Assembly (NCBI GenBank): GCA_963849635.1
Contig: CAWKIA010000025.1
Span: forward strand, 196,194-260,193
Length of the DNA: 64,000 nucleotides
DNA from: an uncultured Chloroflexia bacterium
GTDB taxonomy: Bacteria > Chloroflexota > Chloroflexia > Thermomicrobiales > UBA6265
Direction of reading: 5' to 3'
Shown here: piece by piece, positions 1 through 64,000 of the stretch
Layout: each line of letters opens with the position of its first letter
Numbering within the stretch: the first letter of the stretch is position 1
Position numbers and translations under genes: made by a program
The notes under the pieces: model-generated
Told to the model about the DNA's origin: nothing
Database searches by the model: none
The model's input: the letters and a program-made list of their open reading frames with translations, nothing else

Positions 1-374
1 TGGAAGTGATGGCCGCGATGGGCGCCGCGCCAAAGCGACTGGTCGCGGTCGGCGGCGGCGCGAAAAACCGACTGTGGCTCCAGATCGTTTCGGATGCCGG
101 CAATGTCCCTCAGGTGATCCCGGAGCGAACGATCGGCGCCGCCTATGGCGACGCCTTTCTCGCCGGTCTGGGCAGCGGCATCATTCCCAACCTCGATGCC
201 TTAGAACGGGACTGGGTCTCGATCGCTGAGATCCTGGAACCGCGGCCGGAGATCACCGCGGCATACCTGCCCTACATCGAGATATCCCGGGCACTGTACG
301 AGCAGACGAAGGACCAGATGCACACGCTCGCCCATCTCGGACAGCGACCACGGTCGCCTGCCGGAGCTGGTTAA
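1..374 (+). CDS. FGGY-family carbohydrate kinase, C-terminal fragment (partial, runs off the window start)
   Basis: ORF 6..374 translates to VAVGGGAKNRLWLQIVSDAGNVPQVIPERTIGAAYGDAFLAGLG, the conserved C-terminal FGGY kinase region. No upstream start lies inside the window. Confidence 0.75.
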   Translation, partial: EVMAAMGAAPKRLVAVGGGAKNRLWLQIVSDAGNVPQVIPERTIGAAYGDAFLAGLGSGIIPNLDALERDWVSIAEILEPRPEITAAYLPYIEISRALYEQTKDQMHTLAHLGQRPRSPAGAG

Positions 375-539
375 GCAGCCTCCCTGCCCAGGATTACGGA
401 GATGCCGGCCGCGCGAGATATATTTTGGCTTGCCAGTGTGCCTCTGAGGGCATTGCCTTTGACCGCGCCGCGGTGTAGGGTGGTGGATGGAATGCACAAT
501 CAGGTCCAAGGTCGTTGGGCCAGTGGAGGGGACAATCTG

Positions 540-1376
540 ATGGATCTCGACGAGCAGATGCAGACAACCGGCCTGAACCGGCGGCGCCTCCTGCGAGGAT
601 TGGCCGCGGCGGGGTTCGCGGTTCCCGCGCTCGCCACGTTGCGAGTCGCCGCGCAGGACTCCGGCAGCGATTCGACTGGCGGCGACGCCACCGAGGACGT
701 GACCGGTGGTGACAACACCGGCGGCACCGGTACCGGCGGCTCTGGTGGCGCCGGCGGTTCAACCGGCGGCAGTGGCACCGGCGGCGACGCGTCCGGCGGC
801 GGCGCCACGACCGGCAATACCTCCGGCGGCAACACCGCTGGCGGCGGTCATCAGGCCGGCAGCGGCGGCAGCGCCACCGGCGGCGATAGCTACGCCGGCG
901 CCGGCATCGGCGGCGATGCCGGCACGGCAACCGGCGGCGACGCGACCGGTGGTGTCGGCGGAACCGGTGGCGTTGGTGGCTCCGGTGGTAACTCGTCGAG
1001 CGGTAGCGCCTCCGGTAGCGCCGGCGGCGGCTCCTCCAGCGGCAGCGAGACTGTCGGCGGTGGCGCAACCAGCGTCTCGGCCGCGGGCGACGGAACCGAA
1101 ACCCCATCGAATGCCAGCAACGCGCCGGGCTCCGGCGTGGTACCGGATTCCGGTTTCAGTATCGGTGGCAACACGACGACCGTAACGGCAGCCGGTGGCG
1201 CCGGGGGCAGCGTCTCCGTGCCGACCCCGGGCGGCCTATTCAGTGCATCCGGCGGTTCCTCCCTAAGCGAACTCGTTTCCGCCGCGACAGGCGGCGACAC
1301 CGGTACCGGCGTGATCACCCGATCCAACATCTTCTCTGGATCGTCACGCCGTTCCTACTGGAACCGCCGCCGTTAG
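540..1376 (+). CDS. Tat-signal secreted Gly/Ser/Thr-rich low-complexity protein
   Basis: GGAGG at 524-528 precedes ATG 540. The N-terminus MDLDEQMQTTGLNRRRLLRGLAAAGFAVPALATLRVAA has a twin-arginine motif plus a hydrophobic stretch ending in A-x-A. About 250 aa of GGDATGG/GGSGG-type repeats follow. The antisense ORFs here (394..1107, 500..835) are Arg/Pro-rich nonsense. Confidence 0.6.
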   Translation: MDLDEQMQTTGLNRRRLLRGLAAAGFAVPALATLRVAAQDSGSDSTGGDATEDVTGGDNTGGTGTGGSGGAGGSTGGSGTGGDASGGGATTGNTSGGNTAGGGHQAGSGGSATGGDSYAGAGIGGDAGTATGGDATGGVGGTGGVGGSGGNSSSGSASGSAGGGSSSGSETVGGGATSVSAAGDGTETPSNASNAPGSGVVPDSGFSIGGNTTTVTAAGGAGGSVSVPTPGGLFSASGGSSLSELVSAATGGDTGTGVITRSNIFSGSSRRSYWNRRR

Positions 1377-1483
1377 GTCCAATCGCCCCAACGCACACGA
1401 GCACGAGGCCCTCCCACCAGGGAAGGCTTCGTGCTGCGTGAAGTCAGCCAGCGTCAACGTATTATTCGTTAACGGCTGGCGTA

Positions 1484-1512
1484 TTGACAGCGCCCCCCAC
1501 CTGCCCTAGGCT
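1484..1512 (+). promoter_or_regulatory. Putative sigma70-type promoter (TTGACA, 17-bp spacer, TAGGCT)
   Basis: TTGACA at 1484-1489, a 17-bp spacer, then TAGGCT at 1507-1512. Confidence 0.4.
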
Positions 1513-1685
1513 GGTTGGCGTCGGTCATCTTGATTTCACGGAGCATCGAATGCCTCAAGCCTTCTGCCCAATCAATCGCTCTACGCGAATGCGGGCCCTG
1601 CTTGGGGAGAAGTGCGTCCGAACGACGAGATGGAGAATGCCTCGCTAGGTCAGACAGGCATCAAATCCATCGATCGTCGGACGCT

Positions 1686-1713
1686 CCCCAGGCACCACGC
1701 CTGGGGTTTTTTG
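1686..1713 (+). terminator. Rho-independent terminator-like hairpin (CCCCAGGC-ACCAC-GCCTGGGG followed by TTTTTTG)
   Basis: Perfect 8-bp GC stem, 5-nt loop, and a T6 run. It lies about 190 nt downstream of the putative promoter at 1484 and 125 nt upstream of the ABC ATPase start. Confidence 0.6.
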
Positions 1714-1838
1714 TTGCCGCTTCGCCCCTCCGCCACGCTTGCAAGGTCTGACCCGAAGGCGATCGGTGGAGATCTGATATCGAATCCCGCGGCGCGTCGT
1801 ACTCCGGCGTGCCAGCTTGCGGACAAGGAGAGGACGCG

Positions 1839-2660
1839 ATGCTATCTGAGTTTGCGCTCGAACTCGACCGAGTCGAAAAGCGCTTCAAGAAGAAGAAGAA
1901 CGAGTACGTCAACGCGCTCAACTCGATCTCGCTCACAGTCCGTCGCGGTGAGGTCGTGGGCATCCTCGGTCCGAACGGCAGCGGTAAGAGCACGCTGGTG
2001 CGGATCATCTCGACCCTGATCCTGCCCGACGCGGGCGATGTCCGCGTCTTCGGCGTCGACGCCGTTGCCCACCCCAAGGTCGTGCAACGCTCGATGAACC
2101 GGGTCAGCGTCGAGGCGAGCTTCTTCAAAAAGCTCTCCGCGATCGAGAACCTGCTCTACGGTGCCATGCTCTACGGCGTCACCAATTCTGAGGCCCGTCC
2201 CAAGATCAAGGCGATCTTGGAGAGCATCGGATTCGACTACAGCCGCGCCAACGAGCCGATGGAGCACCTCTCCCGCGGCATGCAGCAGAAGATCGCCCTC
2301 GCCCGGGCGCTGCTGACGTCGCCGATGCTAATGCTCCTGGATGAGCCGACGACCGGCCTCGATCCCCGCTCGAAGAAGGATGTCCAGGGATTTATCAACG
2401 CGATCCGCGATCAGCACAATGCCTCGATCCTCCTCTGCACCCACGACATGGGCGAGGCCGAAGAGCTGTGCGACCGCGTCGGGATCATGATGAACGGCAA
2501 CATCATCGAGATGGATACGGCCTTCAACCTGAAGCGTCGCTACCAGTCCGATGGTCATCTGCCCAGCCTGGAAGAGGTCTTTATGGCAGCGACCGGCTCC
2601 TCCCTGGAGGAGGCCGATGACCGCGTTCTCCGTGAAGAAGAGAAAGTAGGGGTGAGCTGA
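1839..2660 (+). CDS. ABC transporter ATP-binding protein
   Basis: Walker A GPNGSGKST, ABC signature LSRGMQQKIALARAL, Walker B LLDEPTTGLD. RBS GGAGAGGA precedes ATG 1839. Confidence 0.9.
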   Translation: MLSEFALELDRVEKRFKKKKNEYVNALNSISLTVRRGEVVGILGPNGSGKSTLVRIISTLILPDAGDVRVFGVDAVAHPKVVQRSMNRVSVEASFFKKLSAIENLLYGAMLYGVTNSEARPKIKAILESIGFDYSRANEPMEHLSRGMQQKIALARALLTSPMLMLLDEPTTGLDPRSKKDVQGFINAIRDQHNASILLCTHDMGEAEELCDRVGIMMNGNIIEMDTAFNLKRRYQSDGHLPSLEEVFMAATGSSLEEADDRVLREEEKVGVS

Positions 2661-3538
2661 TGCAACTTGCGCCAACACCGCCCGCGGGCGGCCTGGCGAC
2701 CTCGACCAAGGCGCGGTGGCTGACCGAGCTCATCGCAGCCTGGGGCTATGCCCAACGGAACTACTACCTGACCAAGCGCTACTTCTGGTGGGAGCTGGTC
2801 TGGCTGGCCTACACGATTGCCAACGCGATGAGCATTGGCTTCATCGGCGCGGGCGCTGCCCAGGTCGCCACCAATGGGAACCAGGTCGATACGGCCAAAC
2901 TGACCACGTTCCTGCTGATCGGCGCGCTCCTATGGAGCTACCTCTCGATGCTCTTTGACATTCTGTCGGAGACGGTGAGTTGGGAGCGCTGGGAGGGGAC
3001 GATCGAGTACACCTTCATGGCTCCGGCCAGCCGCGCGACCCACCTGCTCGGCACGAGCGTCTACGCGGTCGCCTACGGTATCGCGCGGACCGTGATCATG
3101 CTCGGCGTGATCTCGCTATTCTTCGACCTCGAACTGAAGAACGCCAACTACATCGGCGCCTTCTCGATTCTGGCGATCTGCTCGATCTCCCTGGTCGGCT
3201 TCGGCATGGTGGCGGCGGTCATGCCACTGCTCTCGCCGGAGAAGGGCCAGCAGGTGACGTTCATCTTTGGCTCATTCCTGCTGCTCGTCTCGGGGGTCTA
3301 CTACAGCATCGACGTCCTACCGGGGTGGATGCAGGTACTGGCGCGGATCTCGCCGGTCTACTACGCCTTGCGCGGGATGCGGGCGACCCTGACTGAGGGC
3401 GCCAGCTTCTCCTCGCGCTGGAACGACATCTGGCCACTCCTGATCATGGGCTCGGTCTGCATTCCCCTCGGCGTCTGGATCTTCCAGCTCGGCGAAAACT
3501 TCGCCAAGCGAACGGGCCGCCTGAAGCGCAGCGGTTAG
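2660..3538 (+). CDS. ABC-2 type transporter permease
   Basis: 292-aa polytopic membrane protein. Its ATG overlaps the stop of the ATPase gene (ATGA, translational coupling). About six hydrophobic helices, typical ABC-2 permease architecture. Confidence 0.8.
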   Translation: MQLAPTPPAGGLATSTKARWLTELIAAWGYAQRNYYLTKRYFWWELVWLAYTIANAMSIGFIGAGAAQVATNGNQVDTAKLTTFLLIGALLWSYLSMLFDILSETVSWERWEGTIEYTFMAPASRATHLLGTSVYAVAYGIARTVIMLGVISLFFDLELKNANYIGAFSILAICSISLVGFGMVAAVMPLLSPEKGQQVTFIFGSFLLLVSGVYYSIDVLPGWMQVLARISPVYYALRGMRATLTEGASFSSRWNDIWPLLIMGSVCIPLGVWIFQLGENFAKRTGRLKRSG

Positions 3539-3544
3539 TCACGC

Positions 3545-3575
3545 GGGACCGGACGGCAGCGTGCCGTCCGGCCCA
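3545..3575. terminator. Bidirectional GC hairpin between convergent permease and manA genes
   Basis: GGGACCGGACGGC-agcgt-GCCGTCCGGCCC inverted repeat. Confidence 0.4.
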
Positions 3576-3591
3576 CGGTTCAGATCAGTCT

Positions 3592-4689
3592 CTATGCGAA
3601 CGCGGCGCTCGGCACCTCGCCGAGCGCCGCGATCTCGTCGTCGGAGTGGCCCGCTTCGCGAAGCGGTTGGACGATGTCAGTGCGCAGATCCGGGACATAG
3701 CAGGCAATCAGCGCGGTTGCGTTGTCCGGAACGATGGTGAATTCACCCAATGCCGCCGGAATGATGCATGACTCAGCCTGACCCAACGTTGTCACGCCGC
3801 CGTTGAAGGCGATGCTGACCATCGGACCGAGGTTGGATAACGTCAGGCATTTACCGATTGGGGCTGTATGCCGATACGGAGCGACCAGCGACCAACGCTC
3901 AAGAGCGAAGTGCGGGCCAGCTGCGCCGACGGAAAACCGGTTTCCATTCTCGGCATGATTGGTCTTCTTCAATCCACCGTTTGGCTTCGGCAGATAGTCC
4001 GACTTCAGTTCCGCCAGGGTGGACGCGATGTTCTGATCCCACTCGTCGTCCGGCAGGCGGTTGCCCGCTAGATCGGTCGGCATGACGGATTGGTTCAGAT
4101 CCGAGGTCTGCTGGATCTCAAAAATCAGCGTGTCTGGTCCGAACGAATGCAAGATGCCTCCCGGTACGTAGACGGTATCGCCGGAATGGATCGGATAACG
4201 CGGCATCACCCGATCGTAGTCTTGCGCCTTGAATGCTGCAGTCAACTCCTCTGGTGTCACGCCTGACTTGATGCCTGCCAAAATCGTTGCATCGTCCGCG
4301 CACCAGAGGATATGCCAGGCTTCGGTCTTTCCGTGGGGAGCATCGTGCAATCGACGGGCAGTCTCATCGTCGGCATGCAGATGGACCGGGAGCATATGGG
4401 AGGCGTCGAGGAACTTAGCGAGCAACGGAAAATGAAGTCCGCTTCCACCAACTCCAACCACCTCTTCTGGATGCGCCCGGATCAACTCATGAAGATGATG
4501 CCCAGCATGTGGACCCTCAACGATCGTCCCTGACGTGTGCGCGTAGTCGCTGATCTCCCAGGTCTCGGCCACGATCCCTTCGGGCGTACCTCGTTTACCG
4601 AGCATCTCGGGGATGAGTCTGGCGCCGAAGGCGTAGTTTCGGACGTGGTACGTCACCTTGATCGGCTGCCAGTTCACCGCCTCACCCAC
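3592..4689 (-). CDS. manA: Mannose-6-phosphate isomerase, class I
   Basis: FPLLAKFLDA...LPVHLHADDE and GKTEAWHILW match the type I PMI (Bacillus ManA) motifs FPLLTKxLDA...VHPDD and KTExWYIL. The N-terminal RLIPEMLG region is also conserved. Confidence 0.8.
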   Translation of the reverse strand: MGEAVNWQPIKVTYHVRNYAFGARLIPEMLGKRGTPEGIVAETWEISDYAHTSGTIVEGPHAGHHLHELIRAHPEEVVGVGGSGLHFPLLAKFLDASHMLPVHLHADDETARRLHDAPHGKTEAWHILWCADDATILAGIKSGVTPEELTAAFKAQDYDRVMPRYPIHSGDTVYVPGGILHSFGPDTLIFEIQQTSDLNQSVMPTDLAGNRLPDDEWDQNIASTLAELKSDYLPKPNGGLKKTNHAENGNRFSVGAAGPHFALERWSLVAPYRHTAPIGKCLTLSNLGPMVSIAFNGGVTTLGQAESCIIPAALGEFTIVPDNATALIACYVPDLRTDIVQPLREAGHSDDEIAALGEVPSAAFA

Positions 4690-4811
4690 CGCGTTTCCCC
4701 TTTTTCACCGGCGCACCCTGGCGCCGCTCCCGCTAGAATGCCGGATCTTCGGACTTCGAGCTGACCTGCCATCGCTGAGGCGGCAGGGAGTGATTCTAGT
4801 GGAGTGGCGCG

Positions 4812-6249
4812 ATGCAGCGCAGGGTCGTGTTAGGCGTCGACTCCGGCACCCAATCTACCAAGGTTGTGGCGTTGGACATCGACCGCATGGAGATCGCCGG
4901 CGAAGGACGTGCTTCCCACACCGGAGGCACGACCCAACACCCGCACGAGTGGTGGGATGCCCTCGTCGCAGCCGTTCGTGCGGCGGTCAGACCGGAGATG
5001 GAAGTCGCGGCGATTTCTGTTGGCGGGCAGCAGCACGGCCTCGTCACGCTCGACCGTAGCGGAGAGATCGTGCGGCCCGCATCGTTGTGGAACAATGTCG
5101 ACGCCGCCCCGGACGCCGAGCGGCTGAACGAGATGGCGGATTTTGCCAGCGAGGTAGGCTCCCGCCTGGTGGCCTCGTTCACGATCGCCAAGCTCGCCCA
5201 CCTTGCCCGCATCGATCCCAAAGCCATGGAGCGGACGGCGTCAGTTTGTCTGCCCCATGACTGGCTGACCTACCGCCTTACAGGCGAACTTGCTACCGAC
5301 CGCGGCGATGCCTCTGGATCCGGCTGGTGGTCACCGGCGACCGGTGAAGTCCGACGGGATCTCCTGGCGCTCGCGGTCGGTCCGGAGAAAGCGGAGACGC
5401 TCAACGTCCCTTCGGTATGCAGTCCGGATCAACCTGCCGGCTTGCTGACCCCCACGGCCGCCGACAGCACTCAACCTGCCGGCGGGCATTCCGGTCGGTC
5501 CGGGAACCGGCGATAACATGGCCGCCGCGTTAGGCATCGGCGCGACTGATGCCGAACTTGTCATCAGCCTGGGGACGAGCGGCACCGCCTATGCCGTCAG
5601 CAACCATCCAACATGCGATCCCTCTGGGGCGGTCTGCGGCTTCGCCGACGCGACCGGGCGCTTCCTGCCTCTGGCCTGCATGATCAACTGCACCCGGGTC
5701 GTCGATATCATCGCCCGGATGTTCGGGATCGATCCGCGTACGACTCTCGACCGGCTCGAAGGCATCGAACCTGGAGCTGGAGGCCTGGTCATGCTCCCTT
5801 ACCTTGGGGGCGAGCGCACGCCGAATCTACCCAACGCAACCGGATCACTCCTTGGCCTGACCGAATCCAATGCGGCGCCGGACCTCGTCGTCCGGGCTGC
5901 CCTGGACGGAGTCGCGGCGGGACTCGCCTATTGCCAGGAGGCACTCGCCGATCTGGGAGTTCGCAAAGATCGGGTAACGCTCGTGGGTGGCGGCAGTGCC
6001 CACCCAACCTGGCAACAGGCGATCGCCGACGCCACCGGCCTGCCGGTAACGGTCCGCGGCGGCGGAGAGCACGCCGCCAGGGGAGCCGCCATTCAGGCGG
6101 CGGCAATTGCTCAGGGGGTCGCTGTCCGGGATCTGGCTGAATCATCACGACCGGGCGTATTGGCCGAGCGCGAACCACGGCCCGAAATGCGCGCATCGTT
6201 CCGTCTCGATGAGAGGCGCGAACTGATTGCCGAACTGGCGGGACGCTAA
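4812..6249 (+). CDS. xylB: Xylulokinase-like FGGY kinase, interrupted by a frameshift near 5462-5472
   Basis: ORF 4812..5516 (frame 0) carries the FGGY N-domain: VLGVDSGTQSTKVVALD...GGQQHGLVTLD. ORF 5518..6249 (frame 1) carries the C-domain: GDNMAAALG...LVGGGSAHPTWQQAIADATGLPV. In frame 1 the upstream sequence reads NLPAGIPVGPGTGDN, so it is one gene with a 1-nt indel. Confidence 0.85.
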
Positions 6250-6340
6250 CGCGATTCGCAAGATGACCAACATTGCGCCTGCCGCCCGGGGCTCACGGCC
6301 CGGGCGACCCCTAAATGTTTCCCCACATCCGACGGAAAAC

Positions 6341-6390
6341 GCGGCGGCCCTCGCATTTCCGCGAAGGCCGCCGCGTCTCGTTATTGTTTC
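6341..6390. terminator. Bidirectional rho-independent terminator between convergent xylB and clpB
   Basis: 14-bp GC stem GCGGCGGCCCTCGC / GCGAAGGCCGCCGC with loop ATTTCC, followed by the T-rich GTCTCGTTATTGTTTC. Confidence 0.6.
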
Positions 6391-6395
6391 TGAAC

Positions 6396-9007
<2,612 letters not shown>

Positions 9008-9036
9008 CTTGAGTCACCACCTTCCGGACTCAGTGC
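9008..9036 (-). promoter_or_regulatory. HAIR-like inverted repeat (HspR operator candidate) abutting the clpB start codon and enclosing its RBS
   Basis: On the minus strand: ACTGAGT-CCGGAAGGTGGTG-ACTCAAG-ATG. The arms resemble the HAIR consensus CTTGAGT-N7-ACTCAAG, but the spacer is 13 nt and contains the Shine-Dalgarno sequence GGAAGGTGG. Confidence 0.45.
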
Positions 9037-9135
9037 CGGAGAGCGTTCGCGCCCGTGAGCGCGTGCGTCAAAGCACCGCCGCGATCACTCGCGAGCGGGC
9101 CATATCGTCGAACGTCGTGGTTGGAAGCTAGCCAG

Positions 9136-9579
9136 CTAGTCGAACGATTGGGCGGATGAACCGACCCCGGCCGCTCGCTCGGAGCGGCCCCGGCGAACCT
9201 CGGCTTCGTCAACGAAGCCAAGCATCGCCAGCAGTCGCTCCATCTCGCGGCTCATTTCGATGCCGGCGTCGGTATCAGGTTGGGTACCGTTTTCGGTGTG
9301 ACCGCCGGACGCCAGCCTGGATCGAACGTCGCGCAGCCGGTGCGTGAGTTCAAGCGCGAGTTGCACGCCGGCCAGGTTGAGCCCACGCTCTTCGACCAGA
9401 TACTTCACCTGGCGAAGCCGCTCGATATCCCGATCGGAATAGAGCCTTAGATTTCCCGTCGTGCGCGACGGCGCGATCAGACCCTCACGCTCGTACTTCC
9501 GCAGCGTTTGGGGATGCATCTCGACCAACCGGGCCGCGACGCTGATCACGAACAGTGGTTCGCTGTACCGCGCAGGCAT
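9136..9579 (-). CDS. hspR: MerR-family heat-shock repressor HspR
   Basis: YSEPLFVISVAARLVEMHPQTLRKYEREGLIAPSRTTGNLRLYSDRDIERLRQVKYLVEERGLNLAGVQLALEL is an HspR-type MerR HTH. RBS GGAGG lies 7 nt upstream of the Met at 9579. The ORF extends to 9645, but that extension has no RBS. The gene is immediately upstream of clpB on the same strand. Confidence 0.8.
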   Translation of the reverse strand: MPARYSEPLFVISVAARLVEMHPQTLRKYEREGLIAPSRTTGNLRLYSDRDIERLRQVKYLVEERGLNLAGVQLALELTHRLRDVRSRLASGGHTENGTQPDTDAGIEMSREMERLLAMLGFVDEAEVRRGRSERAAGVGSSAQSFD

Positions 9580-9609
9580 GCGCTCGCCTCCCATGACTAA
9601 CTGTAGCGA

Positions 9610-9638
9610 AGTATAAACATTGATACGATTCGTGTCAA
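9610..9638 (-). promoter_or_regulatory. hspR promoter (TTGACA, 17-bp spacer, TATACT) overlapped by an inverted repeat TTGACACG-AAT-CGTATCAA
   Basis: The minus strand reads TTGACACGAATCGTATCAATGTTTATACT. The 8-bp arms of the inverted repeat cover the -35 box and the spacer, which suggests an autoregulatory operator. Confidence 0.5.
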
Positions 9639-9743
9639 CATACATCCGTCACACTAAGCCGCAAACAAGCGTCCACCATCGACCGTTCAGGTCGGATAGG
9701 ATTGCCACAGCGTGGCGCCGAGCGATGCAGGAGGGCCGGGTCG

Positions 9744-10421
9744 ATGCTCATCTACGCCCATCGGGGCTCGTCGGGAACCGAACCAGAAAATACGATCCGC
9801 GCGTTCCGCCAGGCTATTGCCGACGGCGCAGGCGGGGTGGAACTCGATGTTCACCTGAGCAGCGACGGCGTACCGGTCGTGATCCACGACCGGGATGTCT
9901 CCCGCACAACCAACGGCCGGGGCAACATCGACGAACTCAATCTAGGCACGATCAAGGGCCTCGACGCCGGCAATGGCGAGCGGGTCCCCACGTTGACTGA
10001 GGTGTTACATCTGGTCGCGGGCAAGCTCAAGCTCTATGTAGAGGTCAAGCAGGCCGGAATCGCGCAAACGGTCATTGACGTCCTTGAGGGATATCCCCAT
10101 GCGGAATGGCTGATCGCCTCGTTTGATCTCGATACCTTGCGGCAGGCCCGCTCAATCTCAGCTACCGCCGAACTCTGGCCGATTTCCGTCATGCTGACGG
10201 ATGAGGTACTCACCTGCGCCACCGAGGTCCGGGCAACGGCAGTGTCGTTGCATTCGATCGGGGCAACGGCGGACGTCGCCGAGCAGCTTTCGGCGGCCGG
10301 ACTCGGGATGGCGGTTTGGACGATCAACGATGTCGCCGAGGCGAACCGAGTTCGGCAACTAGGCGCGGTCGGGCTATGCACAGATGTCCCAGCGACGATC
10401 GTGCCGGCTCTGTCGCTGTAG
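9744..10421 (+). CDS. Glycerophosphodiester phosphodiesterase (GDPD family)
   Basis: MLIYAHRGSSGTEPENTIRAFRQAIADGAGGVELDVHLSSDGVPVVIHD carries the HR(G) and E-x-D-V-x-x-T GDPD motifs. RBS GGAGG lies 9 nt upstream of ATG 9744. Confidence 0.85.
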   Translation: MLIYAHRGSSGTEPENTIRAFRQAIADGAGGVELDVHLSSDGVPVVIHDRDVSRTTNGRGNIDELNLGTIKGLDAGNGERVPTLTEVLHLVAGKLKLYVEVKQAGIAQTVIDVLEGYPHAEWLIASFDLDTLRQARSISATAELWPISVMLTDEVLTCATEVRATAVSLHSIGATADVAEQLSAAGLGMAVWTINDVAEANRVRQLGAVGLCTDVPATIVPALSL

Positions 10422-10802
10422 AGAGGCAGGAGCGGGACGGGGCCGACCGGGACTGGCGGCGTGGGCAGCCCCTCCAAGGCGTTCCGGGGTTTTATACGCC
10501 ACCCCAGCACTTTCGTTCGTCGGCTCTATCCTCATCGATTTCGCCCCGCGCAGGTCGACCCAGATGCGTCCGCTCGTCTCGCTGACGCGGGCGACGACGC
10601 CGTCGCACGAGGCACAGCGAACGACGGCGCCCATCGCCATGCCGTAGACGGGATGGGCGCCGAGCATGCCTTCGGCGCCGCATCCGGCGCAGATGATCCA
10701 GGCCGTAGTCAGGTCGAACCGAAAGCAATCCGCGAGCAGCCCGGCGGCCGCATTGCCATCCAGGCGTTGGGAATCGTCGGCGCGTGGGTCTGTACTCGCC
10801 AC
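10374..10802 (-). CDS. Small conserved zinc-ribbon protein (CxxC...CxxC)
   Basis: Core LDGNAAAGLLADCFRFDLTTAWIICAGCGAEGMLGAHPVYGMAMGAVVRCASCDGVVARV has two CxxC pairs. GTG start at 10802 is preceded by GGAGGG, and it lies 5 bp after the stop of the upstream FNR-like gene. Confidence 0.55.
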   Translation of the reverse strand: MASTDPRADDSQRLDGNAAAGLLADCFRFDLTTAWIICAGCGAEGMLGAHPVYGMAMGAVVRCASCDGVVARVSETSGRIWVDLRGAKSMRIEPTNESAGVAYKTPERLGGAAHAASPGRPRPAPASLQRQSRHDRRWDICA

Positions 10803-10806
10803 GTCA

Positions 10807-11559
10807 TTACCCTCCAGTCGGACCGAACCGCTCGGTGCGGACGCGGTCGGCTGCAAATCCCATCCCCACCAGGAGCGTCGCGGCGCCCTCGACGAGAGGG
10901 GTCGGTCCACAGACGTAGGCAATTGCGCGATCGGACGGCGATCCAATCACTTCGCTCAGCATCGCTTGGTCGATCCGGCGGCGGTAACCGGTCCAACCGG
11001 CCGGCTGACCGCGGGTCAGGGTGTAGACAACTTGGCGATTGCCTTCGGCGGCGAGCCGATCCAATTCATCCCGAAAGATGACATCGTCCGCGGTGCGGGC
11101 GGAATAGAGCAATGTCGCCGGGATGCTGCTACCCTGGGCGGCGTGGTGGCGTAACATCGCCATGAGCGGCGCGACGCCGGAGCCGCCGGCAATCAGGTAG
11201 AGCGGGCCGCCGTCGGCGACCGTCCAGGTGAAGTACCCGCCGATCGGGCCACGCAACTCGAGCGGGTCGCCGACCCGGAGTTCGCTGGCCAGATATGGGG
11301 AGACTTCGCCGTCGTCCAGGCGCTCGACGGTGATCGCGATCCGCTCGCCGTCTTCGGGTGACGAGGAGATCGAGTAGGAGCGCTGGGCCTGGTAGCCATC
11401 CTCGGCGGTGAGGCGGACATCGACGTGCTGCCCGGCGCGATGCCCCGGCCAGCCTGGGACGGCGAGGACGATGCTCGTCGTCCGCGCGGTCTCGTGGATG
11501 ATGTCGACAGCCTCGGCGACGCGCCAGTTCAGTCGCCCCAGTACCGTTGTTCCTGCCAT
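10807..11559 (-). CDS. FAD/NAD(P)-binding ferredoxin-reductase-like oxidoreductase (FNR family)
   Basis: RSYSISS (R-x-Y-S FAD motif), the GGSGVAPLMAML NAD(P) motif, and CGP near the C-terminus. Overlaps the upstream Moco gene by 31 nt. Confidence 0.8.
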   Translation of the reverse strand: MAGTTVLGRLNWRVAEAVDIIHETARTTSIVLAVPGWPGHRAGQHVDVRLTAEDGYQAQRSYSISSSPEDGERIAITVERLDDGEVSPYLASELRVGDPLELRGPIGGYFTWTVADGGPLYLIAGGSGVAPLMAMLRHHAAQGSSIPATLLYSARTADDVIFRDELDRLAAEGNRQVVYTLTRGQPAGWTGYRRRIDQAMLSEVIGSPSDRAIAYVCGPTPLVEGAATLLVGMGFAADRVRTERFGPTGG

Positions 11560-12137
11560 GGGTCACCGTAGTTGTGGTAGCCGAGCGACTCCCAGAAACC
11601 GGGTTCGTCGTCGCTGCGGAGCTCAAGGCCGCGGACCCACTTTGCGCTTTTCCAGAAATAGAGGTGTGGCACCAGCAGGCGCGCCGGTCCTCCATGTTTG
11701 GGTTCGAGCGGTTCGCCGTCGAAGATATGGACGACCCAGGCTTTGCCGCCGGTGACATCTTCTAGCGGGATGTTCGTCGTGTAGCCGCCGTCGGAGTAGG
11801 CGACGATGTAGTCGCCCGAGGTCTCCACGCCCTCCAGGAGCGTATCGACCGAGACGCCCGTCCAGGTCGTGTCGAGCTTGGACCACTTGGTGACGCAGTG
11901 GATATCGACCGTAAAGGTTTCACTGGGGAGGGCGTTGAACTCTTCCCAGGTCCAGCGCTTTGCCTGTTCGACCTCACCGGTAATGGCAAAACTCCAGTTG
12001 TCGAGGTTCACCTTGGGAGTCGGACCGGCCGAGAGCACCGGAAAGTCGGTCGTCAGGTACTGTCCGGGTGGCAGACGGCCGCTGACATCCGGCTGCTGCC
12101 TCCGGCCACGGAACCCACGCGAGATGATTCCGCCCAT
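11529..12137 (-). CDS. Sulfite-oxidase-like molybdopterin-dependent oxidoreductase (Moco domain)
   Basis: 202 aa with WTGVSVDTLLE...YIVAYSDGGYTTNIPLEDV...ARLLVPHLYFWKSAKWVRGLEL, typical of the Oxidored_molyb / sulfite-oxidase family. Confidence 0.75.
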   Translation of the reverse strand: MGGIISRGFRGRRQQPDVSGRLPPGQYLTTDFPVLSAGPTPKVNLDNWSFAITGEVEQAKRWTWEEFNALPSETFTVDIHCVTKWSKLDTTWTGVSVDTLLEGVETSGDYIVAYSDGGYTTNIPLEDVTGGKAWVVHIFDGEPLEPKHGGPARLLVPHLYFWKSAKWVRGLELRSDDEPGFWESLGYHNYGDPWQEQRYWGD

Positions 12138-12261
12138 GTGGATTTCTCCTCGTGCTGGAAAGCGGAACTATACATGCCCGTTCATATCACGAATCGGTCC
12201 GGTCCACACGGGCAGGCGATTGAGGGCGCGAAAGACGAGCGTGCCATGGTAGGTGAGCTCT

Positions 12262-13428
<1,167 letters not shown>

Positions 13429-13534
13429 TGCGTTCAACTCGGGTGATGTGATCGATCTGGAAAGACTGAGCGGGAGACAGTTCGCTTCGAACCGTCCCCC
13501 GCCGTCATTGTGCATCAGGTCGAAGTCGGGGATT

Positions 13535-14386
13535 TTAGCCGGCGGCCTTCTCAAGGGCCCGCCGGGTAGCGACACCTACCAGGTGAGCCCGGTATTCAGC
13601 GGAAGCGTAGTGGTCGCCGTTGATCTCAAGGCCATCGGCGGCGACGGCGGCCGCGGCGCCGATACCGTCCGCATCGAGCTTTTTGCCAGCCAAGGCATTC
13701 TCGGCGGCGGTCGCCCGCGTTGCCTTGGTCGTGCAGCCAGTGACGGCGATCCGGGCGGAGGAGACAGTGCCATCGCCACCGACGGTGACCGCGACAGCGA
13801 CGCCGACGACGGCGTAGCCGGAGGCAGGGTGCTCCATCTTCTCGTATGCGGCCTTGACGCTCCCTTGCTTCGGGACGTGAACCTCGGTGATGACTTCCTC
13901 CGGGTTAAGCGAGGTCGTCAGGAGGTCGACGAAGAGATCATCGGCGGCGATCGTCCGCTCACCGGAGCCGCCGACTGCCTTGACCGACCCGTTCAAGACC
14001 AGGAAGACGGCAGTCAGGTCGGCGGCGGGATCCGAGTGGGCAAGCGAGCCACCCAGGGTTCCTCGCGCGCGGACCTGCATGTCACCGACGACGGCCGCCG
14101 ACGACGCCAGCAGCGGCACCGCCGACGCTAGCTCGGCAGAGTTCTGGAGCTGGCGGTAGGTCGTCATCGCACCGATCACGACGTTGTCGCCGCTGACATT
14201 GACGCCTGTCAGGCCCGGCACTCGGCCCAGATCGACCAGCGCACTCGGCGCGGCCAGGCGCATTTTCATCGCCGGGAGCAGGGAATGCCCTCCTGCGATC
14301 AGTTTGGCATCTGGGTCGGCTGCCAGGAGGGCGACCGCTTCCTGTACGCTGCCGGGACGGTGGTAGGCGAATTGACCTGGGAACAC
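13535..14386 (-). CDS. coxM: Molybdopterin dehydrogenase FAD-binding (medium) subunit, CoxM-like
   Basis: The FAD_binding_5 pattern AGGHSLLP...GTLGGSLAHSDPAADL, plus the C-terminal CO_deh_flav domain. Confidence 0.8.
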   Translation of the reverse strand: MFPGQFAYHRPGSVQEAVALLAADPDAKLIAGGHSLLPAMKMRLAAPSALVDLGRVPGLTGVNVSGDNVVIGAMTTYRQLQNSAELASAVPLLASSAAVVGDMQVRARGTLGGSLAHSDPAADLTAVFLVLNGSVKAVGGSGERTIAADDLFVDLLTTSLNPEEVITEVHVPKQGSVKAAYEKMEHPASGYAVVGVAVAVTVGGDGTVSSARIAVTGCTTKATRATAAENALAGKKLDADGIGAAAAVAADGLEINGDHYASAEYRAHLVGVATRRALEKAAG

Positions 14387-14431
14387 GGCATCTCTCCTCT
14401 AGCGAATCGGTGACGGTCGGGTGTTCGTTCG

Positions 14432-16852
14432 TTAGTCGGCGGCCATCGGCGTGGCTTGATTGGCGGAGCGTAGCGCTTGCCAGACACGCTCCGGGGTCAG
14501 GGGCATATCGATGTGGCGGATGCCAAGATGGGAGACAGCGTCGATGACCGCGTTGGCGACGGCCGGGGTCGAGGCGATGGTGCCAGCTTCGCCCGCGCCC
14601 TTGACGCCCATCGGGTTGGTCGGCGACGGCGTCACGGTGCGGTCGAGTTCGTAGACCGGGACCATGTGCGCCTTCGGAATGGCGTAGTCGCTCATCGTGC
14701 CGGTGAGAAGCTGGCCATTGTCATCGTAGACGGCACCTTCGTACAGCGCCTGGGCCAGGCCCTGGGCGATGCCGCCGTGGATCTGGCCGTCGACGATCAG
14801 CGGGTTGACCACGTTGCCGACGTCATCGACCGCGACGTAGCGGATGAGCTCGACTGTACCCGTATCCTGGTCGACCTCGACAACGCAGATGTGGGTGCCG
14901 AAGGGGAAGGTGCAGTTGGGCGGATCGTAGTAGGTCGTCTCGTCGAGGAATGGCTCCATACCCTCGGGCAGGTCGTAGGCAACGTGGGAGGCCAGAGCGA
15001 TCTCGCCGATGGTCTTCTGGCTGGCCGGGCTGCCCTTGACGTAGGCCTTGCCGTCCTCCCAGACGATGTCATCCGCGGCAGCCTCGAGCATGTGGGCGGC
15101 GAGGAGCTTGGCCTTCTCCTTGACCTTCGCCACGCTCTTGTAGATGGCGGTGCCACCGACCGCCATTGAGCGGCTGCCGTAGGAGCCGAAGCCGAACGGC
15201 GTGCCGAGCGTATCGGAATGCTTGATCTGGATGTCGTCGTAGGGCACGCCGAGCTCGTCGGCAACGAGCTGGGCGAAGGTCGTCTCGTGGCCCTGGCCGT
15301 GGGGCAGGCTGCCGGTCGTCACGACGACCTTGCCGGTGAGGTGGACCTTGACGTTGGCGCTTTCCCAGAGGCCGGCGCCCCAGCCTTCGCCGGGGAGACC
15401 GATCCACTTCGACGGCGCGACGCCGCAGACCTCGACGTAGGTCGAGAGGCCGACGCCAAGCAGCTTCTTCGCCCCGTCCGAGCGGCGCTTCGCCTGATCG
15501 GCCTTGAGATCCTCGTAGCCGACGATCTGGAGCGCCTTGTCGAGAGCGGGCTCGTAGTTGCCGCTGTCGTAGGGCAGCATGCCGATGCCGGTGTCGAACG
15601 GGAAGTCGGCCGGCTGGATGAAGTTGCGGCGGCGAACGTCGGCCGGATCGACGCCGGTGGCGTCGGCGACCAGGTCGCAGACCCGCTCGATGACGAAGGC
15701 CGCTTCCGGCCGGCCGGCGCCGCGGTAGGCATCGACCATCGCGGTGTTGGTGTAGGTGCCGACGACATCGACGCGGATGTTCGGGATCTTGTAGCAGCCC
15801 GCGATCATCCGGCCGTAGAGCGTCGTCGGGATACCGGCGGCGATGGTGGAGAAGTAGGCGCCGATGTTGGCCCAGGTCTTCACCTTCAGCGCGGTGATCT
15901 TGCCGTCCTTGGTGGCGCCGATTTCGACGTCGGTGATGTGGTCGCGGCCGTGGGTGGTGGTCAGGTAGTTCTCCGACCGATCCTCGACGAATTTGACGGG
16001 GCGACCGCCGAGCTTCTTCGACAGGGCGAGCACCAGAGCCATGTCGTAGTAGAGGAAGATCTTGCAGCCGAAGCCGCCGCCGACATCCGGGGAGATGACC
16101 CGAATGTTCTGTTCTGGCACGCCCAGCACGAACGCCGCCAGCAGCAGCCGGTGGACGTGCGGCGCCTGGGAGGTGGCCCAAAGCGTGTACTGATCGGTGC
16201 CCGGATCCCAGGAGCCGATCGACCCGCTGGTCTCCATCGGGGTCGGAATCAGGCGCTGGTTGATCAGGTGCTGCTCGAGCCGGACCTCGGAGGAGGCCAG
16301 AGCGGCGTCGACCTCAGCGGTCTCCTTGCCGCAGGACCATTCGAGGACGATGTTGTTCGGCGCGTTCTCGTGGAGTTGCGGCGCGCCGGGCTCGGTCGCC
16401 TTCTTGGCGTCGACGACGGCGGGTAGCTCCTCGTACTGGACGTCGATCGCTTCGAGGGCATCGACGGCCTGCTCGAGGCGCTTTGCCACCACGACGGCGA
16501 TGCCGTCGCCGACCTGGTGGACCTCGCCGACCTGGAGCACGCGGGGAGTGTTGACGTTGTTCTGGACCTTGGCCGCCTGCCACGCCGCCGGCAGGGGGTT
16601 GACGTCCATGAAGTCGTCGCCGGTGAAGACGCCGATCACGCCGGGCATGGATTTCGCCCGGCTGGTGTCGATGCTCAAGATATTGGCGTGGGCGTATGGT
16701 GACCGCAGGATGGCCGCGTGGGTCATGCCCGCGAGCTTGACGTCATCGAGGAAGTTCCCGTTGCCTGAGATCAGCCGCGGGTCCTCTCGCCGTTTCAATG
16801 CCTGGCCGACCATCTTCCGCGGCTTTTCAACCGCATCGAGGGCTTCGCTCAT
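14432..16852 (-). CDS. coxL: Xanthine-dehydrogenase-family molybdopterin-binding large subunit, form II CoxL-like (AYRGAGR)
   Basis: Active-site loop MVDAYRGAGRPEAAF is the form II motif, not the AYXCSFR motif of true CO dehydrogenases. GGGFG motif present. RBS GGGAGG lies 6 nt upstream of the Met at 16852; the ORF itself extends to 16942. Confidence 0.85.
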   Translation of the reverse strand: MSEALDAVEKPRKMVGQALKRREDPRLISGNGNFLDDVKLAGMTHAAILRSPYAHANILSIDTSRAKSMPGVIGVFTGDDFMDVNPLPAAWQAAKVQNNVNTPRVLQVGEVHQVGDGIAVVVAKRLEQAVDALEAIDVQYEELPAVVDAKKATEPGAPQLHENAPNNIVLEWSCGKETAEVDAALASSEVRLEQHLINQRLIPTPMETSGSIGSWDPGTDQYTLWATSQAPHVHRLLLAAFVLGVPEQNIRVISPDVGGGFGCKIFLYYDMALVLALSKKLGGRPVKFVEDRSENYLTTTHGRDHITDVEIGATKDGKITALKVKTWANIGAYFSTIAAGIPTTLYGRMIAGCYKIPNIRVDVVGTYTNTAMVDAYRGAGRPEAAFVIERVCDLVADATGVDPADVRRRNFIQPADFPFDTGIGMLPYDSGNYEPALDKALQIVGYEDLKADQAKRRSDGAKKLLGVGLSTYVEVCGVAPSKWIGLPGEGWGAGLWESANVKVHLTGKVVVTTGSLPHGQGHETTFAQLVADELGVPYDDIQIKHSDTLGTPFGFGSYGSRSMAVGGTAIYKSVAKVKEKAKLLAAHMLEAAADDIVWEDGKAYVKGSPASQKTIGEIALASHVAYDLPEGMEPFLDETTYYDPPNCTFPFGTHICVVEVDQDTGTVELIRYVAVDDVGNVVNPLIVDGQIHGGIAQGLAQALYEGAVYDDNGQLLTGTMSDYAIPKAHMVPVYELDRTVTPSPTNPMGVKGAGEAGTIASTPAVANAVIDAVSHLGIRHIDMPLTPERVWQALRSANQATPMAAD

Positions 16853-16878
16853 CCATGACCTCCCACGACGGCGTGGAA

Positions 16879-16945
16879 CGAGACGTGAGACGTGAGACGC
16901 GAGACGTGAGTACTTCGTCGTTGCTCCCGTCTCACGTCTCACGTC

Positions 16946-16950
<5 letters not shown>
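16879..16950. repeat. Hairpin-forming tandem heptamer repeat in the coxS-coxL spacer
   Basis: CGAGACGTGAGACGTGAGACGCGAGACGTGAG, a 17-nt loop, then CCCGTCTCACGTCTCACGTCTCACG. The arms are reverse complements, giving a stem of about 22 bp. Confidence 0.7.
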
Positions 16951-17437
<487 letters not shown>

Positions 17438-17679
17438 GCTTCCTGCCTCTCCTTCTGGTGCGCACCAGCGCGCGGGGCGTCAACCGATACCGAATGGCCG
17501 TAGGAACAACTGCATGATCTTACCGCAACAGCAGAGGGTGTAAAGGAAGCGCGGTCGAAGAACGTTACTCAGTTATTGACTAATTACATTCTGACTCGGA
17601 GAGTTGAAGGGGAGGATGCAGCCGTGGATTGGCCGATGAAGTCTGTGGAGGTATCCGGCGACGGGGTGAGTTCGCCAAG

Positions 17680-17722
17680 CCCCCTTCCCCCCGTTCCTCC
17701 ATAGCGCAGCAGGGGAAGGGGG
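17680..17722. other. Stem-loop CCCCCTTCCCC-N21-GGGGAAGGGGG in the cox upstream region
   Basis: Perfect 11-bp inverted repeat. Confidence 0.5.
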
Positions 17723-17766
17723 AATCCTGCCGGGCGAGTATCGGACTTCGTCATTCCCCACCCCGG

Positions 17767-17912
17767 CGTCATCCTGAGCGTGCGAAGGATCTTGGCGCGT
17801 CAGCGCCTTCGTGCTCGTTGGGGAAGACGGGCATCACGTATTCCGAGTGGCGTCGGGGTCGGCGGCAAAGGCCGCAGAGCGGCCAGGATCCTTCGCTCCG
17901 CTCAGGATGACG
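17767..17912. mobile_element. MITE-like element, copy A (about 146 bp, 25-bp terminal inverted repeats CGTCATCCTGAGCGtgCGAAGGATC)
   Basis: The left arm at 17767-17791 and the right arm at 17887-17912 are near-perfect reverse complements. The ends are shared with copy B at 46942-47089. Confidence 0.6.
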
Positions 17913-17985
17913 ATGGTGGCGGGGCGCCTTCCCAGCGTTGGGCAGTCGATGGCCTAGTGGGGCTGCCGTGGCATGGTGCGCTGCG

Positions 17986-18060
17986 ACCTGCGAGGCGGGA
18001 ACCTCCGGGAGCGGGGCGACCGGGCGCGCTACAACCTGCGAGGAGGGCCCTCCGGGAGCG
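17986..18060. repeat. 27-bp direct repeat, two copies 48 bp apart: ACCTGCGAGG(c/a)GGG(aa/cc)CTCCGGGAGCG
   Basis: Copies at 17986-18013 and 18034-18060, in the roughly 800-bp non-coding region upstream of the cox operon. Confidence 0.6.
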
Positions 18061-18242
18061 AACTGGCGGGGACTGGATGATGGCTGCTGTCCGAGCCGGA
18101 CGGTTTGATGCGCTGCCCGGGCCCGTGCCCTAGCCGGGTGTGCCGCTTGCCTGAGTGCGGGATCAGACTTCCTCCCCGCCGGATTCTTCTGAGTGTGGTT
18201 TGGGACGTATTGATCGTGTGACGAGTCCATCGAAGTGGAGCA

Positions 18243-18602
18243 CTAGTCGGCGATCAGTTGCTCCAAGAAATGCGTGATCGTGGCGACCTTGGGCCCACGC
18301 TGCTTTGCCACGGTTTCAATTGCAAGAGCGTCGTCCCGGCCAATTCCACGGAGACGAGCAATCTCGAGCGTGTCAGCGAGTTCAGGGTGGCGAAACACGA
18401 AGTCGGCGGTGAGTCCCTCAATTTGAATTCCAACAGGGGATCCGGTCGACTCGTCCATTCGCACGAACACGGTGTCGAATGGGTCGTCAATAAGGAAGCT
18501 CGTAGCCCGGCGAGGACGCTCGAAAAGTGAAACAAGCATGGTGTCACTCGGACTGTCGTAGACAAACTCAACCTCTGCCGGCTTCTCAGTAACGGCGTCC
18601 AA
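18243..18602 (-). CDS. DUF2283-like small protein
   Basis: EVEFVYDSPSDTMLVSLFERP...GSPVGIQIEGL resembles the DUF2283 pattern (Y-D-x-E-x-D-x-L-Y-I ... G-x-V-V-G-I-E-I-L). The start at 18602 is a TTG and therefore uncertain. Confidence 0.45.
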   Translation of the reverse strand: MDAVTEKPAEVEFVYDSPSDTMLVSLFERPRRATSFLIDDPFDTVFVRMDESTGSPVGIQIEGLTADFVFRHPELADTLEIARLRGIGRDDALAIETVAKQRGPKVATITHFLEQLIAD

Positions 18603-18970
18603 AATGCTTTGGAGTTGCGACTAGTTGATGTGGTTCACCATAGATGTCGTTCCCGGAGGTCGACTTCGTCAACCACAAACTCGGAATCAGATTGGCCCAT
18701 GTCGCCAAGGCGTTCCGCAGCACGGTATAAGCGCCGCGAAAATGCAGTGAAACCCGTCGCGGGATCACGAGTGGAGCATTGTATTCTCGGTGCTATAGTG
18801 TCGCCGACCCGATAAACAGTTAGTGGCCTGGGACCAGACCACGTCGCAGGTCGGAGAGTCTGGTGCGTAATCCCTTTGCGGCCCGGTTGGCAACTTCGGG
18901 AGTCGCCAAGCTTTCGGCTGTGCCTGCCGCTCAGGCGATTCCTGGCGTTGAGGCCGAGCGCGGTGACGGC

Positions 18971-20165
18971 ATGTTCGCCGCACTGCGGCGGTATCCGACC
19001 TACCGCAAGTTGTGGGTCGGGATGCTGTGTGCCTCGCTCGGGCAGTGGATGCAGAATGTTGCCCTGGCGTGGATTGCGCTCGATCTGACCGATTCGGAGT
19101 TTTTCGTCGGGCTCGTCGGGTTCATGGCGGGGCTGCCGTTCCTGGTGGTGTCGATTCCGGCGGGGGTGCTGGTCGATCGGATGGATCGGCGGAAGCTGCT
19201 GCTCATCTGTCAGGTGCTGGCGACGGTGCTGGCGGTGACTGTGGCGACGGTGGTTATCCTCGGCCTCGTGGAGCCGTGGCAGCTGCTGATCGCGGCGTTC
19301 CTCAATGGCTCGTTGCAGGCAACGATGACACCGACTCAGCAGTCGATCATGCCGGCGCTGGTCGAGCGGAAGGACCTGACCAACGCGATTGCGCTCAACA
19401 GCGCGGGGATGAATATCACCCGCGCGGGGGGGCCATTCATCGCGGGGGCGTTCATCGGGTTTGCCGGGGCTGGCTCCGCGTTTGTCCTGCAGGCGATTGC
19501 GCTGGTCGTTTCGTTCTTCTTGATTGTCCGGATTCCATCTGCCGGCTCATATGCCGCGGCGAGCGGCGGGTGGGGTCAAGAGCGCGTTCGAGGGGATCCG
19601 GCTGATCGCTCAGCGCGAGGATCTGCGCGCGCTTTTCCTGCTGGCGTGCATCCCGACATTCTTCGTCTTCCCGTACATCCAGTTCCTGTCGATCTTTGCC
19701 CGCGACATCCTCGAGATCGGCGCTGCCGGCATGGGCCTCTTGATGGGGGCGTCCGGGCTGGGGGCGGTCACCGGTTCGCTGCTCATGGCGAAGCGCCAGG
19801 ACACGGCCGGGGCGGGGCGGCTCAATGTCATCTTGACCGTGATCTATGGGGCGTTTGTCGTCGGGATTGCGCTGTCGCCGTGGGTGTGGCTCTCGCTGCC
19901 GCTGCTCTTCGTAGCTGGGGCAGTTGGCGCGATGTATATGAGCTCGAACAACGCGCTGATCCAGCTCCGCATCTCGGATGAGGTGCGGGGTCGAGTGATG
20001 GCCGCCTATCTGCTCACGTTCGGGTTGATGCCGCTGGGCGCGATGCCGATGGGGATCGTGGCCAATCTTTTCAGCACGCAGGCGGCGGTGGCCGGCGGGG
20101 CGATCACGTCGTCCGTGCTGGCGGCGATTGTCGGGTTCCGCTCGCAGGCGCTGCGCAACATCTAA
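18971..20165 (+). CDS. MFS transporter, interrupted by a frameshift near 19565-19580
   Basis: ORF 18863..19981 (12 TM-type N-half: LGQWMQNVALAWIALDLT..., MDRRKLLL) continues in ORF 19524..20165 (GVKSAFEGIRLIAQ...). The shift falls in the G-rich run GGCGGGTGGGG. Confidence 0.8.
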
Positions 20166-21475
20166 GAAACCACCTCGCCCGTGACCGCCACGGATTCGCT
20201 ACGCCCGTTCGGATCCGTGAGCAGTTCGGTGATGATCCGGACCGTCTCCTGGCGGAGGGCACCGTTGAGCGATGCGGAGTAGCGGCTGATATCGCGCAAA
20301 AGTGGAGTCAGATTGGTGACCGGAGGCTGGATCGGCCCGAACTCGGCGCGCAGTTTGGCGCGGTACCAGCTGCCGATCCGGCGGCGCACTTTGTTCATCG
20401 AAGGCGCCTCGCCGCCGTTGTTGACGGCCAGCCGGTTGATCAACTCTCGCAACTCGCGGTTGATAATCGGCAGGCCAGCCACCTGCTCCACCTGAATGCG
20501 CTGGTTGCGCACGCTCTGGACCTCGAGATCCCAGTTCTGGATTAGCTCCCAGGCGGAGCGTGCTCCGACGCTGCGGGCGACAACGTGCTCGCGGACGGCC
20601 TCTTCGTCCATCAGGCGCGTGTCGGCATAGGTGAGCAGGGGCCCGGTCGCGTCCATCCAGCAGCCACCGGCGGCCCGTGCGAGGCGGAAGTAATAGAGCG
20701 CGGCCAGGAGGCTGTCGTCGATCGATACCGGCAGGCGGTCGATAGCGGCCAAGGGCGCCATAATCGATGCGCCCGCGACTGGTGCAAAGAACTCAGCTCC
20801 GCTCGCTGGAAACATCTCAACCTGATCGGCGCGAACCGTGCTGCGCACGATCCCGTGCCGCTTGCGCAGCATGAGATGGGTCAGGGGAAAGTCGGGGCAA
20901 ATGAACAGCCCATCGACGAGCAGCGGCTCGTGCAGATCGCCGAGCAGGTCTTCGATGAGCGGTCCGAGGGTGAGCAGTCCGGAGAGCACCTCGCTGCTGA
21001 CCTGCTTCGCGCGGGCGGTCTCGACCGAGAACTTGGCATCGGCGGCCTGGAGGGTGTGCCGACCGTCGTGCTCGCCGATGATGAAGAAGTCGGGATTCTG
21101 CAGGGCCTGGCTGGCGGCGGTCGCGGCGATGGCCGGGGTGTCATCCAGGCGGACGACACGGTCGACTCTATGGGCCTCGAACGGCGCCGCGCGGTTGAGA
21201 TTGGCGGGGACGCTCAGCGTCCGGCCGTGCCAACCGGCTACGTGCTCGGCGCAAAGGTCGGCCCAGCGGGCTCCGACGAGTCCGCTGGCGCCGCCCTTGT
21301 CGGCGAGACCCATGACAGTGCGGTCCAGCACAGCCTCGATGAGGCCGCCACCTGGCAACCGGGGCGCACGAATTGTTCCGTCGCGGCTGTCACCGGCTCG
21401 CCGGTGCTCGCGCTGGGACGCAGGCGGTATCTTGGAGACTTGAGGACGCAACTCGCTCTTTATCTGTTCCGACAA
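20162..21475 (-). CDS. Hypothetical protein (437 aa) with a possible PD-(D/E)xK-like motif
   Basis: Globular-looking composition, whereas the antisense ORF 20585..21502 is Gly/Asp/Glu-rich nonsense. FFIIGEHDGRHTLQAADAKF fits hhhhD...(D/E)xK. I recognise no family. The start is a TTG and uncertain; an alternative Met lies at 21313. Confidence 0.5.
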   Translation of the reverse strand: MSEQIKSELRPQVSKIPPASQREHRRAGDSRDGTIRAPRLPGGGLIEAVLDRTVMGLADKGGASGLVGARWADLCAEHVAGWHGRTLSVPANLNRAAPFEAHRVDRVVRLDDTPAIAATAASQALQNPDFFIIGEHDGRHTLQAADAKFSVETARAKQVSSEVLSGLLTLGPLIEDLLGDLHEPLLVDGLFICPDFPLTHLMLRKRHGIVRSTVRADQVEMFPASGAEFFAPVAGASIMAPLAAIDRLPVSIDDSLLAALYYFRLARAAGGCWMDATGPLLTYADTRLMDEEAVREHVVARSVGARSAWELIQNWDLEVQSVRNQRIQVEQVAGLPIINRELRELINRLAVNNGGEAPSMNKVRRRIGSWYRAKLRAEFGPIQPPVTNLTPLLRDISRYSASLNGALRQETVRIITELLTDPNGRSESVAVTGEVVS

Positions 21476-21994
21476 CTCGATGTCCTGGCGATGGGCGGAT
21501 GATCATTCTGCCTAAATCATACCAGGGAGGATTTCGACGACCAAAGCGAGCTGGTCCGTCGTGCTAGACTCGCAGGCGCGGTTTTTCCCAACTCGGCGAT
21601 GCTGTTACGCCAACGGCTCCAAACAGGTGGATCAGCTCAGGAGTGCCCACGCTCGCGATGCCTATTCGCCCGTTTCAACAACAAGCGCCGTCGCCGCTCG
21701 ATGGCCACATCCATACCTTTCTCGACTTTCTCGACACGCTGCCGGCTGGATTCGCGCCCGCGACCTCATCGGACGTGACCGCCGCCGCGGATGCCTGCAA
21801 TGTCTCCACGCCTTTTATCGAAGCCCTGTTCACCAGCGCCAGCACTCGGGGACTCGTCGAGCCGTTTCAGCCGCGGGGATCTCGTGGCCGGTACCGCTGG
21901 CGAGTCTCAGCCCGGGGAAGGCACTGGCGATCCGAAATTTTGTAGAGATCTTCATCTTTTTACCGCTCTTCGGAATGACTGGAGTTTGCCCGAG

Positions 21995-23648
21995 ATGACC
22001 GCAACCGAGATCGATCGTCCCGCCGTCTTGAACGCGGCAGATCACTCGACCACGACCGCCGCCGAACTGGCGATTGCCACCCTCGAAGCACACGGCGTGG
22101 AAACGGTCTTCGGGGTCCCGGGCGTGCACACGCTGGCGTTCTACGACGCTCTTCATCATTCCGCGATTACCCATGTCCTGGCCCGGCATGAACAGGGGGC
22201 GGGCTTCATGGCGGATGGCTATGCCCGTGCCAGCGGGCGGCCAGGCGTCGCAGTGATCATCACTGGGCCGGGGATCACGAACGTCGCCACTCCAGTCGGC
22301 GAGGCCTATTCGGATTCGTCTCCCGTCTTCATCCTCTCCTCGAACGTCGAGCGGGCGTACGTCGACGACATGCGCGGCAGCCTCCACGACCTCAAAGACC
22401 AGCTCGGGGTGATGGCGGCCGTTACACAATGGAACACGCGAGTGACGGATCCGAATCGGATCTCGGCCGCGATCGCGGAGGCAATGCATCGCCTCGGCAC
22501 CGGCCGGCCGCTGCCGGTCCACGTCGAGGTCCCAATGGATGTCCTAGATGAGCCGGTTGCGGCAACGGAGCCAACGGTCGGGCGGCGGCCGGCGGCGCTA
22601 CGGCCCGACCCCGACAAGCTACGCGAGGCGGCCAATCGTCTTGCTTTGGCGAAGCGGCCGGTCATCTATTGTGGCGGCGGGGCCGTGACATCGTCGGCGA
22701 CCGAGGACATCCTCGAGATGGCCGAGCGGCTGGGCGCCCCGGTCGTGACAAGCATCATGGGCAAGGGCAGCGTCCCGGAAGACCATCCCAACGTGCTCGG
22801 CTGCCTGTGGGGTCCCGGCAACACGGTCGACGCGATGATGAAGGAGGCCGATTGCCTGCTGGTGATCGGCTCGAAGCTCGGCGTCCAGGCAACTTCGACG
22901 TTCCGGTTGCCAATTCCGGACGAGTTGATCCGGATCGATGTTGACGCCCGCGAGCTGACCTTGAACGCCAAGCCGACACTGCCGATTCTCGGTGATGCTC
23001 GATTGGCCGCCGAAGGGATCGCCTCGTTACTGGCTGGCAATGAGGTCCGCAACCCGGGCTTTGGCGTGGAGCGCATCGGTGAGGTCCGGGAGGCCACCCG
23101 GCGGGAGTCATGGGGGGCAGACCGTCTGCCGTATGTCGAGGCCCTGCGCGCCGCCGTTCCTCGGGATGGTGTCGTGACCTTCGACATGACGATGATGAGC
23201 TACGTGTCTTGCGGCCTCTTCCCGGTGTACGAGCCGCGCACCTTCATGTTTCCGTCAGGCTACGGCACGCTAGGGTTCGCGGTGCCGGCGGCGTTGGGGG
23301 CCAAGATCGCCCGGCCGGACGCGCCGGTGGTGGCGGTCTGCGGTGACGGCGGCTTCCAATACACGATGGAGGAGGTCGGCACCGCGGTCCAGCACCGGAT
23401 CGGCGTCCCGATCGTGATCTTCAACGACTCCACCTACTCGGCAGTGAAGGACGAGCAGGGCCGCTCTCGCGGGGGCCGGTACATCGGAGTCGATCTGGTG
23501 AACCCGGATTACGTCAAGCTCGCCGCCGCGTATGGCATCGAAGGAGTCCGTGCTGAGTCGCCTGAGGCAGATGACGGCGGCGATCGTCGCGGCGTTCGAC
23601 CGCGACCTGCCGACGATCATCGACGTGCCGATTGAGCCGTGGGTGTAG
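21995..23648 (+). CDS. Thiamine-pyrophosphate-dependent enzyme (ALS/POX family), with a frameshift in the last 30 codons
   Basis: GVPGVHTLAFYDALHHS...HEQGAGFMADGYARASGRPGVAVIITGPGITN and the C-terminal GDGGFQYTMEEV TPP motif. The true C-terminus PEQMTAAIVAAFDRDLPTIIDVPIEPWV* is in the +1 frame after an extra G at about 23563 (a GG run). Confidence 0.85.
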
Positions 23649-23681
23649 AGCACTCGGCAGGGTTAACGGCTCTTTACCGAG

Positions 23682-25109
23682 TTAGCCGATCTCTCCGGCA
23701 CTGTCGCGGGGGTTGATGTTTTGGTTCAAGCGGAACAGGTTAGTCGGATCATATTTCTGCTTCAGCGCGGCGAGCCGTCCGTAGTTCTGGCCCAGCGCCG
23801 ATCGCACGAAGTGGGGATCCTCCCCGAGTCCGGGAAGTTCATGTTCGACTTGCCGGTGCCGAAGCGCTCCATGGCGGCGAAGAAGTCGCGCGCCCAGGCG
23901 ACATTCCGCTCACTCTCCTCGGGTGTCGCCCAGTTGGCCAGGATCTCGAGGAGGAAGGGGGCATTGCGGTCGCCGGCCGCGGTCGCGTCCGGAGCGACCC
24001 GACCGAGCGCCCCGCCGAGCGCCCAGGAGCCTACCATCGACAGCTGCGAGGGCCGGCGCTCCACCCAGGACCCGATTTCCTCCACAACCTCGTCGCCGAA
24101 GCCGGCAAGGTAGAGCGATTTCCAGTAGTAACGCAGTTCGCCCTTTGGAAAGAAGGGATCAAAGATCTGCTGGAGCGCCGTGTACGGTAACGTCGTGGAT
24201 AGATCCAGGAGCGGCGTGCCCAGTTGGCGTAGCGGTCTGAGATGGGTCTCTCCCTCATCCGGGGGACCGGCGTAGACCGCGCCAAGGATGAGCCCGGTGC
24301 GGCCGTGTAACTCCTCCGGAAATCCGGGGACCGCCGGGATCGTCCACCACGTTGGCGCGACGTTGATCTCGTCCGGGGCCCTACCGATGTATTCGCGAAA
24401 TCCGGCAATAATCGGTCCTGTCTCCTCCAGTGGGTAGAACGGGCCGGCAAAGGAGACCAGCGGCCCAACCGGGTGGAGGCGGTACTCGAAGGACGTGACC
24501 ACGCCGAAGTTGCCGCCGCCGCCCCGCAGCGCCCAGAACAGGTCCGCGTTCTCTGACTCGCTGGCGACGAGGAGACGTCCGTCGGCGGTCACGACGTCCG
24601 CCGAGAGCAGGTTGTCGCAGGTCATGCCGTGGGTGCGCCGCAGCCAGCCCTGGCCGCCGCCCAGCGTGAGGCCGGCGATGCCAGTCGTGGAGACAATGCC
24701 GCCGGGTGCAGCTAATCCAAAGAGTTGGGTTTCCCTGTCGAGGTCACCCCAGGTGGCACCGCCTTCGGCGCGGGCAGTGCGGCGCACGGGATCGACGCGG
24801 ACGCCGCGCATCGCCGACGAGATCGATGACCAGGCCGCCGTCGCAGGTTCCGAACCCTGCGACATTATGGCCGCCGCCGCGAACCGCCAGGAGCAGGTCG
24901 TGTTCGGCGGCGAAGCGGACGCTGGCAACCACGTCTGCCACGCCGCTACACCGGGCGATCAGAGCCGGCCTCCGCTCGATCATTCCGTTCCAGACCCGCC
25001 GGGCTTCGTCGTAGGCAGGATCACCGGGACGAATGAGACTGCCACGCAGCCTGCCAGCGAAGGTATCGATCGCAACAGGATCTAGGTTTGAGTTCGCTGT
25101 GGCGGTCAC
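23682..25109 (-). CDS. FAD-linked oxidase (berberine-bridge-enzyme-like, FAD_binding_4), two frameshifts (about 24815 and about 23810)
   Basis: N-terminus RPGDPAYDEARRVWNGMIERRPALIARC...VRGGGHNVAGFGTCDGGLVIDL in ORF 24744..25235. Middle GATWGDLDRETQLFGLAAPGG...LFWALRGGGGNFGVVTSFEY in ORF 23762..24928. True C-terminus DPHFVRSALGQNYGRLAALKQKYDPTNLFRLNQNI in a third frame, with a GGGG/GGGGG homopolymer at the junction. GTG start at 25109 is preceded by GGAGG. Confidence 0.8.
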
Positions 25110-25327
25110 TGGAAACCTCCAATGCTCTGCGGTCAGAGTAGAATCCTGTGATCCTACGACGATGTTCGCCAGCCGAAAGGGGGCTGGCGCCGGATGGGAT
25201 GGAACGATCATGGCGGTACGACCCCGTCGGCGCATCGAACCGCGGGTTGTAATTCGGCAAGGGCCGAGCGGCGTCGATCTACAACCGGGGTTGTAGGGGG
25301 CAGACCCGGGAAATCGGGAGGAGGGCG

Positions 25328-28300
25328 TCAGGCGAGGCCGTGAGTGCGGGCGTAGGCAGTCGCGGCGACGCGGGAAGGGACGCCGAGTTTGCCGAAGATG
25401 GTGGAGAGGTGGCGCTTCACCGTGGGGACGCTGATAAAGAGGGCGTCGGCGATGTCACGGTTGGTGTGGCCGGCCGCGACGAGCCGCAGCACCTCCAGCT
25501 CGCGCGGCGTCAGACCAGCAGGGTGCCGCGGTGAGGATCGCTCCACGAGTGCGTCGACGCGTGCGAGCGTCGGCGTCGCACCGAGCGGGTCGCAGAGACC
25601 GCGAACCTCGTCCAGGAGAGGGGACACCTCGTCGGCCACACCAGATGCCAGGCGCAGGTGCGCGAGGGCCATGAGCGTGAGCGCCCGTTCGAAGGGAGCG
25701 TCGCAGGTGATGGCAAGGTCAAGGGCGGTCATGAGGTGCTCCTCGGCCGCCACGCGGTTCTTCGATGCTGTCTCCACTTCCCCGAGGAGACGGTGGGCGG
25801 CCAGGAGCGCCAGGGGTTGGCCTGGCGTACTGGCGAGCGCGAGGGCGTCGACGGCGGCAGCGCGGGCGCGGGTCACATCCTCGACCGTCCAGTGGTAGCG
25901 CGCCCAGGCGACCTGACCGTCTGCCCGGCCGAGCACGCTTCCGCTCCAGGCCAGCCACCGATCGTGCGCCTCCAGCCAGGCGCGGGCCGCCGGCAGATCA
26001 TTCCCGTCGAGACACAGGTCGGCCGCGAGCCGCTGGAGGAAAAGCCCCTCCTGGTGAATGATGTCGCCGGGCTCGGTCCTCGGCCCGTTGGGGAGCAGGC
26101 CGCAGATCTCCTCCCAGGCACGCCCCGGGTCGCCGCGATGTCGGGCGAGGAGTGCGCGTGCGGCGGTGACCTCCCGCCGAAGAAAAGCGTTGCCGGGGTC
26201 AGGGATGTCATCCAGGATGCGGGTCGCATCTTCCCACCGGCCATCGAGGATCAAGCAGCCGAGCCAGGCCAGGCGCGGTGAAACTCCTGGCCGCAGGGCG
26301 CCCCCGGTCCGGTCCAGGGCGACCTCCGCCTCGGCCGCCAACTGCCGCCGCAATACCGGTTGAGTCGCGTCGTAGGTAAGGACAACGTCTGACAGCTCGT
26401 TGAGGCGCGCAAAAGCGACCAGGGCGTGGTGGTCGAGGTGCGCGAAGATCGACGCCGCCCGGCCGAGCGACTCGCGGGCTTCCGCCGGTCGGCCCATGGC
26501 GGCTTGCGCGATGCCGAGGTCATTGGAAGCGAACCCGACGGCGGCTCCGCCGCCGCTCAAGTCGGGTGCGCCGGTGAGCCGGGAGAAGCGCATCTCGCTG
26601 CCAAGCATCGCCTCGCTCAGGTGGCCGGCGGAGGCGAGTAACCGACCGAGGCCGAGGGGAGCGGTAGGCCAGGTGCTGATGCCCTCAATATCGAGCCCGG
26701 TGACGGTCGGTGGGCTCGAATCAGACGACTTAGGGACGGCGTCTGGGAGCGCGCCAGCGAACCAGGTCCGTATGGTGGATGAGACGACCGCCGCATCGTG
26801 CGACATCATTTCGAGCGCGTCGATCCCGGCGCGCATCTCGGTCAATCCCTCGCGGAAGCGGTCCAGATAGCAGAGCAAGAGGCCACGCAACCAACGAACT
26901 TCGGCGGTGACGACCGGATCGCCAAGCTGCGTGGCGATTCGGCCGGCCTCCTGGAGGGCCTCGATGCCGCCGGCCGGGTCCGAGAACCGGGTGAGATAGC
27001 CGATACGGCAAGCAAGCCGGCACCGAGTGGCTTTTTCCCCCTCGACGCCTTCGAGGAGCGCGACTGCAGCTCGCAGCCGCTCGGCAGCGGTGATCCAGGC
27101 GTAGGAGCGTTGGGAACGGTCGCCTGCCTCAACCAGCCACTCCCAGGCGCGCGAATCGCCGGCCGCCTGGAGGTGGGAGGCGACCGAGTCGGGATCGGGG
27201 CGTCCAGCCGAGATGAGTGCATCGGCAACGAGTCGGTGCAAGTTTCTCCGCCGAGGCGAGAGAATGCTTTCGTAAAGAGCCTCGCGGGTCAGGGCGTGGA
27301 CGAAACGGACGCGAGCGCCGTCGCGATTCGCCTCCAGCAGATATCCCTCCACCGACCGTTCGACAATATCGAGCAGCACGTCATCATTGAGACCAGTCAC
27401 CGATGCCCAGAGTCCGAGCGGAACTTCCTGCCCGATCACAGCTGCGGCTGCCAACGCTTGCCGCGTCTTCTCACCGAGGCGCGCAATGCGACTCTCGATC
27501 ACCTGCCGCAGGAACAATGGCACGACCACCCGGTCGAGCTCATCGAGCGTCCAGGCGTCGTCGCTCAGCGAGAGTACCGCTTCCTCGGCCAGGGCGCGCA
27601 AGAGTTCGGTGGCGAACAGCGGGTTGCCCTCAGCATGCCGGTCGAGATAGGCGACGAGCCGATTTTCATCCGCTCGGCCGAGACGGTAACGCGAAGCAAT
27701 GAGGGCGCGGAGTGCATCCGTGTCGAGTCGCCGCAGCTCGAATCGGAGCCCGTCTGCCTCGCGCACGAGCGCCGGGAGCTGCGCGGCGAAGGGATGGAGC
27801 CTCGTCAGTTCTTCACCGCGGTATGTGACAATCAACAACACTGGCCAGTGTCTTAGACGGGGAGCGATGTGCCGAAGGAGCTCAAGGCTGGCAGGGTCGG
27901 CCCATTGGAGATCTTCAAGGAGGAGGAGAATCGGGCCAACCGTGGAGAGCGCGGAGAAGAACCGGCGAACGTCGGCGAAGAGCGCGGCTTGGTTTGTGAC
28001 TGGCTCGAGCCGTCCACCGGCGAACGTAGCCGGGGCGGACGGCAGATCGCCGCTGTGCTCACTGGCGTCGAACAGTACGCGCCACGGGCCGTACGGCGGC
28101 GTGTTCGTCAGGTCGAAGCACGCACCCTCCAACACTCGAACGCCCCGTGCCACTGCCGCTGCGGCCAGATCGCGGGTGAGAGCCGTCTTGCCGATGCCCG
28201 CCTCACCACCGATAAGCACGAGCCGGCCTCGCCCGCCAAGAATGGCGGCGAGCTCTTCGCGCAGGAGGACTTGCTCCAACGTCCGGCCGACGAGGACGGA

Positions 28301-28417
28301 CGCCGAGCGCCCGGAGTGAATGCCGATTCGACCGTCGGTGCGGCCCAAGTTCGCAGTGACGCTGTCCATAGATGCCCCAATGGAGCGGCTGGCTGTCCCA
28401 GGATTGTACAGATCCAT
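25328..28417 (-). CDS. LAL/LuxR-family large ATP-binding transcriptional regulator (AAA/NB-ARC ATPase + TPR-like region + LuxR HTH)
   Basis: N-terminal P-loop LVLIGGEAGIGKTALTRDLA. C-terminal LTPRELEVLRLVAAGHTNRDIADALFISVPTVKRHLSTIFGKLGV. 1029 aa. An alternative start lies at 28369. Confidence 0.85.
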   Translation of the reverse strand: MDLYNPGTASRSIGASMDSVTANLGRTDGRIGIHSGRSASVLVGRTLEQVLLREELAAILGGRGRLVLIGGEAGIGKTALTRDLAAAAVARGVRVLEGACFDLTNTPPYGPWRVLFDASEHSGDLPSAPATFAGGRLEPVTNQAALFADVRRFFSALSTVGPILLLLEDLQWADPASLELLRHIAPRLRHWPVLLIVTYRGEELTRLHPFAAQLPALVREADGLRFELRRLDTDALRALIASRYRLGRADENRLVAYLDRHAEGNPLFATELLRALAEEAVLSLSDDAWTLDELDRVVVPLFLRQVIESRIARLGEKTRQALAAAAVIGQEVPLGLWASVTGLNDDVLLDIVERSVEGYLLEANRDGARVRFVHALTREALYESILSPRRRNLHRLVADALISAGRPDPDSVASHLQAAGDSRAWEWLVEAGDRSQRSYAWITAAERLRAAVALLEGVEGEKATRCRLACRIGYLTRFSDPAGGIEALQEAGRIATQLGDPVVTAEVRWLRGLLLCYLDRFREGLTEMRAGIDALEMMSHDAAVVSSTIRTWFAGALPDAVPKSSDSSPPTVTGLDIEGISTWPTAPLGLGRLLASAGHLSEAMLGSEMRFSRLTGAPDLSGGGAAVGFASNDLGIAQAAMGRPAEARESLGRAASIFAHLDHHALVAFARLNELSDVVLTYDATQPVLRRQLAAEAEVALDRTGGALRPGVSPRLAWLGCLILDGRWEDATRILDDIPDPGNAFLRREVTAARALLARHRGDPGRAWEEICGLLPNGPRTEPGDIIHQEGLFLQRLAADLCLDGNDLPAARAWLEAHDRWLAWSGSVLGRADGQVAWARYHWTVEDVTRARAAAVDALALASTPGQPLALLAAHRLLGEVETASKNRVAAEEHLMTALDLAITCDAPFERALTLMALAHLRLASGVADEVSPLLDEVRGLCDPLGATPTLARVDALVERSSPRHPAGLTPRELEVLRLVAAGHTNRDIADALFISVPTVKRHLSTIFGKLGVPSRVAATAYARTHGLA

Positions 28418-28608
28418 CTCACCGATCGCATCGATCCCGTCTCAAACTCGTTTTGGATCCTTCCTCACAGCATCCATTTTTCATTACAAAAGGCGAGGCG
28501 CCAGAAGCACTATGCTAGACTCAGCCCTTGAAAAGACGCTGTATTTGGTGCTTTTTCGTCGTTGCCCGAGCCCGAGCGCATGCTCCCACGAAGTTCGAGG
28601 AATCTAAT

Positions 28609-28926
28609 ATGTCCCAGCCAACGCTCTCAATCGCTGACGTGGAGCATGTCGCCGCACTTGCCCGGCTTGGGTTGTCCGAGTCCGAGAAGGAGCGCCTCTC
28701 CGAGCAACTCTCCTCGATCCTAGAGCATATCTCGGTGCTCAACCGGCTCGACGTGTCGCGCATTCCGCCGACCGCCCAGGTGATCGAAGTCGCCAACGTC
28801 CTCCGGGACGACGATATCCGTCCTTCCTTGCCGCGCGAAGCGATTCTCGCCAACGCCCCACGCTCGGTTGATGGCTTTTTCGCCGTGCAGGCGGTGCTGG
28901 GCGGGTCCGAGGAGGAGCCGGAATGA
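28609..28926 (+). CDS. gatC: Glu-tRNA(Gln)/Asp-tRNA(Asn) amidotransferase subunit C
   Basis: [58 protein letters not shown]. Confidence 0.85.
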
Positions 28927-30419
28927 GCGACACCGACACGCTCGTCTGGCTGACCGCCGCTGAGATGCGGCGCAAACTGGACGCCCGGGAGTTCTCCGCG
29001 GTCGAGCTGACCGAAGCGCATCTCGACCGCATTGCCAAGCTCGATCCCGATCTGAATTGCTTCATCTCCGTCATGGACGATGTCGCTCGGGCGCAAGCGG
29101 CCGAAGCGGACAAGCGGATCGCCCGCCACGATGTCGCTCCACTGACCGGCATTCCTATCGCCCTCAAGGATGTGCTCTGCACCGTCGATGCACCAACGAC
29201 CGCCGGATCGAAGATCCTGGAGGGATACCGGTCTCCGTACGACGCGACGGTCGTGGCGCGGTTACGAGCCCAGGGTGCGGTCTTCGTCGGCAAGTCGAAT
29301 ACCGACGAGTTCGCGATGGGCTCCTCGACCGAGAATTCGGCGTACTTCACCACCAAGAACCCGTGGGACCTGTCCCGCGTGCCTGGTGGCAGCTCGGGCG
29401 GTTCGGCGGCGGCGGTGGGTGGCGGGCTGGCCGCGCTGGGCCTGGGGTCTGACACCGGTGGTTCGATCCGGCAGCCCGCCGGGTTCTGCGGCACGGTCGG
29501 CCTCAAGCCGACGTATGGCCGGGTGTCGCGTTTCGGCTTGATTGCGTTCGCGAGCAGCCTCGATCAGATCGGTCCGTTTACCCGGTCTGTCGAAGACGCC
29601 GCGATCCTGCTGGGCGCCATCGCGGGCAAGGACCCGAACGACGCGACCTCCGGCTCTATTCCCGTGCCGGACTTCGTTGGTCGCCTTGGCACTGGTGAGC
29701 CGGATCTGTCCGGGGTCCGAATTGGGGTGCCGCGCGAGTACAGCGTTGCGGGCATGGAACCGGGCGTCACCGCCGCCTGTGGCGAGGCGATCAAGCAACT
29801 CGAAGCACTCGGCGCCGAGTTGATCGAGGTAAGCCTTCCCCACACCGAATACGCCCTGGCGACCTACTACATCACCGCCCCGGCGGAGGCGAGCGCGAAT
29901 CTGTCTCGCTTCGATGGTGTGAAGTACGGGCTCTCCGTACCGGGCGAGACGCTTCGGGAGACCTACGAGCGCACCCGTGGCCAGGGTTTTGGGCCCGAGG
30001 TCAAGCGCCGCATCATGCTCGGCACGTACGCCCTCAGTTCGGGCTACTACGACGCCTACTACGTGCGAGCCCAGAAGGTGCGGACCCTGATCAAGCGGGA
30101 CTTCGACGAGGCGTTCGAGCAGGTCGACGCGATCGTCGCGCCGACCTCACCGACGGTGGCGTTCCCGATCGGGGCCCGGACCGACGATCCGTACCAGATG
30201 TACCTGGCCGATGTCTTCACGATACCGGCTAACATGGCGGGGATCCCCGGACTGGCCTTGCGTTGCGGCTTGAGCAACGGGCTGCCAGTGAGCTTGCAGC
30301 TTCTGGGCAAGGCCTGGGATGAGGCGACCATCCTCAAGATCGGGCATGCCTACGAGCGGGCGACGGAATGGATCAACGCCCGGCCAGCGTTGTCCGCACG
30401 TGCGGCCTCCGCAGCCTGA
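28923..30419 (+). CDS. gatA: Glu-tRNA(Gln)/Asp-tRNA(Asn) amidotransferase subunit A (amidase)
   Basis: Amidase signature [14 protein letters not shown]. Start overlaps the gatC stop (ATGA). Confidence 0.9.
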
Positions 30420-30614
30420 TTTTTACGCATTTCTACCGACTATTTACCCTCTAGAACCGAGTGCTAGGATAGGTTGGACGCAACTCGCGGGCCGGAAGTG
30501 ATTTCGGCCCACCGGCGCGAGTTCAACCCGCGCGCCGCGCGGCGTCCCAGCCGGGAACATTTTCCGGCTGGATGTCGTCTTCTATTCAGTATTCGGATTT
30601 CTAGGAGGCCGGCA

Positions 30615-31211
30615 ATGCTGGCGGTCAACGATGCTCTCGACGCAATCTACCTCGGCGCCTTTTTCTTCGGCATCCTTTTCGTCCTGGCCACCATCGTGCT
30701 GGGCTCCGTCGACGTCGGCGGACACCACAACGGGGAATTCGGTCCGTTCAACCTGAGCACGATCCTCGGTTTCGTTGCCTGGTTTGGCGGAATCGGCTAC
30801 CTCGTCAAGAACGGGCTCGATGGTCCGGCCATCCTCAGCATCATCGCGGCGATCCTCGGTGGTCTGGCTGGAGCGGTGGTGGTCTACACACTGCTTGTCA
30901 GACTGATCGTGCCGTCGGATAAGCCGCTCGATCCCAGGGACTACGAGTTGCCAGGCACCATTGGGCGGGTCTCCTCCTCGATCCGCCAGGGTGGCGTCGG
31001 CGAGGTGTTATTCGAGCAGCAAGGAGTCCGCCAGGTCTCGGCCGCCAAGAGCGTCGACGGTGAAGCGATTCCACGTGGATTGGAAGTCGTAATCCTGCGG
31101 TCGGAGCACGGCATCGCCTACGTGCAGCTATGGGAATCACTGCTCGCTGAGCATGCCGAGTCCGCTCCCTCGCTCGCCAGCGGAGAAGGTGTTCCGGTGG
31201 CGCGGGTGTGA
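30615..31211 (+). CDS. NfeD-family membrane protein (partner of SPFH/flotillin)
   Basis: N-terminal TM helices, and a C-terminal OB-fold-like region GTIGRVSSSIRQGGVGEVLFEQQGVRQVSAAK. RBS AGGAGG. Lies upstream of the flotillin gene. Confidence 0.7.
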   Translation: MLAVNDALDAIYLGAFFFGILFVLATIVLGSVDVGGHHNGEFGPFNLSTILGFVAWFGGIGYLVKNGLDGPAILSIIAAILGGLAGAVVVYTLLVRLIVPSDKPLDPRDYELPGTIGRVSSSIRQGGVGEVLFEQQGVRQVSAAKSVDGEAIPRGLEVVILRSEHGIAYVQLWESLLAEHAESAPSLASGEGVPVARV

Positions 31212-31369
31212 GTTTCCACTTGTCCCCCAATCAGCACGATCTCCTGAAGCGTAAGGAAGGAAGGCGGAAGGATTGACTGGGACAGTGGTGCTGTGCTGAG
31301 GCACACGACGCTTAGATATGGGTTCAAGGGGCCAACGACGTAACCGGTGGCCAACGAAAGGAACGGAAA

Positions 31370-32957
31370 ATGGGCGGACTCATCGTCATCGTTATCGGAT
31401 TGGTCTTCGTCGTCTTAGCGATTCTGGCGATCTCGGCGACGCTTTTCCGCAAAGTGGGGCCGAACCAGGCGCTGATCGTCTACGGATTCGGCGGCACCAA
31501 GGTGATCAAGGGGAGTGGCAAGGTCGTCTGGCCGATGGTGCAGCAGTCGAGAGAGCTCTCCCTGGAGCTCATGAGTTTTGACGTAGCGCCTACCCAGGAT
31601 CTCTACACGAATCAGGGCGTGGCGGTGAACGTCGAAGCCGTGGCTCAGATCAAGGTCAAGTCCGATCCGGTGAGCATCCTGACCGCGGCCGAGCAGTTTC
31701 TGACGAAACCGACGGAGGAGCGTAAGGCGCTGATCCGCCTGGTGATGGAAGGCCATCTACGCGGCATCGTCGGTCAACTCACGGTCGAAGGGATCGTGAA
31801 GGAACCGGAGATGGTCGCGGACCGGATGCGCAGCAACGTTGCCGATGACATGAGCAAGATGGGCCTCGAGGTCATCTCGTTCACCATCAGGGAAGTCCGG
31901 GACGGCAACGATTACATCCTCAATATGGGCCGCCCGAACATTGCGTTGGTCCAGCGTGAGGCTGACATCGCCACTGCCGAGGCCGACCGCGACACGGCGA
32001 TCAAACGCGCCAATGCTAGCCGGGAGGCGCGCATCGCCGAGGCCGTCGCGCAGCAGGACGAGGTCATCGCCCGAATGGCGAGCGAGACCAAGCAAGCCGA
32101 GGCCACCCGCGACCTCAACTTGAAGCAAGCGGAATACGCCGCGTCCGTCCAAACCCAGAAGGCCGCGGCCGACAAAGCCTACGAGATCCAAACTAACATT
32201 CAGCAGCAGCGGGTGATCCAGGAGCAGGTCAAGATCGACGAGGTCCGGAAGCAGGGAGAGATCGCGGTCCAGGAGGCCGAGATCCTGCGGCGCGAGAAGG
32301 AACTAATCGCGACCGTTCTGCGCGCCGCTGAGGTCGAACGGCAGCGGATCGAAACTCTGGCCGAGGCCGACAAGCAGCAGCAGGTGCTCCATGCGACCGG
32401 TCAGGCCGAAGCGGTGAGGCTGGCCGGTCAGGCTCAAGCCGAGGTGATTCGGGTCCAGGGTCTGGCGGAGGCCGAGATCATCGATGCCAAGGGTCAGTCC
32501 GAAGCCCGCGCGATGACCACCAAGGCGGCAGCCTACCAGGAGTACAACCAGGCCGCGATCGTCGATCGAATGCTCGGCGAGCATGCCCGAGATCGTCAAG
32601 GCGCTGGCCGAGCCGCTGTCGCGGGTGGATAAGATCACGGTCGTCTCGACCGGCGATGGCAATGGCAACGGCGCGGGCACGGGGATCAACCGTGTTACCG
32701 GAGACATGACCCAGATGATCGCCCAGGTACCGGCGATCCTGGAGTCGCTGACCGGTCTCAACCTCGCCGACATGATGGGCGGCGTCGCCAAGGTTCGCGA
32801 AAATCGCGATGACAGCGCCTACCAGAACGGCAACAGCGGCGCGGCCGGTCACGCGGCGACAGCGGTCGTGGCCGCCCCGGCACCTCCGACTGCCAAACCC
32901 GCCAACAAACCGGCGGCCACCGAGGAGCCGACCCAGGCACCTGAGGTCGATCAGTAG
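31370..32957 (+). CDS. Flotillin-like SPFH/band-7 protein, with a frameshift near 32570-32585
   Basis: N-terminal TM, an SPFH domain, and a long Ala/Glu/Gln-rich coiled coil (EAEIIDAKGQSEAR ...). The C-terminus continues in ORF 32583..32957. Confidence 0.8.
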
Positions 32958-32985
32958 GTCTTCTTCAACACTGCATATGGACGTG

Positions 32986-33019
32986 GGGGCGCCTCATTCG
33001 AGGCGCCCCACACGTTTTC
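32986..33019 (+). terminator. Rho-independent terminator after the flotillin gene
   Basis: GGGGCGCCTC-ATTC-GAGGCGCCCC (10-bp stem) followed by ACACGTTTTC. Confidence 0.6.
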
Positions 33020-33165
33020 AGGATCGGCCGGACGGCCACGCTTGATGGTCTGGCGGCGAAGTCGAACGAGCGTGCTATCCTTGCGCGGATGGTGGCCTAA
33101 CCGCCCGTCGCCCCGTGCGCACCCCACCATTTTTCGGGGCGTTTTGGAATGTGGAAAGTGGTCGG

Positions 33166-33756
33166 ATGGCCGACGATGCGTTTGAAACCGGTTCCGGCCC
33201 GGCCCTCGAGGCGCAGCGGCTCCGAGTTGAAGCAATAGGGCAGCCCGGGCAACGCCGGTTTCGTCTCCTGGCCGTAGTCGATGGCGACACCCACATCGTG
33301 TGGATGGAGAAACAGCAGTTGCAGGCGCTTGGGTTGGCGCTGGAGCAGCTGTTGGAGCAATTGCCTGACGGTGGGCCCGATTTGGGCCCGGCGAATCTTC
33401 CCCTGGACTTTGACACCCAGACCGCCAGCCAGTTCCGCGCGGGTCGTATGGAACTGGGCTATGACGAGCGCCGCGACCGACTGGTCATCGCCGCCCACGA
33501 TATGCAGCGCGACGACGACGATGACGATGACGATACGATTGACTTGGAGCGGAGCCGACCTAACTTCGCCTGCCGCCTGACCCGCGCCCAGGCCCGGGAG
33601 ATCAGCGCGGATGCCGCCGCGGTCGTCTCCGCTGGCCGGCCGCGGTGCACGATGTGCGGCCAGCCGATGAGCCCTGAGGGTCACACCTGCCCACACATGA
33701 ACGGTCACCTGCCGCTCGTCCTCGACGATGCCGAGGTGGACGAGGACGCCGAATAA
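33166..33756 (+). CDS. DUF3090-like protein
   Basis: A poly-Asp stretch and a C-terminal CTMCGQPMSPEGHTCPHMNGH zinc-binding motif. Overall resembles the DUF3090 family (recalled from memory). Confidence 0.55.
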   Translation: MADDAFETGSGPALEAQRLRVEAIGQPGQRRFRLLAVVDGDTHIVWMEKQQLQALGLALEQLLEQLPDGGPDLGPANLPLDFDTQTASQFRAGRMELGYDERRDRLVIAAHDMQRDDDDDDDDTIDLERSRPNFACRLTRAQAREISADAAAVVSAGRPRCTMCGQPMSPEGHTCPHMNGHLPLVLDDAEVDEDAE

Positions 33757-33917
33757 GAGGCGCGCCAATCGTGAACTGGGCAGCCTCACCATCAATCATT
33801 TGATGGCGTACAGCCAAAGGTATTGCGGTTTGGATTGAAGCGGGTCTCATTCGCTTGCGGTTGTGCAGCCGAGCGTCGTCAGCTACGATCGTTAGCCCTT
33901 ACGAAAACGTCTCGTGG

Positions 33918-33946
33918 TTGACACGCCTATCCGAACCGTCTAGGAT
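33918..33946 (+). promoter_or_regulatory. ilv-leu operon promoter (TTGACA, 17-bp spacer, TAGGAT)
   Basis: TTGACA at 33918-33923, a 17-bp spacer, then TAGGAT at 33941-33946, about 50 nt upstream of the leader-peptide ORF. Confidence 0.6.
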
Positions 33947-33994
33947 GACAGAAGGAATCGTGCAAACGTGACCGAAAGCGCAAAAGAGAGACTG

Positions 33995-34096
33995 ATGAAC
34001 ACGTTCGTGGCTCGCCCAAGCTCCATCATTATTGGCCTCGTACTTATCGAGCTCCCAGTAGGGAGCTATTCGTGTTGGCGAGGCCCGAAGCACTAG
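33995..34096 (+). CDS. ilv-leu leader peptide (33 aa, MNTFVARPSSIIIGLVLIELPVGSYSCWRGPKH)
   Basis: A short ORF containing the run I-I-I-G-L-V-L-I-E-L-P-V (8 of 12 residues are Ile/Leu/Val). It sits between the promoter and a terminator hairpin upstream of ilvB. AGAGAG RBS-like sequence. Confidence 0.55.
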   Translation: MNTFVARPSSIIIGLVLIELPVGSYSCWRGPKH

Positions 34097-34136
34097 CGCA
34101 GCGCGCACCAAGATGAGCACCGACGGCGGTGCGACG

Positions 34137-34162
34137 GGCCTCCCGAATAGGGGGGCTTTTTT
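34137..34162 (+). terminator. Attenuator terminator upstream of ilvB (GCCTCCC-GAATA-GGGGGGC followed by TTTTTTG)
   Basis: 7-bp GC stem (with one G-U pair) followed by T6. Lies 40 nt after the leader-peptide stop and 160 nt before the ilvB ATG. Confidence 0.6.
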
Positions 34163-34323
34163 GTTGTCCTCTGATCGACGCGGCAAGCCGGCAAGACGGC
34201 TAGTAACGACGGCAAACGGGTTCCTGCCGCAACGGCGCGGCGCGAGGTCACCGAGTGGCCCACGGCAAGACAGAAGACGGCGGGTCTTACCGCCGCCAGT
34301 GAGCAGGATCAAGGAGAACGATC

Positions 34324-36108
34324 ATGGCGGTTGCCAGTCCTCCCAATCGCGGCACCATCGCCCCGCTGGCCGCGCACTCGGGTTCGCTGGGGCGGGCAAT
34401 CTTCGAGGCTATCGCCCGGGGTGAGCAGCCGACACTCACCGGGTCCGAGATCACCTGCGCCAGCCTTGTCGCCGAAGGGGTGACGACCGTCTTCGGCTAC
34501 CCCGGCGGCGCCGTAATCCCGCTCTACGATGCCCTGCCGCGATTCGATCTGCATCATGTCCTGGTTCGGTTCGAGCAGTGGGCCGCACTCGCCGCCGATG
34601 GCTATGCTCGCGCGACCGGCAAGGTCGGCGTTTGCATTGCCACCTCCGGCCCTGGCGCCACCAATCTCGTCACCGGCCTCGCCAACAGCCAACTCGACTC
34701 CGTGCCGATCGTCGCCATCACCGGCCAGGTGACGCAGGCCCTCATCGGCCGGGATGCCTTCCAAGAGGTCGACATCACCGGGATCACCTTGCCGGTGACG
34801 AAGCACAACTATCTCGTGCAGACGGCGGCGGATATCGCCCCCACGATCAAAGAGGCATTCCACCTGGCCGCCTCCGGTCGGCCGGGACCGGTCCTGGTCG
34901 ATATTCCCAAGAGCGTCTTCCAAGCAAACGCACCGTTCTACTACCCAGAGAGTGTCTCCCGCCGCGGCTACCAGCCATCTCACACGCCGAATATGCGCCA
35001 GGTCCGGCTGGCGGCCGAGGCGATCAACTCAGCCAAGAAGCCGCTCATCATGGCGGGGCACGGTATTTTGCTCTCCGGTGGCACGGAGGAGTTTCGACAG
35101 TTCGTCGAGCGGACCGGCATGCCGGTGATCTTTACCTTGCTGGGCCTCGGCTGCTTCCCGGAGGATCATCCGCTCGCCCTGGGCCTGATGGGCATGCACG
35201 GGCACAAGCATGTCAATGACGCGCTCGAAGAGTGCGATCTGCTCGTGAATATTGGCGCCCGCTTTGACGACCGGGCAACCGGGCGAATTGACGGCTTTGC
35301 TCCACATGCGAAGGTGGTCCACGTCGACATCGATCCAGCCGAAATCGGCAAGAACGTAGTGACCGCCGTGCCGGTCGTTGGGGATGCGCGCGAGGCATTG
35401 CGCCTCCTGCTGGGCGAGGTCCAGGAGCGCCGCCACGATTCGTGGATGGGCTGGATCGATTCCCGGCGGAATCGGGTGCTCGAAGCCGCCCTGGAGGACC
35501 TGCCGACGACACCCGAGCCGTACGCAATCGTCAAAGCCATCGCGAAGGCAACCAACGGCGAGGCGATCGTTGCCACCGATGTCGGCCAGCACCAGATGTG
35601 GACCGCCCAGCACTTCGGATTCAATCACCCTGACCGAAATATCACCTCCGGCGGCCTAGGCACGATGGGCTTTGGCCTGCCGGCCGCCATCGGCGCCAAG
35701 CTCGGCCGGCCTGACCTGGAGGTCTGGGCGATCGTCGGTGACGGCGGCATCCAGATGTCGCTGAACGAGTTCGCGACCGCCGTTCAGGAAGGGCTTGACA
35801 TCAATATCGCGATCATCAACAACGGCTACCTGGGCATGGTCCGCCAGTGGCAAGACCTCTTCCACGGAAAGAACTACTCCGAAGTCCAGATCTCCGCACC
35901 GGACTTCGTCAAGCTCGCTGAGGCCTATGGCATGACGGGGATCAGGGTCACGACCGACGCCGAGATTGTGCCGGCCATCGAAAAGGCGCGGAGCATCCCC
36001 GGTCCGGTCCTGGTCGAGTTCGTGATTACCCCGGAAGCCAATGTCTACCCGATGGTGCCGCCAGGCGGAAGCAACTCCGAGATGTGGCACGAGCGGTTCG
36101 AGGAGTAG
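34324..36108 (+). CDS. ilvB: Acetolactate synthase large subunit
   Basis: 594 aa. TPP enzyme with GYPGGAVIPLYDAL..., GVCIATSGPGATNLVTGLANS, and the C-terminal GDGGIQMSLNEFAT. Confidence 0.9.
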   Translation: MAVASPPNRGTIAPLAAHSGSLGRAIFEAIARGEQPTLTGSEITCASLVAEGVTTVFGYPGGAVIPLYDALPRFDLHHVLVRFEQWAALAADGYARATGKVGVCIATSGPGATNLVTGLANSQLDSVPIVAITGQVTQALIGRDAFQEVDITGITLPVTKHNYLVQTAADIAPTIKEAFHLAASGRPGPVLVDIPKSVFQANAPFYYPESVSRRGYQPSHTPNMRQVRLAAEAINSAKKPLIMAGHGILLSGGTEEFRQFVERTGMPVIFTLLGLGCFPEDHPLALGLMGMHGHKHVNDALEECDLLVNIGARFDDRATGRIDGFAPHAKVVHVDIDPAEIGKNVVTAVPVVGDAREALRLLLGEVQERRHDSWMGWIDSRRNRVLEAALEDLPTTPEPYAIVKAIAKATNGEAIVATDVGQHQMWTAQHFGFNHPDRNITSGGLGTMGFGLPAAIGAKLGRPDLEVWAIVGDGGIQMSLNEFATAVQEGLDINIAIINNGYLGMVRQWQDLFHGKNYSEVQISAPDFVKLAEAYGMTGIRVTTDAEIVPAIEKARSIPGPVLVEFVITPEANVYPMVPPGGSNSEMWHERFEE

Positions 36109-36115
36109 ACGGAGT

Positions 36116-36180
36116 TTCAAGTTCCAAGAAGTGAGGCGCAAGTCACTTGGACCTTGAGACTTGGAACTTGAGACTTGGAA
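36116..36180. repeat. Hairpin-forming tandem repeat in the ilvB-ilvN spacer (GAGACTTGGAACTT twice, plus inverted AGTTCCAAG)
   Basis: TCAAGTTCCAAG ... CTTGGACCTTGAGACTTGGAACTTGAGACTTGGAACTTGA. Confidence 0.6.
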
Positions 36181-36205
36181 CTTGATTCTCGTCTAGGAGT
36201 TTGAG

Positions 36206-36796
36206 ATGAGTACGTCCCGTCATACGCTCGTCGTTCAGGTCGAAGATCAACCCGGGGTGCTCAACCGGGTGGTCTCCTTGATGCGGCGCCGCTCCTTCAA
36301 TATCGACTCGATCACGGTCGGGCACTCGGAGATTCCGGGCGTTTCTCGAATGACGATCGTGGTGGATGGAGAAGCGAACGACGTCGAACAGGTCGGGAAG
36401 CAGCTCTATAAGCTGATGGAAGTCCTGAAGGTCACCGACCTGGACGACTCCAACTGCCTGGCGCGCGAGCTCGCACTGATCAAGGTGGCAGCTAAAGCTC
36501 AGCACCGGGGCGAGATCCTGCAGATTGCCCAGATTTATGATGCCCGCGTCGTCGACGCGAGCCCAAGCACGCTGCTGCTGGAGATGACCGGCACCGAAGA
36601 CAAGATCGATTCTCTGCTGGCCATGCTGCGCCAATTTGGCATCCGGGAGTTGGTGCGCACCGGCCGGATCGCGATGGTCCGGGGTGCCTCGACCGTCAGC
36701 GCCAAGCCGGCGACGGCCACGTCGCCGAGCGTCAGCAATGGCACCAACGGCCGCTCGGCGGAGATTCCAGTGGAAATCGTATCGATTGCAACTTGA
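36206..36796 (+). CDS. ilvN: Acetolactate synthase small (regulatory) subunit
   Basis: ACT domain HTLVVQVEDQPGVLNRVVSLMRRRSFNIDSITVG. Confidence 0.9.
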   Translation: MSTSRHTLVVQVEDQPGVLNRVVSLMRRRSFNIDSITVGHSEIPGVSRMTIVVDGEANDVEQVGKQLYKLMEVLKVTDLDDSNCLARELALIKVAAKAQHRGEILQIAQIYDARVVDASPSTLLLEMTGTEDKIDSLLAMLRQFGIRELVRTGRIAMVRGASTVSAKPATATSPSVSNGTNGRSAEIPVEIVSIAT

Positions 36797-36964
36797 CCGG
36801 TTAGCGATCACGGAACGCCGCCACACCGGGCGGCGTTCCTCTTTACTTCGACTTTTGGCCAGGAACGCCGCTGTTCCCAATCGTCCACCGGTCAGGCGAC
36901 TATAGCGCGCTTCAGCACAAAATCATTGACGTGTGGTGAGATGGGCCCGCATGCGCGGGCGTAG

Positions 36965-38026
<1,062 letters not shown>

Positions 38027-38105
38027 CCGCGGCGGTCGTTGGGGTGGCGCGCGGCAGTCAGCCCGCGCCACTTCTCCCGCCGATCTGAACAAGGAGCAGG
38101 AACCC

Positions 38106-39671
38106 GTGAGCGAATCGACCGGCCAGCCTGACGTAGCCAATCGCGACCCGCGGAACCGCGTCATCATCTTCGACACGACGCTTCGTGATGGAGAGCAGTC
38201 CCCTGGCGCGACCCTTACCGCCGACGAAAAACTCGAAGTAGCCGACGCGCTGGTAGCTCTCGGCGTTGATGTGATTGAAGCGGGATTTCCAGCCGCATCT
38301 CCCGGCGACTTCGAGGCGGTCCGCGCGATCGCCCAGCGGTCCAAGGGTGTGGTCATCGCCGGGCTTGCCCGGGCGGTCGAATCGGACATCGAGCGGGCGG
38401 CCCAGGCGGTCCGGGTGGCGGAAGCCGCCCGGATTCACACGTTCCTCTCCTCCTCTGACATCCACCTCCAGCACCAGATGCGAATGAGCCGCGAGCAGGC
38501 GCTGGACCGAGTGACGGCCTGCGTCTCCTACGCGCGGTCATTCGTCTCGGACGTCGAGTTTTCCGCGATGGACTCGACTCGCTCCGACTGGGACTATCTG
38601 GCGGAAATGTTCAAGCGTGCCGTCGAGGCGGGCGCGACCACGCTCAACGTGCCGGACACCGTCGGATACACGACGCCGGACGAGTATTCGGCTCTGATGC
38701 GCCACCTCCGGGAACGTGTCCCTGGCATCGAGAATTGCATCATCTCCGTCCACTGCCACGACGACCTGGGCATGGCAACCGCGAATACTCTGGCGGCAGT
38801 TCAGGCGGGCGCCCGTCAGGTCGAAGTGACGATCAACGGGATCGGCGAGCGGGCAGGCAACACCTCCCTGGAGGAGGTGGTGATGGCGATCCGCACCCGA
38901 CCCGACACCTACGGCGGCACCTGGACTGGCGTCATGGCTGAGCGACTGGTGCCGACGAGCCGGATCGTCAGCACGCTGACCGGAGTGGTCGTGCAGCCGA
39001 ACAAGGCGATCGTCGGGGCAAATGCGTTTGCGCACGAGTCCGGTATCCACCAGGACGGCGTGCTCAAGGAGCGCACAACCTACGAGATCATGGACCCCGC
39101 CGATGTCGGTTGGGAAGGAACGAAGCTCGTCCTGGGCAAGCACTCCGGCAGGAAGGGCTTCAAGGCGACCCTGGACGACCTCGGTATCCGACTGGCCGAA
39201 GATCAGGTGAACGAGGTCTATAACCGCTTCCTGGTGCTCGCCGACCGGAAGAAGACCGTCACCGCCGCCGACTTGATCGCCCTCGTCAGTGATGAGCTCG
39301 ATACTCCCGGCGACGGCTTTACCCTCAATCGCTGGAACGCCAGCCTTGGCAGCGCCGGACCTGCTACCGCCAGCGTGATTATTACCCGCGGCGATGGCCA
39401 GTTCACCGGCGACGGCGAGGGCAACGGCCCGGTCGATGCCCTCTTCAAGGCGATCGAGGCCGCCACCGGAATTGAGAACGAGCTGATCGCCTACCACGTC
39501 GAAGCTGTGACGCCGGGCGAGGACGCCCAGGGTCAGGTTCAGGTTCGGATCAAGGTCGGGGACACGGTCTACACCGGCCACGGCTTAGCCACCGACATCG
39601 TCGAGGCTAGCGCCCGCGGCTATCTGGCCGCGCTGAGCAAAGTTCAGATGAAGGAAAAGGCGGCGGTGTAA
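38106..39671 (+). CDS. leuA: 2-isopropylmalate synthase
   Basis: FDTTLRDGEQSPGA, and HCHDDLGMATANTLAAVQAGA. GTG start is preceded by AAGGAG. 521 aa with the LeuA dimerisation/regulatory domain. Confidence 0.85.
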   Translation: MSESTGQPDVANRDPRNRVIIFDTTLRDGEQSPGATLTADEKLEVADALVALGVDVIEAGFPAASPGDFEAVRAIAQRSKGVVIAGLARAVESDIERAAQAVRVAEAARIHTFLSSSDIHLQHQMRMSREQALDRVTACVSYARSFVSDVEFSAMDSTRSDWDYLAEMFKRAVEAGATTLNVPDTVGYTTPDEYSALMRHLRERVPGIENCIISVHCHDDLGMATANTLAAVQAGARQVEVTINGIGERAGNTSLEEVVMAIRTRPDTYGGTWTGVMAERLVPTSRIVSTLTGVVVQPNKAIVGANAFAHESGIHQDGVLKERTTYEIMDPADVGWEGTKLVLGKHSGRKGFKATLDDLGIRLAEDQVNEVYNRFLVLADRKKTVTAADLIALVSDELDTPGDGFTLNRWNASLGSAGPATASVIITRGDGQFTGDGEGNGPVDALFKAIEAATGIENELIAYHVEAVTPGEDAQGQVQVRIKVGDTVYTGHGLATDIVEASARGYLAALSKVQMKEKAAV

Positions 39672-39792
39672 GGGGAGAGGACCTCACCTCCTACCTCCTC
39701 TCTCCCCTAGCCCACTGCGGTGGAGAGGGGCGTCAGGTGGCGCCGTTTCCGGGATCGCCGTTCTCCCCACTATGTAGTCAATTGAAGGAACC

Positions 39793-41202
39793 ATGATGGC
39801 CGAGCGTCCACGAACATTGAGCGACAAGATCTGGGAGCGCCACGTCATTCATTCGGCGCCGGGGGAGCCCGATCTCCTCTTTATCGACCTCCACCTCATC
39901 CACGAGGTGACCACGCCCCAGGCGTTCGAGGGGTTGCGAATGGCGGGGCGCAAGGTGCGCCGCCCAGATCTCACCGTCGCCACCGCGGACCACAATGTGC
40001 CGACGGTCGGGATTCACCTGCCCGTCGCGGACCCGATCTCGGCCACCCAGCTCTCCCACCTGACGCGCAACTGCGAGGAGTTCGGGATCAAGCTCTACCC
40101 GATGGGCGATCCCGGTCAGGGCATCGTGCACGTGATTGGGCCGGAGCTCGGCCTGACCCAGCCGGGGATGACGATCGTCTGCGGCGACAGTCACACCTCC
40201 ACCCACGGCGCCTTCGGAGCGCTCGCGTTCGGGATTGGAACGAGCGAGGTCGAGCACGTGCTCGCCACCCAAAGCCTGCCGCAACGGCGGCCGGGAACAA
40301 TGGCGATCACGGTCGAAGGCGAACTGCCGCCAGGGTCGTCGGCAAAGGACATCATCCTGGCGATCATTGGCCGGATCGGCACCGGCGGAGGAATCGGCTC
40401 GATCATCGAGTACCGCGGCTCGGCCATCCGGGCGCTGACGATGGAAGGCCGGATGACGGTCTGCAACATGACGATCGAGGCTGGAGCAAAGGCAGGCATG
40501 ATCGCTCCAGACGACACGACCTTCGCCTACATCGAGGGCAAGCCTCATGCGCCGAAAGGCGTCGAGTGGGAGCGCGCACTGGACGACTGGCACTCACTGC
40601 GGACCGATGACGACGCCAAGTTCGACGCCGAGATCGTCTTCGACGCCCACGAGATCCGGCCCCATGTCTCCTGGGGCACCAATCCCGGTCAGGTTGTCCC
40701 GATCGACGATGTTGTTCCTGACCCGAAAGAGATGACCGACCCCAGCTCTCGAGACGCCGCCACCCGAGCACTGGCCTACATGGAGCTGACACCGGGCACG
40801 CCAATGCGCGATATCCCGGTCGACACGGTCTTCATTGGCTCGTGCACCAATAGCAGGATCGAAGACCTGCGAATCGCCGCCTCTGTCCTCGAGGGCCGCA
40901 AGGTGCGCGAGGGGATGCGGGCGATGGTCGTGCCAGGATCGATGCGGGTCAAGTCCCAGGCGGAAGCCGAAGGGCTAGACCGCATCTTCGAGGCGGCGGG
41001 GTTTGAGTGGCGATCTGCCGGGTGCTCGATGTGCCTCGGCATGAACCCGGATCAACTCAAGCCGAAAGAGCGTTGCGCCTCAACCAGCAATCGCAACTTC
41101 GAAGGTCGTCAGGGTCGCGGCAGCCGCACCCATCTCGTCTCGCCCGCGATTGCCGCGGCAACAGCGGTCGTCGGCTCATTCGCGACGCCCGCCGACCTGT
41201 AA
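39793..41202 (+). CDS. leuC: 3-isopropylmalate dehydratase large subunit
   Basis: Aconitase-family motifs GIVHVIGPE..., [23 protein letters not shown], and [10 protein letters not shown]. Confidence 0.9.
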
Positions 41203-41251
41203 CCTCCAATCCCAACCTACCTACACGCCTTAGACCGATTGAGAGGACACG

Positions 41252-41860
41252 ATGAAACCAGTACGCATCATCACCGGCACGGCATTGCCGCTCGACCGCA
41301 GCGACGTTGATACCGACCAGATCATTCCCGCCCACTGGCTCAAGCGGGTCGAGCGGACCGGCTTCGGGGCTGGACTCTTTTCGTCCTGGCGGGAGAATGA
41401 GCCGGACTTCGTCCTCAACCGGCCAGAGTTCGCCGGGGCCAGGATCATGGTCGCCGGGCCGAACTTTGGCGTGGGCTCCTCTCGGGAGCATGCGGTCTGG
41501 GCGTTGCAGGACTGCGGCTTCGAGGCGGTCGTCTCGCCCCGGTTCGGCGACATCTTTCGCAACAACGCGACAAAGACGGGGCTCGTCACTGCCGCGATTC
41601 ATCCAGAGATGGCCGAAGCGCTTCTCCGGGCGGTCGAACGTGATCCGAACTTGATCGTGACGGTCGATGTCGAGCGCAAGGTCGTCGAGGCTCCTGGCGC
41701 CAAGATCCGCGCCGAGTTCCCGCTCGACGACTTCACCCAGCACCGCCTGCTCGAAGGTCTCGATGACATTGGCCTGACGCTGACGCACGAGGATGCCGTC
41801 CTGGCATACGAAGCGAAACGCTCGTCCTGGTTGCCCTCGGTCGACACGGCTGCGGTTTAG
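41252..41860 (+). CDS. leuD: 3-isopropylmalate dehydratase small subunit
   Basis: Aconitase swivel domain NFGVGSSREHAVWALQDCG. Confidence 0.9.
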   Translation: MKPVRIITGTALPLDRSDVDTDQIIPAHWLKRVERTGFGAGLFSSWRENEPDFVLNRPEFAGARIMVAGPNFGVGSSREHAVWALQDCGFEAVVSPRFGDIFRNNATKTGLVTAAIHPEMAEALLRAVERDPNLIVTVDVERKVVEAPGAKIRAEFPLDDFTQHRLLEGLDDIGLTLTHEDAVLAYEAKRSSWLPSVDTAAV

Positions 41861-41865
41861 CGGGA

Positions 41866-42225
41866 ATGACCGAGAAGGCCAACCTCGCCGAGAAGTTCGC
41901 CAAGATCGAGGGACACTGGCAGCCCCGGATCGTGGCTGAACTGAATGGGCAGCACGTCAAGCTCGCGAAGGTGCAGGGCGATTTTCCATGGCATCATCAC
42001 GAGACGGAGGATGAACTTTTCTACGTCGTTTCTGGACGATTGCTTCTGCGATTCCGTGATCGTGAGGTGTGGTTAGAACCGGGCGAACTCCTGGTGGTAC
42101 CGCACGGCGTCGAGCACGCGCCCTTCGCCGAGGTCGAGACGCAGATCGTTCTTTTCGAGCCGGCGGGCACCCTCAATACCGGCACCGAGGAGAACGAGCG
42201 GACGTACCAGTCGGATTGGGTGTAA
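41866..42225 (+). CDS. Cupin-domain protein inserted between leuD and leuB
   Basis: 119 aa, with the two cupin His motifs G...[15 protein letters not shown] and PHGVEH. Confidence 0.6.
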
Positions 42226-42274
42226 CCTGCGGCGTCGACCTAAACGCACCTGTCACGGAGGACACACACGCTCG

Positions 42275-43375
42275 ATGGCAATTACCGCGACGATCGCACT
42301 GCTGCCGGGAGATGGCGTCGGCCCGGAGATCATGGCGGAGGCCCGCAAGGTCCTGAACGCCATCGAGCATCGCTCCGGACATCGGTTCGATCTCTTCGAG
42401 ACCGCCATTGGCGGGGCGGCCATTGACGCCCACGGGGTTCCGTTGCGGTCGGAGGATATCGAGCGCTGCCGGGCCGCCGATGCCGTCTTGCTGGGTGCCG
42501 TCGGTGGCCCAAAGTGGGATAACCCCAACGCCAAAATCCGGCCGGAACAAGGTCTTCTCTCAATCCGGAAGGCCCTTGGACTGTATGCCAACCTGCGGCC
42601 GGTCGCTGTTCTCGATGCGCTTGCGGACACCTCCCCACTCAAGCCAGAGATCGTGCGCGGCGTCGACATTCTCGTTGTACGCGAGCTTACCGGAGGGCTC
42701 TACTTTGGTCGCCCGTCGCGCCAATGGCGCGAGCGCCGGGGCCGAGCCGCGATCGACACGCTGATCTACCGGGAACATGAGATCAAACGTATTGCTCGTC
42801 TCGCATTCGCCCAGGCGAGGGAGCGACGCGGTTTCGTCGTGAGTGTCGACAAGGCCAATGTCCTGTCGTCGTCGCGGCTCTGGCGAACGATCCTGACCGA
42901 GGTCGCCGCCGAATTCCCCGACGTGAAACTGGAGCACCAACTGGTCGACGCAGCCGCGATGGCGCTGATTCGCAACCCGGGCCGCTACGACGTGATTGTC
43001 ACCGAGAATATGTTCGGCGATATCCTGACGGACGAGGCCTCCGTGCTTGCCGGCTCGATCGGGCTGCTGCCATCGGCCAGTCTTGGGGCAGCGGCGGCGG
43101 ACGGGCGGGTCATCGGTCTGTACGAGCCGATCCACGGCAGCGCTCCGGACATCGCCGGCCAGGGCAAGGTCAATCCCGTCGGGATGATCCTCTCGGTAGC
43201 GGCAATGCTGCGCACGTCGTTGCGACTCGCTGATGAGGCGACCGCAATCGAGAACGCGGTTCGGGCCGTGATCGATTCCGGGACTCGTACGGCCGATATC
43301 CAGGCCGCCGGTCAGGAACCGGTCTCTACGTCAGCGATGGGCGATGCAATTGAGGCTCGCTTGCGGGCAGAGTAA
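42275..43375 (+). CDS. leuB: 3-isopropylmalate dehydrogenase
   Basis: Isocitrate/isopropylmalate dehydrogenase motif [27 protein letters not shown]. Confidence 0.9.
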
Positions 43376-43386
43376 CGGAGCGACCA

Positions 43387-43875
43387 ATGCGGATCTACAT
43401 GGCGGGTCCGATGTTCTCCGCCGCTGAGGTCGCCTTCAACTTGCGGCTCGCCGCTCGCCTGCGCGAAAACGACTTCGAGGTCTACTGCCCGAACGAGAGC
43501 GAGCCGATCAACGACAAGACCCGGCACGATGTCACCGCCCAGATGATCTACAACTTTGACATCGATGAGTTACGGGCGAGCAATGTCGCCCTCTTCCAGG
43601 TCAGCGAGGACTCGGGATCCAACTGGGAGGCGGGCTATATGGATTGCCTCTCCCGCTTCGTCGATTCCGGCCGCTACTACGGAGTTCTGGGCATGGCGAC
43701 CGACATCCGCCTCTCCAGCCCACCGAACCCGGCTCAATCCGGCGTCGACAATCAAGCGGGTTATGTCAATCCGTTGGTTGCCGGTGGGCTCCAGCTGTCG
43801 CTGGGCGTTGTGCGAACGGAGGAGGAGGCAATTGCCCGCCTCATCCAGATCCGTCAGGAACGGGAAGAAAGATAG
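43387..43875 (+). CDS. Nucleoside 2-deoxyribosyltransferase-like protein
   Basis: MRIYMAGPMF N-terminus and an acidic active-site region, as in the NDT / LOG-like fold. Confidence 0.5.
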   Translation: MRIYMAGPMFSAAEVAFNLRLAARLRENDFEVYCPNESEPINDKTRHDVTAQMIYNFDIDELRASNVALFQVSEDSGSNWEAGYMDCLSRFVDSGRYYGVLGMATDIRLSSPPNPAQSGVDNQAGYVNPLVAGGLQLSLGVVRTEEEAIARLIQIRQEREER

Positions 43876-43958
43876 GGCGAACGCGGAGCAGTGAGACTAT
43901 CACTCACCATCGCCCAGGGATGAAATCCCAAACCGCGTTGCCCGCTGAGACGAACAAC

Positions 43959-45092
43959 CTACGCACTCTGCGCCAGGGCCGCAATGGCCTGGGTTGCTGC
44001 GGCTCCGAATCCTTGCTCGTCGATCGTCCGTCCAGCGTCGTTCACGCCAGCCGAGACGACAAACCACCGACCATCTGCCCGTTGCAACAGCCAGGTAAGC
44101 ACGAGAACTCCAGGCTCGGACCCGCCCTTATAGCCGACAATCGGCCAAACGGAGCGATCGATGAGCGCACCCGGATTGAGCTGAAGTACCTCCCGTAGCG
44201 GCAGTAGCCCAGGTTGGGTGGACTGTTCGAGCAGGTATGCCATCGCGGCGCACATATCAGCGGGGCTGGCAAACCACTCCACCGAGTCGATAAGCGTCGG
44301 GCTCACGAAACTGGCGCCATCGACAATCGTCATGCCGTCCGCGGCCGCTTTGATTTCACCATCGAGCATCGCTCGACGCTCGTCCGGCCCGGCGCTGATA
44401 TACGCCTGCTGGCGCTCAGGCGTGAGCACCGTCTTGATCGCGAACAACTCTCGCGTTGAGAGCATCGGAATCATGAGAGAGCTATCGGCGTGGCCCATCG
44501 TCGCGACCATAGCCTCGACGTTTTCGCGACCCAGCGTGAAGAGCAGGTGATCGGTCGCGGTATTGTCGCTCTGCGAAATCATGACTTCGGCGAGGTAGCG
44601 AACTGAATACGCAGTTCCCGCTGGGGCATAGTGCAGGTCGCCGGAGGGCATACTCCGGTAGGCATCATCGATCGCGATTTCGTCGTCCCAACTCAGCTCA
44701 CCAGCCGCGATCTGGCGACCCAGCTCGCCCAGGATGTACAGCTTGAAAACCGACCCGATCGCCAATGGCACATCGGCGTTTAACTCATGGACTGGTGTGC
44801 AGTTGGGCCCCGAAATCTCGGCCGCGAGCAAACCAACGCTCGCGCCGAAACTTGAAAGTCCGGAGTCGACCTCATTCCAACTTTTTGGCGCGGCTGGTTG
44901 AAGCACCAACCCGATGATCAAATGCTTCGGCGTATCGTCAACGTCGATTCGCAGAGCGAATGCCGCACCGGTCCCCTGAATAGTTACCTGCGCAGATAGA
45001 TCGGTTGCATTGGGAGCAACCTCTGTCGGAATCCAGGGACCGGTGGCCTGCAGTTGCGCAGCGATCTCAATGAACTGATCAAATGGCACCAC
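43959..45092 (-). CDS. Class-A beta-lactamase-like serine hydrolase (probably extends to about 45362 with frameshifts)
   Basis: S-x-x-K (GSVFK), SDN, and K-G-G (YKGGSEPG) motifs. A plausible signal peptide MRSYSRSIAHVVLISVIVSSLSVAAGV is in a different frame upstream (ORF 45138..45383), which points to frameshifts in the 5' part. Confidence 0.6.
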   Translation of the reverse strand: MVPFDQFIEIAAQLQATGPWIPTEVAPNATDLSAQVTIQGTGAAFALRIDVDDTPKHLIIGLVLQPAAPKSWNEVDSGLSSFGASVGLLAAEISGPNCTPVHELNADVPLAIGSVFKLYILGELGRQIAAGELSWDDEIAIDDAYRSMPSGDLHYAPAGTAYSVRYLAEVMISQSDNTATDHLLFTLGRENVEAMVATMGHADSSLMIPMLSTRELFAIKTVLTPERQQAYISAGPDERRAMLDGEIKAAADGMTIVDGASFVSPTLIDSVEWFASPADMCAAMAYLLEQSTQPGLLPLREVLQLNPGALIDRSVWPIVGYKGGSEPGVLVLTWLLQRADGRWFVVSAGVNDAGRTIDEQGFGAAATQAIAALAQSA

Positions 45093-45488
45093 CTGGATGA
45101 AAGATGGATCAAAGGTCGCGCTATAGGCGCTCCGGCGTCAGTTCCTCGCCTTCGCCATTGAGTAGAGCAAGCACCCAGGAAACTGCTGGCCTACTGGGGT
45201 TTGCAGAAACGCCTCCAGGTCGCCCGCGACCGGAGAAGCGGTTGGAGATGAAACTGGAGTCACCTGTGCCGAAATGAGCCTCACACCGGCTGCAACGGAC
45301 AACGACGAGACGATCACTGAAATCAGCACAACATGCGCAATCGACCGGCTGTACGACCTCATACGATTGCTCCCTCGCTTCAACGGTGAAACGAACGGAC
45401 TTTGCCGGGATCCGCGGATTCCACGGTATGAGCAAGGCGAGCGCTAAAGCGGCCACCGGCAGACTGGTCGACGGTGGGGATGGCGTAG

Positions 45489-46262
45489 TTAGGCCACTTT
45501 TTTCGCGAAGAAGAGCGTCTTGATGTCCGTAAATGCGATCAGCCGATCGCCATCCCATTCAGTATGCGCGTGTACCTTTACCGCCTCACCCGCATCACGG
45601 ATCGCGGCGAGCAACCCGTCGATGCCCGTCCCAGGAACGTCCGCTCGCGCGACCCAATCGGCGAATTCGTGCCGCTTCGGATAGTCCTCCACCACTTGAA
45701 GGTCCAATCCGTTCTGACGAATCAGTGACGTCCACTTCTCGGTCGTCAGCGTGCGAACGTGGGATGGATCGCGCATCATCTCGAAGCGGTTCCAGAATTC
45801 ATCGACCTCGCCTTCAGGAACCGTCGAGTCGACAAGGAGAAACCGGCCACCCGGTTTGAGGACGCGGGCAGCCTCGGCCACGAACCGGTCCGGGTGGGGG
45901 AAATGATGCGGTGCAATCCGGCAGGTGACGATTTCGAAGGACGCATCTTCAAACGGAAGTTGCTCTGCGTCGGCCTCTGCAATGCGGACGTTGGTCAGGC
46001 CCAGCTTAGCGAACGATGCCTCGACGGCGGCCAGCATCCTGGGCGTGAGATCGGAGGCGACAACCTCGGCGACGTGGGGTGAGAAGACCCGGGCGACGTT
46101 GCCACCGCCCGTAGCGATGTCCAGGAGCCGATCAGTAGGGCGTGGCTCTGCCAGCTCGATCATCCGCGGCAGATCGTCTCCCGCCTGATGGGACTTGCTG
46201 GCGACGTAGTACTCCGCGGTGGCCCCGAACTGCTCCATCGCCCGCTGCTTGGCGTCATCCAC
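45489..46262 (-). CDS. Class I SAM-dependent methyltransferase (type 11)
   Basis: LLDIATGGGNVARVF (motif I), and RVLKPGGRFLLVD. Confidence 0.8.
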   Translation of the reverse strand: MDDAKQRAMEQFGATAEYYVASKSHQAGDDLPRMIELAEPRPTDRLLDIATGGGNVARVFSPHVAEVVASDLTPRMLAAVEASFAKLGLTNVRIAEADAEQLPFEDASFEIVTCRIAPHHFPHPDRFVAEAARVLKPGGRFLLVDSTVPEGEVDEFWNRFEMMRDPSHVRTLTTEKWTSLIRQNGLDLQVVEDYPKRHEFADWVARADVPGTGIDGLLAAIRDAGEAVKVHAHTEWDGDRLIAFTDIKTLFFAKKVA

Positions 46263-46384
46263 CCATGCACCCTTTCAACTCGACGAAGAGCGATACCGGG
46301 GGACGCCAGGTTGAAACCTGGCGCTCAGCCTACAAAGTCCCTCCGGGACTGAAGGCGAACCGAACTCCGTTTGCCTTGGGCACT

Positions 46385-46870
46385 CTAGCTTTCGATTCGC
46401 TTGATCACGACCTTTTGCTGCCCGGCTGGCGTGGAGAAGTAGACCTCTTGCCCGGGCCGCTTGCCGAGCATTGCCTGCCCCATCGGCGATTCATTGGAGA
46501 TGTAACCCAGGGCAGGCTTGGCCTCGATGGCGCCGACGATCCGGTAGGTCTCCTCTTCTCCGTCGAAGTCGACGACGACTGTGGTCCCGACTCGGACGTA
46601 TCCGCTTGAAACAGACGACGCCTCATCAACGAGGACTGCGTTACGGAGCATTCCCTCAAGGTCGGCGATCCGCTTCTCGTTCATCGCCTGATCGTGGCGG
46701 GCGGCATCGTAGGCGGAGTTCTCGCGCAGGTCGCCGTGCGACCGTGCTTCCGCCACCTGGGCGATGATCTCAGGGCGGCGCACCTCGCGCAGCTCTTCGA
46801 GTTCGGCTTTCAGCCGCTCCAATCCGTCTTTGGTCACAGGTACTTGCCGGGTGTCCACTGGAACCTCCAA
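46385..46870 (-). CDS. greA: Transcription elongation factor GreA
   Basis: VPVTKDGLERLKAELEELREV...HGDLRENSAYDAARHDQAMNEKRIADLE. Confidence 0.9.
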   Translation of the reverse strand: MEVPVDTRQVPVTKDGLERLKAELEELREVRRPEIIAQVAEARSHGDLRENSAYDAARHDQAMNEKRIADLEGMLRNAVLVDEASSVSSGYVRVGTTVVVDFDGEEETYRIVGAIEAKPALGYISNESPMGQAMLGKRPGQEVYFSTPAGQQKVVIKRIES

Positions 46871-46880
46871 AACTTGCGGA

Positions 46881-46914
46881 ATTCGGCGTTCGGCGTTCGG
46901 CGTTCGGCGTTCGA
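46881..46914. repeat. Tandem heptamer repeat (TTCGGCG, four copies) just upstream of greA
   Basis: TTCGGCGTTCGGCGTTCGGCGTTCGGCGTTCGAG. Confidence 0.8.
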
Positions 46915-46941
46915 GACTATTGCACCGGCGAGCTGCGTCCT

Positions 46942-47089
46942 TGTCATCCCGAGCTTGTCGAGGGATCTAGAGAGAGGCGGCGTTCCGATGTGCCGCCGTG
47001 TGCACGAGCGCGATCGCGTTTTCTCTGAGGCCGGGGCTTCGTCAGGGCATCGTTCCCTTCGAGATCCCTCGACAAGCTCGGGATGACAG
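46942..47089. mobile_element. MITE-like element, copy B (about 148 bp, perfect 27-bp terminal inverted repeat TGTCATCCCGAGCTTGTCGAGGGATCT)
   Basis: The left arm at 46942-46968 is the exact reverse complement of 47062-47088. Same GTCATCCYGAGC...GGATC ends as copy A. Confidence 0.6.
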
Positions 47090-47188
47090 GTGGCAGGCTG
47101 GCTCGGGATGATCGGCTGACCGCTGACGGCTGAACGCTGGCGGCGGCTGTTGGCCAAGAGCGGACGCTTGACAGCGGAAAGCTGACGG

Positions 47189-47638
47189 TTATTTCACTTC
47201 GAATGTCGCTTCGATCTCGACGGCAATCTGGCCGGGGAGGGCGACGAAGCCGACGGCGGAGCGGGTGTGGCGCCCGGCGTCGCCGAAGACCTCGACCAGG
47301 AGGTCGGAGCAGCCGTTGATAACCTTGGGCTGATCGCCGAAATCGGGCGCCGAATTCACCATTCCGAGCACTTTCACGACCCGCGTTACCCGGTCCAGCG
47401 TGCCGAGCGCGTCCTTGACCGTCGCGATGATCTGCAGTCCAACCTCGCGCGCGACGGCGTAGCCCTCCAAGATGGTCAGGTCGGACCCGACCTTACCGGT
47501 CGGAGCGGATCCACTCGGGCCGGTCCCTGAGATGAAGAGGAGGTTGCCGGTCTGGACGTAGCGGACGTAGGTCGCGATCGGTTTGACCGGCGCGGGCAAG
47601 TCAATTCCGAGTTCGGTAATTCTGGCATCGAACGACAT
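47189..47638 (-). CDS. RidA/YjgF-family reactive-intermediate deaminase
   Basis: PAPVKPIATYV...GQIAVEIEATFEV are typical RidA motifs. Confidence 0.85.
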   Translation of the reverse strand: MSFDARITELGIDLPAPVKPIATYVRYVQTGNLLFISGTGPSGSAPTGKVGSDLTILEGYAVAREVGLQIIATVKDALGTLDRVTRVVKVLGMVNSAPDFGDQPKVINGCSDLLVEVFGDAGRHTRSAVGFVALPGQIAVEIEATFEVK

Positions 47639-47728
47639 ATCTTCCTCCTAACGACAGAAACGAATATCTGGCCCGGCGACTACGGATGCGCGGACCTGCG
47701 GAGCTATTGGCGGAATTCCGGTGGTGAC

Positions 47729-48938
47729 TTAGCCCTTCCCGAGGACGCGCTCCATGCGCACCAACGTCTCTGGCGAGCAGTTCATCGGAGGTGGCAAACG
47801 AGAGGCGGACGTAGCCCTCACCGGCGTCGCCAAAGGCGTTGCCGGGGACGAGGGCGACGTGGGCTTCCTTCAGCATGTGGTCGGAAAACTCCATCGCGGA
47901 CATTCCTGTGCCGCGGATGTCCGGAAAGGCATAGAACGCGCCCTCGACACGGGGGCAGGTGATCCCTTTCAGGGCATCGAGACCGTCGCAGACCATGATC
48001 CGGCGACGATCCCAGGCGGCGACCATCTCGCCGATGAACTCCTGCGGGCCGGTCAGGGCGGCGACTCCGCCCGCCTGGGCGAACGAGGTCGCACAGGTGA
48101 CGGAGTGGCTGTGGACCTTGGCGATTTGATCGATGTAGGCCCGAGGTCCGGCCACATAGCCGAGGCGCCAGCCAGTCATAGCGTATGCCTTGGAGAGACC
48201 GTTGAAGGTCAAGGTCCGGTCGAGCATCCCCGGCAACGAGGCGATGGTCGTGTGAGTGTGACCGTCGTAGAGGATTTTCTCGTACATGTCGTCGGCGAAG
48301 ACGAGCAGGTCGTGCTTGGTGGCGACATCGGCGATGGCGCGTAATCTCGTCGTTCGACATGACATGGCCGGTTGGGTTGCACGGAGAGTTGAAGAGGATG
48401 CCGCGTGTGGCGGGAGTCACGGCGGACTCCAGCAGTTCCCGCGTGACCTGCCAGTTCTGGTCCCCAGAGAGGGTCACTGGAATTGCACGGCCACCAGCCA
48501 CCTCGATCATTGGAACGTAAGAAACCCAGGCCGGTTCCAATACGAGGATATCGACCCCCGGCTCGGCCAGGGTCAACATCGCCTGGAAGAGCGCCGCCTT
48601 GCCGCCCGGAGTGACGATGATCTCGGTTGCAGGGTCGTACTCGACGCCATTGTCGTTCTTGAGCTTGGCGGCGATGGCTTTGCGCAGGGCAGGGGTGCCG
48701 GCGGAGGCGACGTAGTGGGTATCGCCGGAGTTCATGGCGTCCGCGGCGGCCTGGCGGATGTGGGCCGGGGTGATAAAGTCGGATCGCCGCCACCGAGATC
48801 GATGACATCGATACCCTGAGCCTTGAGCTGGCGCGCCTTGTCGGAAACCGCCAGCGTCGGCGAGGGAGCCAGGTCGCGTACTCGGGATGCAACGAAGTCG
48901 TCCGCCCGTCGACGTGCGGCGGTTCCACTGGTCTGCAT
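47729..48938 (-). CDS. Class I/II (aspartate) aminotransferase, broken into at least four frame segments
   Basis: N-terminus LAPSPTLAVSDKARQLKAQGIDVIDLGGGDP in ORF 48732..49007. Then HYVASAGTPALRKAIAAKL...NSPCNPTGHVMS in ORF 47818..48735. Then LVFADDMYEKILYDG...TFNGLSKAYAMTGWRLGY (PLP Lys) in ORF 47601..48365. The true C-terminus ETLVRMERVLGKG* is in yet another frame. Confidence 0.75.
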
Positions 48939-49439
48939 CGATCTTCCTTTCGTGGTGGTCGCGTCGTGCTGCATGCCGTCACGAACGACGGACCGTGTCC
49001 GCACCATTTTAGCCGGACTGGGCGCCTCCTGGATTTAATCCGCCGAAAGCCACTTTGCGCCAGAATCGTTCCGACAGCAGGTGACGCATGCCTCCTAGAT
49101 CTGGATGAATCGCACAACGGGAAGGGAAACATCGGGACCAACAGCCGAGACGCCGGTTATCAGCCCCACGTGATCAATGACATGAATTGGGGAAAGGGAA
49201 ACCAGATCGACGGCAACGTGGCCGAGGTCAGCGGCCAGGGATTTGGGTTCTTCACTCACATCCCGGAGGCCTTCGCCAACACCGTGCTGTGCTCGAACGA
49301 GGTTTCGGGAGCCCAGTTCGGGTTTGCCAATGTCAACTGCGCGGAAAAGGCCGCCGAGATGGCGCGGGCGGCTTGAGTCTGCCGCGCGATTGTTCCATAC
49401 TCTCCCGGTTGGCACTCCCCCTACCCAATTGCTAATTCA

Positions 49440-49466
49440 TTAGCACTCCCTCTTGAAGAGTGCTAA
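49440..49466 (+). promoter_or_regulatory. CIRCE operator (TTAGCACTC-N9-GAGTGCTAA), the HrcA binding site upstream of groES
   Basis: Perfect match to the CIRCE consensus. An extra GCTAATTCATTAGC palindrome sits immediately 5'. A possible -35/-10 pair (TTGAAG, 17 bp, TACCAT) overlaps the 3' half. Confidence 0.9.
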
Positions 49467-49565
49467 TTGTGGTGCTACCATCTTGGGCGCAATGCAATTC
49501 GGGGCGCCCCAGGAAAAGTCCGGGGCGCAACATGTGTCGCGTTCGTAGTGGAGGAAAGGAAGATC

Positions 49566-49889
49566 ATGGCAGCGGAAACAAACGGAACGGCAGTGGCCTC
49601 GAAGCTCACCCCGCTCGGTGACCGCGTGGTCATCAAGCCGGCCGGCCGCGAGGAGATGACCAAGAGCGGCATCGTTCTCCCGGACACGGCCAAGGAGAAG
49701 CCGCAGCGCGGCACCATCATCGCCGCCGGCCAGGGCCGCCGCGATGACGACGGCGAGCGGATCCCGCTCGACGTCAGCGTCGGGGACCAGGTCCTCTTCG
49801 CCAAGTACGCCGGGACCGAGTTCAAGCTCGAAGACGAGGATCTTCTCATCCTTTCCGAGAAGGACATCCTGGCTGTCATTTCCGAGTAA
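49566..49889 (+). CDS. groES: Co-chaperonin GroES
   Basis: [12 protein letters not shown]...[37 protein letters not shown]. Confidence 0.9.
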
Positions 49890-49994
49890 CGAGACGTGAG
49901 CCGTGAGCCGTGAGAACGGACGAAAGTCCCCTCGGTTTCAGTGGCTCGCGACTCTCTTCTCGTCACTCACGTCTCACGTCTCAATTCTCACGAC
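49890..49994. repeat. Hairpin-forming heptamer repeats in the groES-groEL spacer (GAGACGTGAGCCGTGAGCCGTGAG ... CTCACGTCTCACGTCTCA)
   Basis: Arms at 49890-49919 and 49959-49994 are imperfect reverse complements built from the same CGTGAG/GTGAGAC units seen in the coxS-coxL spacer. Confidence 0.65.
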
Positions 49995-49997
49995 TAA

Positions 49998-51648
<1,651 letters not shown>

Positions 51649-51674
51649 TCCAGCTAATACCGCGTTCGATAGTC

Positions 51675-51712
51675 GAAGGGGGCTGGAGCATTTCCAGCCC
51701 CCTTCGTTTTTT
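51675..51712 (+). terminator. Rho-independent terminator after groEL
   Basis: GAAGGGGGCTGGA-gcattt-TCCAGCCCCCTTC followed by GTTTTTT. Confidence 0.8.
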
Positions 51713-51892
51713 CCATGGTGATGACCGTCGGAGAAACGTTCGGAGACGAACCGAATGCCGATCGTTTTCCGGAGCATGCAGGCCGCAGACGATGGCTTTC
51801 CACAGCTCGGTGCCAGTGGACGTTGCCTTGGAATCAGGCTGGGAATCGACATCTTGGCGGGAAATGGTTATGTTGAACCCGGAGTCGGCAGC

Positions 51893-52150
51893 ATGTCGGT
51901 AACCCCGGTCGACCCGCTTCGCTTGCCACGTCACCGCCGACCTCCCGAACTGGGCGGAACGGGACGTGATCCGACCTTCTGGCTCGATACCGAACTGCTT
52001 CCAAACGGTCTCGTCTACCGGTCGGACCCGCAGAATCCGGAAGGACATGGGTATATTGAGCCTGCCAATCCAATGTCATTCGATCATTACCAGCATCAGA
52101 TTGCTGACACGAGACAATTGTGGACGAGGGTGACCATATGGCGGCATTAG
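51893..52150 (+). CDS. Small basic His-rich hypothetical protein (candidate toxin-like component); ORF may start at 51755
   Basis: Codon usage is lower-GC than the surrounding genes. GGAG lies 10 nt upstream of ATG 51893. Product MSVTPVDPLRLPRHRRPPELGG...NPEGHGYIEPANPMSFDHYQHQI. Its stop overlaps the next ORF by 13 nt. Confidence 0.4.
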   Translation: MSVTPVDPLRLPRHRRPPELGGTGRDPTFWLDTELLPNGLVYRSDPQNPEGHGYIEPANPMSFDHYQHQIADTRQLWTRVTIWRH

Positions 52151-52392
52151 CAACTGGGATGACGACGCACGACCTGTTTAGTGAGGCTCTAGAGTCTGTA
52201 GAGCCTGTGTGGGAACTGCGAGGAGTCGTTCGGGGTCTCCTTGCAGACGGCCATGATCGGGAAGCACTTCTTTCGGACCTTGAGGCCATGAGGGGTGAGT
52301 TACAGGCATCGGGACGTGATAAGGCGGAAGAATCGGTCCTCGATGTGATGGACTTCATCGTCGGTTGGACGTCGCCACATACCAAGCTCTAG
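52138..52392 (+). CDS. Small acidic helical protein with an Im-like (colicin DNase immunity) motif, 3' end truncated by the IS insertion
   Basis: RBS GAGGGTG. Product ...EESVLDVMDFIVGWTSPHTKL*. The stretch SVLDVMDFIVGWTSPH resembles the Im7/Im9 segment DVLDVLLEHFVKITEHP (recalled from memory). The stop codon is supplied by the first bases of the IS left inverted repeat. Confidence 0.4.
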   Translation: MAALATGMTTHDLFSEALESVEPVWELRGVVRGLLADGHDREALLSDLEAMRGELQASGRDKAEESVLDVMDFIVGWTSPHTKL

Positions 52393-53617
52393 GCTAGGGC
52401 CTTTTCAAAGTCGCGAAGGCGCGGTGAGGGCGGCGAGGACGGTGAGCGGGTGGCCGTTGACCCATTCGGCCCGGGCCGTCATCGGCGCGCGCTCGGACCA
52501 GAGCACGCAGCGGCCGCGCAGGAGATTGATGGCCGCGCCGCGTAATAACCCCAGGACCTGCCCCCGGTCGTGGTCCTGTAGCACCTGGCGGTCCTCGCCG
52601 AAGCTGTCATCGGCAACGTGGAACCAGCGGTTCTCGATCCCCCAGTGCCGCCGCGCGACCGCCAGGAGGCGCGGGGGGTCGGCCGCCGCGGCTCCGAGGC
52701 TGGTCACTAAGTAGCGGGTGATGCGCGTGACCTCGCCGGTCGCAAGGTGGACGACCTCCTTCTTCAACTCAGCGACTTGCGCCAACCCCGGGAAGGCGGA
52801 ATACCCCGCGAGGTCGGCGCGCACCCGCAGTTCGCGCCGCTCCAGGCGGCCGTGCCCCTTCTCGGTCGTCACGACATCGGGCGGACCGGGGTCGGTGAAG
52901 AGGATCGCGACATCCGCGAAGAGGGCTGGTTGGTTTTTTTGAGCCGGAAGACGTAATCGCGCTGCCCGGCGACCACTGCGGAGCACAGCGACTGCTCGGC
53001 GAACAGGGCGTCCCCGGTCAGGATCGCCAGGCCCGGGAAGGCGTCCGCGACCTCATCCAACCAGCGCGTTGCCGCGCTCACTTCCCCGCGTAGCGGGGCG
53101 GCAAGTGCCTGATCGAGTCCGAGGCCAGCGTGCTGGGCGAAGGCCCGCAGCACGTGGAGTGGGGTTCCTTCCTCGTGCGTGCCCCGCAGGGTCTTGCCGT
53201 CCAGGGCCACCTCGGTCACGGCCGCGGGAGGGGTCCGACGCGCGATGAGGTCCTGGGCGAAGGCCCGGACCACGCTCCGCACGTCGGCCACCGTGACCAG
53301 CCCCAGCAACCGGTGCAGCGTCGCCACCGAGGGGCTCCGCCGCAGGCCGAGCGGGGCGAGCACCTCCGGGTGGATCGCCCCGTAGCGGCTCACCGCGCTC
53401 AGGGAGCGGCACCCAGCCAGCAATCCCAGCACCACCAGGGCCAGCACCCCCGGCAGGGGATGGACCTTGCCGCGGGCATGCCGAGGGTCGGTCAAGGTCG
53501 CGAACCGGGCGACCAGCAGGCCGAATTCGTCGGGAACCGCAGACGTCGCGGGCATGGCACACCTCCATGCGCCTATCCTCCCCGACGCTCACGACTTTGC
53601 AAAGGCCCTACTCTAGG
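52389..53617 (-). mobile_element. ISAs1-family insertion sequence (about 1.23 kb) with imperfect roughly 25-bp terminal inverted repeats
   Basis: Left IR CTAGGCTAGGGCCTTTTCAAAGTCG (52389-52413). Right IR, reverse-complemented, CCTAGAGTAGGGCCTTTGCAAAGTCG (53592-53617). 18 of 19 match at the inner ends. Confidence 0.7.
52405..53555 (-). CDS. ISAs1-family (H-repeat-associated) DDE transposase, with a frameshift at a T7 homopolymer (52934-52940)
   Basis: N-part in ORF 52869..53555: TDPRHARGKVHPLPGVLALVVLGLLAGCRSLSAVSRYG. C-part in ORF 52405..52986: KGHGRLERRELRV...RRHWGIENRWFHVADDSFGEDRQV. Confidence 0.8.
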
Positions 53618-53798
53618 CGATGCAATATTGTCCGCCGGGCGGAGGTTTGGTACACTCCGCAGGTTCTCGCCGCCGGTGGGCCGGTCGGCTTGTGTTCTCT
53701 GATTGAATTGTGCTGGGATGGCTTGCCTGGACGGGGTATCGCCAACTCGCCGCTGATGATTCGCCGTCGTCGATTGAACTCCAAGGTAAGGTAGGCAG

Positions 53799-54275
53799 AT
53801 GGTCGCGCAGTTGATTCGGTCGATCGAGGCCGAGCAGTTCAAAGAAGATTCCCAGGTTCCCGATTTCGGACCTGGCGATACCATTCGGGTACACGCCAAG
53901 GTTGTCGAGGGCACTCGCGAGCGGATCCAGGTCTTCGAGGGGGTCGTGATTCGGCGGCGGGCCGGCGGAATCAACGAGAACTTCACCGTGCGCCGGATCG
54001 CCTCTCACGGCATTGGCGTCGAGCGAACCTTCCTGCTCCACTCACCGCGCATCGACCGCCTCGAGGTGATTCGCCGCGGTAAGGTGCGCCGGGCGAAGCT
54101 GTACTACCTTCGAGGCCGGACCGGCCGCGCGGCCCGGATCAAAGAGCGTCGAATCTTCCCCAGCCGCAAGGGCGGCGTGGTTCCCACCGCCGTGGCGCCG
54201 CTCGCGCCTCAGGTAGAGGAGACTCCTCAGGTTGAAGAGACCACAGAGGTCGACGAAGCGGCAACCGAGGAATAG
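53799..54275 (+). CDS. rplS: 50S ribosomal protein L19 with an acidic C-terminal extension
   Basis: [32 protein letters not shown]...[11 protein letters not shown]. Confidence 0.9.
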
Positions 54276-54371
54276 CTACTCTTCGTATTGAAACCAGAAC
54301 GAAGCCGGGGATGGTCCTCCCCGGCTTCGTCATTTCCACTCCGCAATTCCTGCTATCGTTCAGCCGTGACG

Positions 54372-55022
54372 ATGCGCGCCATGACAACCAGCCAGCCTTT
54401 GCCTTCTCTTGACGCAGAGCGGTCCTTTTGGCGCTGCGACCATACGATTGTGGCCGGAGTCGATGAGGTCGGGCGGGGTGCCCTGGCCGGGCCGCTGGTT
54501 GCTGCGGCGGTCGTGTTCCAGGCGTGCGCGGGCTGGGACCTTCGCCGACTCAGGGCCAACCTGGACAGGGTGCGAGACTCCAAAGCATTAAGGCCCGAAA
54601 TCCGGGAAGCCCTGCTCAGCCAGATCACAGGCTGCGCCGCGGCGGTGGCGATTGGAGTGGTCGAAGCCGATGAGCTCGACCAGATCGGCGTCGGTCCCGC
54701 AAACAGGATCGCGATGGAGCGAGCGGTCCTGGGTTTGCCGGAGACGCCCCATGCGTTGCTGCTGGACGCCTGCGTCGTCGATCTCGGCATCACCCAGGTC
54801 GGGCCAATCCGGGGCGACGCCTCGTCCCTCTCGATCGCCGCGGCGTCGATCGTCGCCAAGGTCACCCGCGATCAGATCATGCGCAACCACCACGAGCGTG
54901 ATGGCCGCTATCACTTCGCGATCCACAAGGGCTACGGCACAGCACTACATCTTGACGCGATCCGGTTGCACGGACCAGGGCCGATCCATCGCCGGTCGTT
55001 CACGCTGATCAGGGCAGAATGA
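54372..55022 (+). CDS. rnhB: Ribonuclease HII
   Basis: IVAGVDEVGRGALAGPLVAAAVVF (DEVGRG motif) and SIAAASIVAKVTRD. Confidence 0.85.
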   Translation: MRAMTTSQPLPSLDAERSFWRCDHTIVAGVDEVGRGALAGPLVAAAVVFQACAGWDLRRLRANLDRVRDSKALRPEIREALLSQITGCAAAVAIGVVEADELDQIGVGPANRIAMERAVLGLPETPHALLLDACVVDLGITQVGPIRGDASSLSIAAASIVAKVTRDQIMRNHHERDGRYHFAIHKGYGTALHLDAIRLHGPGPIHRRSFTLIRAE

Positions 55023-55393
55023 CCACACCTCGGCGCGCACTTGGAACCGCCGGCGAGCACCATGCCCGGCGTTACCTGGAAGCGCAAGGGATGCGGTACG
55101 TCGAGGCTAATTGGCGCTGCCCGGCCGGCGAACTCGATCTCATCATGCGCGACGGCGATGACCTCGTCTTCGTCGAGGTCAAGACCCGCCATGGCGAAGG
55201 GATGGGCCGGGCCGAAGAGAGCGTCTCGTGGAGCCAATCCCGGAAGCTGCTGCGAACCGGCGCAATCTACGTTGCTTCTCATCCCGATGTGCAAGATCTG
55301 ATTTGGCGGATCGATTTGGTTGCTATCACGCTCGACCGTACCGGCGCCGTCCGGCGGCTGAGCCACATCCCGAACGCGATCGGTGAGTGGTAG
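55019..55393 (+). CDS. yraN: YraN-family (UPF0102) endonuclease
   Basis: GTAGEHHARRYLEAQGMRYVEANWRCPAGELDLIMRDGDDLVFVEVKTR. Start overlaps the rnhB stop (ATGA). Conserved rplS-rnhB-yraN arrangement. Confidence 0.8.
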   Translation: MTTPRRALGTAGEHHARRYLEAQGMRYVEANWRCPAGELDLIMRDGDDLVFVEVKTRHGEGMGRAEESVSWSQSRKLLRTGAIYVASHPDVQDLIWRIDLVAITLDRTGAVRRLSHIPNAIGEW

Positions 55394-55555
55394 CGAGCGG
55401 TAGCGATCCGCCAAGAGATGATGATTTGCAGATAAGGTTGGCATACATCTTGGAATACACTCGTCTGGTCCCTATCGACTGCGGGGCTCGCAAATGGTGG
55501 GCCGAAACATCCCCGTCTCGGTTTCACCGCAGAGATACCTGAGGAGGGAATTCGC

Positions 55556-56164
55556 ATGTCCGAGGCACGGCGACGGTGGATTGGCATTGGTATCGCCATG
55601 GCGCTGATCGGAGTGGCGACAATCGGAGTTGTCTCTTCGCGGGCGCAAGATGCCACTCCTGTTGCCCAGGAGCAGGTCTCTGTCAGCGCCGAACACTCTG
55701 CCCTCATTCACACGGGCAACTGCGAGACGCTCGACCCGAATCCGCTCGCGCTGCTGGCTAGCGTCATCTTTGCAGGGTCCGAGGAAGACGACGGAGCAAC
55801 TCCGGTTGCCGAGGGCTCGCCGGAAGCTGGGACCGCGATGGGCTCGACCACGGCAATCGAGAGTGGTCATAGCACGACGAACGTGCCGTTGTCGCTGGCC
55901 GATATCCTGGCTGCAGAGCACGCTATCATTGTCCACCTCAGCCCCGAGCAGGCTGATGTCTATGTCACTTGCGGCGCAATCGGCGGCGAGCCCGACGCAA
56001 ATGGCGACCTCTTTATCGGCTTGCGGGAGCAGAACGGCTCTGGCATCGCCGGCATAGCCTGGCTGCACGACAACGGCGACGGCGCCTCGACGACAGTCAC
56101 GATCATGATCGCGTCCCTGCTCTCAGAGGACGCGAGTGGCGAGGAGGCCACGCCGGCGGCATAG
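55556..56164 (+). CDS. Secreted hypothetical protein with two internal repeat modules
   Basis: Strong RBS GAGGAGGG. Signal peptide MSEARRRWIGIGIAMALIGVATIGVVSSRAQDA. The two modules are ALIHTGNCETLDPNPL... and AIIVHLSPEQADVYVTCGAIGGEPDANGDLFIGL. A GC hairpin follows at 56196-56226. Confidence 0.6.
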   Translation: MSEARRRWIGIGIAMALIGVATIGVVSSRAQDATPVAQEQVSVSAEHSALIHTGNCETLDPNPLALLASVIFAGSEEDDGATPVAEGSPEAGTAMGSTTAIESGHSTTNVPLSLADILAAEHAIIVHLSPEQADVYVTCGAIGGEPDANGDLFIGLREQNGSGIAGIAWLHDNGDGASTTVTIMIASLLSEDASGEEATPAA

Positions 56165-56308
56165 TCTCGCGACGGCGTCACATTCGACTGCACGATGGGG
56201 CGCGGCGAACGTCGTTTGCCGCGCCCCGTCGCATTCTGCGCTAAGATCGCGTATTCGCCTCAATTGAGGCGACATAGCTACGCCCAGAGATGCTTCGGGA
56301 ATGGACGG

Positions 56309-57551
56309 ATGGCGGTAGAACTCACCACCTCACTTGCCGCACGGACCGCAACACTTAAGGCCGCGTCCGCCGGACACGCAGACGCGATGGTTCACTTCGC
56401 TCAGCGGCTCATCCAAACGCCCAGCCTGCCGGGCGAGGAGCGGAATGTCGCCAACCTGGCGGCTGCTGAGATGGGAAGGATCGGGTACGACGACGTCTGG
56501 ATCGACCGGGCTGGGAGTGTCATCGGGGTGATCCGGGGCACGAGCGGCGGTCCAACCGTCCAGTTCAACGCCCACATCGATCATGTCTCGCCGGGCGATC
56601 ATGCGCTCTGGCCACGCCCGCCGTTTGGGGGAGTGATCGAAGACGGCATCCTATATGGTCGGGCCGCCTCCGACGTTAAAGGGGCGATGGCCACCCAGGT
56701 CTATTTGGTGCCCGGTTTTGAAAGAGGCTGGTTTCCTGCCGGTTGGGGATGTGTACGTCGTCGGGGTCGTCCTGGAGGAGGTCGGGGGACTAGGCAGCGC
56801 CATCCTGGCCAAGGAGATGCCGACCGACTACGCCGTGCTGGCCGAAGCAACCAATAACGGGCTACGCCGGGGACACCGAGGCCGTACCTTCGTCAAGGTC
56901 TCGTTCACCGGTCTATCGGTTCACGCCAGTGCGCCCGAGCGAGGCCACAACCCGCACTACGCCTCGGCACGATTTCTGCTCGCGCTCGAGGACCTGCCGA
57001 TGGTCACCGATCCGACCTTCGCTGGCTCCAGTGTGGCTCCGACCCTCACCAACACAGATCAGGTCAGCGGCAATGTCACGCCCGGGATCGTCGACCTCTA
57101 TCTCGACTGGCGAAACGTCCCCGGCGAGTCGCATGATGACATCATCGCGAAAGTTACGCCCCTGGCCAACGCGGCGGCGGCGGCGGTCGACGGTGTCAGT
57201 GCACAGGTCGAAGTGATGGGCCGTCCAGTGACGTCGTACACCGGCGTCAGCGAGGTGATGCCGCCGACGAACGGCTTTGAGACGGCGGCAGACCACCCGC
57301 TCGTCCTTGGCGCGCAGGCATCGCTGGAAGCGACCTTGGGCCGCCCGATCGATGTCGGGACGTGGACCTTCGCCACCGATGGCGGCCATCTCAGCCGCCA
57401 CGGGATCACGACGATCGGGTTCGCGCCCGGTGAGGAGCGCTTCGCTCACACGATTCATGACCAGTGCGACATCGCCAAGATGCACGAGGCGTTGCTCGGC
57501 AACGCCGCCCTCGCGCTCGATCTGACCGCGCTGCCGAAGGGCACGGCATGA
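56309..57551 (+). CDS. M20-family metallopeptidase (ArgE/DapE/YgeY-like), with a frameshift near 56700-56720
   Basis: HIDHVSPGD and [13 protein letters not shown] (the M20 metal and active-site motifs) in ORF 56195..56857. Continues as [27 protein letters not shown] in ORF 56655..57551. Confidence 0.8.
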
Positions 57552-58189
57552 GCCAGTCCGACCCGAACGTCGCGCCGGCAAGCGCCTCTGTCGCCGAGCA
57601 CCGGGCAGCCGCAACCAATCAGGTTCGCTGCGCCGTCCTGACAGTTAGTGATACGCGGACCGCGGAGACGGACAAGAGTGGCGACCTCATCAAACAGCTG
57701 CTGAGTGAGGCCGAACATCCAATCGTTGCCTACCGGATCGTCCCAGATGAGCCGGGACAAATCGGTCCCTTGCTCGATGAGTGGACCGCGAATCCCGAAA
57801 TCGACGTCATCATCTCCAATGGGGGCACTGGGATTGCCGCTCGCGATACGACCTACGATGTTGTGGCAGGCAAGATTGAGAAGCGGCTGGACGGCTTCGG
57901 CGAGTTATTCCGGATGCTGAGCTGGTCCGAGGTCGGCGCCGCGGCGATGCTCTCACGGGCGGTTGCCGGTGTGATCGACCGGACGGTGATCTTCTCCCTG
58001 CCGGGCAGTTCAAACGCCGTCCGCCTCGGCATGGAGAAGCTGATTCTGCCGGAGATGGCCCACGTCGTTTTCCGAGATCAACAAGCAGTTGGCGCCGTGA
58101 TGTGTGACGCTATGGATTGGTGGTTGACGATGGAAGTCGAGGAATGCACACGGGCGCCGGGTACCGGCGCCCCGGCCCATAGCTGCTAA
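57548..58189 (+). CDS. moaB: Molybdenum cofactor biosynthesis protein B (MoaB/MogA family)
   Basis: AVLTVSDTR...[22 protein letters not shown]...[11 protein letters not shown]. Start overlaps the peptidase stop. Confidence 0.8.
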
Positions 58190-58245
58190 TTGGGATGCCT
58201 GATTGAACGAGAGCAGCCGACCGTATCGAGATTGGATCACGTTCA

Positions 58246-59611
58246 ATGACAGACACGACCACCGCGCCCACCACGGGCACCAGATTAGGAACCCGCAAGC
58301 CACAGGTACTCAAGGGCTTTCGCGATTACATGCCCTCCCAGATGCTGCTGCGCCAGCGCATCATCGGCACCTTCCGCGAGATCTTCGAGCGTCACGGCTT
58401 CGAGCCGCTCGACACGCCGGCCCTGGAGTACTTGGAGATTCTGACAGGCAAGGCCGGCGAGAATGAAAAGCTGATGTATCAGTTCGAGGATGCCGGCGGC
58501 CGCGAAGTTGGGATGCGCTACGACCTCACCGTGCCCCTGGCCCGGGTGGCGGCAATGCACCAGAACGAGATCGTCCTGCCGTTCAAGCGCTACCACATCG
58601 CACCGGTCTGGCGGGCCGAAAAACCGCAGCGCGGGACGAACCCGCGAGTTCTGGCAGTGTGACGCCGATATCGTCGGCAGTACGAGCCAGCTCGCCGACG
58701 CCGAAGCGATCGCCGTGATGGCCGAAGCACTGGCGGCAATCGGACTACCCCAGGCGACGATCAAGATCAACCACCGCAAGCTCCTCACCGCTCTGGCCCT
58801 GCTCTCCGGCGTCGATTCCGACCGGGCAGGGAGCGTCTACCGGGCGATCGACCGGTTGGACAAGGTCGGAGCCGAGGGAGTCCGGCGTGAGCTTATCGAC
58901 CTTGGCGTCGAAGAGCGCGCGGCGGCGAATATCCTCGATCTCGTGACGCGAACGGGCGAGCCCGACACGCTGCTGGCGACGCTCCGCGACGAGCTCACGA
59001 ATGTCCCTGGGGCAATCGAGGCGATTGACGACCTGGAACGGGTCTTCAACTACCTGGCGCAGCTCGGTGTTCCGGCGGCGGCGTACTCGCTGGATCTGGC
59101 GCTGGCCCGGGGGCTGGATTACTACACCGGACCGGTCTTTGAAGCCGCCGTCGAGCAACCCAAGATCGGATCAGTCGGCGGCGCCGGCCGCTACGACGAC
59201 CTGATCGGCACTTTCCTGGGCCGGCCAGTTCCGGCAACGGGGATGTCCCTCGGCATCGAACGGATCATCGAGGTCGTGCAGGAGTTCTCGCTGCTGCCGG
59301 TCAAGGAGACCGTCGTCGATGTCTTCGTCGCTGCCTTCCCGGAGACGCTGGGCAGCGCGGCCGGGATCGCCCGCGACCTGCGCGCCGCCGGACACCGGGT
59401 GGACCTGACGCTGCTTCCTAACCGCGGGATCGGAGATCAGCTCAAGTACGCCGGCCGCAAGGGAGTCCCGGTCGCCGTGATCGCTGGCGAGGCCGAACTG
59501 GCGGCGGGGACGGTCGCGGTCAAGGATCTGATTTCTGGGGAGCAACGGACGGTACCCCTGATCGAACTGCCAGGTGCGGTCCGCGATCTTCTCGGAGAGA
59601 ATTCCGCTTGA
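58246..59611 (+). CDS. hisS: Histidyl-tRNA synthetase, with a frameshift near 58630-58645
   Basis: KGFRDYMPSQMLLRQRIIGTFREIFERHGFEPLDTPALEY and RYDLTVPLARV (class II motifs) in ORF 58246..58662. REFWQCDADIVG and the C-terminal anticodon-binding domain in ORF 58490..59611. Confidence 0.85.
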
Positions 59612-59707
59612 CAGTTCCGTCGGTCCAGCCGAGACATGGCGCGGGCCATGCGAGTTGAGACCTCGTCCACGACGCGTTCGCTTTAAAGCAGGAGTGTTCT
59701 ACGCCTG

Positions 59708-60424
59708 ATGGCCGAGACAACTGGTACCACGGAAGAGTTTCCATACGACGCTTATATGGTCGTGGTCGCCCATCCGGATGACCTCGAGTTCTCTTGCGGC
59801 GGCACGATCGCCAAGCTTGGCCGGCTCGGCAAGCGGATCGTGCTCGTGCAGGTGACCTCGGGCAACCGAGGGACCTCGGATCGCAACGTGAAGCCGGAGG
59901 AAATCTCGGCCCGGCGCGAACTAGAGCAGGCGGAAGCCGCTAAACGCCTCAGTGTCTCCGAGGTGGTCTTCCTGCGTTACCCGGACGGCGAGGTCCCGCA
60001 CGATGTTACGCTGCGCGGCGACATCGTCCGCCAGATCCGCAAGCACCAGCCGGACGTTGTCATCACGCACGACGGTTTCCGGCCATATGCCCTCCATCCG
60101 GATCACCGGCACGTTGGCCTGGCTACAACCGACGCCGTCTACCCCTGCGCCCGCGATCCCTGGGCGTACCCGGAGCACTTCGATGAGGGGTACGACACCT
60201 GGAAAGTGGCCGAATTGTGGTTTGCCGGACCAGAGCACCCGGACAAGTTCGTCGATATCACCGATTCGATCGATGGCAAGGTCGACGCGCTGAAGGCGCA
60301 TGTCTCCCAAGTGGGAGACGGTGAGACGCTGCTCGAACGGCTGAGCGAGCGCGGCCGCGAGGTCGCCGTTGACCAGCCCTTCGAGATGGCAGAGGCCTTT
60401 AAAGTCGTACAGCTGCGCCGGTAG
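59708..60424 (+). CDS. PIG-L/LmbE-family N-acetylglucosaminyl deacetylase
   Basis: VVVAHPDDLEFSCGGTIAKL (AHPDDE motif) and HPDHRHV. Confidence 0.8.
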   Translation: MAETTGTTEEFPYDAYMVVVAHPDDLEFSCGGTIAKLGRLGKRIVLVQVTSGNRGTSDRNVKPEEISARRELEQAEAAKRLSVSEVVFLRYPDGEVPHDVTLRGDIVRQIRKHQPDVVITHDGFRPYALHPDHRHVGLATTDAVYPCARDPWAYPEHFDEGYDTWKVAELWFAGPEHPDKFVDITDSIDGKVDALKAHVSQVGDGETLLERLSERGREVAVDQPFEMAEAFKVVQLRR

Positions 60425-60440
60425 TGCCGAGGAATCGGTC

Positions 60441-61691
60441 GTGACGAGCGGGGAGCATCAGTCGTCAGGGATCATCGACGCGGAGCCAGCGTATGACCGT
60501 GCGCTGGCGGCGGGACGGTCTGCCTTTGGCTCGTCGTGGCGGCCGAGTGTGAGATCGGTGGCATCTGGCCGGATCGAATTGCTCGGGAACCACCTCGACT
60601 ACAACGGTGGGCCGGTCCTCGCCGCGGCCATCGATAGGCGAGTGGTGGCGCTCCTCGACGAAGGTGGCTCCCCCGGCGCCGTCACTATCGTGGCCGCCGA
60701 TGCCGAGATGGCCACCTCTGAACTCCTAATCAGCGAGTTGCGCGACTGGGCGAACAGTGGCGCTCCTGGCGAGCCCGCCGATTATGCTCGCGGGCTGGTC
60801 GCCGCGATACAGGCCGATGGCGCGCACAGACCCCGATCTGGGGCGCGGCTTGCGTTTGCGGGGGATGTGCCGATTGGATTTGGCGTCTCCTCGTCGGCCG
60901 CGCTCTGCGTCGCCCTGTCCATGGCGCTCGTGCCGGACACGTTGACGTTCAAGGAGACCGTTCTGCTGGCCCAGGCTGCCGAGCACCGGGCCGGGACCCC
61001 CTGCGGAACGATGGATCAGTCGGCGTCGGTGGCCGGCGGCGTCATTCGCTACGACGGCGCCACGCTGACCGTCGAGCAACTGCAACCCGATCTCGGTGAC
61101 TACCTCTTCGCGGTGGCCGATTCGGCCGTCGACCGCTCCCTGGGAGCATCCGCCTACCCGATTCGTGTTCAGGAGGCGAACCAGATCCGAACGCTGGCGA
61201 GCGAAGCGCTTGGCTACCCGGTCGAGCATCCCGCTCAGTTGAACCGGGATGCCCTCGACCGCCTGACTGGCGGCGATCAGCCGGTACTCAACACGAATTT
61301 GGCGGCCCGGTTGCGCCACATCGTCTCCGAGACTGAGCGCGTCGAAGCGGGGATGGAGGCGCTCCGGGCGGCCAATTGGCCCGAGTTCGGGCGCCTGATG
61401 ACCGAGTCAGGACGCTCATCCGCGACCGACTACGACATCAGTCATCCCCGGGTTGAAGAGCTGGTTCAGGAGATCCTAGAGGTTGATGGGGTCCTGGGGG
61501 CACGCATGATGGGGGGCGGGGGCGGAGGAACGGCTCTGACGCTGCTGCGCAGCGACCAGCTTGCCGCCCTGGAGACTGCGCTCCGAGCAGGGTATTACCG
61601 AAAGTACGGTCTAGAAGAACGACCGGGCGTCATCCAACCCTGTGCCTTCGCCGGACCAGCTTGGGTCGAGACGGACATCGCCTCAGATTGA
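60441..61691 (+). CDS. GHMP-family sugar kinase (galactokinase-like)
   Basis: SGRIELLGNHLDYNGGPVLAAAI (compare the galactokinase motif GRVNLIGEHTDYNGG) and PIGFGVSSSAALCVALSMAL (GHMP ATP motif). GTG start at 60441 is preceded by GAGGAA. The ORF extends to 60369, overlapping the PIG-L gene by 56 nt. Confidence 0.75.
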   Translation: MTSGEHQSSGIIDAEPAYDRALAAGRSAFGSSWRPSVRSVASGRIELLGNHLDYNGGPVLAAAIDRRVVALLDEGGSPGAVTIVAADAEMATSELLISELRDWANSGAPGEPADYARGLVAAIQADGAHRPRSGARLAFAGDVPIGFGVSSSAALCVALSMALVPDTLTFKETVLLAQAAEHRAGTPCGTMDQSASVAGGVIRYDGATLTVEQLQPDLGDYLFAVADSAVDRSLGASAYPIRVQEANQIRTLASEALGYPVEHPAQLNRDALDRLTGGDQPVLNTNLAARLRHIVSETERVEAGMEALRAANWPEFGRLMTESGRSSATDYDISHPRVEELVQEILEVDGVLGARMMGGGGGGTALTLLRSDQLAALETALRAGYYRKYGLEERPGVIQPCAFAGPAWVETDIASD

Positions 61692-61997
61692 AAGCGCCAG
61701 CTTCGACTTTCGCTTGATGTCGCGGATTCCCCGGCGCCGGTTGCGGTAGGCCGTGGTCAGGTGCAGGCCGGTCCCCGGATCGAGCACCAGGACCGTGCCC
61801 TCTAACCGGCGCAGGCGATCGTCGCGCAGGTCGTCATCGGGGATATCACGCAGACCGAGGTGGATGAAGAGGGCCTTGCCCGCGTGGAGCCTGCGCCCAT
61901 GAGCGCACACGTAGTCCACGTCTTCGGGGCTGAGGTTGCGCCGTGCGAGGCGTTGGTTGGCATGCCGGGAGACAAACGCCACGCGATGATCGCGCAT
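61683..61997 (-). CDS. DUF4258-like small protein
   Basis: 104 aa: MRDHRVAFVSRHANQRLARRNLSPEDVDYVCAHGRRL..., resembling DUF4258. RBS AAGGAG. Confidence 0.5.
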   Translation of the reverse strand: MRDHRVAFVSRHANQRLARRNLSPEDVDYVCAHGRRLHAGKALFIHLGLRDIPDDDLRDDRLRRLEGTVLVLDPGTGLHLTTAYRNRRRGIRDIKRKSKLALSI

Positions 61998-62106
61998 CGG
62001 CTTCTCCTTTCCCAGCGAGAGTCGACGGTCCCAAAATTTGCCGAGATCGCTGGAGCCAACGAATTCACCAAAGCAGGAAGGTGGATTCCTCCACTTCGGT
62101 GTACGT

Positions 62107-62136
62107 ACATTATCCGTTCAGTTGATCTTCTGTCAA
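62107..62136 (-). promoter_or_regulatory. Putative promoter for the DUF4258 gene (TTGACA, 18-bp spacer, TAATGT)
   Basis: The minus strand reads TTGACAGAAGATCAACTGAACGGATAATGT, about 110 nt upstream of the start. Confidence 0.4.
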
Positions 62137-62171
62137 CACGATGAGATAGGCCAAGAAGTACGGGGGGGTAC

Positions 62172-63158
62172 CTAGTACCCGGCAGCCCCGTCGACGACGT
62201 TGTGCAGCGGCTCGCCGGCCTGGAAGCGGTCGATGTTGGTTTCCAGGATTGCCAGGATTCTTTCCCAGTATCGCGGGGTTGATCCCGACGTGTGGGCCGT
62301 AACCATGACGTTCTCCATCGCCCACAATGGAGACTCCGCCGGGAGCGGTTCCGGGGTGGTGACGTCCAGTCCGGCACCGGCGACAGTACCTTCGTCTAGC
62401 GCCTTGATCAGTGCGTCCTGGTCGATAATCGGTCCCCGGCCGATGTTGTAGATGTATGCAGAGGGCTTCATCCGCGCCAGCATGGCCGCGTCGAACAGGC
62501 CGCGCGTGCCAGGAGTCAGGGGCAGACAGATGGCGACGTGGTCGGCCGATGGGAGGGCCTCCGCAAGATCCGACACCGGGTAGATCTTCGGAAGGACGTC
62601 CGGCGCCGGCAGATCGACCCGGCGGCGGACGCCATTGACCGTCATCCCCAGGCCGCGGGCCCGCTCGGCCAGCCCCAGCCCGATGTCGCCCATGCCGACC
62701 ACGAGCAACTCCTGCTGGCCCAGCTCGAAGATGCGGCTCCGAACCGGCATCTCGAACCAGTCGCCGGCCGGTGGGTGGCGGAGCAGCCAGGGCAACTGAC
62801 GGGCAAACGCCAGCATCATCGCCAGGATGTGTTCGGCGATGTTGGCGGCGTGGACGCCGCTGGAATTGGTGACCACGATATCGCGGGCCGCCAGTTCGGC
62901 AAACGGCATCCGATCGACACCTGCGGCAAAGCTCTGCAACCACTTCAACCGGGGCGCGGCCGCGATCTGTTCTGGCGTGAGATGCCAGGCGATCACGGCG
63001 TCGGCGTCCGGCAAGTGGGGGTCCATGTCTTCGAACGGGGCCCGGATGAAGGTAATCTCGGGGTACTTCTCCCGCAGGTTTGCCAGGTGCTCATCAGGAA
63101 TCGGGACGCCAAAGAGCAGGGTTTCGATCGGACCGGCGCCGCCCATCTGACTTGTCAT
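62172..63158 (-). CDS. D-isomer-specific 2-hydroxyacid dehydrogenase (NAD-binding)
   Basis: VVGMGDIGLGLAERARGLGM Rossmann motif, the catalytic region IGRGPIIDQDALIKAL, and VTAHTSG. Confidence 0.85.
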   Translation of the reverse strand: MTSQMGGAGPIETLLFGVPIPDEHLANLREKYPEITFIRAPFEDMDPHLPDADAVIAWHLTPEQIAAAPRLKWLQSFAAGVDRMPFAELAARDIVVTNSSGVHAANIAEHILAMMLAFARQLPWLLRHPPAGDWFEMPVRSRIFELGQQELLVVGMGDIGLGLAERARGLGMTVNGVRRRVDLPAPDVLPKIYPVSDLAEALPSADHVAICLPLTPGTRGLFDAAMLARMKPSAYIYNIGRGPIIDQDALIKALDEGTVAGAGLDVTTPEPLPAESPLWAMENVMVTAHTSGSTPRYWERILAILETNIDRFQAGEPLHNVVDGAAGY

Positions 63159-63302
63159 CGAATTGTCCCTTCCCGAACCACGGCACTGTTCCGCCGATGC
63201 GCGTCTACGAATCAGCAGAATAACAGGCGACGCCCATGTACTCTCGGCAAGACCCGGCTGGCGGCCTTCACCGGACTCAATGATTTTGGCAGTTCAGGAT
63301 AA

Positions 63303-63515
63303 ATGGGTAAGACCCGCCTTACGCTTGCGGTGGCGACTGAACTCGCTGATGCAATCGCCGACGGCGCCAGGTTTTTCGACCTGGCACCCGTCGCCATCAC
63401 CGCAGCCCGGCGCACGGCTCGACAGTCAAAAGACTCGATTCCGGTTGTGACCATGATCGGCAATCGCACGGGTGGGCGCGTGGGTTCATCTCCGCCACTG
63501 GTTGACGTAAACTGA
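63303..63515 (+). pseudogene. Fragment resembling the P-loop region of an AAA/STAND-type regulator (remnant)
   Basis: MGKTRLTLAVATELADAIADGARFFDLAPV parallels GIGKTRLAIQAAARMAETSGDAPVFVALAPI of the gene that starts at 63566. Another GKTRLAAFTGL-encoding fragment lies at 63243-63280 in a different frame. Confidence 0.4.
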
Positions 63516-63565
63516 GGGTGTCCGACCGAACGCCACACGCGCCGATCCCGTCGCAGGATCCGCCC

Positions 63566-64000
63566 ATGACCGACCCGACGCTCGCCGGCCCGAGCCGCCC
63601 CCACCCGGTCGCCCTCGTCGCCGTCCCGGGCCGGGAGCATCCGAGCACGCCACTCCCCGCCCCGCTGACCGGCTTCGTGGGACGGGAACGCGAGATCGAG
63701 CAGGTCTGCGCCTTGCTCAGTCGCGCCGAGGTGCGGCTGCTGACCCTGACCGGACCCGGCGGCATCGGTAAGACCCGGCTTGCCATCCAGGCGGCGGCGC
63801 GGATGGCGGAAACCTCCGGGGACGCTCCCGTGTTCGTGGCGCTGGCCCCCATTACCGATCCGGCAGCGGTCGGCGCCGCGATCGCCCAGGCGCTCGGTGT
63901 CCATCCGGACGGAGAGCGGCCGCTGCCGGTCCAACTCGGGGCGGTCCTCGGTTCGCGGCGGCGGCTGCTCCTGCTCGACAACCTGGAGCAGGTGCTGGAT
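63566..64000 (+). CDS. LuxR/AfsR-like STAND ATPase transcriptional regulator, N-terminal part (runs off the window end)
   Basis: LTGFVGREREIEQVCALLSRAEVRLLTLTGPGGIGKTRLAIQAAARMAE is the canonical N-terminal Walker A region of LAL/SARP-type regulators. Confidence 0.7.
   Translation, partial: MTDPTLAGPSRPHPVALVAVPGREHPSTPLPAPLTGFVGREREIEQVCALLSRAEVRLLTLTGPGGIGKTRLAIQAAARMAETSGDAPVFVALAPITDPAAVGAAIAQALGVHPDGERPLPVQLGAVLGSRRRLLLLDNLEQVLD

Follow-up and report, generated by a model that had tools for sequence, protein, structure and literature searches.

The window analyzed here, a 64,000-nucleotide stretch from an uncultured Chloroflexia bacterium, includes tandem arrays of heptanucleotide units in its coxS-coxL, groES-groEL and ilvB-ilvN spacers, and these arrays are new members of a known and poorly understood class of heptanucleotide repeats. 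They are probably inverted heptanucleotide simple sequence repeat (SSR) arrays, long SSRs of the STRR type, made by slippage and tolerated behind stop codons, with effects on the mRNA that are incidental or limited to the strain level. For the most part they do not amount to a regulatory design conserved in the cox, groESL or ilvBN operons. Their placement behind stop codons and the polarity of their arms are general across phyla, in the statistics given below, and the arrays themselves are labile between relatives, the cox hairpin being the one of the three that is shared, in this case with a genome 88% identical. The hairpins that a first-pass annotation of the window had pointed out in the three spacers are real, and the cox and groES-groEL spacers have the GTGAGAC unit in common.

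Tandem Repeats Finder located two arrays in the coxS-coxL spacer, which read on the plus strand as (GAGACGT)x4.4 at 16880-16910 and (CTCACGT)x3.9 at 16924-16950. The resulting arms, 16881-16910 and 16924-16953, are 30 nt each, 90% complementary and separated by a gap of 13 nt. The features of this locus, in the order of transcription, are:

16946-17437, minus strand: coxS, small Fe-S subunit.
16924-16953, minus strand: 5' arm of the cox hairpin on the transcript, (GUGAGAC)n, the first unit of which supplies the coxS stop.
16911-16923, minus strand: loop of the cox hairpin, with another sequence in the orthologous locus L005.
16880-16910, minus strand: 3' arm of the cox hairpin on the transcript, (GUCUCAC)n with one GCG variant.
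16864-16860, minus strand: coxL ribosome binding site (RBS), GGAGG.
16852-16850, minus strand: coxL ATG.
14432-16852, minus strand: coxL, large molybdopterin subunit.
13535-14386, minus strand: gene of the FAD (medium) subunit.

The fold of the sense RNA (minus strand) has 23 contiguous pairs, extensions beyond them and an energy of -67.8 kcal/mol, compared with -43.3 +/- 3.8 kcal/mol for shuffled sequences (z -6.45), and none of 200 shuffles matches it. At the variant unit (GCG) of the 3' arm the sense RNA has a G.U pair where the antisense RNA has a C.A mismatch, and the antisense fold is slightly weaker for this reason. The TGA that ends coxS (16948-16946, minus strand) belongs to the first heptamer unit, a point overlooked in the first-pass annotation. 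When up to two mismatches were allowed, the 13-mer GAGACGTGAGACG had 11 matches in the window against 3.6 +/- 1.8 expected, a number reached by none of 100 shuffles, and 10 of the 11 are located in the cox and groES spacers. An NCBIfam search confirmed the identities of the genes around the three spacers with a caveat for coxL, whose score of 756 bits is below the CO-dehydrogenase equivalog cut-off of 991 bits; the enzyme can therefore be considered a CoxSLM-type molybdenum hydroxylase of uncertain substrate. The small and medium subunits scored best against glyceraldehyde dehydrogenase subunits, likewise under the cut-off. A look-up of the exact CoxS sequence found no such protein on record.

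In the groES-groEL spacer the arrays are (GAGCCGT)x3.4 and (CTCACGT)x3.9, as determined by Tandem Repeats Finder:

49891-49914, plus strand: 5' array (GAGCCGT)x3.4, beginning 1 nt past the groES stop TAA (49887-49889).
49966-49992, plus strand: 3' array (CTCACGT)x3.9, upstream of the RBS AGGAGG (50000-50005) and the groEL GTG (50013).

Complementarity between these arms reaches only 76%, and their fold is marginal, with a z of -1.86 and 10 of 200 shuffles as good. Some genes in this part of the window and elsewhere are broken: groEL (50013-51648) lies in two overlapping frames, residues 1-130 and then 128-526, with the change of frame near 50395-50410; the aminotransferase upstream of groES (47601-49141) is split into several ORFs; and the P450 at 12262-12951 is a fragment. 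All three look like indel errors of a long-read assembly rather than pseudogenes, and exact repeat copy numbers may consequently be slightly off. These frameshifted genes are also what could lead one to dismiss the arrays themselves as an assembly artefact of repeat-rich reads. We consider this extremely improbable, as the same architecture is found in independent Illumina and long-read assemblies and in isolates such as Lutibacter agarilyticus DSM 29150 and Cognataquiflexum rubidum, and the cox hairpin recurs in a second metagenome-assembled genome (MAG).

The ilvB-ilvN spacer includes (ACTTGGAACTTGAG)x2.9 at 36145-36185 and an inverted AGTTTCAAGTTCCAAG at 36113-36128, and its fold has a z of -4.67:

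36113-36128, plus strand: 5' arm of the hairpin, AGTTTCAAGTTCCAAG, starting 5 nt past the ilvB stop TAG (36106-36108).
36145-36185, plus strand: 3' array (ACTTGGA ACTTGAG)x2.9, which can pair with the 5' arm in two registers.
36196-36199, plus strand: ilvN RBS, GGAG.
36206, plus strand: ilvN ATG.

Unlike the cox and groES unit, the repeat unit here is a 14-mer composed of two heptamers. The annotation had called this repeat related to that of the other two spacers; one of the two alternating heptamers matches at 6 of 7 bases, and the arm order is opposite: the repeat- and stop-bearing arm comes second, the minority order. A terminator-like hairpin at 36812-36839, just past ilvN in the 201-nt ilvN-ilvC spacer, has 11 pairs followed by a weak T-rich tail, and thus ilvBN and ilvC may be partly uncoupled.

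The annotation had taken the genes on either side of each spacer to be co-transcribed, and our scans agree with this, as the promoter and terminator consensus searches found no site in the cox, groES-groEL or ilvB-ilvN spacers. A known Rfam family (riboswitch, leader or sRNA) was rejected because no covariance model matched at the spacers: at the gathering score the Rfam search gave no match, and at E <= 0.1 its sole match was at 51636-51712, outside the three spacers. This match, to the sRNA BjrC68, is sub-threshold at 27.2 bits (gathering score 39; E 0.006); it is located right after the groEL stop and is probably only a terminator-like hairpin. In the fetched loci the arrays are located between the ORFs that were called, and all four period-7 sites of the window are intergenic as well, the fourth being in the RidA-greA spacer, where two arrays were found:

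46882-46913, minus strand: fourth heptamer array, (TTCGGCG)x4.6, perfect copies, single arm, directly upstream of the greA RBS and start.
47113-47144, minus strand: degenerate heptamer/14-mer array of the CGGCTGA type.

The array at 46882-46913 has no stop codon on either strand. A fourth heptamer hairpin formed by these two arrays was considered and rejected, as the predicted fold does not pair one with the other. The window also includes a second dispersed palindrome unrelated to the heptamers, with arms GTCATCC[C/T]GAGC...GCTC[A/G]GGATGAC of up to 30 bp that are 97% complementary; its copies are at 17756-17923, upstream of coxS, and at 46942-47088, in the RidA-greA spacer, and it is also found in the ilvB-ilvN spacer of a relative (L255, about 600-650, and the start of L256).

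The three spacers were followed in related genomes with different results. The cox hairpin is present in L005, from a Chloroflexia MAG with cox genes 88% identical to those of the window, with equal arm lengths and differences mostly in the loop; it has been kept beyond what neutral drift would lead one to expect, and selection or concerted evolution may therefore act on this copy at least. L118, a contig encoding an identical GroES, has only one unit left on each side, GAGACG-N6-CGTCTC, in a spacer that is 68 nt shorter than that of the window and differs in its inner sequence too. In nine loci with GroES proteins 86-94% identical the groES-groEL array is absent, and the spacers, of 55-83 nt, have unrelated sequence. 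The ilvB-ilvN array is identical in L001, a metagenome contig with an identical IlvN, and in other relatives the spacer is reduced to 10 nt, includes (GTCGGCG)x3 and an unrelated palindrome, or opens with (CTACCGA)x2. L001 is 98.9% identical at the DNA level to positions 36118-40277 of the window, and in it ilvN is followed directly by a leuA-like gene, without the ilvC that intervenes in the window.

These comparisons bear on the proposal that the elements are devices for the differential expression of the three operons, which was the reading of the first-pass annotation and which is not supported, as the groES-groEL and ilvB-ilvN arrays are missing or replaced by other repeats in close relatives. 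The more general form of this idea, that they are dedicated intercistronic hairpins selected as RNase III or RNase E sites, 3' stabilizers or decouplers that set the ratios of the operon products, is in our judgment unlikely. The strong stems placed exactly between a stop codon and the next RBS, in spacers devoid of promoter or terminator, are what such a device would look like; the conservation of the cox hairpin in L005 and its sole arm variant, paired as G.U in the sense RNA and mismatched in the antisense, are in its favor as well. Against it, the same elements occur between unrelated genes and between convergent genes, the latter accounting for a quarter of the array-bearing spacers in the loci listed. 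The genes flanking the arrays elsewhere include glnA/pgm, smc/ftsY, those of an Fe-S/NrfD protein and a molybdopterin oxidoreductase, those of a metallo-beta-lactamase-fold protein and ffh, and radA with a glycerate kinase gene; we found no functional theme among these unrelated housekeeping genes in the fetched loci. Nor does the sense strand have a stability advantage over the 19 hairpins located in co-directional spacers, the sense RNA being the better folder in 9 and the antisense in 10, so that there is no wobble signature of selection on RNA. The numbers of units in the two arms are nearly independent (r = 0.19 among the hairpins listed).

The first-pass annotation had also suggested that the shared unit belongs to a dispersed repeat family, and this family turned out to reach far beyond the present genome. 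A collection of species-representative genomes has, among the matches listed, more than 116 stretches with an exact 18-mer that equals 2.6 GTGAGAC units, where about 17 would be expected by chance for a random 18-mer in 596 Gb (an estimate). The hosts belong to many phyla and groups, including Bacteroidota (Chitinophagaceae, Saprospiraceae, Flavobacteriia), Gemmatimonadota, Chloroflexota, Acidimicrobiia, Verrucomicrobiota, Planctomycetota and others, with G+C contents ranging from 0.32 to 0.70. Several MAGs have more than one locus, for example four in one Gemmatimonadales MAG and two in a Chloroflexia MAG. A scan of metagenomes for (GTGANNN)x3 followed by GTGA yielded at least 120 loci with about 45 different NNN among the matches listed, and (GTGANNN)n arrays are present in phage contigs too. 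GTGAGAC as the dominant unit of the GTGA type was rejected, as GAC is the majority NNN in 1 of the 120 metagenome loci listed; with so many variants, a single sequence spread horizontally need not be assumed. Some elements are nested (L008, L040, L058 and L012), with outer (CGTGAGA)n arms around inner arms of another heptamer, such as (GTGAATA)n or (AGTAAGA)n, in mirrored order; in L004, also nested, the order of the heptamers is not mirrored.

The annotation had likened the family to REP/BIME elements, a comparison that stands for position and fails for membership. Like REPs, the arrays are extragenic palindromes located at gene 3' ends, in co-directional or convergent spacers and rarely in divergent ones, and can form stable stem-loops on the mRNA. 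REPs have fixed arms of 20-40 nt with a GTAG-type 5' motif, are linked to RAYT transposases, number in the hundreds in a genome and form species-specific families, whereas the window arms are tandem arrays of variable length with units that recur across phyla, and no GTAG flanks the arms in the three window spacers or in the fetched loci inspected. We also find it very unlikely that the arrays derive from a REP/BIME- or MITE-like mobile palindrome spread by a transposase of the RAYT/TnpA-REP type and later expanded by slippage. Such an origin would fit palindromic, extragenic elements at gene 3' ends with several copies per genome, as in the Gemmatimonadales and Chloroflexia MAGs mentioned above, and so would the minimal palindrome retained by the close relative L118. 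However, a conserved GTAG-type motif is missing, the units differ between loci, as seen in the NNN variants listed, the arms are not copies of one element, and the exact unit is rare in phage contigs, with 3 loci among the matches listed.

The position of the arrays relative to genes was determined in the loci listed by the collection scans, with genes called by a simple heuristic based on ORFs and GC3. In the loci listed, array-bearing spacers were co-directional in 69 cases, convergent in 25 and divergent in 7, compared with 311, 79 and 97, respectively, for the other spacers of the same loci (153, 47 and 76 when only those of at least 60 nt are counted). Divergent spacers thus make up 7% of those bearing arrays and 20-28% of the others, a depletion, and 93% of the array-bearing spacers in the loci listed contain the 3' end of a gene. 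According to these counts the arrays accompany the 3' ends of genes and avoid divergent spacers, those that bear promoters. A strand bias was also evident: a sense ORF of at least 100 codons ended within -21 to +60 nt upstream of 156 of 307 arrays read in the GTGA direction and of 52 of 298 read in the TCAC direction (51% versus 17%). For 56 ORFs that extend into an array, the array supplies the stop codon, located in the first, second or third unit in 28, 12 and 16 of them. Heptamers other than GTGA with stops on only one strand have a similar tendency (27/58 versus 15/62). Because 7 is coprime to 3, the sense strand of a GTGA array has a TGA in all three frames, and an array may therefore end the upstream ORF by itself, which is what happens at coxS. 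The strand and position bias on which the first-pass annotation had staked its proposal of a repeat family is, in summary, present in the sampled loci.

The association with gene 3' ends could also be explained if the arrays were terminators or attenuators without a U-tract, in which the pyrimidine-rich 3' arm would form a weak RNA:DNA hybrid and the polymerase would be paused or released. The enrichment of convergent and depletion of divergent spacers, the gene 3' end present in nearly all of the array-bearing spacers, and a C/U-rich arm that is almost always transcribed second are in agreement with this possibility, which would account for the polarity as well. Termination by hairpins lacking a U-tract is contested. 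The window stems share with intrinsic terminators a G+C-containing hairpin downstream of a stop codon and differ from them in having no U-tract, in being much longer (23 to more than 30 bp) and in being located inside operons that need downstream expression. Of the related hairpins, only 8 of 77 have a T-rich tail, those of the three window spacers have none, a separate canonical terminator is found past the array in some loci (L003), and termination within groESL or coxSLM would reduce essential downstream subunits. On balance this explanation appears doubtful.

The two-armed elements follow an almost invariant order. The GTGA arm comes first in ratios of 25:0, 29:1, 74:3 (Tandem Repeats Finder pairs) and 35:0 (phage contigs), in overlapping samples and among the matches listed, and the control cores GGTA, GATG and GTAG together gave 13:0. 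Of 249 inverted heptamer pairs listed, the first arm has more G than C in 204 and less in 19. Since an inverted repeat reads alike on both strands, this polarity is intrinsic, and only a process that goes from 5' to 3' can impose an arm order. The cores were compared in phage contigs (L261-L380 versus L381-L673), a comparison that informs about architecture only and not about abundance: the two-arm architecture is found in 35 of 184 complexes listed for GTGA (19%; phage contigs), and in 4 of 129 for GGTA, 2 of 140 for GATG and 7 of 163 for GTAG (1-4%), and for none of the four cores does the C-rich arm come first among the matches listed. The excess of inverted pairs in units with the GTGA core hints at something sequence-specific. 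Whether the rule is that stops come first or that the purine- or G-rich arm comes first is addressed by discordant pairs that are too few (7 versus 3), and the stop-less pairs are divided 11 versus 7.

Slippage alone cannot account for such a near-universal arm polarity, and some directional process must select on it. The causes may include the immediate supply of stops in three frames, the hiding of a C-rich, Rho-loading stretch by having it transcribed second, or a weak pyrimidine-rich RNA:DNA hybrid that would favor pausing or release. The arrays could also be considered selected 'insulators', in which the G-rich arm with three-frame stops comes first and would end stray translation, the C-rich stretch that attracts Rho would be hidden in the hairpin, and a stem length adjusted in steps of 7 nt would set operon polarity and mRNA stability in each strain; this is a rather unlikely reading. 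A unit that keeps strictly to 7 nt, with its GTGA core conserved and its NNN free to vary, is, in turn, what one would expect of site arrays for a putative oligomeric RNA-binding protein that would read a GAG-N4 or UGA-N4 triplet every 7 nt and compete with the hairpin. HutP, which reads UAG-N4 triplets, would be its analog. The GTGA core is also over-represented, in 40 of 106 unlinked arrays of the same genomes against an estimated 5-6% for random heptamers, a comparison in which some of the 106 are not truly unlinked, as Tandem Repeats Finder renamed mixed seed arrays. We found no candidate protein, phyla with very different sets of RNA-binding proteins carry the arrays and many other heptamer units behave alike, all of which makes a dedicated binding protein highly improbable.

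Arrays of this kind have been described before. Heptanucleotide units are the most abundant class of long SSRs in many bacteria, where they are intergenic, and polymerase slippage has been proposed as their source, according to the account of Mrazek et al. (2007) given in two later papers (PMC4679880, PMC4692102). The described sets include STRR in Calothrix and Nostoc, GGGAATC in Xanthomonas and TAACTGA in Beggiatoaceae, cyanobacteria and Bacteroidetes (MacGregor 2015, PMC4679880; Rehm et al. 2015, PMC4692102). Some of the Xanthomonas GGGAATC arrays form inverted pairs able to fold into stem-loops (PMC4692102), and the forward orientation of TAACTGA has stops in every frame (PMC4679880). The function of heptanucleotide repeats is still described as not worked out (bioRxiv 10.1101/2022.06.06.494920).

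By the long-SSR measure of about 3 or more tandem copies, the window has period-7 arrays of 3.4-4.6 copies at 16880, 16924, 49891, 49966 and 46882, and a period-14 array of 2.9 copies at 36145. The window arrays resemble STRR, GGGAATC and TAACTGA in the 7-nt unit repeated head to tail in 2 to tens of copies, in being almost always intergenic and apparently variable between close relatives, in a unit that recurs in distant phyla, in some inverted pairs that form stem-loops and in forward-strand stops in all frames. They differ from them in the unit, GTGAGAC (GTGANNN), in the host, a Thermomicrobiales-like member of the Chloroflexota, and in the frequency of the inverted two-arm form. TAACTGA arrays, in addition, are located mainly just upstream of start codons, unlike the window arrays, which are behind stops. 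In the literature on heptanucleotide repeats that we searched, neither the polarity rule nor arrays abutting a stop codon were found reported, and a search for exact (GTGAGAC)2 strings found no paper. Mazel and colleagues reportedly described in 1990 the cyanobacterial STRR1-3 units CCCCAGT, TTGGTCA and CAACAGT in heterocystous cyanobacteria. Membership in STRR1-3 in the strict sense was rejected for the window, where the units are GTGAGAC, GTGAGCC, ACTTGGA/ACTTGAG and TTCGGCG and the closest proteins are from Chloroflexota/Thermomicrobiales.

The reading that we favor, slippage-made arrays tolerated behind stop codons, would work as follows. Units would be gained and lost through slipped-strand mispairing, and the arms would stay complementary because they derive from each other, by intrastrand template switching or inversion-duplication. 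The arrays would persist where they are harmless, which may be the case right behind a stop codon, and the sense orientation may be tolerated beside an ORF because translation stops in every frame within six codons at any copy number. In the mRNA of an operon this would leave a stem-loop that extends from the upstream stop codon, or just after it, to 20-30 nt before the next RBS. REPs stabilize the upstream mRNA, and ribosomes stall at those located up to about 15 nt from a stop codon. The stem would act in a similar way, hindering the terminating ribosome, which must melt the base of the stem, and it would block 3'-to-5' exonucleases or offer a substrate to RNase III and loosen translational coupling, with a strength that would shift in 7-nt steps. 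Such effects on the mRNA would be by-products, at most a strain-level tuning.

The window places heptanucleotide repeats in a little-studied phylum, in hairpin form and within well-known operons, and the cross-phylum samples yield three rules: the arrays are near gene 3' ends, the strand that bears the stops is the sense strand behind the stop codon, and the arm rich in G precedes the other. Should this polarity stem from selection on transcripts, the arrays would provide a widespread, evolvable means of post-transcriptional tuning. If it does not, they would mark mutational processes and be a warning against reading strong intercistronic hairpins as regulators.

Follow-up and report, generated by a model that had tools for sequence, protein, structure and literature searches.

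The two inverted-repeat elements studied here, A and B, are located in a stretch of 64,000 nucleotides from an uncultured Chloroflexia bacterium (this whole stretch is referred to as the window). With a probability of ca. 0.7, each of them is a convergent dimer of a REP-type hairpin carrying a CGTC or TGTC tag, that is, a REPIN-like, non-autonomous unit of ca. 145 nt.

Elements A and B in the window

Sequence inspection and repeat finding both recovered the elements with inverted arms reported in the preliminary description, A at 17767 to 17912 (146 bp) and B at 46942 to 47089 (148 bp), and the gene context given there was also correct. In the direction of the genes, which share one strand, a 119-aa ORF ends 331 nt before element A and coxS starts 330 nt after it (17437), and B is downstream of ridA (stop codon 100 nt away) and upstream of greA (GTG start at 46858, 84 nt away), so that co-directional genes flank both. 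For B, the repeat finder delimited two arms of 30 nt each (46942 to 46971 and 47059 to 47088) that were 97% complementary. The repeat of A was scored as two blocks (17756 to 17780 with 17899 to 17923, 80%, and 17782 to 17805 with 17873 to 17896, 79%) because a 1-nt deletion interrupts the arms. An inverted repeat does bound A, as had been claimed, but it extends ca. 11 nt further outward (CCCCACCCCGG and ATGGTGGCGGG) than the termini proposed for it.

The exact 12-mer GTCATCCYGAGC was found in the window only at the four arm positions, for a chance expectation of ca. 0.015 exact matches per 64 kb (calculated for both strands and equal base use), and positions 47101 to 47112 hold a half-copy of it with one mismatch. 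Searching the window with a covariance model of the arm gave four matches of 35.7 to 40.6 bits (E values of 4e-8 to 8e-7), the runner-up reaching 13.7 bits. These four strong copies make up two convergent pairs, with a 93-nt spacer in each (Table 1). A degenerate third arm that we suspected within A (ca. 17838 to 17861) received no support from the covariance model.

The interiors had been described as dissimilar and yet able to pair internally, and both points held. Similarity between the spacers of A and B was non-significant (z values of 1.5 and 0.7), their length being exactly 93 nt in both cases, and each whole element, being an imperfect palindrome, folded into a single long hairpin (−91.7 and −89.2 kcal/mol as RNA, with z values of −8.3 and −7.3). 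DNA folding of A and B (z values of −9.0 and −6.6) also gave a single long hairpin from either strand.

Table 1. Features of elements A and B and of their flanks, with positions numbered from the first nucleotide of the window
Feature	Position	Strand	Length or sequence	Description
Truncated 5' half-copy	17749..17757	+	CGTCATTCC	18 nt upstream of A left arm; read from the sequence
A outward C-rich inverted-repeat extension	17756..17766		CCCCACCCCGG	Partner at 17913-17923
A left arm	17767..17792	+	CGTC-ATCCT-GA-GC(G-T-)GC-GA-AGGAT-CT	1-nt deletion in the loop; covariance model, 35.7 bits, E 7.8e-7
A spacer	17793..17885		93 nt	Partly self-complementary, with small internal hairpins (folding)
A right arm	17886..17912	-	CGTCATCCTGAGCGGAGCGAAGGATCC	Canonical, with GCGGAGC mini-hairpin loop; covariance model, 40.6 bits, E 4.4e-8
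A outward G-rich inverted-repeat extension	17913..17923		ATGGTGGCGGG	Partner at 17756-17766
Heptamer array	46882..46913		TTCGGCG x4.6	Flanks B; half of an inverted heptamer-array palindrome
B left arm	46942..46968	+	TGTC-ATCCC-GA-GC TTG TC-GA-GGGAT-CT; TGTCATCCCGAGCTTGTCGAGGGATCT	'TTGT' loop variant; covariance model, 40.3 bits, E 5e-8
B spacer	46969..47061		93 nt	Unrelated to A spacer
B right arm	47062..47088	-	TGTCATCCCGAGCTTGTCGAGGGATCT	Identical to B left arm; covariance model, 40.3 bits
Motif half-copy	47101..47112	-	ATCATCCCGAGC	Minus-strand sequence; 13 nt beyond B right arm
Heptamer array	47113..47144		GCTGACC / CGGCTGAACGCTGA	Other flank of B

Several other features were observed close to the elements. 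Just upstream of A, a perfect 11-nt inverted repeat (CCCCCTTCCCC ... GGGGAAGGGGG) encloses a 21-nt loop (17680 to 17722), and upstream of the cox operon, at 17975 to 18060, there are two direct repeats of 47 to 48 nt (GCGCTrCrACCTGCGAGGnGGG..CCTCCGGGAGCG), each containing a small hairpin of the GGAGG/CCTCC type. Long spurious ORFs cross the dimers at 46694 to 47157 (both strands) and at 17629 to 18230, with peptides such as ...VLVIPSLSRDL..., ...KLGMTRTQ..., and ...LGMT....

The arm is a conserved hairpin with tandem G·A mismatches

Every arm consists of a single copy of a self-folding motif (25 to 27 nt), YGTC-ATCCY-GA-GC(GNA)GC-GA-RGGAT-C, for which 96 distinct arms gave the consensus TGTCATCCTGAGCGnAGCGAAGGATCT. 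Its structure, ....(((((..((.....))..))))).., can be counted as 8 stem positions with a 5-nt loop or as 9 with a 3-nt loop. In the basic unit, the YGTC tag is unpaired, the stem starts with A-T and then T-A and contains two conserved G·A mismatches of the sheared type, and an inner stem of 2 bp leads to a GNA (or YTGT) loop. The base preceding GTCAT was T in 80% and C in 15% of 513 arms; the arms of A carry CGTC and those of B carry TGTC.

The motif is under hairpin constraint. Among the 96 arms, stem pair 7-25 was CG in 78 and UA in 18, pair 9-23 was UA in 58, CG in 36, and UG in 2, and neither was unpaired in any arm. The observed covariation score was reached by none of 500 shuffles, and G·U intermediates were nearly absent from the stem. 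In the set from viral contigs, where the 3' half was unforced, Y=T always occurred with CGAA (78 copies) and Y=C always with CGAG (25 copies). Stem positions 6 and 7 were G·A mismatched in 103 of the 113 unforced copies, and the fully Watson-Crick alternative, CTCA, appeared only twice in this set. Because that alternative is nearly absent from the unforced set, we consider the two G·A mismatches to be conserved features of the motif.

The tip was GCGNAGC in 49 of the 72 arms of 25 nt and GCGNNAGC in 10 of the 31 arms of 26 nt. Both have been described as mini-hairpins whose extraordinary stability is a property of the DNA form, the RNA form being much less stable, and to which SSB binds poorly (PMC13037366). 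These mini-hairpins, d(GCGNAGC) and d(GCGNNAGC), studied by Hirao and co-workers, are known at single-stranded DNA (ssDNA) priming signals and in the hairpin promoters of phage N4 (PMC13037366). The tips of most arms have exactly these sequences; however, whereas the described mini-hairpins are isolated structural motifs, that of the arm caps a longer, tagged stem with tandem G·A mismatches and belongs to a dispersed repeat.

Arrangement of the arms and unit of copying

What had been described as terminal inverted repeats are in fact autonomous hairpin units. Besides convergent pairs, arms occur singly, in divergent orientation, as pairs of mixed variants, and in alternating tandem arrays. At the viral loci, which were unselected for spacing, neighboring arms were convergent in 28 cases, divergent in 11, and direct in 9, and the convergent pairs measured 54 to 128 nt (median, 74.5). 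BIME-like tandem arrays of alternating hairpin variants were seen in a viral contig (L095, 8519 to 8969), with a period of ca. 87 nt, and in Taibaiella chishuiensis (L200, 2752 to 4165), with at least five dimers in a row. Many acidobacterial and verrucomicrobial arms have extra nested hairpins in the loop, and inserts or nested copies were found inside the hairpin loops of L136, L137, and L161 and of long-arm variants.

Chloroflexota loci share the architecture seen in the window, namely, CCCC(A)CCCT, an arm of 25 nt, 76 to 92 nt of spacer, a second arm, and AGGGG..., and the CCCC(A)CCCT...AGGGG(T)GGG flanks of A recur among them. Their spacers are recognizably conserved between copies, both within and across assemblies, and therefore the whole dimer of ca. 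130 to 146 nt is the copied unit there. Over its full length, A aligned with elements of Chloroflexota and Dehalococcoidia (L125, L172, and L202) at 65 to 68% identity. The preliminary description had called the elements MITE-like (miniature inverted-repeat transposable elements). This remains fair in the sense of a miniature non-autonomous repeat, given the copying of the whole ca. 140-nt unit in Chloroflexota, but not in that of a classical MITE.

Half-copies stand beside both A (17749 to 17757) and B (47101 to 47112), as truncated 5' halves 13 to 25 nt beyond the full arms. In two other Chloroflexota loci (L219, 7659 to 7720, and L220, 5900 to 5990), the 5' half GTCATCCTGAGC plus ca. 8 nt forms three to five tandem repeats, followed by a complete dimer. 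These stutters suggest that copying repeatedly aborted, or slipped, at the tag end.

Distribution across bacteria, plasmids, and viral contigs

The view of A and B as members of a single repeat family, alike at the termini and divergent in the core, was borne out by the many copies found elsewhere. Viral contigs were scanned for the pattern GTCATCCYGAGC-N8-14-GGATC and a genome collection for the pair arrangement at the spacing of the window, and each scan returned at least 120 loci. Among the viral matches listed, 113 of 143 fell at the two shortest lengths allowed, which is beyond chance. Those listed from the genome scan came from about 12 phyla or more. They included Acidobacteriota, Verrucomicrobiota (mainly Chthoniobacterales), Planctomycetota, Gemmatimonadota, Eremiobacterota, Chloroflexota (Chloroflexia, Dehalococcoidia, Ktedonobacteraceae, and Thermomicrobiales), Bacteroidota (including Hymenobacter, Taibaiella, Sphingobacterium, and Rhodothermales), Alpha- and Gammaproteobacteria as well as Bdellovibrionales, and, among Firmicutes and Actinobacteria, Bifidobacterium, Ruminococcus, Eubacteriales, and Syntrophomonadaceae.

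Granulicella rosea DSM 18704, Hymenobacter daecheongensis DSM 21074, and Taibaiella chishuiensis CGMCC 1.12700 are among the cultured carriers. The motif was also present on a few cyanobacterial and Phocaeicola plasmids, and a search of cultured-phage records gave no match. Three viral contigs (L031, L049, and L093) hold a 25-mer identical to the left arm of B, and in other Chloroflexota assemblies there are several copies, located on separate contigs. When the window was compared by blastn with all fetched loci, only distant matches (ca. 70% identity) were obtained. A literature search with the arm sequence string retrieved unrelated primers only, and the motif goes unmentioned in the 2025 RepRanger survey.

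An empty site at the ridA-greA junction

The relatives of its GreA place the source organism in Chloroflexota as Thermomicrobiales-like. In five contigs from relatives (GreA 84 to 94% identical), the order aminotransferase-ridA-greA-methyltransferase is kept. The spacer between ridA and greA is 330 bp long in the window and 25 to 26 bp in L241 to L244, 70 bp in L246, and 167 bp in L245. The motif was absent from the five ridA-greA spacers and from all 29 kb fetched, so orthologous empty sites, which the preliminary description had asked for, do exist. Compared with these relatives, the site of B is a composite change of 300 bp, and a clean filled/empty junction was not obtained. For the locus of A, no empty site was recovered, the best CoxS relatives from metagenomes being at most 80% identical and having no homologue of the 119-aa ORF or of the intergenic DNA.

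In L245, the closest relative, there are inverted heptamer arrays (810 to 835 and 935 to 970) but no dimer, and therefore B is nested at the center of an older palindrome. Inverted pairs of tandem heptamer arrays build palindromes at three intergenic sites of the window (16881 to 16910 with 16924 to 16950, 49890 to 49914 with 49945 to 49995, and 46882 to 46913 with 47113 to 47144), one example being (GAGACGT)x4 ... (ACGTCTC)x4 between coxS and coxL. At 36145 to 36185, a tandem array of ca. six heptamers (ACTTGGA/ACTTGAG, also scored with a period of 14) is located directly upstream of a ribosome-binding-site-like AGGAG. We take the heptamer tandem repeats of the inverted pairs to be reminiscent of the STRR repeats of cyanobacteria.

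Genomic location, boundaries, and alternative explanations

Based on a crude ORF caller, 26% of the units were inside predicted ORFs, compared with 86% coding sequence, and among the gene contexts of the units, convergent ones were enriched and divergent ones were depleted. These figures bear on the possibility that A and B belong to a structured RNA family, either sRNAs, as had been proposed as an alternative in the preliminary description, or cis-acting terminator or stabilizer hairpins selected for their function as RNA. The fold of both elements is very stable on both strands (z values of −7 to −9), both lie between co-directional genes, and the wider sample favors co-directional and convergent contexts. 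Moreover, effects of REPs on mRNA stability are known from other bacteria (discussed in PMC3733652). Nevertheless, this explanation is improbable, since single arms located between co-directional genes showed no strand preference with respect to transcription (20 sense versus 25 antisense, by the same ORF caller), the interiors are not conserved between A and B, hardly any G·U intermediates occur in the stem, and loops of this type are much more stable as DNA than as RNA (PMC13037366). Neither element has a U-tract terminator, and B has no promoter-like site on the gene strand; the sole promoter-like match near A is on the minus strand at 17544 to 17517, ca. 220 nt outside the element. An Rfam scan of the window gave no match at the gathering score, and the only hit was a plant microRNA-precursor hairpin below threshold (34 bits versus a threshold of 69). 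No association with any gene family was seen either.

Alternatively, the hairpins could be kept as landing pads for site-specific recombinases, IS110-type elements, or phages. There are precedents: filamentous prophages integrate at the Neisseria dRS3 repeats (CGTC-1), and REPs are specific insertion targets of several IS elements. The nested copies and inserts in the hairpin loops of L136, L137, and L161 and the presence of the motif in viral contigs would agree with such a role. However, nothing is integrated at A or B, and no integrase or IS was seen beside the copies examined. This explanation would account for the use of copies but not for their origin or spread, and we find it improbable as an account of A and B. 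Two other classes of site were rejected by reading the sequence: integron attC sites, which require GTTRRRY/RYYYAAC cores, and IncP-type nick sites, for which ATCCTG is present but its T varies with the pairing partner.

A classical MITE would be an internally deleted DDE-type IS whose terminal inverted repeats of 25 to 30 bp are bound by the transposase of a full-length copy, and the parent IS would end in TGTCATCC...GGATGACA. The size of 146 to 148 bp, the near-perfect inverted termini of B, with a TG start and a CA end, the presence/absence polymorphism, and the fact that whole units are copied in Chloroflexota all speak for it. The boundaries do not: target-site duplications, which the preliminary description had suggested looking for, were lacking (as direct repeats of at least 2 nt) in 137 of 142 convergent pairs and at both A and B. 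The first flanking base was complementary, extending the palindrome, in 82% of the pairs, and a minority had an outward inverted repeat of 8 to 10 nt. Nor is it expected for a MITE that the arms fold on themselves, with internal covariation, and occur also singly, divergently, in mixed-variant pairs, and in arrays. Only two adjacent convergent arm pairs were gene sized, with a D-Ala-D-Ala carboxypeptidase and phage-like ORFs as contents, and a non-exhaustive search of 2 Mb of loci found no transposase inside such pairs. Finally, clustering of 1,924 ORFs near the repeats revealed no recurrent linked gene family; the ORF clusters common to more than five loci were confined to viral contigs and are assumed to be phage genes. 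Taken together, a classical MITE is very unlikely.

That A and B are locus-specific operators of the cox and greA promoters, alike by chance, can practically be dismissed, since, apart from their position upstream of genes, the identical motif stands at hundreds of unrelated loci in about 12 phyla (among the matches listed) and is missing upstream of the orthologous greA in the five relatives, and ca. 0.015 exact matches per window are expected by chance.

Relationship to known repeat families

The preliminary description did not recognize the termini as a named family. They fit a described class, the CGTC/TGTC-tagged REPs presented by Di Nocera, De Gregorio, and Rocco in 2013 (PMC3733652). 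According to these authors, the superfamily includes dRS3 of Neisseria and RPE-4 and RPE-6 of Rickettsia, and its members have a CGTC or TGTC tag, a stem of 8 to 9 bp starting with A-T and then T-A, a loop of 4 to 5 nt, and a short unpaired 3' tail, mostly CCA (PMC3733652). They occur mostly as inverted dimers with spacers of 20 to 100 bp that may fold as one large stem-loop, direct dimers being rare; they form both homodimers and heterodimers, sit between co-directional or convergent genes, number tens to thousands of copies in a host genome, and, unlike GTAG REPs, have no associated transposase (PMC3733652). Intragenic CGTC-1 copies encode the peptide VIPAKAGI and CGTC-1 dimers encode VIPAKAGI...IPAFAGMT, and five phyla were listed for the CGTC repeats in 2013 (PMC3733652).

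Our motif agrees with this description in the YGTC tag, the tag-outward dimers, the occurrence of homo- and heterodimers and of clusters, the intergenic location, and the lack of a linked transposase. The tag-outward order of A and B matches the CGTC-1 dimer peptides given there. Inverted neighbors also prevailed over direct ones at the viral loci (39 versus 9), and the 93-nt spacers of the window are within the range of 20 to 100 bp. Its stem begins with the same two pairs and, at 8 to 9 positions with 5 nt in the loop (C-GNA-G or CTTGT), would fit the described geometry, except that two of the stem positions are conserved G·A mismatches, on which that description is silent. Besides these mismatches, the motif differs in having the GCGNAGC DNA mini-hairpin as its commonest tip and in its tail, C(T) (consensus ...GGATCT) instead of CCA. 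Its hosts also go beyond the phyla listed in 2013, with Chloroflexota, Acidobacteriota, Verrucomicrobiota, Gemmatimonadota, Planctomycetota, Firmicutes, Actinobacteria, and Eremiobacterota, as well as viral contigs.

In its tail and its tandem G·A mismatches, the motif departs from the four CGTC families described in 2013, of which CGTC-2 appears to be the nearest. The Sulfurovum peptide of CGTC-2, RHSELVSGS, would back-translate to roughly CGTCATTCTGAGCTTGTCTCAGGATC, nearly the arm of B, with ambiguity in the choice of codons. Accordingly, we file the motif provisionally as a further family of the CGTC/TGTC-tagged REP superfamily.

GTAG REPs (Pseudomonas, Escherichia coli, and Stenotrophomonas) and the REPINs built from them share with our motif the short tagged hairpins, the inverted doublet as the replicative unit, the lack of target duplication, the intergenic location, the BIME-like alternating arrays, and the variable presence among relatives. 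GTAG REPs are mobilized by RAYT tyrosine (HUH/Y1) transposases. Here, in contrast, the tag is YGTC, and no repeat-flanked RAYT gene was found in the window or the loci. Eleven RAYT/TIRYT proteins used as tblastn queries gave no match in the 64-kb window, and the Y1-like genes at three fetched loci had no flanking copies, the nearest copy of the motif being more than 1 kb away. Besides, the sequence of the motif is near constant across phyla, whereas GTAG REPs are usually confined to a species or genus.

Bacterial MITEs such as Correia/NEMIS and those derived from IS630 or IS5 resemble A and B in their size of ca. 150 bp, inverted termini, noncoding interior, and intergenic location near genes. 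They have, however, target-site duplications and the termini of a parent IS, and the pairs described here have neither, their "termini" being independent hairpins.

Proposed mechanism of spread

Four properties suggest that the hairpin is selected as DNA and not as RNA. One DNA strand is favored by the mini-hairpin tip and by the G·A pairs in tandem, wobble intermediates are nearly absent from the stem, there is no bias with regard to the transcribed strand, and palindromes and hairpin loops serve as nesting sites of copies. The structure and the lack of target duplications suggest that the dimers spread as ssDNA, with the top-strand hairpin extruding at replication forks. The enzyme would be supplied in trans and could be of the HUH/Y1 type, as in the REP/RAYT system, or another. 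Insertion appears to prefer existing palindromes, as for B, at the center of the older heptamer-array palindrome.

Once inserted, a long hairpin may act secondarily on transcripts. Element B provides a 27-bp perfect duplex within the ridA-greA junction. In splitting a junction of formerly 25 nt, it would place there a stem of −89 kcal/mol, a possible obstacle to exonucleases or target of RNase III. Such effects of B on expression are plausible as secondary, predicted consequences, and a dedicated regulatory role is not needed to explain the A and B dimers.

A broader interpretation is that the tandem-G·A/GNA hairpin constitutes a single pan-bacterial selfish ssDNA lineage, carried between phyla by phages and plasmids, with its sequence held constant by one enzyme other than a flanking RAYT. 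We consider this doubtful. If it applied, a candidate mobilizer would be a host- or phage-encoded ssDNA-processing protein recognizing the SSB-resistant mini-hairpin, and its identification would account for the movement of the "orphan" CGTC REP superfamily.

Significance

Elements A and B should be annotated as dispersed REP-type repeats and not as regulators of cox or greA, small RNAs, or transposons. The short ORFs predicted over them are spurious, and translations of such repeats likely pollute protein databases as "hypothetical proteins." As the ridA-greA case illustrates, insertions of this kind can disrupt a tight operon junction (from 25 bp to 330 bp). Such repeats are nothing unusual in bacterial genomes, although the constancy of the hairpin across phyla and the lack of a known mobilizer are mildly notable. 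The motif is a natural and very abundant genomic setting for the GCGNAGC DNA mini-hairpin, and a hairpin that keeps its non-Watson-Crick features intact from Chloroflexota to Bifidobacterium and viral contigs offers a handle on what moves CGTC-type REPs.

Follow-up and report, generated by a model that had tools for sequence, protein, structure and literature searches.

A predicted ribosome-mediated leader-peptide attenuator upstream of the ilvBNC-leuACDB operon of an uncultured Chloroflexia bacterium

Classical leader-peptide attenuators precede the enterobacterial ilvGMEDA (ilvL), ilvBN (ivbL), trp and leu genes. In leaders such as ilvL and ivbL, a promoter-proximal short ORF is rich in codons for the end-product amino acids, and the RNA contains four regions that can pair as a protector (1:2), an antiterminator (2:3) or a terminator followed by a U-run (3:4). 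The stop codon lies beside region 2, and the control codons are multivalent (Ile/Leu/Val) and include rare ones. Rare control codons, as in the leu leader of Escherichia coli, are a hallmark of attenuator leaders. Here we describe a leader that has all of these traits in common with the enterobacterial ones and lies upstream of an ilvBNC-leuACDB operon, within a window of 64,000 nucleotides (the whole stretch of DNA that was analyzed) from an uncultured Chloroflexia bacterium. It is very probably a classical ribosome-mediated transcription attenuator, which would make ilvBNC-leuACD(cupin)B responsive to charged Ile-, Leu- and Val-tRNA. Unlike the enterobacterial leaders, it belongs to Chloroflexota and precedes an operon in which ilvBNC is fused with leuACDB, and it has no sequence or structural homology to them (no Rfam leader family matched). 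A similar fused operon, ilvBNC-leuABCD, is found in Bacillus subtilis under the control of the ilv-leu T-box, which likewise places the choice between terminator and antiterminator in the 5' leader. There, however, antitermination is tRNA-Leu-dependent, with uncharged tRNA binding the RNA and no leader peptide involved, whereas no T-box match was obtained for the Chloroflexia leader.

Leader peptides upstream of ilvB have been described in several other groups of bacteria. For the ilvBNC attenuator of Corynebacterium glutamicum (three-hairpin model; ilvB-II uORF motif), mutagenesis experiments are available (PMC11857589, PMC10272879). In common with it, the operon of the window starts with ilvBNC and is preceded by a leader ORF with branched-chain codons, followed by terminator, antiterminator, and anti-antiterminator hairpins. 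On the other hand, the two systems belong to different phyla and sequence families, leu genes are part of the operon in the window, and the C. glutamicum attenuator is experimentally validated whereas the present one is predicted. Comparative genomics has also pointed to candidate ilvB leaders in Actinobacteria, Mycobacterium and Streptomyces included (PMC1262725), a candidate ilvB leader peptide has been described in Staphylococcus (PMC5794164), and both the Leptospira ilvB motif and the multi-phylum ilvB-OMG motif represent candidate ilvB leader peptides (PMC10272879). The actinobacterial, ilvB-OMG, and Leptospira leaders share with ours a short upstream ORF with Ile/Val/Leu codons (there also Thr), a terminator, and then ilvB. 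In Streptomyces coelicolor, where a similar leader precedes ilvB, regulation was reported to be unaffected by exchanges of its candidate regulatory codons (PMC1262725), so that architecture alone is no proof of mechanism.

The initial annotation of this locus had presented such a leader as a novelty outside Proteobacteria and a few Actinobacteria. In view of the ilvB leader peptides known in Actinobacteria, Staphylococcus, Leptospira and the ilvB-OMG group, this was overstated, and our understanding of attenuation as a mechanism is unchanged. We found no description of a Chloroflexota ilvB leader in the literature; a mention in a 2010 survey (Lopatovskaya et al.) is possible. The locus would add one further independent lineage in which a leader peptide, and not a T-box, serves ilv control. 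Gene regulation is almost uncharacterised in the phylum Chloroflexota, for which the locus provides a concrete candidate for control of branched-chain amino acid synthesis at the RNA level.

Organization of the leader and the downstream operon

The operon spans positions 34324..43375 of the plus strand, on which all features described below lie unless stated otherwise, and reads ilvBNC-leuACD-cupin-leuB in one direction. Matches to NCBIfam equivalogs exceeding the curated cut-offs identified ilvB (34324-36108), ilvN (36206-36796), ilvC (36998-38026), leuA (38106-39671), leuC (39793-41202), leuD (41252-41860), and leuB (42275-43375), and the ORF between leuD and leuB (41866-42225) gave a Pfam Cupin_2 match. 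The next ORF after leuB is nucleoside-deoxyribosyltransferase-like, and the G+C content of the window is 64%.

The near-consensus promoter proposed in the initial annotation is present at 33918..33946, where TTGACA (33918-33923) and TAGGAT (33941-33946) are separated by a 17-bp spacer. This sigma-70-type promoter matches 10 of the 12 consensus positions and is the sole promoter-like site between 33000 and 35000. Judging from its position, transcription would start at about 33953. Of 81 unique relatives, 79 also have the pattern TTGACN-16..18-TANNNT, located 73-113 nt 5' of the invariant core (described below); control regions within ilvB never contained it.

The leader ORF (33995..34096), likewise annotated before, starts with ATG at 33995 behind a weak Shine-Dalgarno sequence (AGAGAGA) and comprises 33 sense codons, encoding MNTFVARPSSIIIGLVLIELPVGSYSCWRGPKH, followed by TAG at 34094-34096. 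The densest 12-residue stretch of the peptide, IIIGLVLIELPV (34025..34060), constitutes the putative regulatory codon block, which reads ATC ATT ATT GGC CTC GTA CTT ATC GAG CTC CCA GTA and specifies four Ile, three Leu, and two Val residues. The richness in Ile/Leu/Val reported initially holds, with the count corrected from 8/12 to 9/12. Among the short ORFs of the window (733 over both strands), just three reached at least 8/12. Within the block lies the invariant core CTCGTACTTA (34037..34046), which encodes Leu-Val-Leu plus one further A.

The leader is closed by the intrinsic terminator GGGCCTCCC-GAATA-GGGGGGCTT (34136..34162), composed of a hairpin (34136-34158) and a T6 run (34157-34162). 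In agreement with the first description, it stands about 160 nt before ilvB, whose ATG is at 34324. The 160-nt spacer in between (34163..34323) forms the ilvB 5' UTR, carries a Shine-Dalgarno sequence (AAGGAG, 34311-34316), and is variable, being poorly conserved even in close relatives. A search of this spacer for a second conserved element revealed just a small hairpin (34226-34241), kept in the nearest relatives. No promoter-like site was found in the spacer, so that transcription of ilvB must read through the terminator. Two other ORFs overlap the leader, one on the minus strand (33899-34312) and one on the plus strand (34113-34424); both were rejected as genes because leader lengths vary by non-multiples of three and neither has a Pfam match.

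Conservation of the leader unit and its linkage to ilvB

Homologues of IlvB at 73-97% identity were labelled as metagenome-assembled genomes of Thermomicrobiales, Chloroflexia or Chloroflexota. Ten relatives (L081-L090) were chosen through IlvB protein similarity alone, with 73-95% identity to the IlvB of the window over the alignment, and all ten carry the complete unit of promoter, ORF, hairpin, region 2, and terminator upstream of ilvB. Specifically, the intergenic region of these relatives contains a TTGAC-type promoter, a short ORF with CTCGTACTTA, a GCTCCC-loop-GGGAGC hairpin, GGAGGCC near the stop codon, and a terminator of the form GGCCTCCC-loop-GGGAGGC followed by a T-run. The leader ORF is homologous in each of them (10/10); its conservation in relatives had been proposed as a check in the initial annotation.

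Next we scanned metagenomes with a motif of 22 specified bases, which correspond to the core plus a hairpin within the leader (hairpin H, see below). The scan returned 80 loci. In 65 of these, the core is followed by ilvB in the same orientation after 85-343 nt; the remaining 15 lie on contigs that end too early, and no locus was seen to lack ilvB. The upstream neighbour differed between loci (DUF3090, a trypsin-like protease, and unknown proteins), which indicates that the leader unit travels with ilvB. A regular expression for a CCTCC..GGGAGG hairpin plus T-run matched all motif-bearing loci except five, of which four were cut by the contig end and one had a weaker T tract. This yielded 76 unique leaders (alignment A2), in which the core and hairpin H were fixed by the collection pattern. 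An nhmmer profile built from them had a single match in the window and also retrieved leaders of Anaerolineae (L007, 1.8e-8; L017, 8.8e-5), as well as a leader that precedes an ilvD-ilvB operon (L074, 1.6e-6). Altogether the leader family comprises about 90 sequences, and every one with enough flanking sequence for a check is linked to ilvB or ilvD-ilvB. The family is absent from Rfam and could be used for annotating genomes and metagenome-assembled genomes.

This linkage bears on whether the unit might merely adjoin ilvB and function on its own, as a small gene that has a separate terminator and produces a small RNA or a hydrophobic micro-protein. Three of the leaders (L001, L002, and L003) do encode longer, transmembrane-like hydrophobic peptides, and in other bacteria, leader peptides and terminated attenuator RNAs can have functions in trans (PMC7298713, PMC7968998). 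However, the peptide of the window has just eight consecutive uncharged residues (IIIGLVLI, with one Gly) before a Glu, too few for a membrane helix, and beyond the blocks constrained at the RNA level the peptide varies in sequence. In addition, the unit was found upstream of ilvB or ilvD-ilvB in 65/65 testable loci, whatever the upstream gene, and no promoter lies between the terminator and ilvB. We consider an independent gene very improbable.

Codon usage and mutually exclusive RNA pairings

In all 76 copies, no stop codon interrupts the leader frame between -36 and +33 relative to the core, against 15/76 and 49/76 open copies for the other two frames. Among the variable codons 5' of the core, which were not fixed by the search pattern, the fraction coding for Ile/Leu/Val was 0.33 in frame versus 0.18 and 0.14 out of frame. 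Likewise, differences in the loop length of hairpin H between relatives were multiples of three. As for codon choice, GTA accounts for 3.8% of the Val codons, CTT for 8.5% of the Leu codons, and ATT for 24% of the Ile codons in the operon genes. In 17 leaders, 116 of 219 Ile/Leu/Val codons (53%) ended in A or T, compared to 268 of 2263 (12%) in ilvB (odds ratio 8.4, p = 6e-43, with sequences that are not independent of each other), and 5' of the core ATT was more frequent than ATC (112 versus 55). No variation was seen in the core CTCGTACTTA, with its codons CTC-GTA-CTT, among the 11 leaders obtained solely by IlvB similarity, whereas the ilvB genes of these genomes keep a single codon in just 5 of their 57 invariant Ile/Leu/Val columns. 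Furthermore, the tenth base of the core is kept although its codon varies.

Read as comparative sequence evidence, these patterns demonstrate that the leader frame and its rare codons are under constraint, and they suggest that the leader is actually translated. The frozen rare-codon block would provide a clean natural example of regulatory selection on codon choice. The total invariance of CUCGUACUUA is the one feature that is not fully explained.

Searches against Rfam detected no family in the window at the gathering threshold, none in the interval 33000-35000 at E values up to 10, and none in the leaders of 12 relatives at E values up to 1; all matches were spurious miRNA or viral ones, far below gathering scores. 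Membership in the T-box family (RF00230), in a riboswitch family or in a known leader family was rejected on this basis. In this respect the leader also differs from the actinobacterial, ilvB-OMG, and Leptospira motifs, none of which was recognized in the leader of the window (E<=10) or in those of its relatives (E<=1). Sensing of uncharged tRNA or of a small molecule without translation, by a T-box or a metabolite riboswitch, would have a precedent in the T-box control of ilv-leu in Bacillus. Moreover, Chloroflexi themselves have T-boxes, namely at ileS and trp genes of Dehalococcoides (PMC2494555). The present leader, on the other hand, has no T-box sequence or specifier-loop architecture, its Rfam searches were blank (E = 10 for the window, E = 1 for the 12 relatives), and its conservation follows the reading frame. 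T-box membership is effectively refuted, and translation-independent sensing of either kind is hardly credible. Instead, the leader appears to represent a new sequence family and a new lineage for a known mechanism, functionally similar to the leaders in Rfam and a member of none of them.

The leader RNA is predicted to adopt three alternative helices. Region 1, GGCCTCG (34034..34040), is located inside the regulatory codons; its helix with 34079-34085 is the protector (anti-antiterminator), with 82% of cells paired in alignment A1 and 73% in A2. The protector domain (34030-34090) has a predicted energy of -29.3 kcal/mol and encloses hairpin H, AGCTCCC-AGTA-GGGAGCT (34050..34067), which encodes L-P-V-G-S. 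This hairpin was flagged as terminator-like, and its predicted energy is -13.1 kcal/mol. It is paired in 94-99% of cells (94.5% in the 76-sequence alignment), and its closing pair covaries (CG 17, GC 16, AU 11, GU 3). Hairpin H may function as a pause hairpin. The CUC:GAG core of the protector, hairpin H, and the terminator were also predicted independently by RNAalifold. Hairpin H, invariant as GCUCCC/GGGAGC and an addition within the protector, and pairing strands that are all CUCC/GGAG repeats are features which set this leader apart from the enterobacterial ones.

Region 2, the antiterminator strand GAGGCCCG (34080..34087), has its 3' end 7 nt before the stop codon and may pair with either region 1 or region 3. 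It was the best partner of the 5' arm of the terminator, with a duplex energy of -18.2 kcal/mol, reached by just 1.3% of shuffles, compared to -15.8 kcal/mol for the terminator stem. In the resulting antiterminator, GAGGCCCG (34080-87) is paired with CGGGCCTC (34135-42). Across the 76-sequence alignment, this helix was paired in 82% of cells versus 38-62% when the strands were slid, and a flanking pair covaries with six types (AU 17, CG 10, GC 7, UG 6, GU 3, UA 2). The antiterminator domain has a predicted energy of -36.4 kcal/mol. Region 3, CGGGCCTCCC (34135..34144), is common to the antiterminator (with 34080-87) and the terminator (with 34150-58), the latter (34136-34162) having a hairpin of -16.2 kcal/mol and 95% of cells paired in the 76-sequence alignment. 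Covariation in these helices is supportive and modest, because most helix positions are invariant.

The three pairings, 34034-40/34079-85, 34080-87/34135-42, and 34136-44/34150-58, are mutually exclusive. Exclusive structures of this kind had been anticipated initially, and folding identified them as the antiterminator (34080-87/34135-42) versus the terminator (34136-44/34150-58). The whole leader has nearly the same predicted energy in the termination state (-76.4 kcal/mol) as in the antitermination state (-75.7 kcal/mol). A further hairpin, GCACCG-ACGG-CGGTGC (34117..34132, -10.5 kcal/mol), is located in the loop of the antiterminator. The initial annotation was right about its presence and mistaken in viewing it as an alternative structure, since it shares no base with the terminator. 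Its conservation is partial: in A1, 67% of cells are paired, and in A2 the region is variable. As it neither overlaps the terminator nor is well conserved, this hairpin was rejected as the antiterminator.

Ribosome position and the proposed mechanism

To relate these pairings to translation, a ribosome footprint was masked codon by codon in 11 leaders, and transcripts ending after region 3 were folded. With the ribosome on the Ile/Leu/Val block or slightly 5' of it, region 3 was paired upstream with a probability of 0.7-1.0 (11/11 leaders); with the ribosome at the last 8-10 codons or at the stop codon, this probability fell to 0.1-0.6 (11/11). In 14 of the 17 leaders compared, the strand that pairs best with the 5' arm of the terminator (strand 2) ended within an interval reaching from 11 nt ahead of the stop codon's first base to 12 nt past it. 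In the same truncated transcripts, the antiterminator was also predicted with the ribosome on the codons preceding the Ile/Leu/Val block, so that this test places the switch-off near the stop codon and is not specific to the Ile/Leu/Val codons. Most sequences favoured the antiterminator even when the ribosome was absent, so that termination by default requires a kinetic argument, namely that the protector forms first. Finally, in full-length equilibrium folding, a ribosome on the Ile/Leu/Val codons clearly lowered the probability of the terminator in only 4 of 11 leaders, which means that the model depends on co-transcriptional kinetics, as the classical one does. Within these modelling assumptions, the geometry is compatible with the classical attenuation model.

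These observations also bear on a related explanation, in which the locus resembles an attenuator and the ribosome does not stall on Ile/Leu/Val codons. The terminator would then be constitutive and partial, or a protein or other factor would bind the block formed by CUCGUACUUA or GCUCCC..GGGAGC. Such an explanation could account for a 10-base core that is invariant beyond the needs of codon choice, and it agrees both with the clear ribosome-dependent switch at equilibrium in only 4/11 sequences and with the unchanged regulation after codon substitution in the S. coelicolor ilvB leader (PMC1262725). On the other hand, a protein-operated switch does not predict a frame that is open in 76/76 copies, the enrichment of Ile/Leu/Val among variable codons 5' of the core, the bias towards rare codons or the constant placement of the stop codon beside region 2. 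We regard control without stalling as improbable. The reading as ribosome-mediated attenuation, put forward in the initial annotation, is supported by the conservation of the unit, the frame, the rare codons, the mutually exclusive pairings, and the geometry at the stop codon.

Under ribosome-mediated attenuation, the promoter at 33918-46 would start the transcript and a ribosome would translate the 33-codon leader. When Ile, Leu, and Val are plentiful, the ribosome would arrive at the TAG (34094-96) and mask region 2 (34080-87), leaving region 3 (34135-44) to pair with region 4 (34150-58) and form the terminator. RNA polymerase would then halt at the T-run, 160 nt before ilvB, and the operon would be off. 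When Ile, Leu or Val is scarce, the ribosome would stall on the mostly rare codons at 34025-34060, where it would cover region 1 and the 5' half of hairpin H and leave region 2 free. Free region 2 could pair with newly made region 3, the terminator would be blocked, and ilvBNC-leuACDB would be transcribed. If the leader is not translated, region 1 and hairpin H would sequester region 2 in the protector, giving termination by default. We infer both termination at the T-run and its dependence on amino-acid supply from the arrangement of these elements.

The same layout with different sequences was detected in Sphaerobacter, in another Thermomicrobiales genome, in Thermosporothrix (Ktedonobacteria), and in a member of Caldilineaceae (Caldilineae). 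Among the matches listed in a genome scan with IlvB, relatives were at most 61% identical, and similar leaders were present in other classes of Chloroflexota. A more far-reaching idea is that the leader of Thermomicrobiales and Anaerolineae belongs to an old, phylum-wide Chloroflexota family, with the similar layout in Ktedonobacteria and Caldilineae, and that the invariance of CUC-GUA-CUU-A and GCUCCC/GGGAGC reflects more than the sensing of rare codons. We deem this rather unlikely. If so, the invariant elements could serve as a dedicated pause or ribosome-polymerase coupling signal or as a contact for a protein or tRNA, or the terminated leader RNA of about 210 nt could act in trans. Among the matches listed in the IlvB genome scan, a separate family of Ile/Leu/Val leaders was also observed in Desulfobacterales.

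Invariant block and spacer of the leader

Within the leader, the 10-base block CTCGTACTTA (34037-34046) shows no change at its synonymous sites in any of the ten relatives that were retrieved through IlvB similarity alone. Selection on rare codons may not be the full explanation for this invariance. For GUACUUA of the block, a conserved pairing partner was sought and none was found. Downstream of the terminator, the 160-nt spacer that leads to ilvB (34163-34323) contains three exact copies of CGGCAAG (34181, 34189, and 34263), together with near-copies, and a small hairpin (GCCGC-AACGGC-GCGGC, 34226-34241) which is kept in the nearest relatives only. The remainder of the spacer is not conserved.

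Gene neighbourhood of the leader-ilvB unit

The genes upstream of the unit (31370-33756) encode a DUF3090 protein and, ahead of it, a Band_7/flotillin protein. The former is also located 5' of the unit in five of the relatives (L082, L086, L088, L089, and L090), and the latter precedes it in L088 and L089 as well as in the window. The ilv-leu operon itself includes an ORF of 119 aa with a Cupin_2 domain between leuD and leuB (41866-42225), and leuB is followed by a nucleoside 2-deoxyribosyltransferase-like ORF (43387-43875).

Leaders and short ORFs at other loci

A homologous unit was identified in an Anaerolineae metagenome-assembled genome (L074, 505-740), where it lies upstream of ilvD-ilvB rather than ilvB and comprises a promoter (TTGACA-17-TATAAA), a leader ORF (MQPIYLIAIIVLIIVELLVLEEPMAVGRVAA), and a terminator (CCTCCC/GGGAGG). 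A separate conserved family of Ile/Leu/Val-rich leader ORFs (…NLISLILVL…GLIMA) is located 5' of ilvB in Desulfobacterales and at further "delta" loci, represented among the matches listed by L036, L040, L041, L044, L050, L063, and L073. The upstream region of a Sandaracinaceae locus (L011) also has an Ile/Leu/Val-rich ORF with a terminator. In an Anaerolineales genome (L017), a long palindromic hairpin downstream of ilvB (4843-4960) produced spurious matches to plant-miRNA Rfam families on both strands. Besides the leader, only two short ORFs of the window reach at least 8 Ile/Leu/Val in 12 residues (18105-18221, forward strand; 58110-58313, reverse strand), and their richness in these residues is probably due to chance.

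Follow-up and report, generated by a model that had tools for sequence, protein, structure and literature searches.

The stretch of DNA analysed here, which is 64 kb long and is referred to below as the window, carries greA and, next to it on the same minus strand, a ridA/YjgF-family gene (Table 1). The likely start of greA is a GTG codon that lies downstream of a GGAGG and agrees with the starts of homologues, and the spacer between ridA and greA is 330 nt long. This spacer is occupied by two 27-nt units in inverted orientation, which are separated by 93 nt and form an element of 147 bp in total (copy B), by a half copy of one unit next to it, and by a heptamer array on either side. A sequence-only reading had listed this inventory, i.e., a perfect 27-bp inverted repeat flanking about 93 bp, four tandem copies of TTCGGCG, a partial third terminus and GCTGAC-type tandem repeats, all of it in the greA-ridA intergenic region, 5' of greA on the minus strand, where it could affect greA expression, and had called the element MITE-like. 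The inventory itself was confirmed: the two 27-mers match with 0 mismatches where shuffles expect 0 matches, the TTCGGCG array reaches 4.6 copies, and the partial terminus and the GCTGAC-type repeats are present where they had been placed, between the two minus-strand genes.

Table 1. Features of the ridA–greA locus and related repeats, with positions counted from the first nucleotide of the window
Feature	Position	Strand	Description
greA	46385-46870 (ORF); 46385..46858 (from likely start)	-	likely start GTG 46858
TTCGGCG array, greA-proximal	46882..46913	.	4.6 copies, 100% matches
Left hairpin unit, copy B	46942..46968	+	27-mer TGTCATCCCGAGCTTGTCGAGGGATCT; tag TGTC, stem ATCCC-GA-G / C-GA-GGGAT, loop CTTGT, tail CT
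Spacer between the hairpin units	46969..47061	.	93 nt; without conservation to copy A
Right hairpin unit, copy B	47062..47088	-	same sequence as the left unit, inverted; head-to-head, tags outward
Half copy gATCATCCCGAGC	47100..47112	-	5' arm only; starts 24-25 nt upstream of the right-hairpin start, same strand; partial terminus GCTCGGGATGA at 47101-47111, minus-strand reading ATCATCCCGAGC at 47101-47112
GCTGACC-type heptamer array, ridA-proximal	47113..47144	.	3.6 copies, period 7/14; minus strand CGTCAGC
ridA/YjgF-family gene	47189-47638	-	
Copy A, second head-to-head hairpin pair	17767..17912	.	17768-17791 (+), 17887-17911 (-); tags CGTC
Possible copy A half copy, cGTCATTCC	17749-17757		
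Heptamer array without hairpins	16880-16950		
Heptamer array without hairpins	36145-36185		
Heptamer array without hairpins	49891-49995		

The inverted repeat of copy B grows to 30 nt at 97% complementarity, and a 161-nt stretch around copy B folds as one long hairpin (ΔG −49.7 kcal/mol as DNA, z = −6.8). No target-site duplication was found at the copy B junctions, where the flanks read gcgtcct / element / ggtggca, and a tRNA and tmRNA search returned none. A second head-to-head pair, copy A, lies in the same window. The 25-nt cores are 95 nt apart in copy A and in copy B alike, while the spacer sequences are unrelated and only the ends of about 25 nt are common to both. The interiors could not be aligned (z = 2.0 and 0.6 for global, −0.6 and 0.6 for local alignment), and the two pairs are therefore not copies of a single element. 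The spacers were likewise ruled out as decayed GIY-YIG nuclease genes, the gene type found with such hairpins in other genomes (see below), by hmmsearch --max, which gave no credible remnant (best E-value 2); nor was a GIY-YIG nuclease gene found within the 64-kb window. A 119-aa ORF beside copy A gave one short homologue in a homologue search.

The ridA–greA junction in relatives

GreA homologues place the window in Chloroflexota, while look-ups of its exact RidA and GreA proteins gave no record. The junction was compared across five syntenic contigs, which share aminotransferase, ridA, greA, methyltransferase and beta-lactamase-like genes, and ridA lies directly upstream of greA in all relatives examined. 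The ridA–greA spacer measures 25 nt in L225 (GreA identity 87%), 26 nt in L226-L228 (85%), 70 nt in L230 (90%) and 167 nt in L229 (95%). None of the ridA–greA spacers of these five contigs, at 85-95% GreA identity, contains the hairpins, so that the pair is a lineage-specific insertion, which entered the spacer in the window's lineage only. Because the ancestral spacer is about 25 nt, ridA and greA probably once formed a single operon. With the insert, this 25-nt junction became a structured spacer of 330 nt, and the two genes may or may not have been uncoupled by it.

The heptamer arrays show a different distribution. The ridA–greA spacers of L229 and L230 contain arrays of the CGTCAGC and GCTGAYC types without hairpins, the units at the greA-proximal position being other than TTCGGCG, and the GCTGACC-type (CGTCAGC) unit occurs again after the ridA stop codon in L229. 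Since heptamer arrays are thus present without hairpins both in relatives and elsewhere in the window (Table 1), they represent a separate repeat class and are not debris of the element; the earlier reading, in which the density of repeats pointed to repeated insertion or abortive excision at one hotspot, was not upheld on this point. A scan of tandem periods with TRF across all fetched loci showed that period 7 is the commonest short period, with 234 arrays, compared with 66, 74 and 83 arrays for periods 6, 8 and 9, respectively. Arrays were found near hairpins in 48 cases vs. 13.5 at random positions, a 3.6-fold excess over a control that ignores the intergenic location of both features. The idea that the heptamers are arrays of the CGTCA tag was discarded, as the units near hairpins elsewhere are diverse.

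The spacer is hypervariable among close relatives, and its heptamer arrays differ between relatives in unit and copy number, both of which would fit an origin on the spot, by slippage during replication or by recombination in a repeat-prone region, without dedicated machinery. However, the window contains exactly four full hairpins, i.e., the copy B and copy A pairs, where at most 0.04 matches are expected by chance, the same 25-nt hairpin recurs in hundreds of unrelated loci across phyla, and it is tied to one protein family. Slippage is therefore an extremely unlikely explanation of the locus; it is effectively refuted for the hairpins and plausible for the heptamer arrays alone.

A hairpin family with a tandem G·A stem

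The hairpin unit follows the formula TGTC-AT-CCY-GA-GC[loop]GC-GA-RGG-AT-CT. Read on the GTCAT strand, it consists of an unpaired 5' tag, (C/T)GTC, a stem of nine positions (A-T, T-A, C-G, C-G, Y-R, G·A, A·G, G-C and C-G), two of which, the G·A and A·G, are always non-Watson-Crick, a short loop and a C(T) tail. The loop is of 3 nt and of the C-GNA-G type, most commonly CGAAG, CGCAG or CGTAG, and of 5 nt (CTTGT) in copy B. For a single hairpin unit, the nearest-neighbour energy of −2.5 kcal/mol (z about −0.4) is no better than that of shuffles and gives no support, so that the evidence for the stem is covariation, which extends over hundreds of copies. This was measured on 94 non-redundant hairpins from loci picked by protein, not by motif. 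Pair 3 of the stem is TA in 53, CG in 30, GC in 8 and AT in 2 of these hairpins, pair 5 is TA in 70, CG in 20 and AT in 3, and pair 8 is GC in 77, AT in 10 and CG in 4; pairs 3, 4, 5 and 8 are at least 97% Watson-Crick, with a single G·T among them. The two pairs in the window themselves differ by a compensatory change, ATCCC/GGGAT in copy B vs. ATCCT/AGGAT in copy A. Outside the stem, the tag is nearly invariant (T63/G68/T67/C68 at positions −4 to −1 of 68 hairpins from protein-selected loci), as is the first tail position, which is C in 66 of the same 68.

A search with the pattern GTCATCCYGAGCN{3,4}CGARGGATC recovered the 25-mer in 104 stretches of IMG/VR and in more than 120 stretches of bacterial contigs represented by one genome per species. 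Judged by record titles, the latter belong to at least 15 phyla. The groups include Patescibacteria, Acidobacteriota, Pseudomonadota (alpha, beta, gamma), Verrucomicrobiota/Kiritimatiellia, Bacteroidota, Rhodothermales, Bdellovibrionota, Chloroflexota, Omnitrophota, Gemmatimonadota, Bacillota, Planctomycetota, Nitrospirota, Cyanobacteriota, Synergistota and Armatimonadota, and the matches include isolates of Hymenobacter and Acidicapsa. The exact 25-mer hairpin of the window, GTCATCCCGAGCTTGTCGAGGGATC, is present in a Kiritimatiellae locus (L117). A search of the literature for the hairpin sequence as a text string gave unrelated primer matches or nothing. The sequence-only reading had taken base-for-base conservation in distant relatives as a sign of a functional RNA rather than a mobile relic; the repeat structure is not conserved in place, whereas the 25-nt hairpin itself is near-identical across phyla at non-orthologous sites.

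Hairpin units occur singly or in pairs and in either orientation. Among pairs within 200 nt, 59 are head-to-head, 13 tail-to-tail and 6 direct, and the pair spacers cover a continuous range from 0 to about 250 nt. Head-to-head spacing has a second mode at 250-420 nt, which is explained by a GIY-YIG gene between the hairpins; one head-to-head interior of 498 nt (L168) contains no credible protein. Single hairpins show no strand bias relative to transcription, with 52 in the >M> and 43 in the <M< arrangement by crude gene calls.

Copy B lies between two genes of the same direction, whose distance in relatives is only 25 nt, and this position raises the alternative of an RNA element, i.e., a long stem-loop in a ridA–greA transcript which terminates, stabilises or processes the mRNA and thereby regulates greA. 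The minus-strand spacer RNA indeed folds at −132 kcal/mol (z = −4.4), and E. coli REPs are known to affect mRNA stability (PMC12306157). However, the structure is not conserved at the ridA–greA site in relatives, the minus strand, which is that of greA, has no T-tract terminator or other terminator-like site and no promoter-like site, and the hairpin orientation is independent of the direction of transcription across loci. Almost no G·U-type pairs occur in the stem, and the Neisseria nuclease SsnA, to which we return below, shows no binding to its motif as RNA (PMC11893778). A gathering search of the whole window against Rfam matched no family, and an E-value search of positions 46800-47250 gave only a spurious miRNA-precursor match. 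The lack of a terminator or promoter, of an Rfam family and of strand bias together favour an element that acts at the DNA level, and an RNA element is unlikely as the primary explanation. A secondary effect of the hairpin pair on expression is possible, including a side effect on the co-expression of ridA and greA.

The half copy beside copy B had been read as a partial third terminus, left by repeated insertion or abortive excision. This reading did not survive comparison with the family, in which 56 of 517 hairpins are preceded, at a distance of up to 40 nt and on the same strand, by a half copy of the 5' arm, compared with 7 that have one downstream. Among the 52 non-redundant and unrelated cases, a length of 12 nt (GTCATCCYGAGC), which reaches up to the loop, is the commonest for the half copy. 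The distance from its start to the full unit is 17-28 nt (mode 20-21), and in half of the cases the 6 nt preceding the half copy and the full unit are also identical. This pattern indicates a tandem duplication of about 20 nt, comprising the 5' flank and the 5' arm. The half copy in the window, 24-25 nt before the full unit, fits the family pattern; it is a hallmark of the family and no evidence of a third insertion.

A small GIY-YIG nuclease gene beside the hairpins in other genomes

Among 120 genome loci selected by motif, five carry an ORF of about 95 aa flanked within 100 nt by the hairpin, namely those from Cyclobacteriaceae (L109), Kiritimatiellae (L117), Hymenobacter glaciei (L169), Terriglobia (L200) and Chloroflexota (L203). 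All four ORFs scanned (L203, L200, L117 and L169) match Pfam PF01541 (GIY-YIG), the ORF of L109 has a degraded N-terminus, and in a sixth locus (L125) a fused GIY-YIG domain lies about 280 nt from the hairpin. The gene was not found in any of the 104 viral (IMG/VR) loci. The association was also measured in the reverse direction, from gene to motif, using an alignment of four partner proteins, which retrieved 80 metagenomic loci at 52-74% identity. The family-specific pattern lies within 300 nt of the GIY-YIG gene in 41 of these 80 protein-selected loci, and a generalised tandem-G·A pattern in 65 of them, on both sides of the gene in 40; the generalised pattern has 200 matches in the 80 loci vs. 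0 in a shuffle. The association of hairpin and nuclease gene is thus reciprocal.

In other genomes, a Chloroflexota MAG among them, hairpins lie within about 10-45 nt of either end of the gene. Typically, a hairpin on the plus strand ends 10-32 nt before the gene and one on the minus strand starts 14-44 nt after it, although the orientation around the gene varies, with tags pointing inward in L109, L267 and L287. The partner proteins have 92-96 aa with Tyr6, Tyr16 and Glu63. A search of NCBIfam with these proteins gave no model, and their best sequence match in the PDB was a weak match to UPF0213. The copies of one gene-bearing unit in L267 and L287 share 94% identity within differing flanking sequences, which fits the gene-bearing unit being mobile.

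These observations bear on the earlier term MITE-like, which in its classical sense would imply an internally deleted DDE-type IS with 27-bp terminal inverted repeats bound by a transposase in trans. Like classical MITEs, e.g., the Correia elements of Neisseria, copy B is small, non-coding, intergenic, bounded by inverted repeats and polymorphic for presence and absence. It is a gene-less insertion of about 150 bp whose ends form a perfect 27-bp inverted repeat, the window contains another element whose ends are similar, the orthologous site is empty in five relatives, and gene-bearing units exist elsewhere. However, the target-site duplication of a MITE is missing, A and B have nothing in common in their interiors, and a transposase-encoding parent IS is not in evidence. 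Each supposed terminal repeat is a self-complementary, covarying hairpin of the REP type, which can also stand alone, point either way and be paired across spacers of 0-250 nt, and the sole gene recurrently enclosed by the hairpins is the 95-aa GIY-YIG nuclease instead of a transposase. The term therefore describes the outward form of the insertion, and a classical MITE is very unlikely.

Relation to Ssn and CGTC-REP systems and a possible mode of spread

To our knowledge, no site-specific endonucleases that act on ssDNA only had been described before the Ssn nucleases. According to Chenal et al. (2025; PMC11893778), SsnA is a 94-aa single-domain GIY-YIG nuclease (Y6/Y17/E64) which binds the ssDNA form of the Neisseria repeat NTS (CGTCATTCCCGCGMAVGCGGGAATCYRG) and cuts a few nucleotides upstream of it. 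The NTS hairpin forms in single-stranded DNA only, SsnA binding is sequence- and strand-specific, cleavage depends on the three nucleotides 5' of the palindrome and binding on the C that directly follows it, and ssn genes across bacteria are typically flanked by Ssn-related motifs (SRM). The hairpin family described here resembles the NTS/SsnA system of that account in its (C/T)GTC tag, the AT start of the stem and the invariant C after the palindrome, as well as in being strand-oriented, mostly intergenic, present in many copies and found flanking a gene for a GIY-YIG nuclease of about 94 aa. The near-invariant tag and +1 C are the very positions reported there as critical for SsnA cleavage and binding, and the catalytic Tyr/Tyr/Glu of the partner proteins (Y6/Y16/E63) stand at nearly equal positions. 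In terms of the SRM, the window hairpins are oriented and have GTC just 5' and C just 3' of the palindrome (TGTC...C in copy B and CGTC...C in copy A), and in other genomes the repeats flank genes for single-domain GIY-YIG nucleases of about 94 aa.

However, the stem differs from that of NTS by the two tandem G·A mismatches (GAG...CGA), and the tail reads CT where NTS has CYRG. The search pattern published for the SRM, HGTCWYN(0-2)YYVSBRHN(0-5)WNVSBRGN(0-2)RNCYNB, matches none of the four window hairpins, none of the 80 GIY-YIG loci and not the family consensus, while the NTS control matches; its sole match in the window, at 55963, is unrelated. The hairpin escapes this pattern because the tandem G·A occupies its S/B positions. 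A further difference from the Neisseria system is that the host belongs to Chloroflexota and the 25-mer to at least 15 phyla, and that the 64-kb window contains no nuclease gene.

A second point of comparison is the CGTC-tagged REPs. As defined by Di Nocera et al. (2013; PMC3733652), these carry a CGTC or TGTC tag, an 8-9-bp stem starting with A-T and T-A, a loop of 4-5 nt and a tail of 3 nt, they form head-to-head dimers, and no transposase is associated with them; the families CGTC-1 to CGTC-4 include Neisseria dRS3 and Rickettsia RPE-4 and RPE-6. The present hairpins share the unpaired tag, a stem of 8-9 positions that starts with A-T and T-A, the short loop, the short unpaired tail, the predominance of head-to-head pairs and the absence of a Y1 transposase. 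The loop CTTGT of copy B also resembles CTTGA, as back-translated from the CGTC-3/4 peptides listed in that text. In contrast to the near-perfect stems of the CGTC-REPs, however, the stems here always contain two mismatches, where a CGTC-REP has one at most in its 8-9 bp, and the 3-nt loop of the C-GNA-G type is shorter than the 4-5 nt given there. The CGTC survey set aside any repeat whose stem had two or more mismatches, and it reported five phyla, with neither Chloroflexota nor Acidobacteriota among them for CGTC repeats. The position of the G·A mismatches and a GIY-YIG clade of its own make this a distinct hairpin variant, whose tandem G·A stem lies outside the published definitions.

REPINs, i.e., REP doublets mobilised by a RAYT, a Y1 HUH transposase of the IS200/IS605 type, also consist of two tagged hairpins placed head-to-head across a spacer of variable length, and they too are intergenic and lack a target-site duplication. 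The GTAG-tagged REPIN-RAYT systems of Pseudomonas and E. coli further share with the present one a single small gene for an ssDNA-acting enzyme that is itself flanked by repeats (the 'REPtron' layout). However, the tag here is TGTC/CGTC and not GTAG, and the partner is a GIY-YIG nuclease instead of an HUH-Y1 enzyme. No RAYT lies nearby: with eight RAYT/TIRYT queries, Y1 homologues were found in only 2 of 311 loci (L151 and L190), where they lie more than 1.1 kb from the hairpins and are unflanked by them. Di Nocera et al. (PMC3733652), too, did not find CGTC repeats flanking any Y1 gene. Mobilisation of copy B by a RAYT is accordingly highly improbable.

We therefore consider the element likely to be a pair of TGTC-tagged, REP-like hairpins, arranged head-to-head and enclosing no gene, that is cognate to an Ssn-like GIY-YIG nuclease family. 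The hairpins would belong to the superfamily of CGTC/TGTC-tagged repeats, whose best-studied members are the dRS3/NTS repeats of Neisseria. By analogy with SsnA, a cognate nuclease would act in trans from a gene elsewhere in the genome, the hairpin would form in ssDNA, and the nuclease would bind it and cut a few nucleotides 5' of the tag. Such putative strand-specific cleavage of ssDNA is supported indirectly by the duplication footprint on the 5' side and by the lack of bias for the transcribed strand. The duplication itself may have arisen if the strand was nicked 5' of the tag and copying then switched template at the apex of the hairpin. A description of this duplication of flank and 5' arm was not found in the accessible parts of PMC3733652 or PMC11893778, and the duplication provides a testable clue to the cut site in vivo and to the copying mechanism.

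A bolder reading, which we put forward tentatively and regard as rather doubtful, is that the tandem-G·A hairpin and the gene for the GIY-YIG nuclease of about 95 aa together constitute a minimal self-propagating ssDNA element of about 390 bp, which would spread horizontally among at least 15 phyla, its 25-nt ends remaining nearly invariant, and shed gene-less pairs such as copy B. The duplication of about 20 nt, which comprises 7-9 nt of 5' flank and the 5' arm up to the hairpin apex, would then be a nick-and-copy footprint and, if this is true, the first handle on how Ssn-type repeats multiply.

For genome annotation, the hairpin accounts for many small ORFs that are spurious and for many contig breaks of MAGs, and some matches do lie at contig ends. 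More broadly, a variant that is missed by the published pattern is nevertheless paired with a large clade of GIY-YIG nucleases across most major phyla, which widens the catalogue of enzyme/site pairs and is useful for ssDNA tools.

Spacers and tandem repeats in the window

Copy A and copy B, the hairpin pairs of the window, have spacers of identical length, with 95 nt between the 25-nt cores of the TGTC/CGTC-tagged stem-loops (17792-17886 and 46968-47062, respectively), and no sequence similarity between these two spacers was detectable. At other loci, the spacer length of hairpin pairs varies from 0 to 250 nt. A direct repeat of ~28 nt, acctgcgagg.gg..cctccgggagcg, occurs in two copies ~48 nt apart (17985-18060). 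Both lie just past copy A, within the 800 nt of intergenic sequence that precede a CoxS-like gene.

The window also carries heptamer tandem arrays, listed in the table below, and no hairpin repeat was found within ~800 nt of any of the three. These arrays appear to constitute a separate genome-wide repeat class. Across all loci analysed (L001-L310, 2.15 Mb), seven is by far the most frequent short tandem period in hairpin-carrying genomes, with 234 arrays vs. 66 of period 6, 74 of period 8 and 83 of period 9. Measured against random positions, a control uncorrected for intergenic location, period-7 arrays are 3.6 times nearer to hairpins. A cluster of GC-rich tandem repeats (15/18 nt, CGGCGG...-type) is found at 752-989, probably inside a coding region.

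Heptamer arrays and genes with split or shorter reading frames in the window
Feature	Position	Strand	Description
Heptamer inverted pair	16880-16950		GAGACGT x4.4 facing CTCACGT x3.9
Heptamer inverted pair	36113-36185		GAGCCGT x3.4 facing CTCACGT-type
Heptamer array	49891-49995		inverted pair, ACTTGAA-type
Beta-lactamase/ORF12-like gene	43959-45329	-	377-aa ORF
Aminotransferase gene, directly upstream of ridA	47729-48938	-	broken into four reading-frame segments

Split and shorter reading frames

The segments of the aminotransferase gene lie in frames -3, -2, -3 and -1, i.e., the frame changes three times, near 48775, 48347 and 47770. In relative L226, which is syntenic around ridA-greA, the aminotransferase is a single intact gene of 402 aa, with 83-86% identity across the three main segments. 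The split gene is either a pseudogene or the product of an indel error in the assembly. The beta-lactamase/ORF12-like ORF is shorter than in relatives (468 aa). Upstream of its start, the tblastn match runs on without a change of frame, suggesting that the frame contains a stop codon or that the start differs.

Gene-bearing GIY-YIG units in other genomes

In other genomes, the hairpin also flanks a single-domain GIY-YIG nuclease gene of ~95 aa, forming a GIY-YIG unit. In the Chloroflexota locus L203 (3300-3715), the sequences directly outside both hairpins of such a unit are reverse complements of each other, gaaccaaacacccccc ... ggggggtgtttggttc; either a larger palindrome encloses this unit, or its inverted repeat reaches past the tag. 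Loci L267 (~290-830) and L287 (~1850-2400) share one unit, with inward-pointing hairpin tags, that is 94% identical over 430 nt. On both sides, the similarity begins or stops a few nt beyond the tail of the respective hairpin, and the surrounding contig sequences are unrelated. The occurrence of this unit in unrelated flanks hints that the gene-bearing GIY-YIG unit moves as a block.

Follow-up and report, generated by a model that had tools for sequence, protein, structure and literature searches.

The stretch of DNA analysed here (the window; 64,000 nucleotides, 64% GC, from an uncultured Chloroflexia bacterium) carries a two-gene cassette between groEL and the gene for ribosomal protein L19 (rplS). 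The intrinsic terminator of groEL (51674..51716, plus strand) consists of a 15-bp stem with 10 G-C pairs (51674-51706) and a subsequent T-run, and only about 40 nt separate it from the ATG start codon of ORF1 (51755..52150, plus strand; 131 aa), which encodes a predicted standalone toxin domain of the Tse2 family with an ADP-ribosyltransferase (ART) fold. ORF2 (52138..52392, plus strand; 84 aa, ATG start, pI 4.5), coding for a predicted four-helix protein, overlaps ORF1 by 13 nt (ATGGCGGCATTAG, 52138..52150, plus strand, from the start of ORF2 to the stop of ORF1). An overlap of the same length was found in the related locus L001, and translational coupling of the two genes is expected from it. 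The coordinates and the hairpin agree with an earlier interpretation of this DNA (the sequence-only reading), in which two ORFs were placed after the groEL terminator with a 13-nt overlap and an ORF2 of 84 aa; the length of ORF1 is 131 aa. ORF1 was absent from the gene calls of both the window genome and its relative. In all syntenic genomes groEL was located upstream and rplS downstream of the cassette; no secretion, Rhs, Tc or PAAR gene was found adjoining it, and the gene upstream of ORF1 is groEL and not a full-length toxin gene. The groEL of the window (50013..51648) was itself found as two overlapping frames (50013..50477 and 50269..51648) in a region of 1636 nt, compared with 1635 nt in the intact L001 orthologue; this split represents a 1-nt frameshift pseudogene or, more likely, an assembly error.

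No promoter was recognised when the roughly 40 nt that separate ORF1 from the groEL terminator were scanned. The sole promoter-like match was located inside ORF1 at chance level and was rejected. The cassette may be expressed by read-through or from a promoter of a type outside the scope of the scan. Rfam matches across the region were all below the gathering threshold, and the best of them, BjrC68 (27 versus 39 bits), corresponded to the groEL terminator hairpin. An antisense ORF of 183 aa (51834..52385, minus strand), for which no family match was obtained, was regarded as a shadow of the two conserved plus-strand genes. Downstream of the cassette, the approximately 160 nt preceding rplS (53641..53798) were nearly invariant across three genomes in which ORF1 and ORF2 shared only 60-77% protein identity. 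This segment includes a terminator-like hairpin (53672-53689), matched no family in Rfam, and may be an undescribed leader of the ribosomal protein L19 gene.

Between ORF2 and rplS (53799..54275), an insertion sequence (IS) of 1216 bp (52395..53610, minus strand) was assigned to the ISAs1 family on the basis of NCBIfam NF033564, inverted repeats and a target duplication. The marks of this family (ISfinder) were all present, namely a DDE transposase of the ISAs1 type, inverted repeats at the termini and a duplicated target of about 8 bp, and the family assignment of the sequence-only reading was thus confirmed. The transposase gene is interrupted and occupies two frames (52869..53555 and 52405..52986, minus strand), whose products matched NF033564 at profile positions 1-173 and 167-314 with 67.4 and 62.4 bits, respectively, each half being below the whole-protein cut-off of 70 because of the split. 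The two frames (52405..53555, minus strand) join near FRLKKTNQP / AQKNQPALFADV. The split is probably real, reflecting a defective copy or a frameshift site, because it was also called in the independently assembled contig L019 from a soil metagenome, in which the same junction was present and the IS copy was 100% identical over 1225 nt. Imperfect inverted repeats were detected at 52389-52416 and 53589-53616, of which about 22 bp on each side (52395-52416 and 53589-53610) are within the element. The extent of the element proper (52395..53610) follows from the exact 8-bp direct repeats CTCTAGGC at its two ends, the left copy of the target-site duplication at 52387..52394 and the right copy at 53611..53618. 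The original 3' neighbourhood resumes with the native downstream flank, the conserved leader (plus strand) before rplS.

The left copy of the duplication holds the last sense codon (CTC) and the TAG stop codon of ORF2. Because CTC-TAG lies within the target duplication, the stop codon belongs to the native sequence; the proposal that the IS inverted repeat had contributed it does not hold. The further proposal that ORF2 had been cut off and its native C-terminus replaced is contradicted by its homologues: eight of them are exactly 84 aa in length and end with GW[ST]SPH[TM][KR]L, ORF2 of the window ends with GWTSPHTKL, and the wider family typically ends with SPHMKL. In related genomes the uninterrupted locus that the sequence-only reading had suggested looking for was indeed found. 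In L001/L003 (Chloroflexia MAG MFD02840.bin.2.110), ORF1 of 131 aa and a full-length ORF2 of 84 aa are followed by rplS with no IS, and the stop region reads CTGTAG. In L018, a third syntenic Chloroflexia contig, the corresponding region reads CTCTAG(A/G)C, and the empty site AAGCTCTAGAC is collinear with the window minus the IS and one copy of the repeat. A short-read contig from another sample encodes an identical ORF2 protein and a 131-aa ORF1, and its next gene begins after 183 nt, exactly the spacing expected without the IS. The ISAs1 element is inserted exactly at the ORF2 stop codon, which it duplicated, and both genes are intact.

Searched as single sequences against PDB, NCBIfam and PADLOC, ORF1 and ORF2 gave no meaningful match. 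ORF1 alone matched PF18648 (ADPRTs_Tse2) with an E value of 2.8e-4 and 22.0 bits, below the gathering cut-off of 26.6; the match covered residues 13-117 (105 residues) and profile positions 8-126 of 137. A word-index search with ORF1 retrieved only one relative. A profile built from ORF1 and one close homologue and run exhaustively on representative clusters retrieved 1345 clusters at E ≤ 1e-3 and 713 at E ≤ 1e-10. The relatives obtained with this profile matched PF18648 with 28-49 bits, above the cut-off, and ORF1 matched the profile of its relatives with 170.8 bits (E 1e-53). As judged by these profile comparisons, membership of ORF1 in PF18648 holds transitively and not by the single-sequence test, and the profile search of ORF1 proposed by the sequence-only reading led to this toxin family and not to an HNH nuclease.

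The ORF1-type domain was found either free-standing (about 120-140 aa, with the same N-terminal start) or at the very C-terminal end of long proteins (446-3469 aa), in which RHS repeats, SpvB, TcdB, FG-GAP regions or PT-HINT (pretoxin-HINT) are located N-terminal to it. By its domain organisation, such a variable C-terminal end of large delivery proteins has the polymorphic-toxin architecture. In ORF1 itself the domain begins at residue 2, and an N-terminal delivery, trafficking or signal region is absent. A profile of 60 free-standing members searched against PDB gave one sequence match, Tse2 (5ako_C, E 0.038), and the alignment of the ORF1 family with Tse2 pairs GGMSV with GGTSV (GGxSV) and HGFIEP with HYTIMP (HxxIxP). 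An AlphaFold2 model of ORF1 calculated on the 60-member alignment (pLDDT 96.0, pTM 0.88) had an ART fold with Tse2 as the nearest solved structure, and other Rhs ART toxins were weaker fold matches. By profile and model, ORF1 is an ART-fold toxin domain of the Tse2 family and not a nuclease; ORF1, for which the sequence-only reading could name no nuclease family, has thus been placed elsewhere. R28, D32, S48, H98, E102, T119 and W123 are retained in ORF1 (each 92-98% conserved, n = 60 relatives), and these conserved residues may include an R-S-E-like set. Position 46, which adjoins the conserved Ser48, is Ser (AGC) in ORF1 and Gly in 59 of the 60 relatives, and the ORF1 copy with S46 may be attenuated. 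ORF1 had been described as basic and His-rich; it is not basic (pI 6.17, 12 K+R versus 14 D+E), and only a mild richness in His (5 residues) could be upheld.

ORF2 is acidic and helical, as had been stated in the sequence-only reading (pI 4.51, 16 D+E versus 7 K+R; four helices in a model with pLDDT 85.5). A Foldseek search with this model gave nothing at E ≤ 0.001, and its fold neighbours were generic helical bundles. Neither ORF2 nor its family matched Pfam, NCBIfam or PADLOC. When 49 members of the family were searched against Pfam, including PF01320 (E ≤ 1) and the Imm families, none of the 49 gave a match, so the profile search against immunity families that the sequence-only reading had proposed as a check was negative. 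A profile search with ORF2 yielded at least 434 clusters; their proteins, about 80-90 aa in length, are all unnamed or annotated as hypothetical and lack a Pfam domain, and the C-terminal signature of the family was E-x-VLDVMDF-x-GW-x-SPH-x-KL. Matches of ORF2 profiles to designed helical proteins in PDB were compositional and were rejected. HTH, RHH and AbrB domains were not detected in ORF2 or in other family members. Tsi2, the immunity protein of Tse2, did not match ORF2 in sequence and was not among its fold neighbours, nor was any solved immunity protein.

For the analysis of gene linkage, 80 metagenome loci with ORF1 relatives (38-56% identity) were taken, and the query alignment comprised 10 closer sequences. 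An HMM built solely from close ORF2 homologues matched the ORF that directly follows the toxin gene in 61 of 77 loci, and a widened ORF2-family profile, which is partly circular in that it contains some sequences from the tested loci, gave a directly downstream match in 69 of the 76 loci with downstream DNA present. Because of this constant position directly downstream of ORF1 relatives, ORF2 is assigned by gene linkage as the putative cognate immunity partner of ORF1. A homologous gene pair, whose absence from other genomes the sequence-only reading had named as refuting, is thus present, and its proposal of a toxin-then-immunity module of polymorphic-toxin type is sustained, with ORF1 as the predicted Tse2-family ART domain and the ORF2 family as the constant downstream partner. 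It had also called the module an orphan, which is correct in that a delivery domain and a neighbouring full-length toxin gene are lacking but not in that the gene pair is complete. The pairing with the ORF2 family was also found behind long toxins (L100, at least 1126 aa; L093; L049; L101). In Nakamurella sp. GG22, an 81-aa ORF2-family gene overlaps the end of a gene whose TcB/TcC-like product measures at least 2631 aa and ends in PF18648, and is followed by a TcA-like gene. Behind the cyanobacterial and Gemmataceae relatives of ORF1 (about 30% identity) lies an unrelated gene for a 175-aa or 143-aa protein that is not of the ORF2 family, which indicates that the pairing with ORF2 is clade-specific. 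The cyanobacterial relatives (L004-L016) are about 148 aa in length with an insert. The 175-aa protein that comes after them is conserved and unannotated, and in many cases a PLD-like (HKD) protein precedes them; this set may be a distinct three-gene system.

ORF2-family genes were also found where the toxin is eroded or replaced. In L018, only the last approximately 10 codons of ORF1 (LWTRITVWQH*) are left before ORF2, and a ParE-like module fills the remaining space between groEL and ORF2. In L107-109 the ORF2-family gene is kept behind an eroded toxin remnant of 40 aa, and in L020 it closes a row of small acidic genes. Retention of the immunity gene with erosion or replacement of the toxin is the usual fate of immunity genes, and together with the different partner in distant relatives it is how a cognate immunity family would be expected to behave. 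The module of L018 (4560..5000) comprises a ParE/RelE-like toxin (HVVYYRIGPRSIVIVRILHGAMD), whose frame is shifted in the assembly, and a small upstream ORF in place of ORF1, and by virtue of this replacement the groEL-rplS gap looks like a hotspot for toxin modules. In L112 and L113, the ORF2-family member P0210 is located directly after a MazE-like/Fic(Doc) pair and beside a PIN-domain gene; a Tse2-like gene was not detected there, and P0210 is an orphan immunity gene within a toxin-antitoxin gene cluster. A DUF433/DUF5615 (PIN-like) gene pair of toxin-antitoxin type was observed in L001 (733..1367), a few kb upstream of groES.

The pair was found directly after groEL in the window, L001/L003, L002 and L021-25, and in a degraded state in L018 (at least four lineages). 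The pN/pS ratio of the cassette genes was 0.19-0.36, that of ORF1 between genomes being 0.28-0.36, and both genes are under purifying selection. Both are coding, as seen from the family-profile match, from pN/pS and from synonymous changes in ORF2. Third-position GC content (GC3) was 0.59 in ORF1 and 0.565 in ORF2, compared with 0.74-0.93 in neighbouring genes (groES, rplS and rnhB), and L001, the related genome, showed the same contrast. Uncorrected pS between the window and L001 was 0.78-0.84 in the cassette and 0.25-0.57 in six flanking genes, and amino-acid identity was 60% for ORF1, 77% for ORF2 and 77-92% for the flanks. The cassette has thus diverged much more than its flanks, which, taken with its low GC3, speaks for exchange of alleles, or for their separate acquisition, at a fixed locus. 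The horizontal acquisition that had been read from the lower GC content was borne out in part. Some of the composition contrast is due to the stronger codon bias of groES and rplS. Positions 1..333 of L019 differ from 52060..52392 of the window by 13 nt, all in the tail of ORF1 and the first 78 nt of ORF2. In the ORF1 tail these result in 4 amino-acid changes in 30 codons; the 6 differences in ORF2 are all synonymous, and beyond its first 78 nt ORF2 and the whole IS are identical. This distribution suggests a recombination breakpoint inside ORF2.

The closest known system is Tse2-Tsi2 of Pseudomonas aeruginosa (PA2702/PA2703; PDB 5AKO; PF18648), with which the ORF1 family has the GGxSV and HxxIxP motifs in common. 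[quoted passage not shown] Its export is carried by Hcp1 of the T6SS. In both systems a small free-standing toxin is followed by a small, acidic, all-helical immunity protein, the pI of ORF2 being 4.5 and that of the strongly acidic Tsi2 4.1 (PMC3325213). The sequence kinship to Tse2 is, however, remote (profile E 0.038), ORF2 is unrelated to Tsi2, the host is a member of Chloroflexia with no T6SS context, and the genes overlap by 13 nt. The dependence of Tse2 on NAD is reported mainly from structure in two reviews that cite Robb et al. 2016 (PMC6099711, PMC4899435). In the Rhs/Tc polymorphic toxins (TreX-TriX, TreTu and the TccC3 HVR), comparison is with relatives of ORF1, many of which carry the ORF1-type domain as C-terminal cargo with an ORF2-family gene next to it, whereas ORF1 of the window lacks an Rhs/Tc shell and a pretoxin domain; unlike the orphan cassettes of such toxins, it stands alone with its own start codon and is not downstream of a full-length toxin gene. 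The pair resembles the ART toxin-antitoxin (TA) systems DarTG, ParST and Res-Xre as a chromosomal two-gene module with an ART-fold toxin and, as putative neutraliser, the product of the adjacent gene, and in DarTG the toxin gene also comes first; however, ORF1 belongs to another ART clade, and ORF2 is not a macrodomain hydrolase like DarG or an HTH antitoxin like Xre and ParS. As regards type II TA systems, an arrangement of two small genes with a conserved 13-nt overlap was observed, in which ORF2 is the putative neutraliser of ORF1; classical type II antitoxins have a DNA-binding domain and ORF2 does not. No paper on free-standing PF18648 pairs was found in the literature, and the "Tse2" of PMC13340143 is an unrelated protein name.

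On balance, and with moderate confidence, we favour the explanation that the two genes are an intact toxin-immunity pair, complete in itself, with a Tse2-like mechanism, most likely an intracellular TA-like module. In ORF1 the ART-fold toxin domain of the Tse2 family would occur as a free-standing copy, and ORF2, its cognate immunity protein, would be made by translational coupling with ORF1, as indicated by the position of its ATG 13 nt ahead of the ORF1 stop codon. By analogy with Tse2-Tsi2, ORF1 would use NAD+ to modify a cytoplasmic target, resulting in growth arrest, and the acidic ORF2 would bind ORF1 at a ratio of 1:1 and block its active site; we infer this binding and occlusion from gene linkage only, and not from any relation of ORF2 to Tsi2. 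The pair would act inside the producer as a TA-like selfish, addiction or defence module and not as an exported weapon. An intracellular TA-like role is considered most likely from the lack of a delivery domain or signal sequence and from the housekeeping flanks groEL and rplS; in order of preference it is followed by an exported effector and then by a decaying relic.

The intracellular role is nevertheless the least secure step of the explanation, because the toxin-first order is that of effector-immunity pairs and ORF2 has no DNA-binding domain. The same two features would fit an interbacterial effector-immunity pair, in which the toxin is exported non-covalently by a machine encoded elsewhere and ORF2 protects the producer and its kin. 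Tse2, the closest solved relative, is itself free-standing and exported (PMC3325213). The same toxin-immunity pairing also occurs in Rhs and Tc toxins, but we consider export of ORF1 unlikely, since the domain starts at residue 2 without an adaptor or leader region, and the cassette, which has no secretion, Rhs, Tc or PAAR gene beside it, keeps its position between groEL and rplS in all syntenic genomes. Moreover, no T6SS is known in Chloroflexia. Lower still is the probability we assign to a decaying relic, a toxin inactivated or attenuated by G46S whose immunity gene is useful against related toxins of neighbours and whose IS is part of the erosion. Such decay would account for window ORF1 being alone among 60 relatives without Gly46, for the 4 amino-acid changes in the ORF1 tail between two samples that differ only synonymously in ORF2, and for the IS abutting the cassette, and loss of the toxin with retention of immunity has its precedents in L018, L107-109 and L020. 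However, the open frame of ORF1 is full-length with every other conserved residue intact, it scores 170.8 bits against the family profile, its pN/pS between genomes is 0.28-0.36, and both genes were left intact by the IS.

The sequence-only reading had instead seen in ORF2 an immunity protein of the colicin E-DNase type (Im7/Im9, PF01320) with an IS-replaced C-terminus, paired with an unidentified nuclease. Proteins of this type are, like ORF2, of about 85 aa, acidic and of four helices, so size, acidity and helical content are comparable, and there is a short likeness between EESVLDVM of ORF2 and TDDVLDVL of Im7. This likeness was found to be a chance match of 8 residues: in hhalign, the ORF2 family and Im7 (its sequence entered by hand) were aligned with a probability of 0.7% over 8 columns (ED-VLDVM/TDDVLDVL), and no Im protein appeared in PDB profile searches with ORF2 at E ≤ 10 or in the fold search. 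In addition to this lack of detectable homology or a specific fold match, the absence of PF01320 and Imm matches among the 49 family members and the full length of ORF2 speak against such an origin, and the partner is a toxin of another class, with an ART fold, and not an HNH nuclease. The Im7/Im9 reading of ORF2 is refuted by these results.

Beyond the preferred reading of an intracellular toxin-immunity pair, a broader proposal may be put forward as possible but doubtful, namely that the ORF2 family is an undescribed immunity family against the whole Tse2-like ART clade, Tc/Rhs warheads as well as free-standing copies, and, jointly, that the groEL-linked pair is a chromosomal TA or phage-defence module derived from a polymorphic-toxin warhead, with alleles exchanged at a fixed locus. 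Much of what was found is already known: the PF18648 toxin domain has been catalogued, the logic of toxin plus immunity is textbook knowledge, the IS is ordinary, and the toxin family, of which the cassette is an unexceptional member, is widespread. Mildly new are an uncatalogued immunity family defined by linkage and a free-standing, groEL-linked version of the pair in Chloroflexia. The analysis corrects the attractive account in which an IS had cut off the end of an Im7/Im9-like immunity gene, and an unannotated gene pair has now been placed, by profile and model, in a known toxin family. As a by-product, it provides a clean genomic definition of the putative immunity partner for a large clade of Tse2-like ADP-ribosyltransferases, Tc cargo included, and the small soluble ORF1-ORF2 pair would be a convenient system for finding the target of the toxin and the mode of its inhibition.
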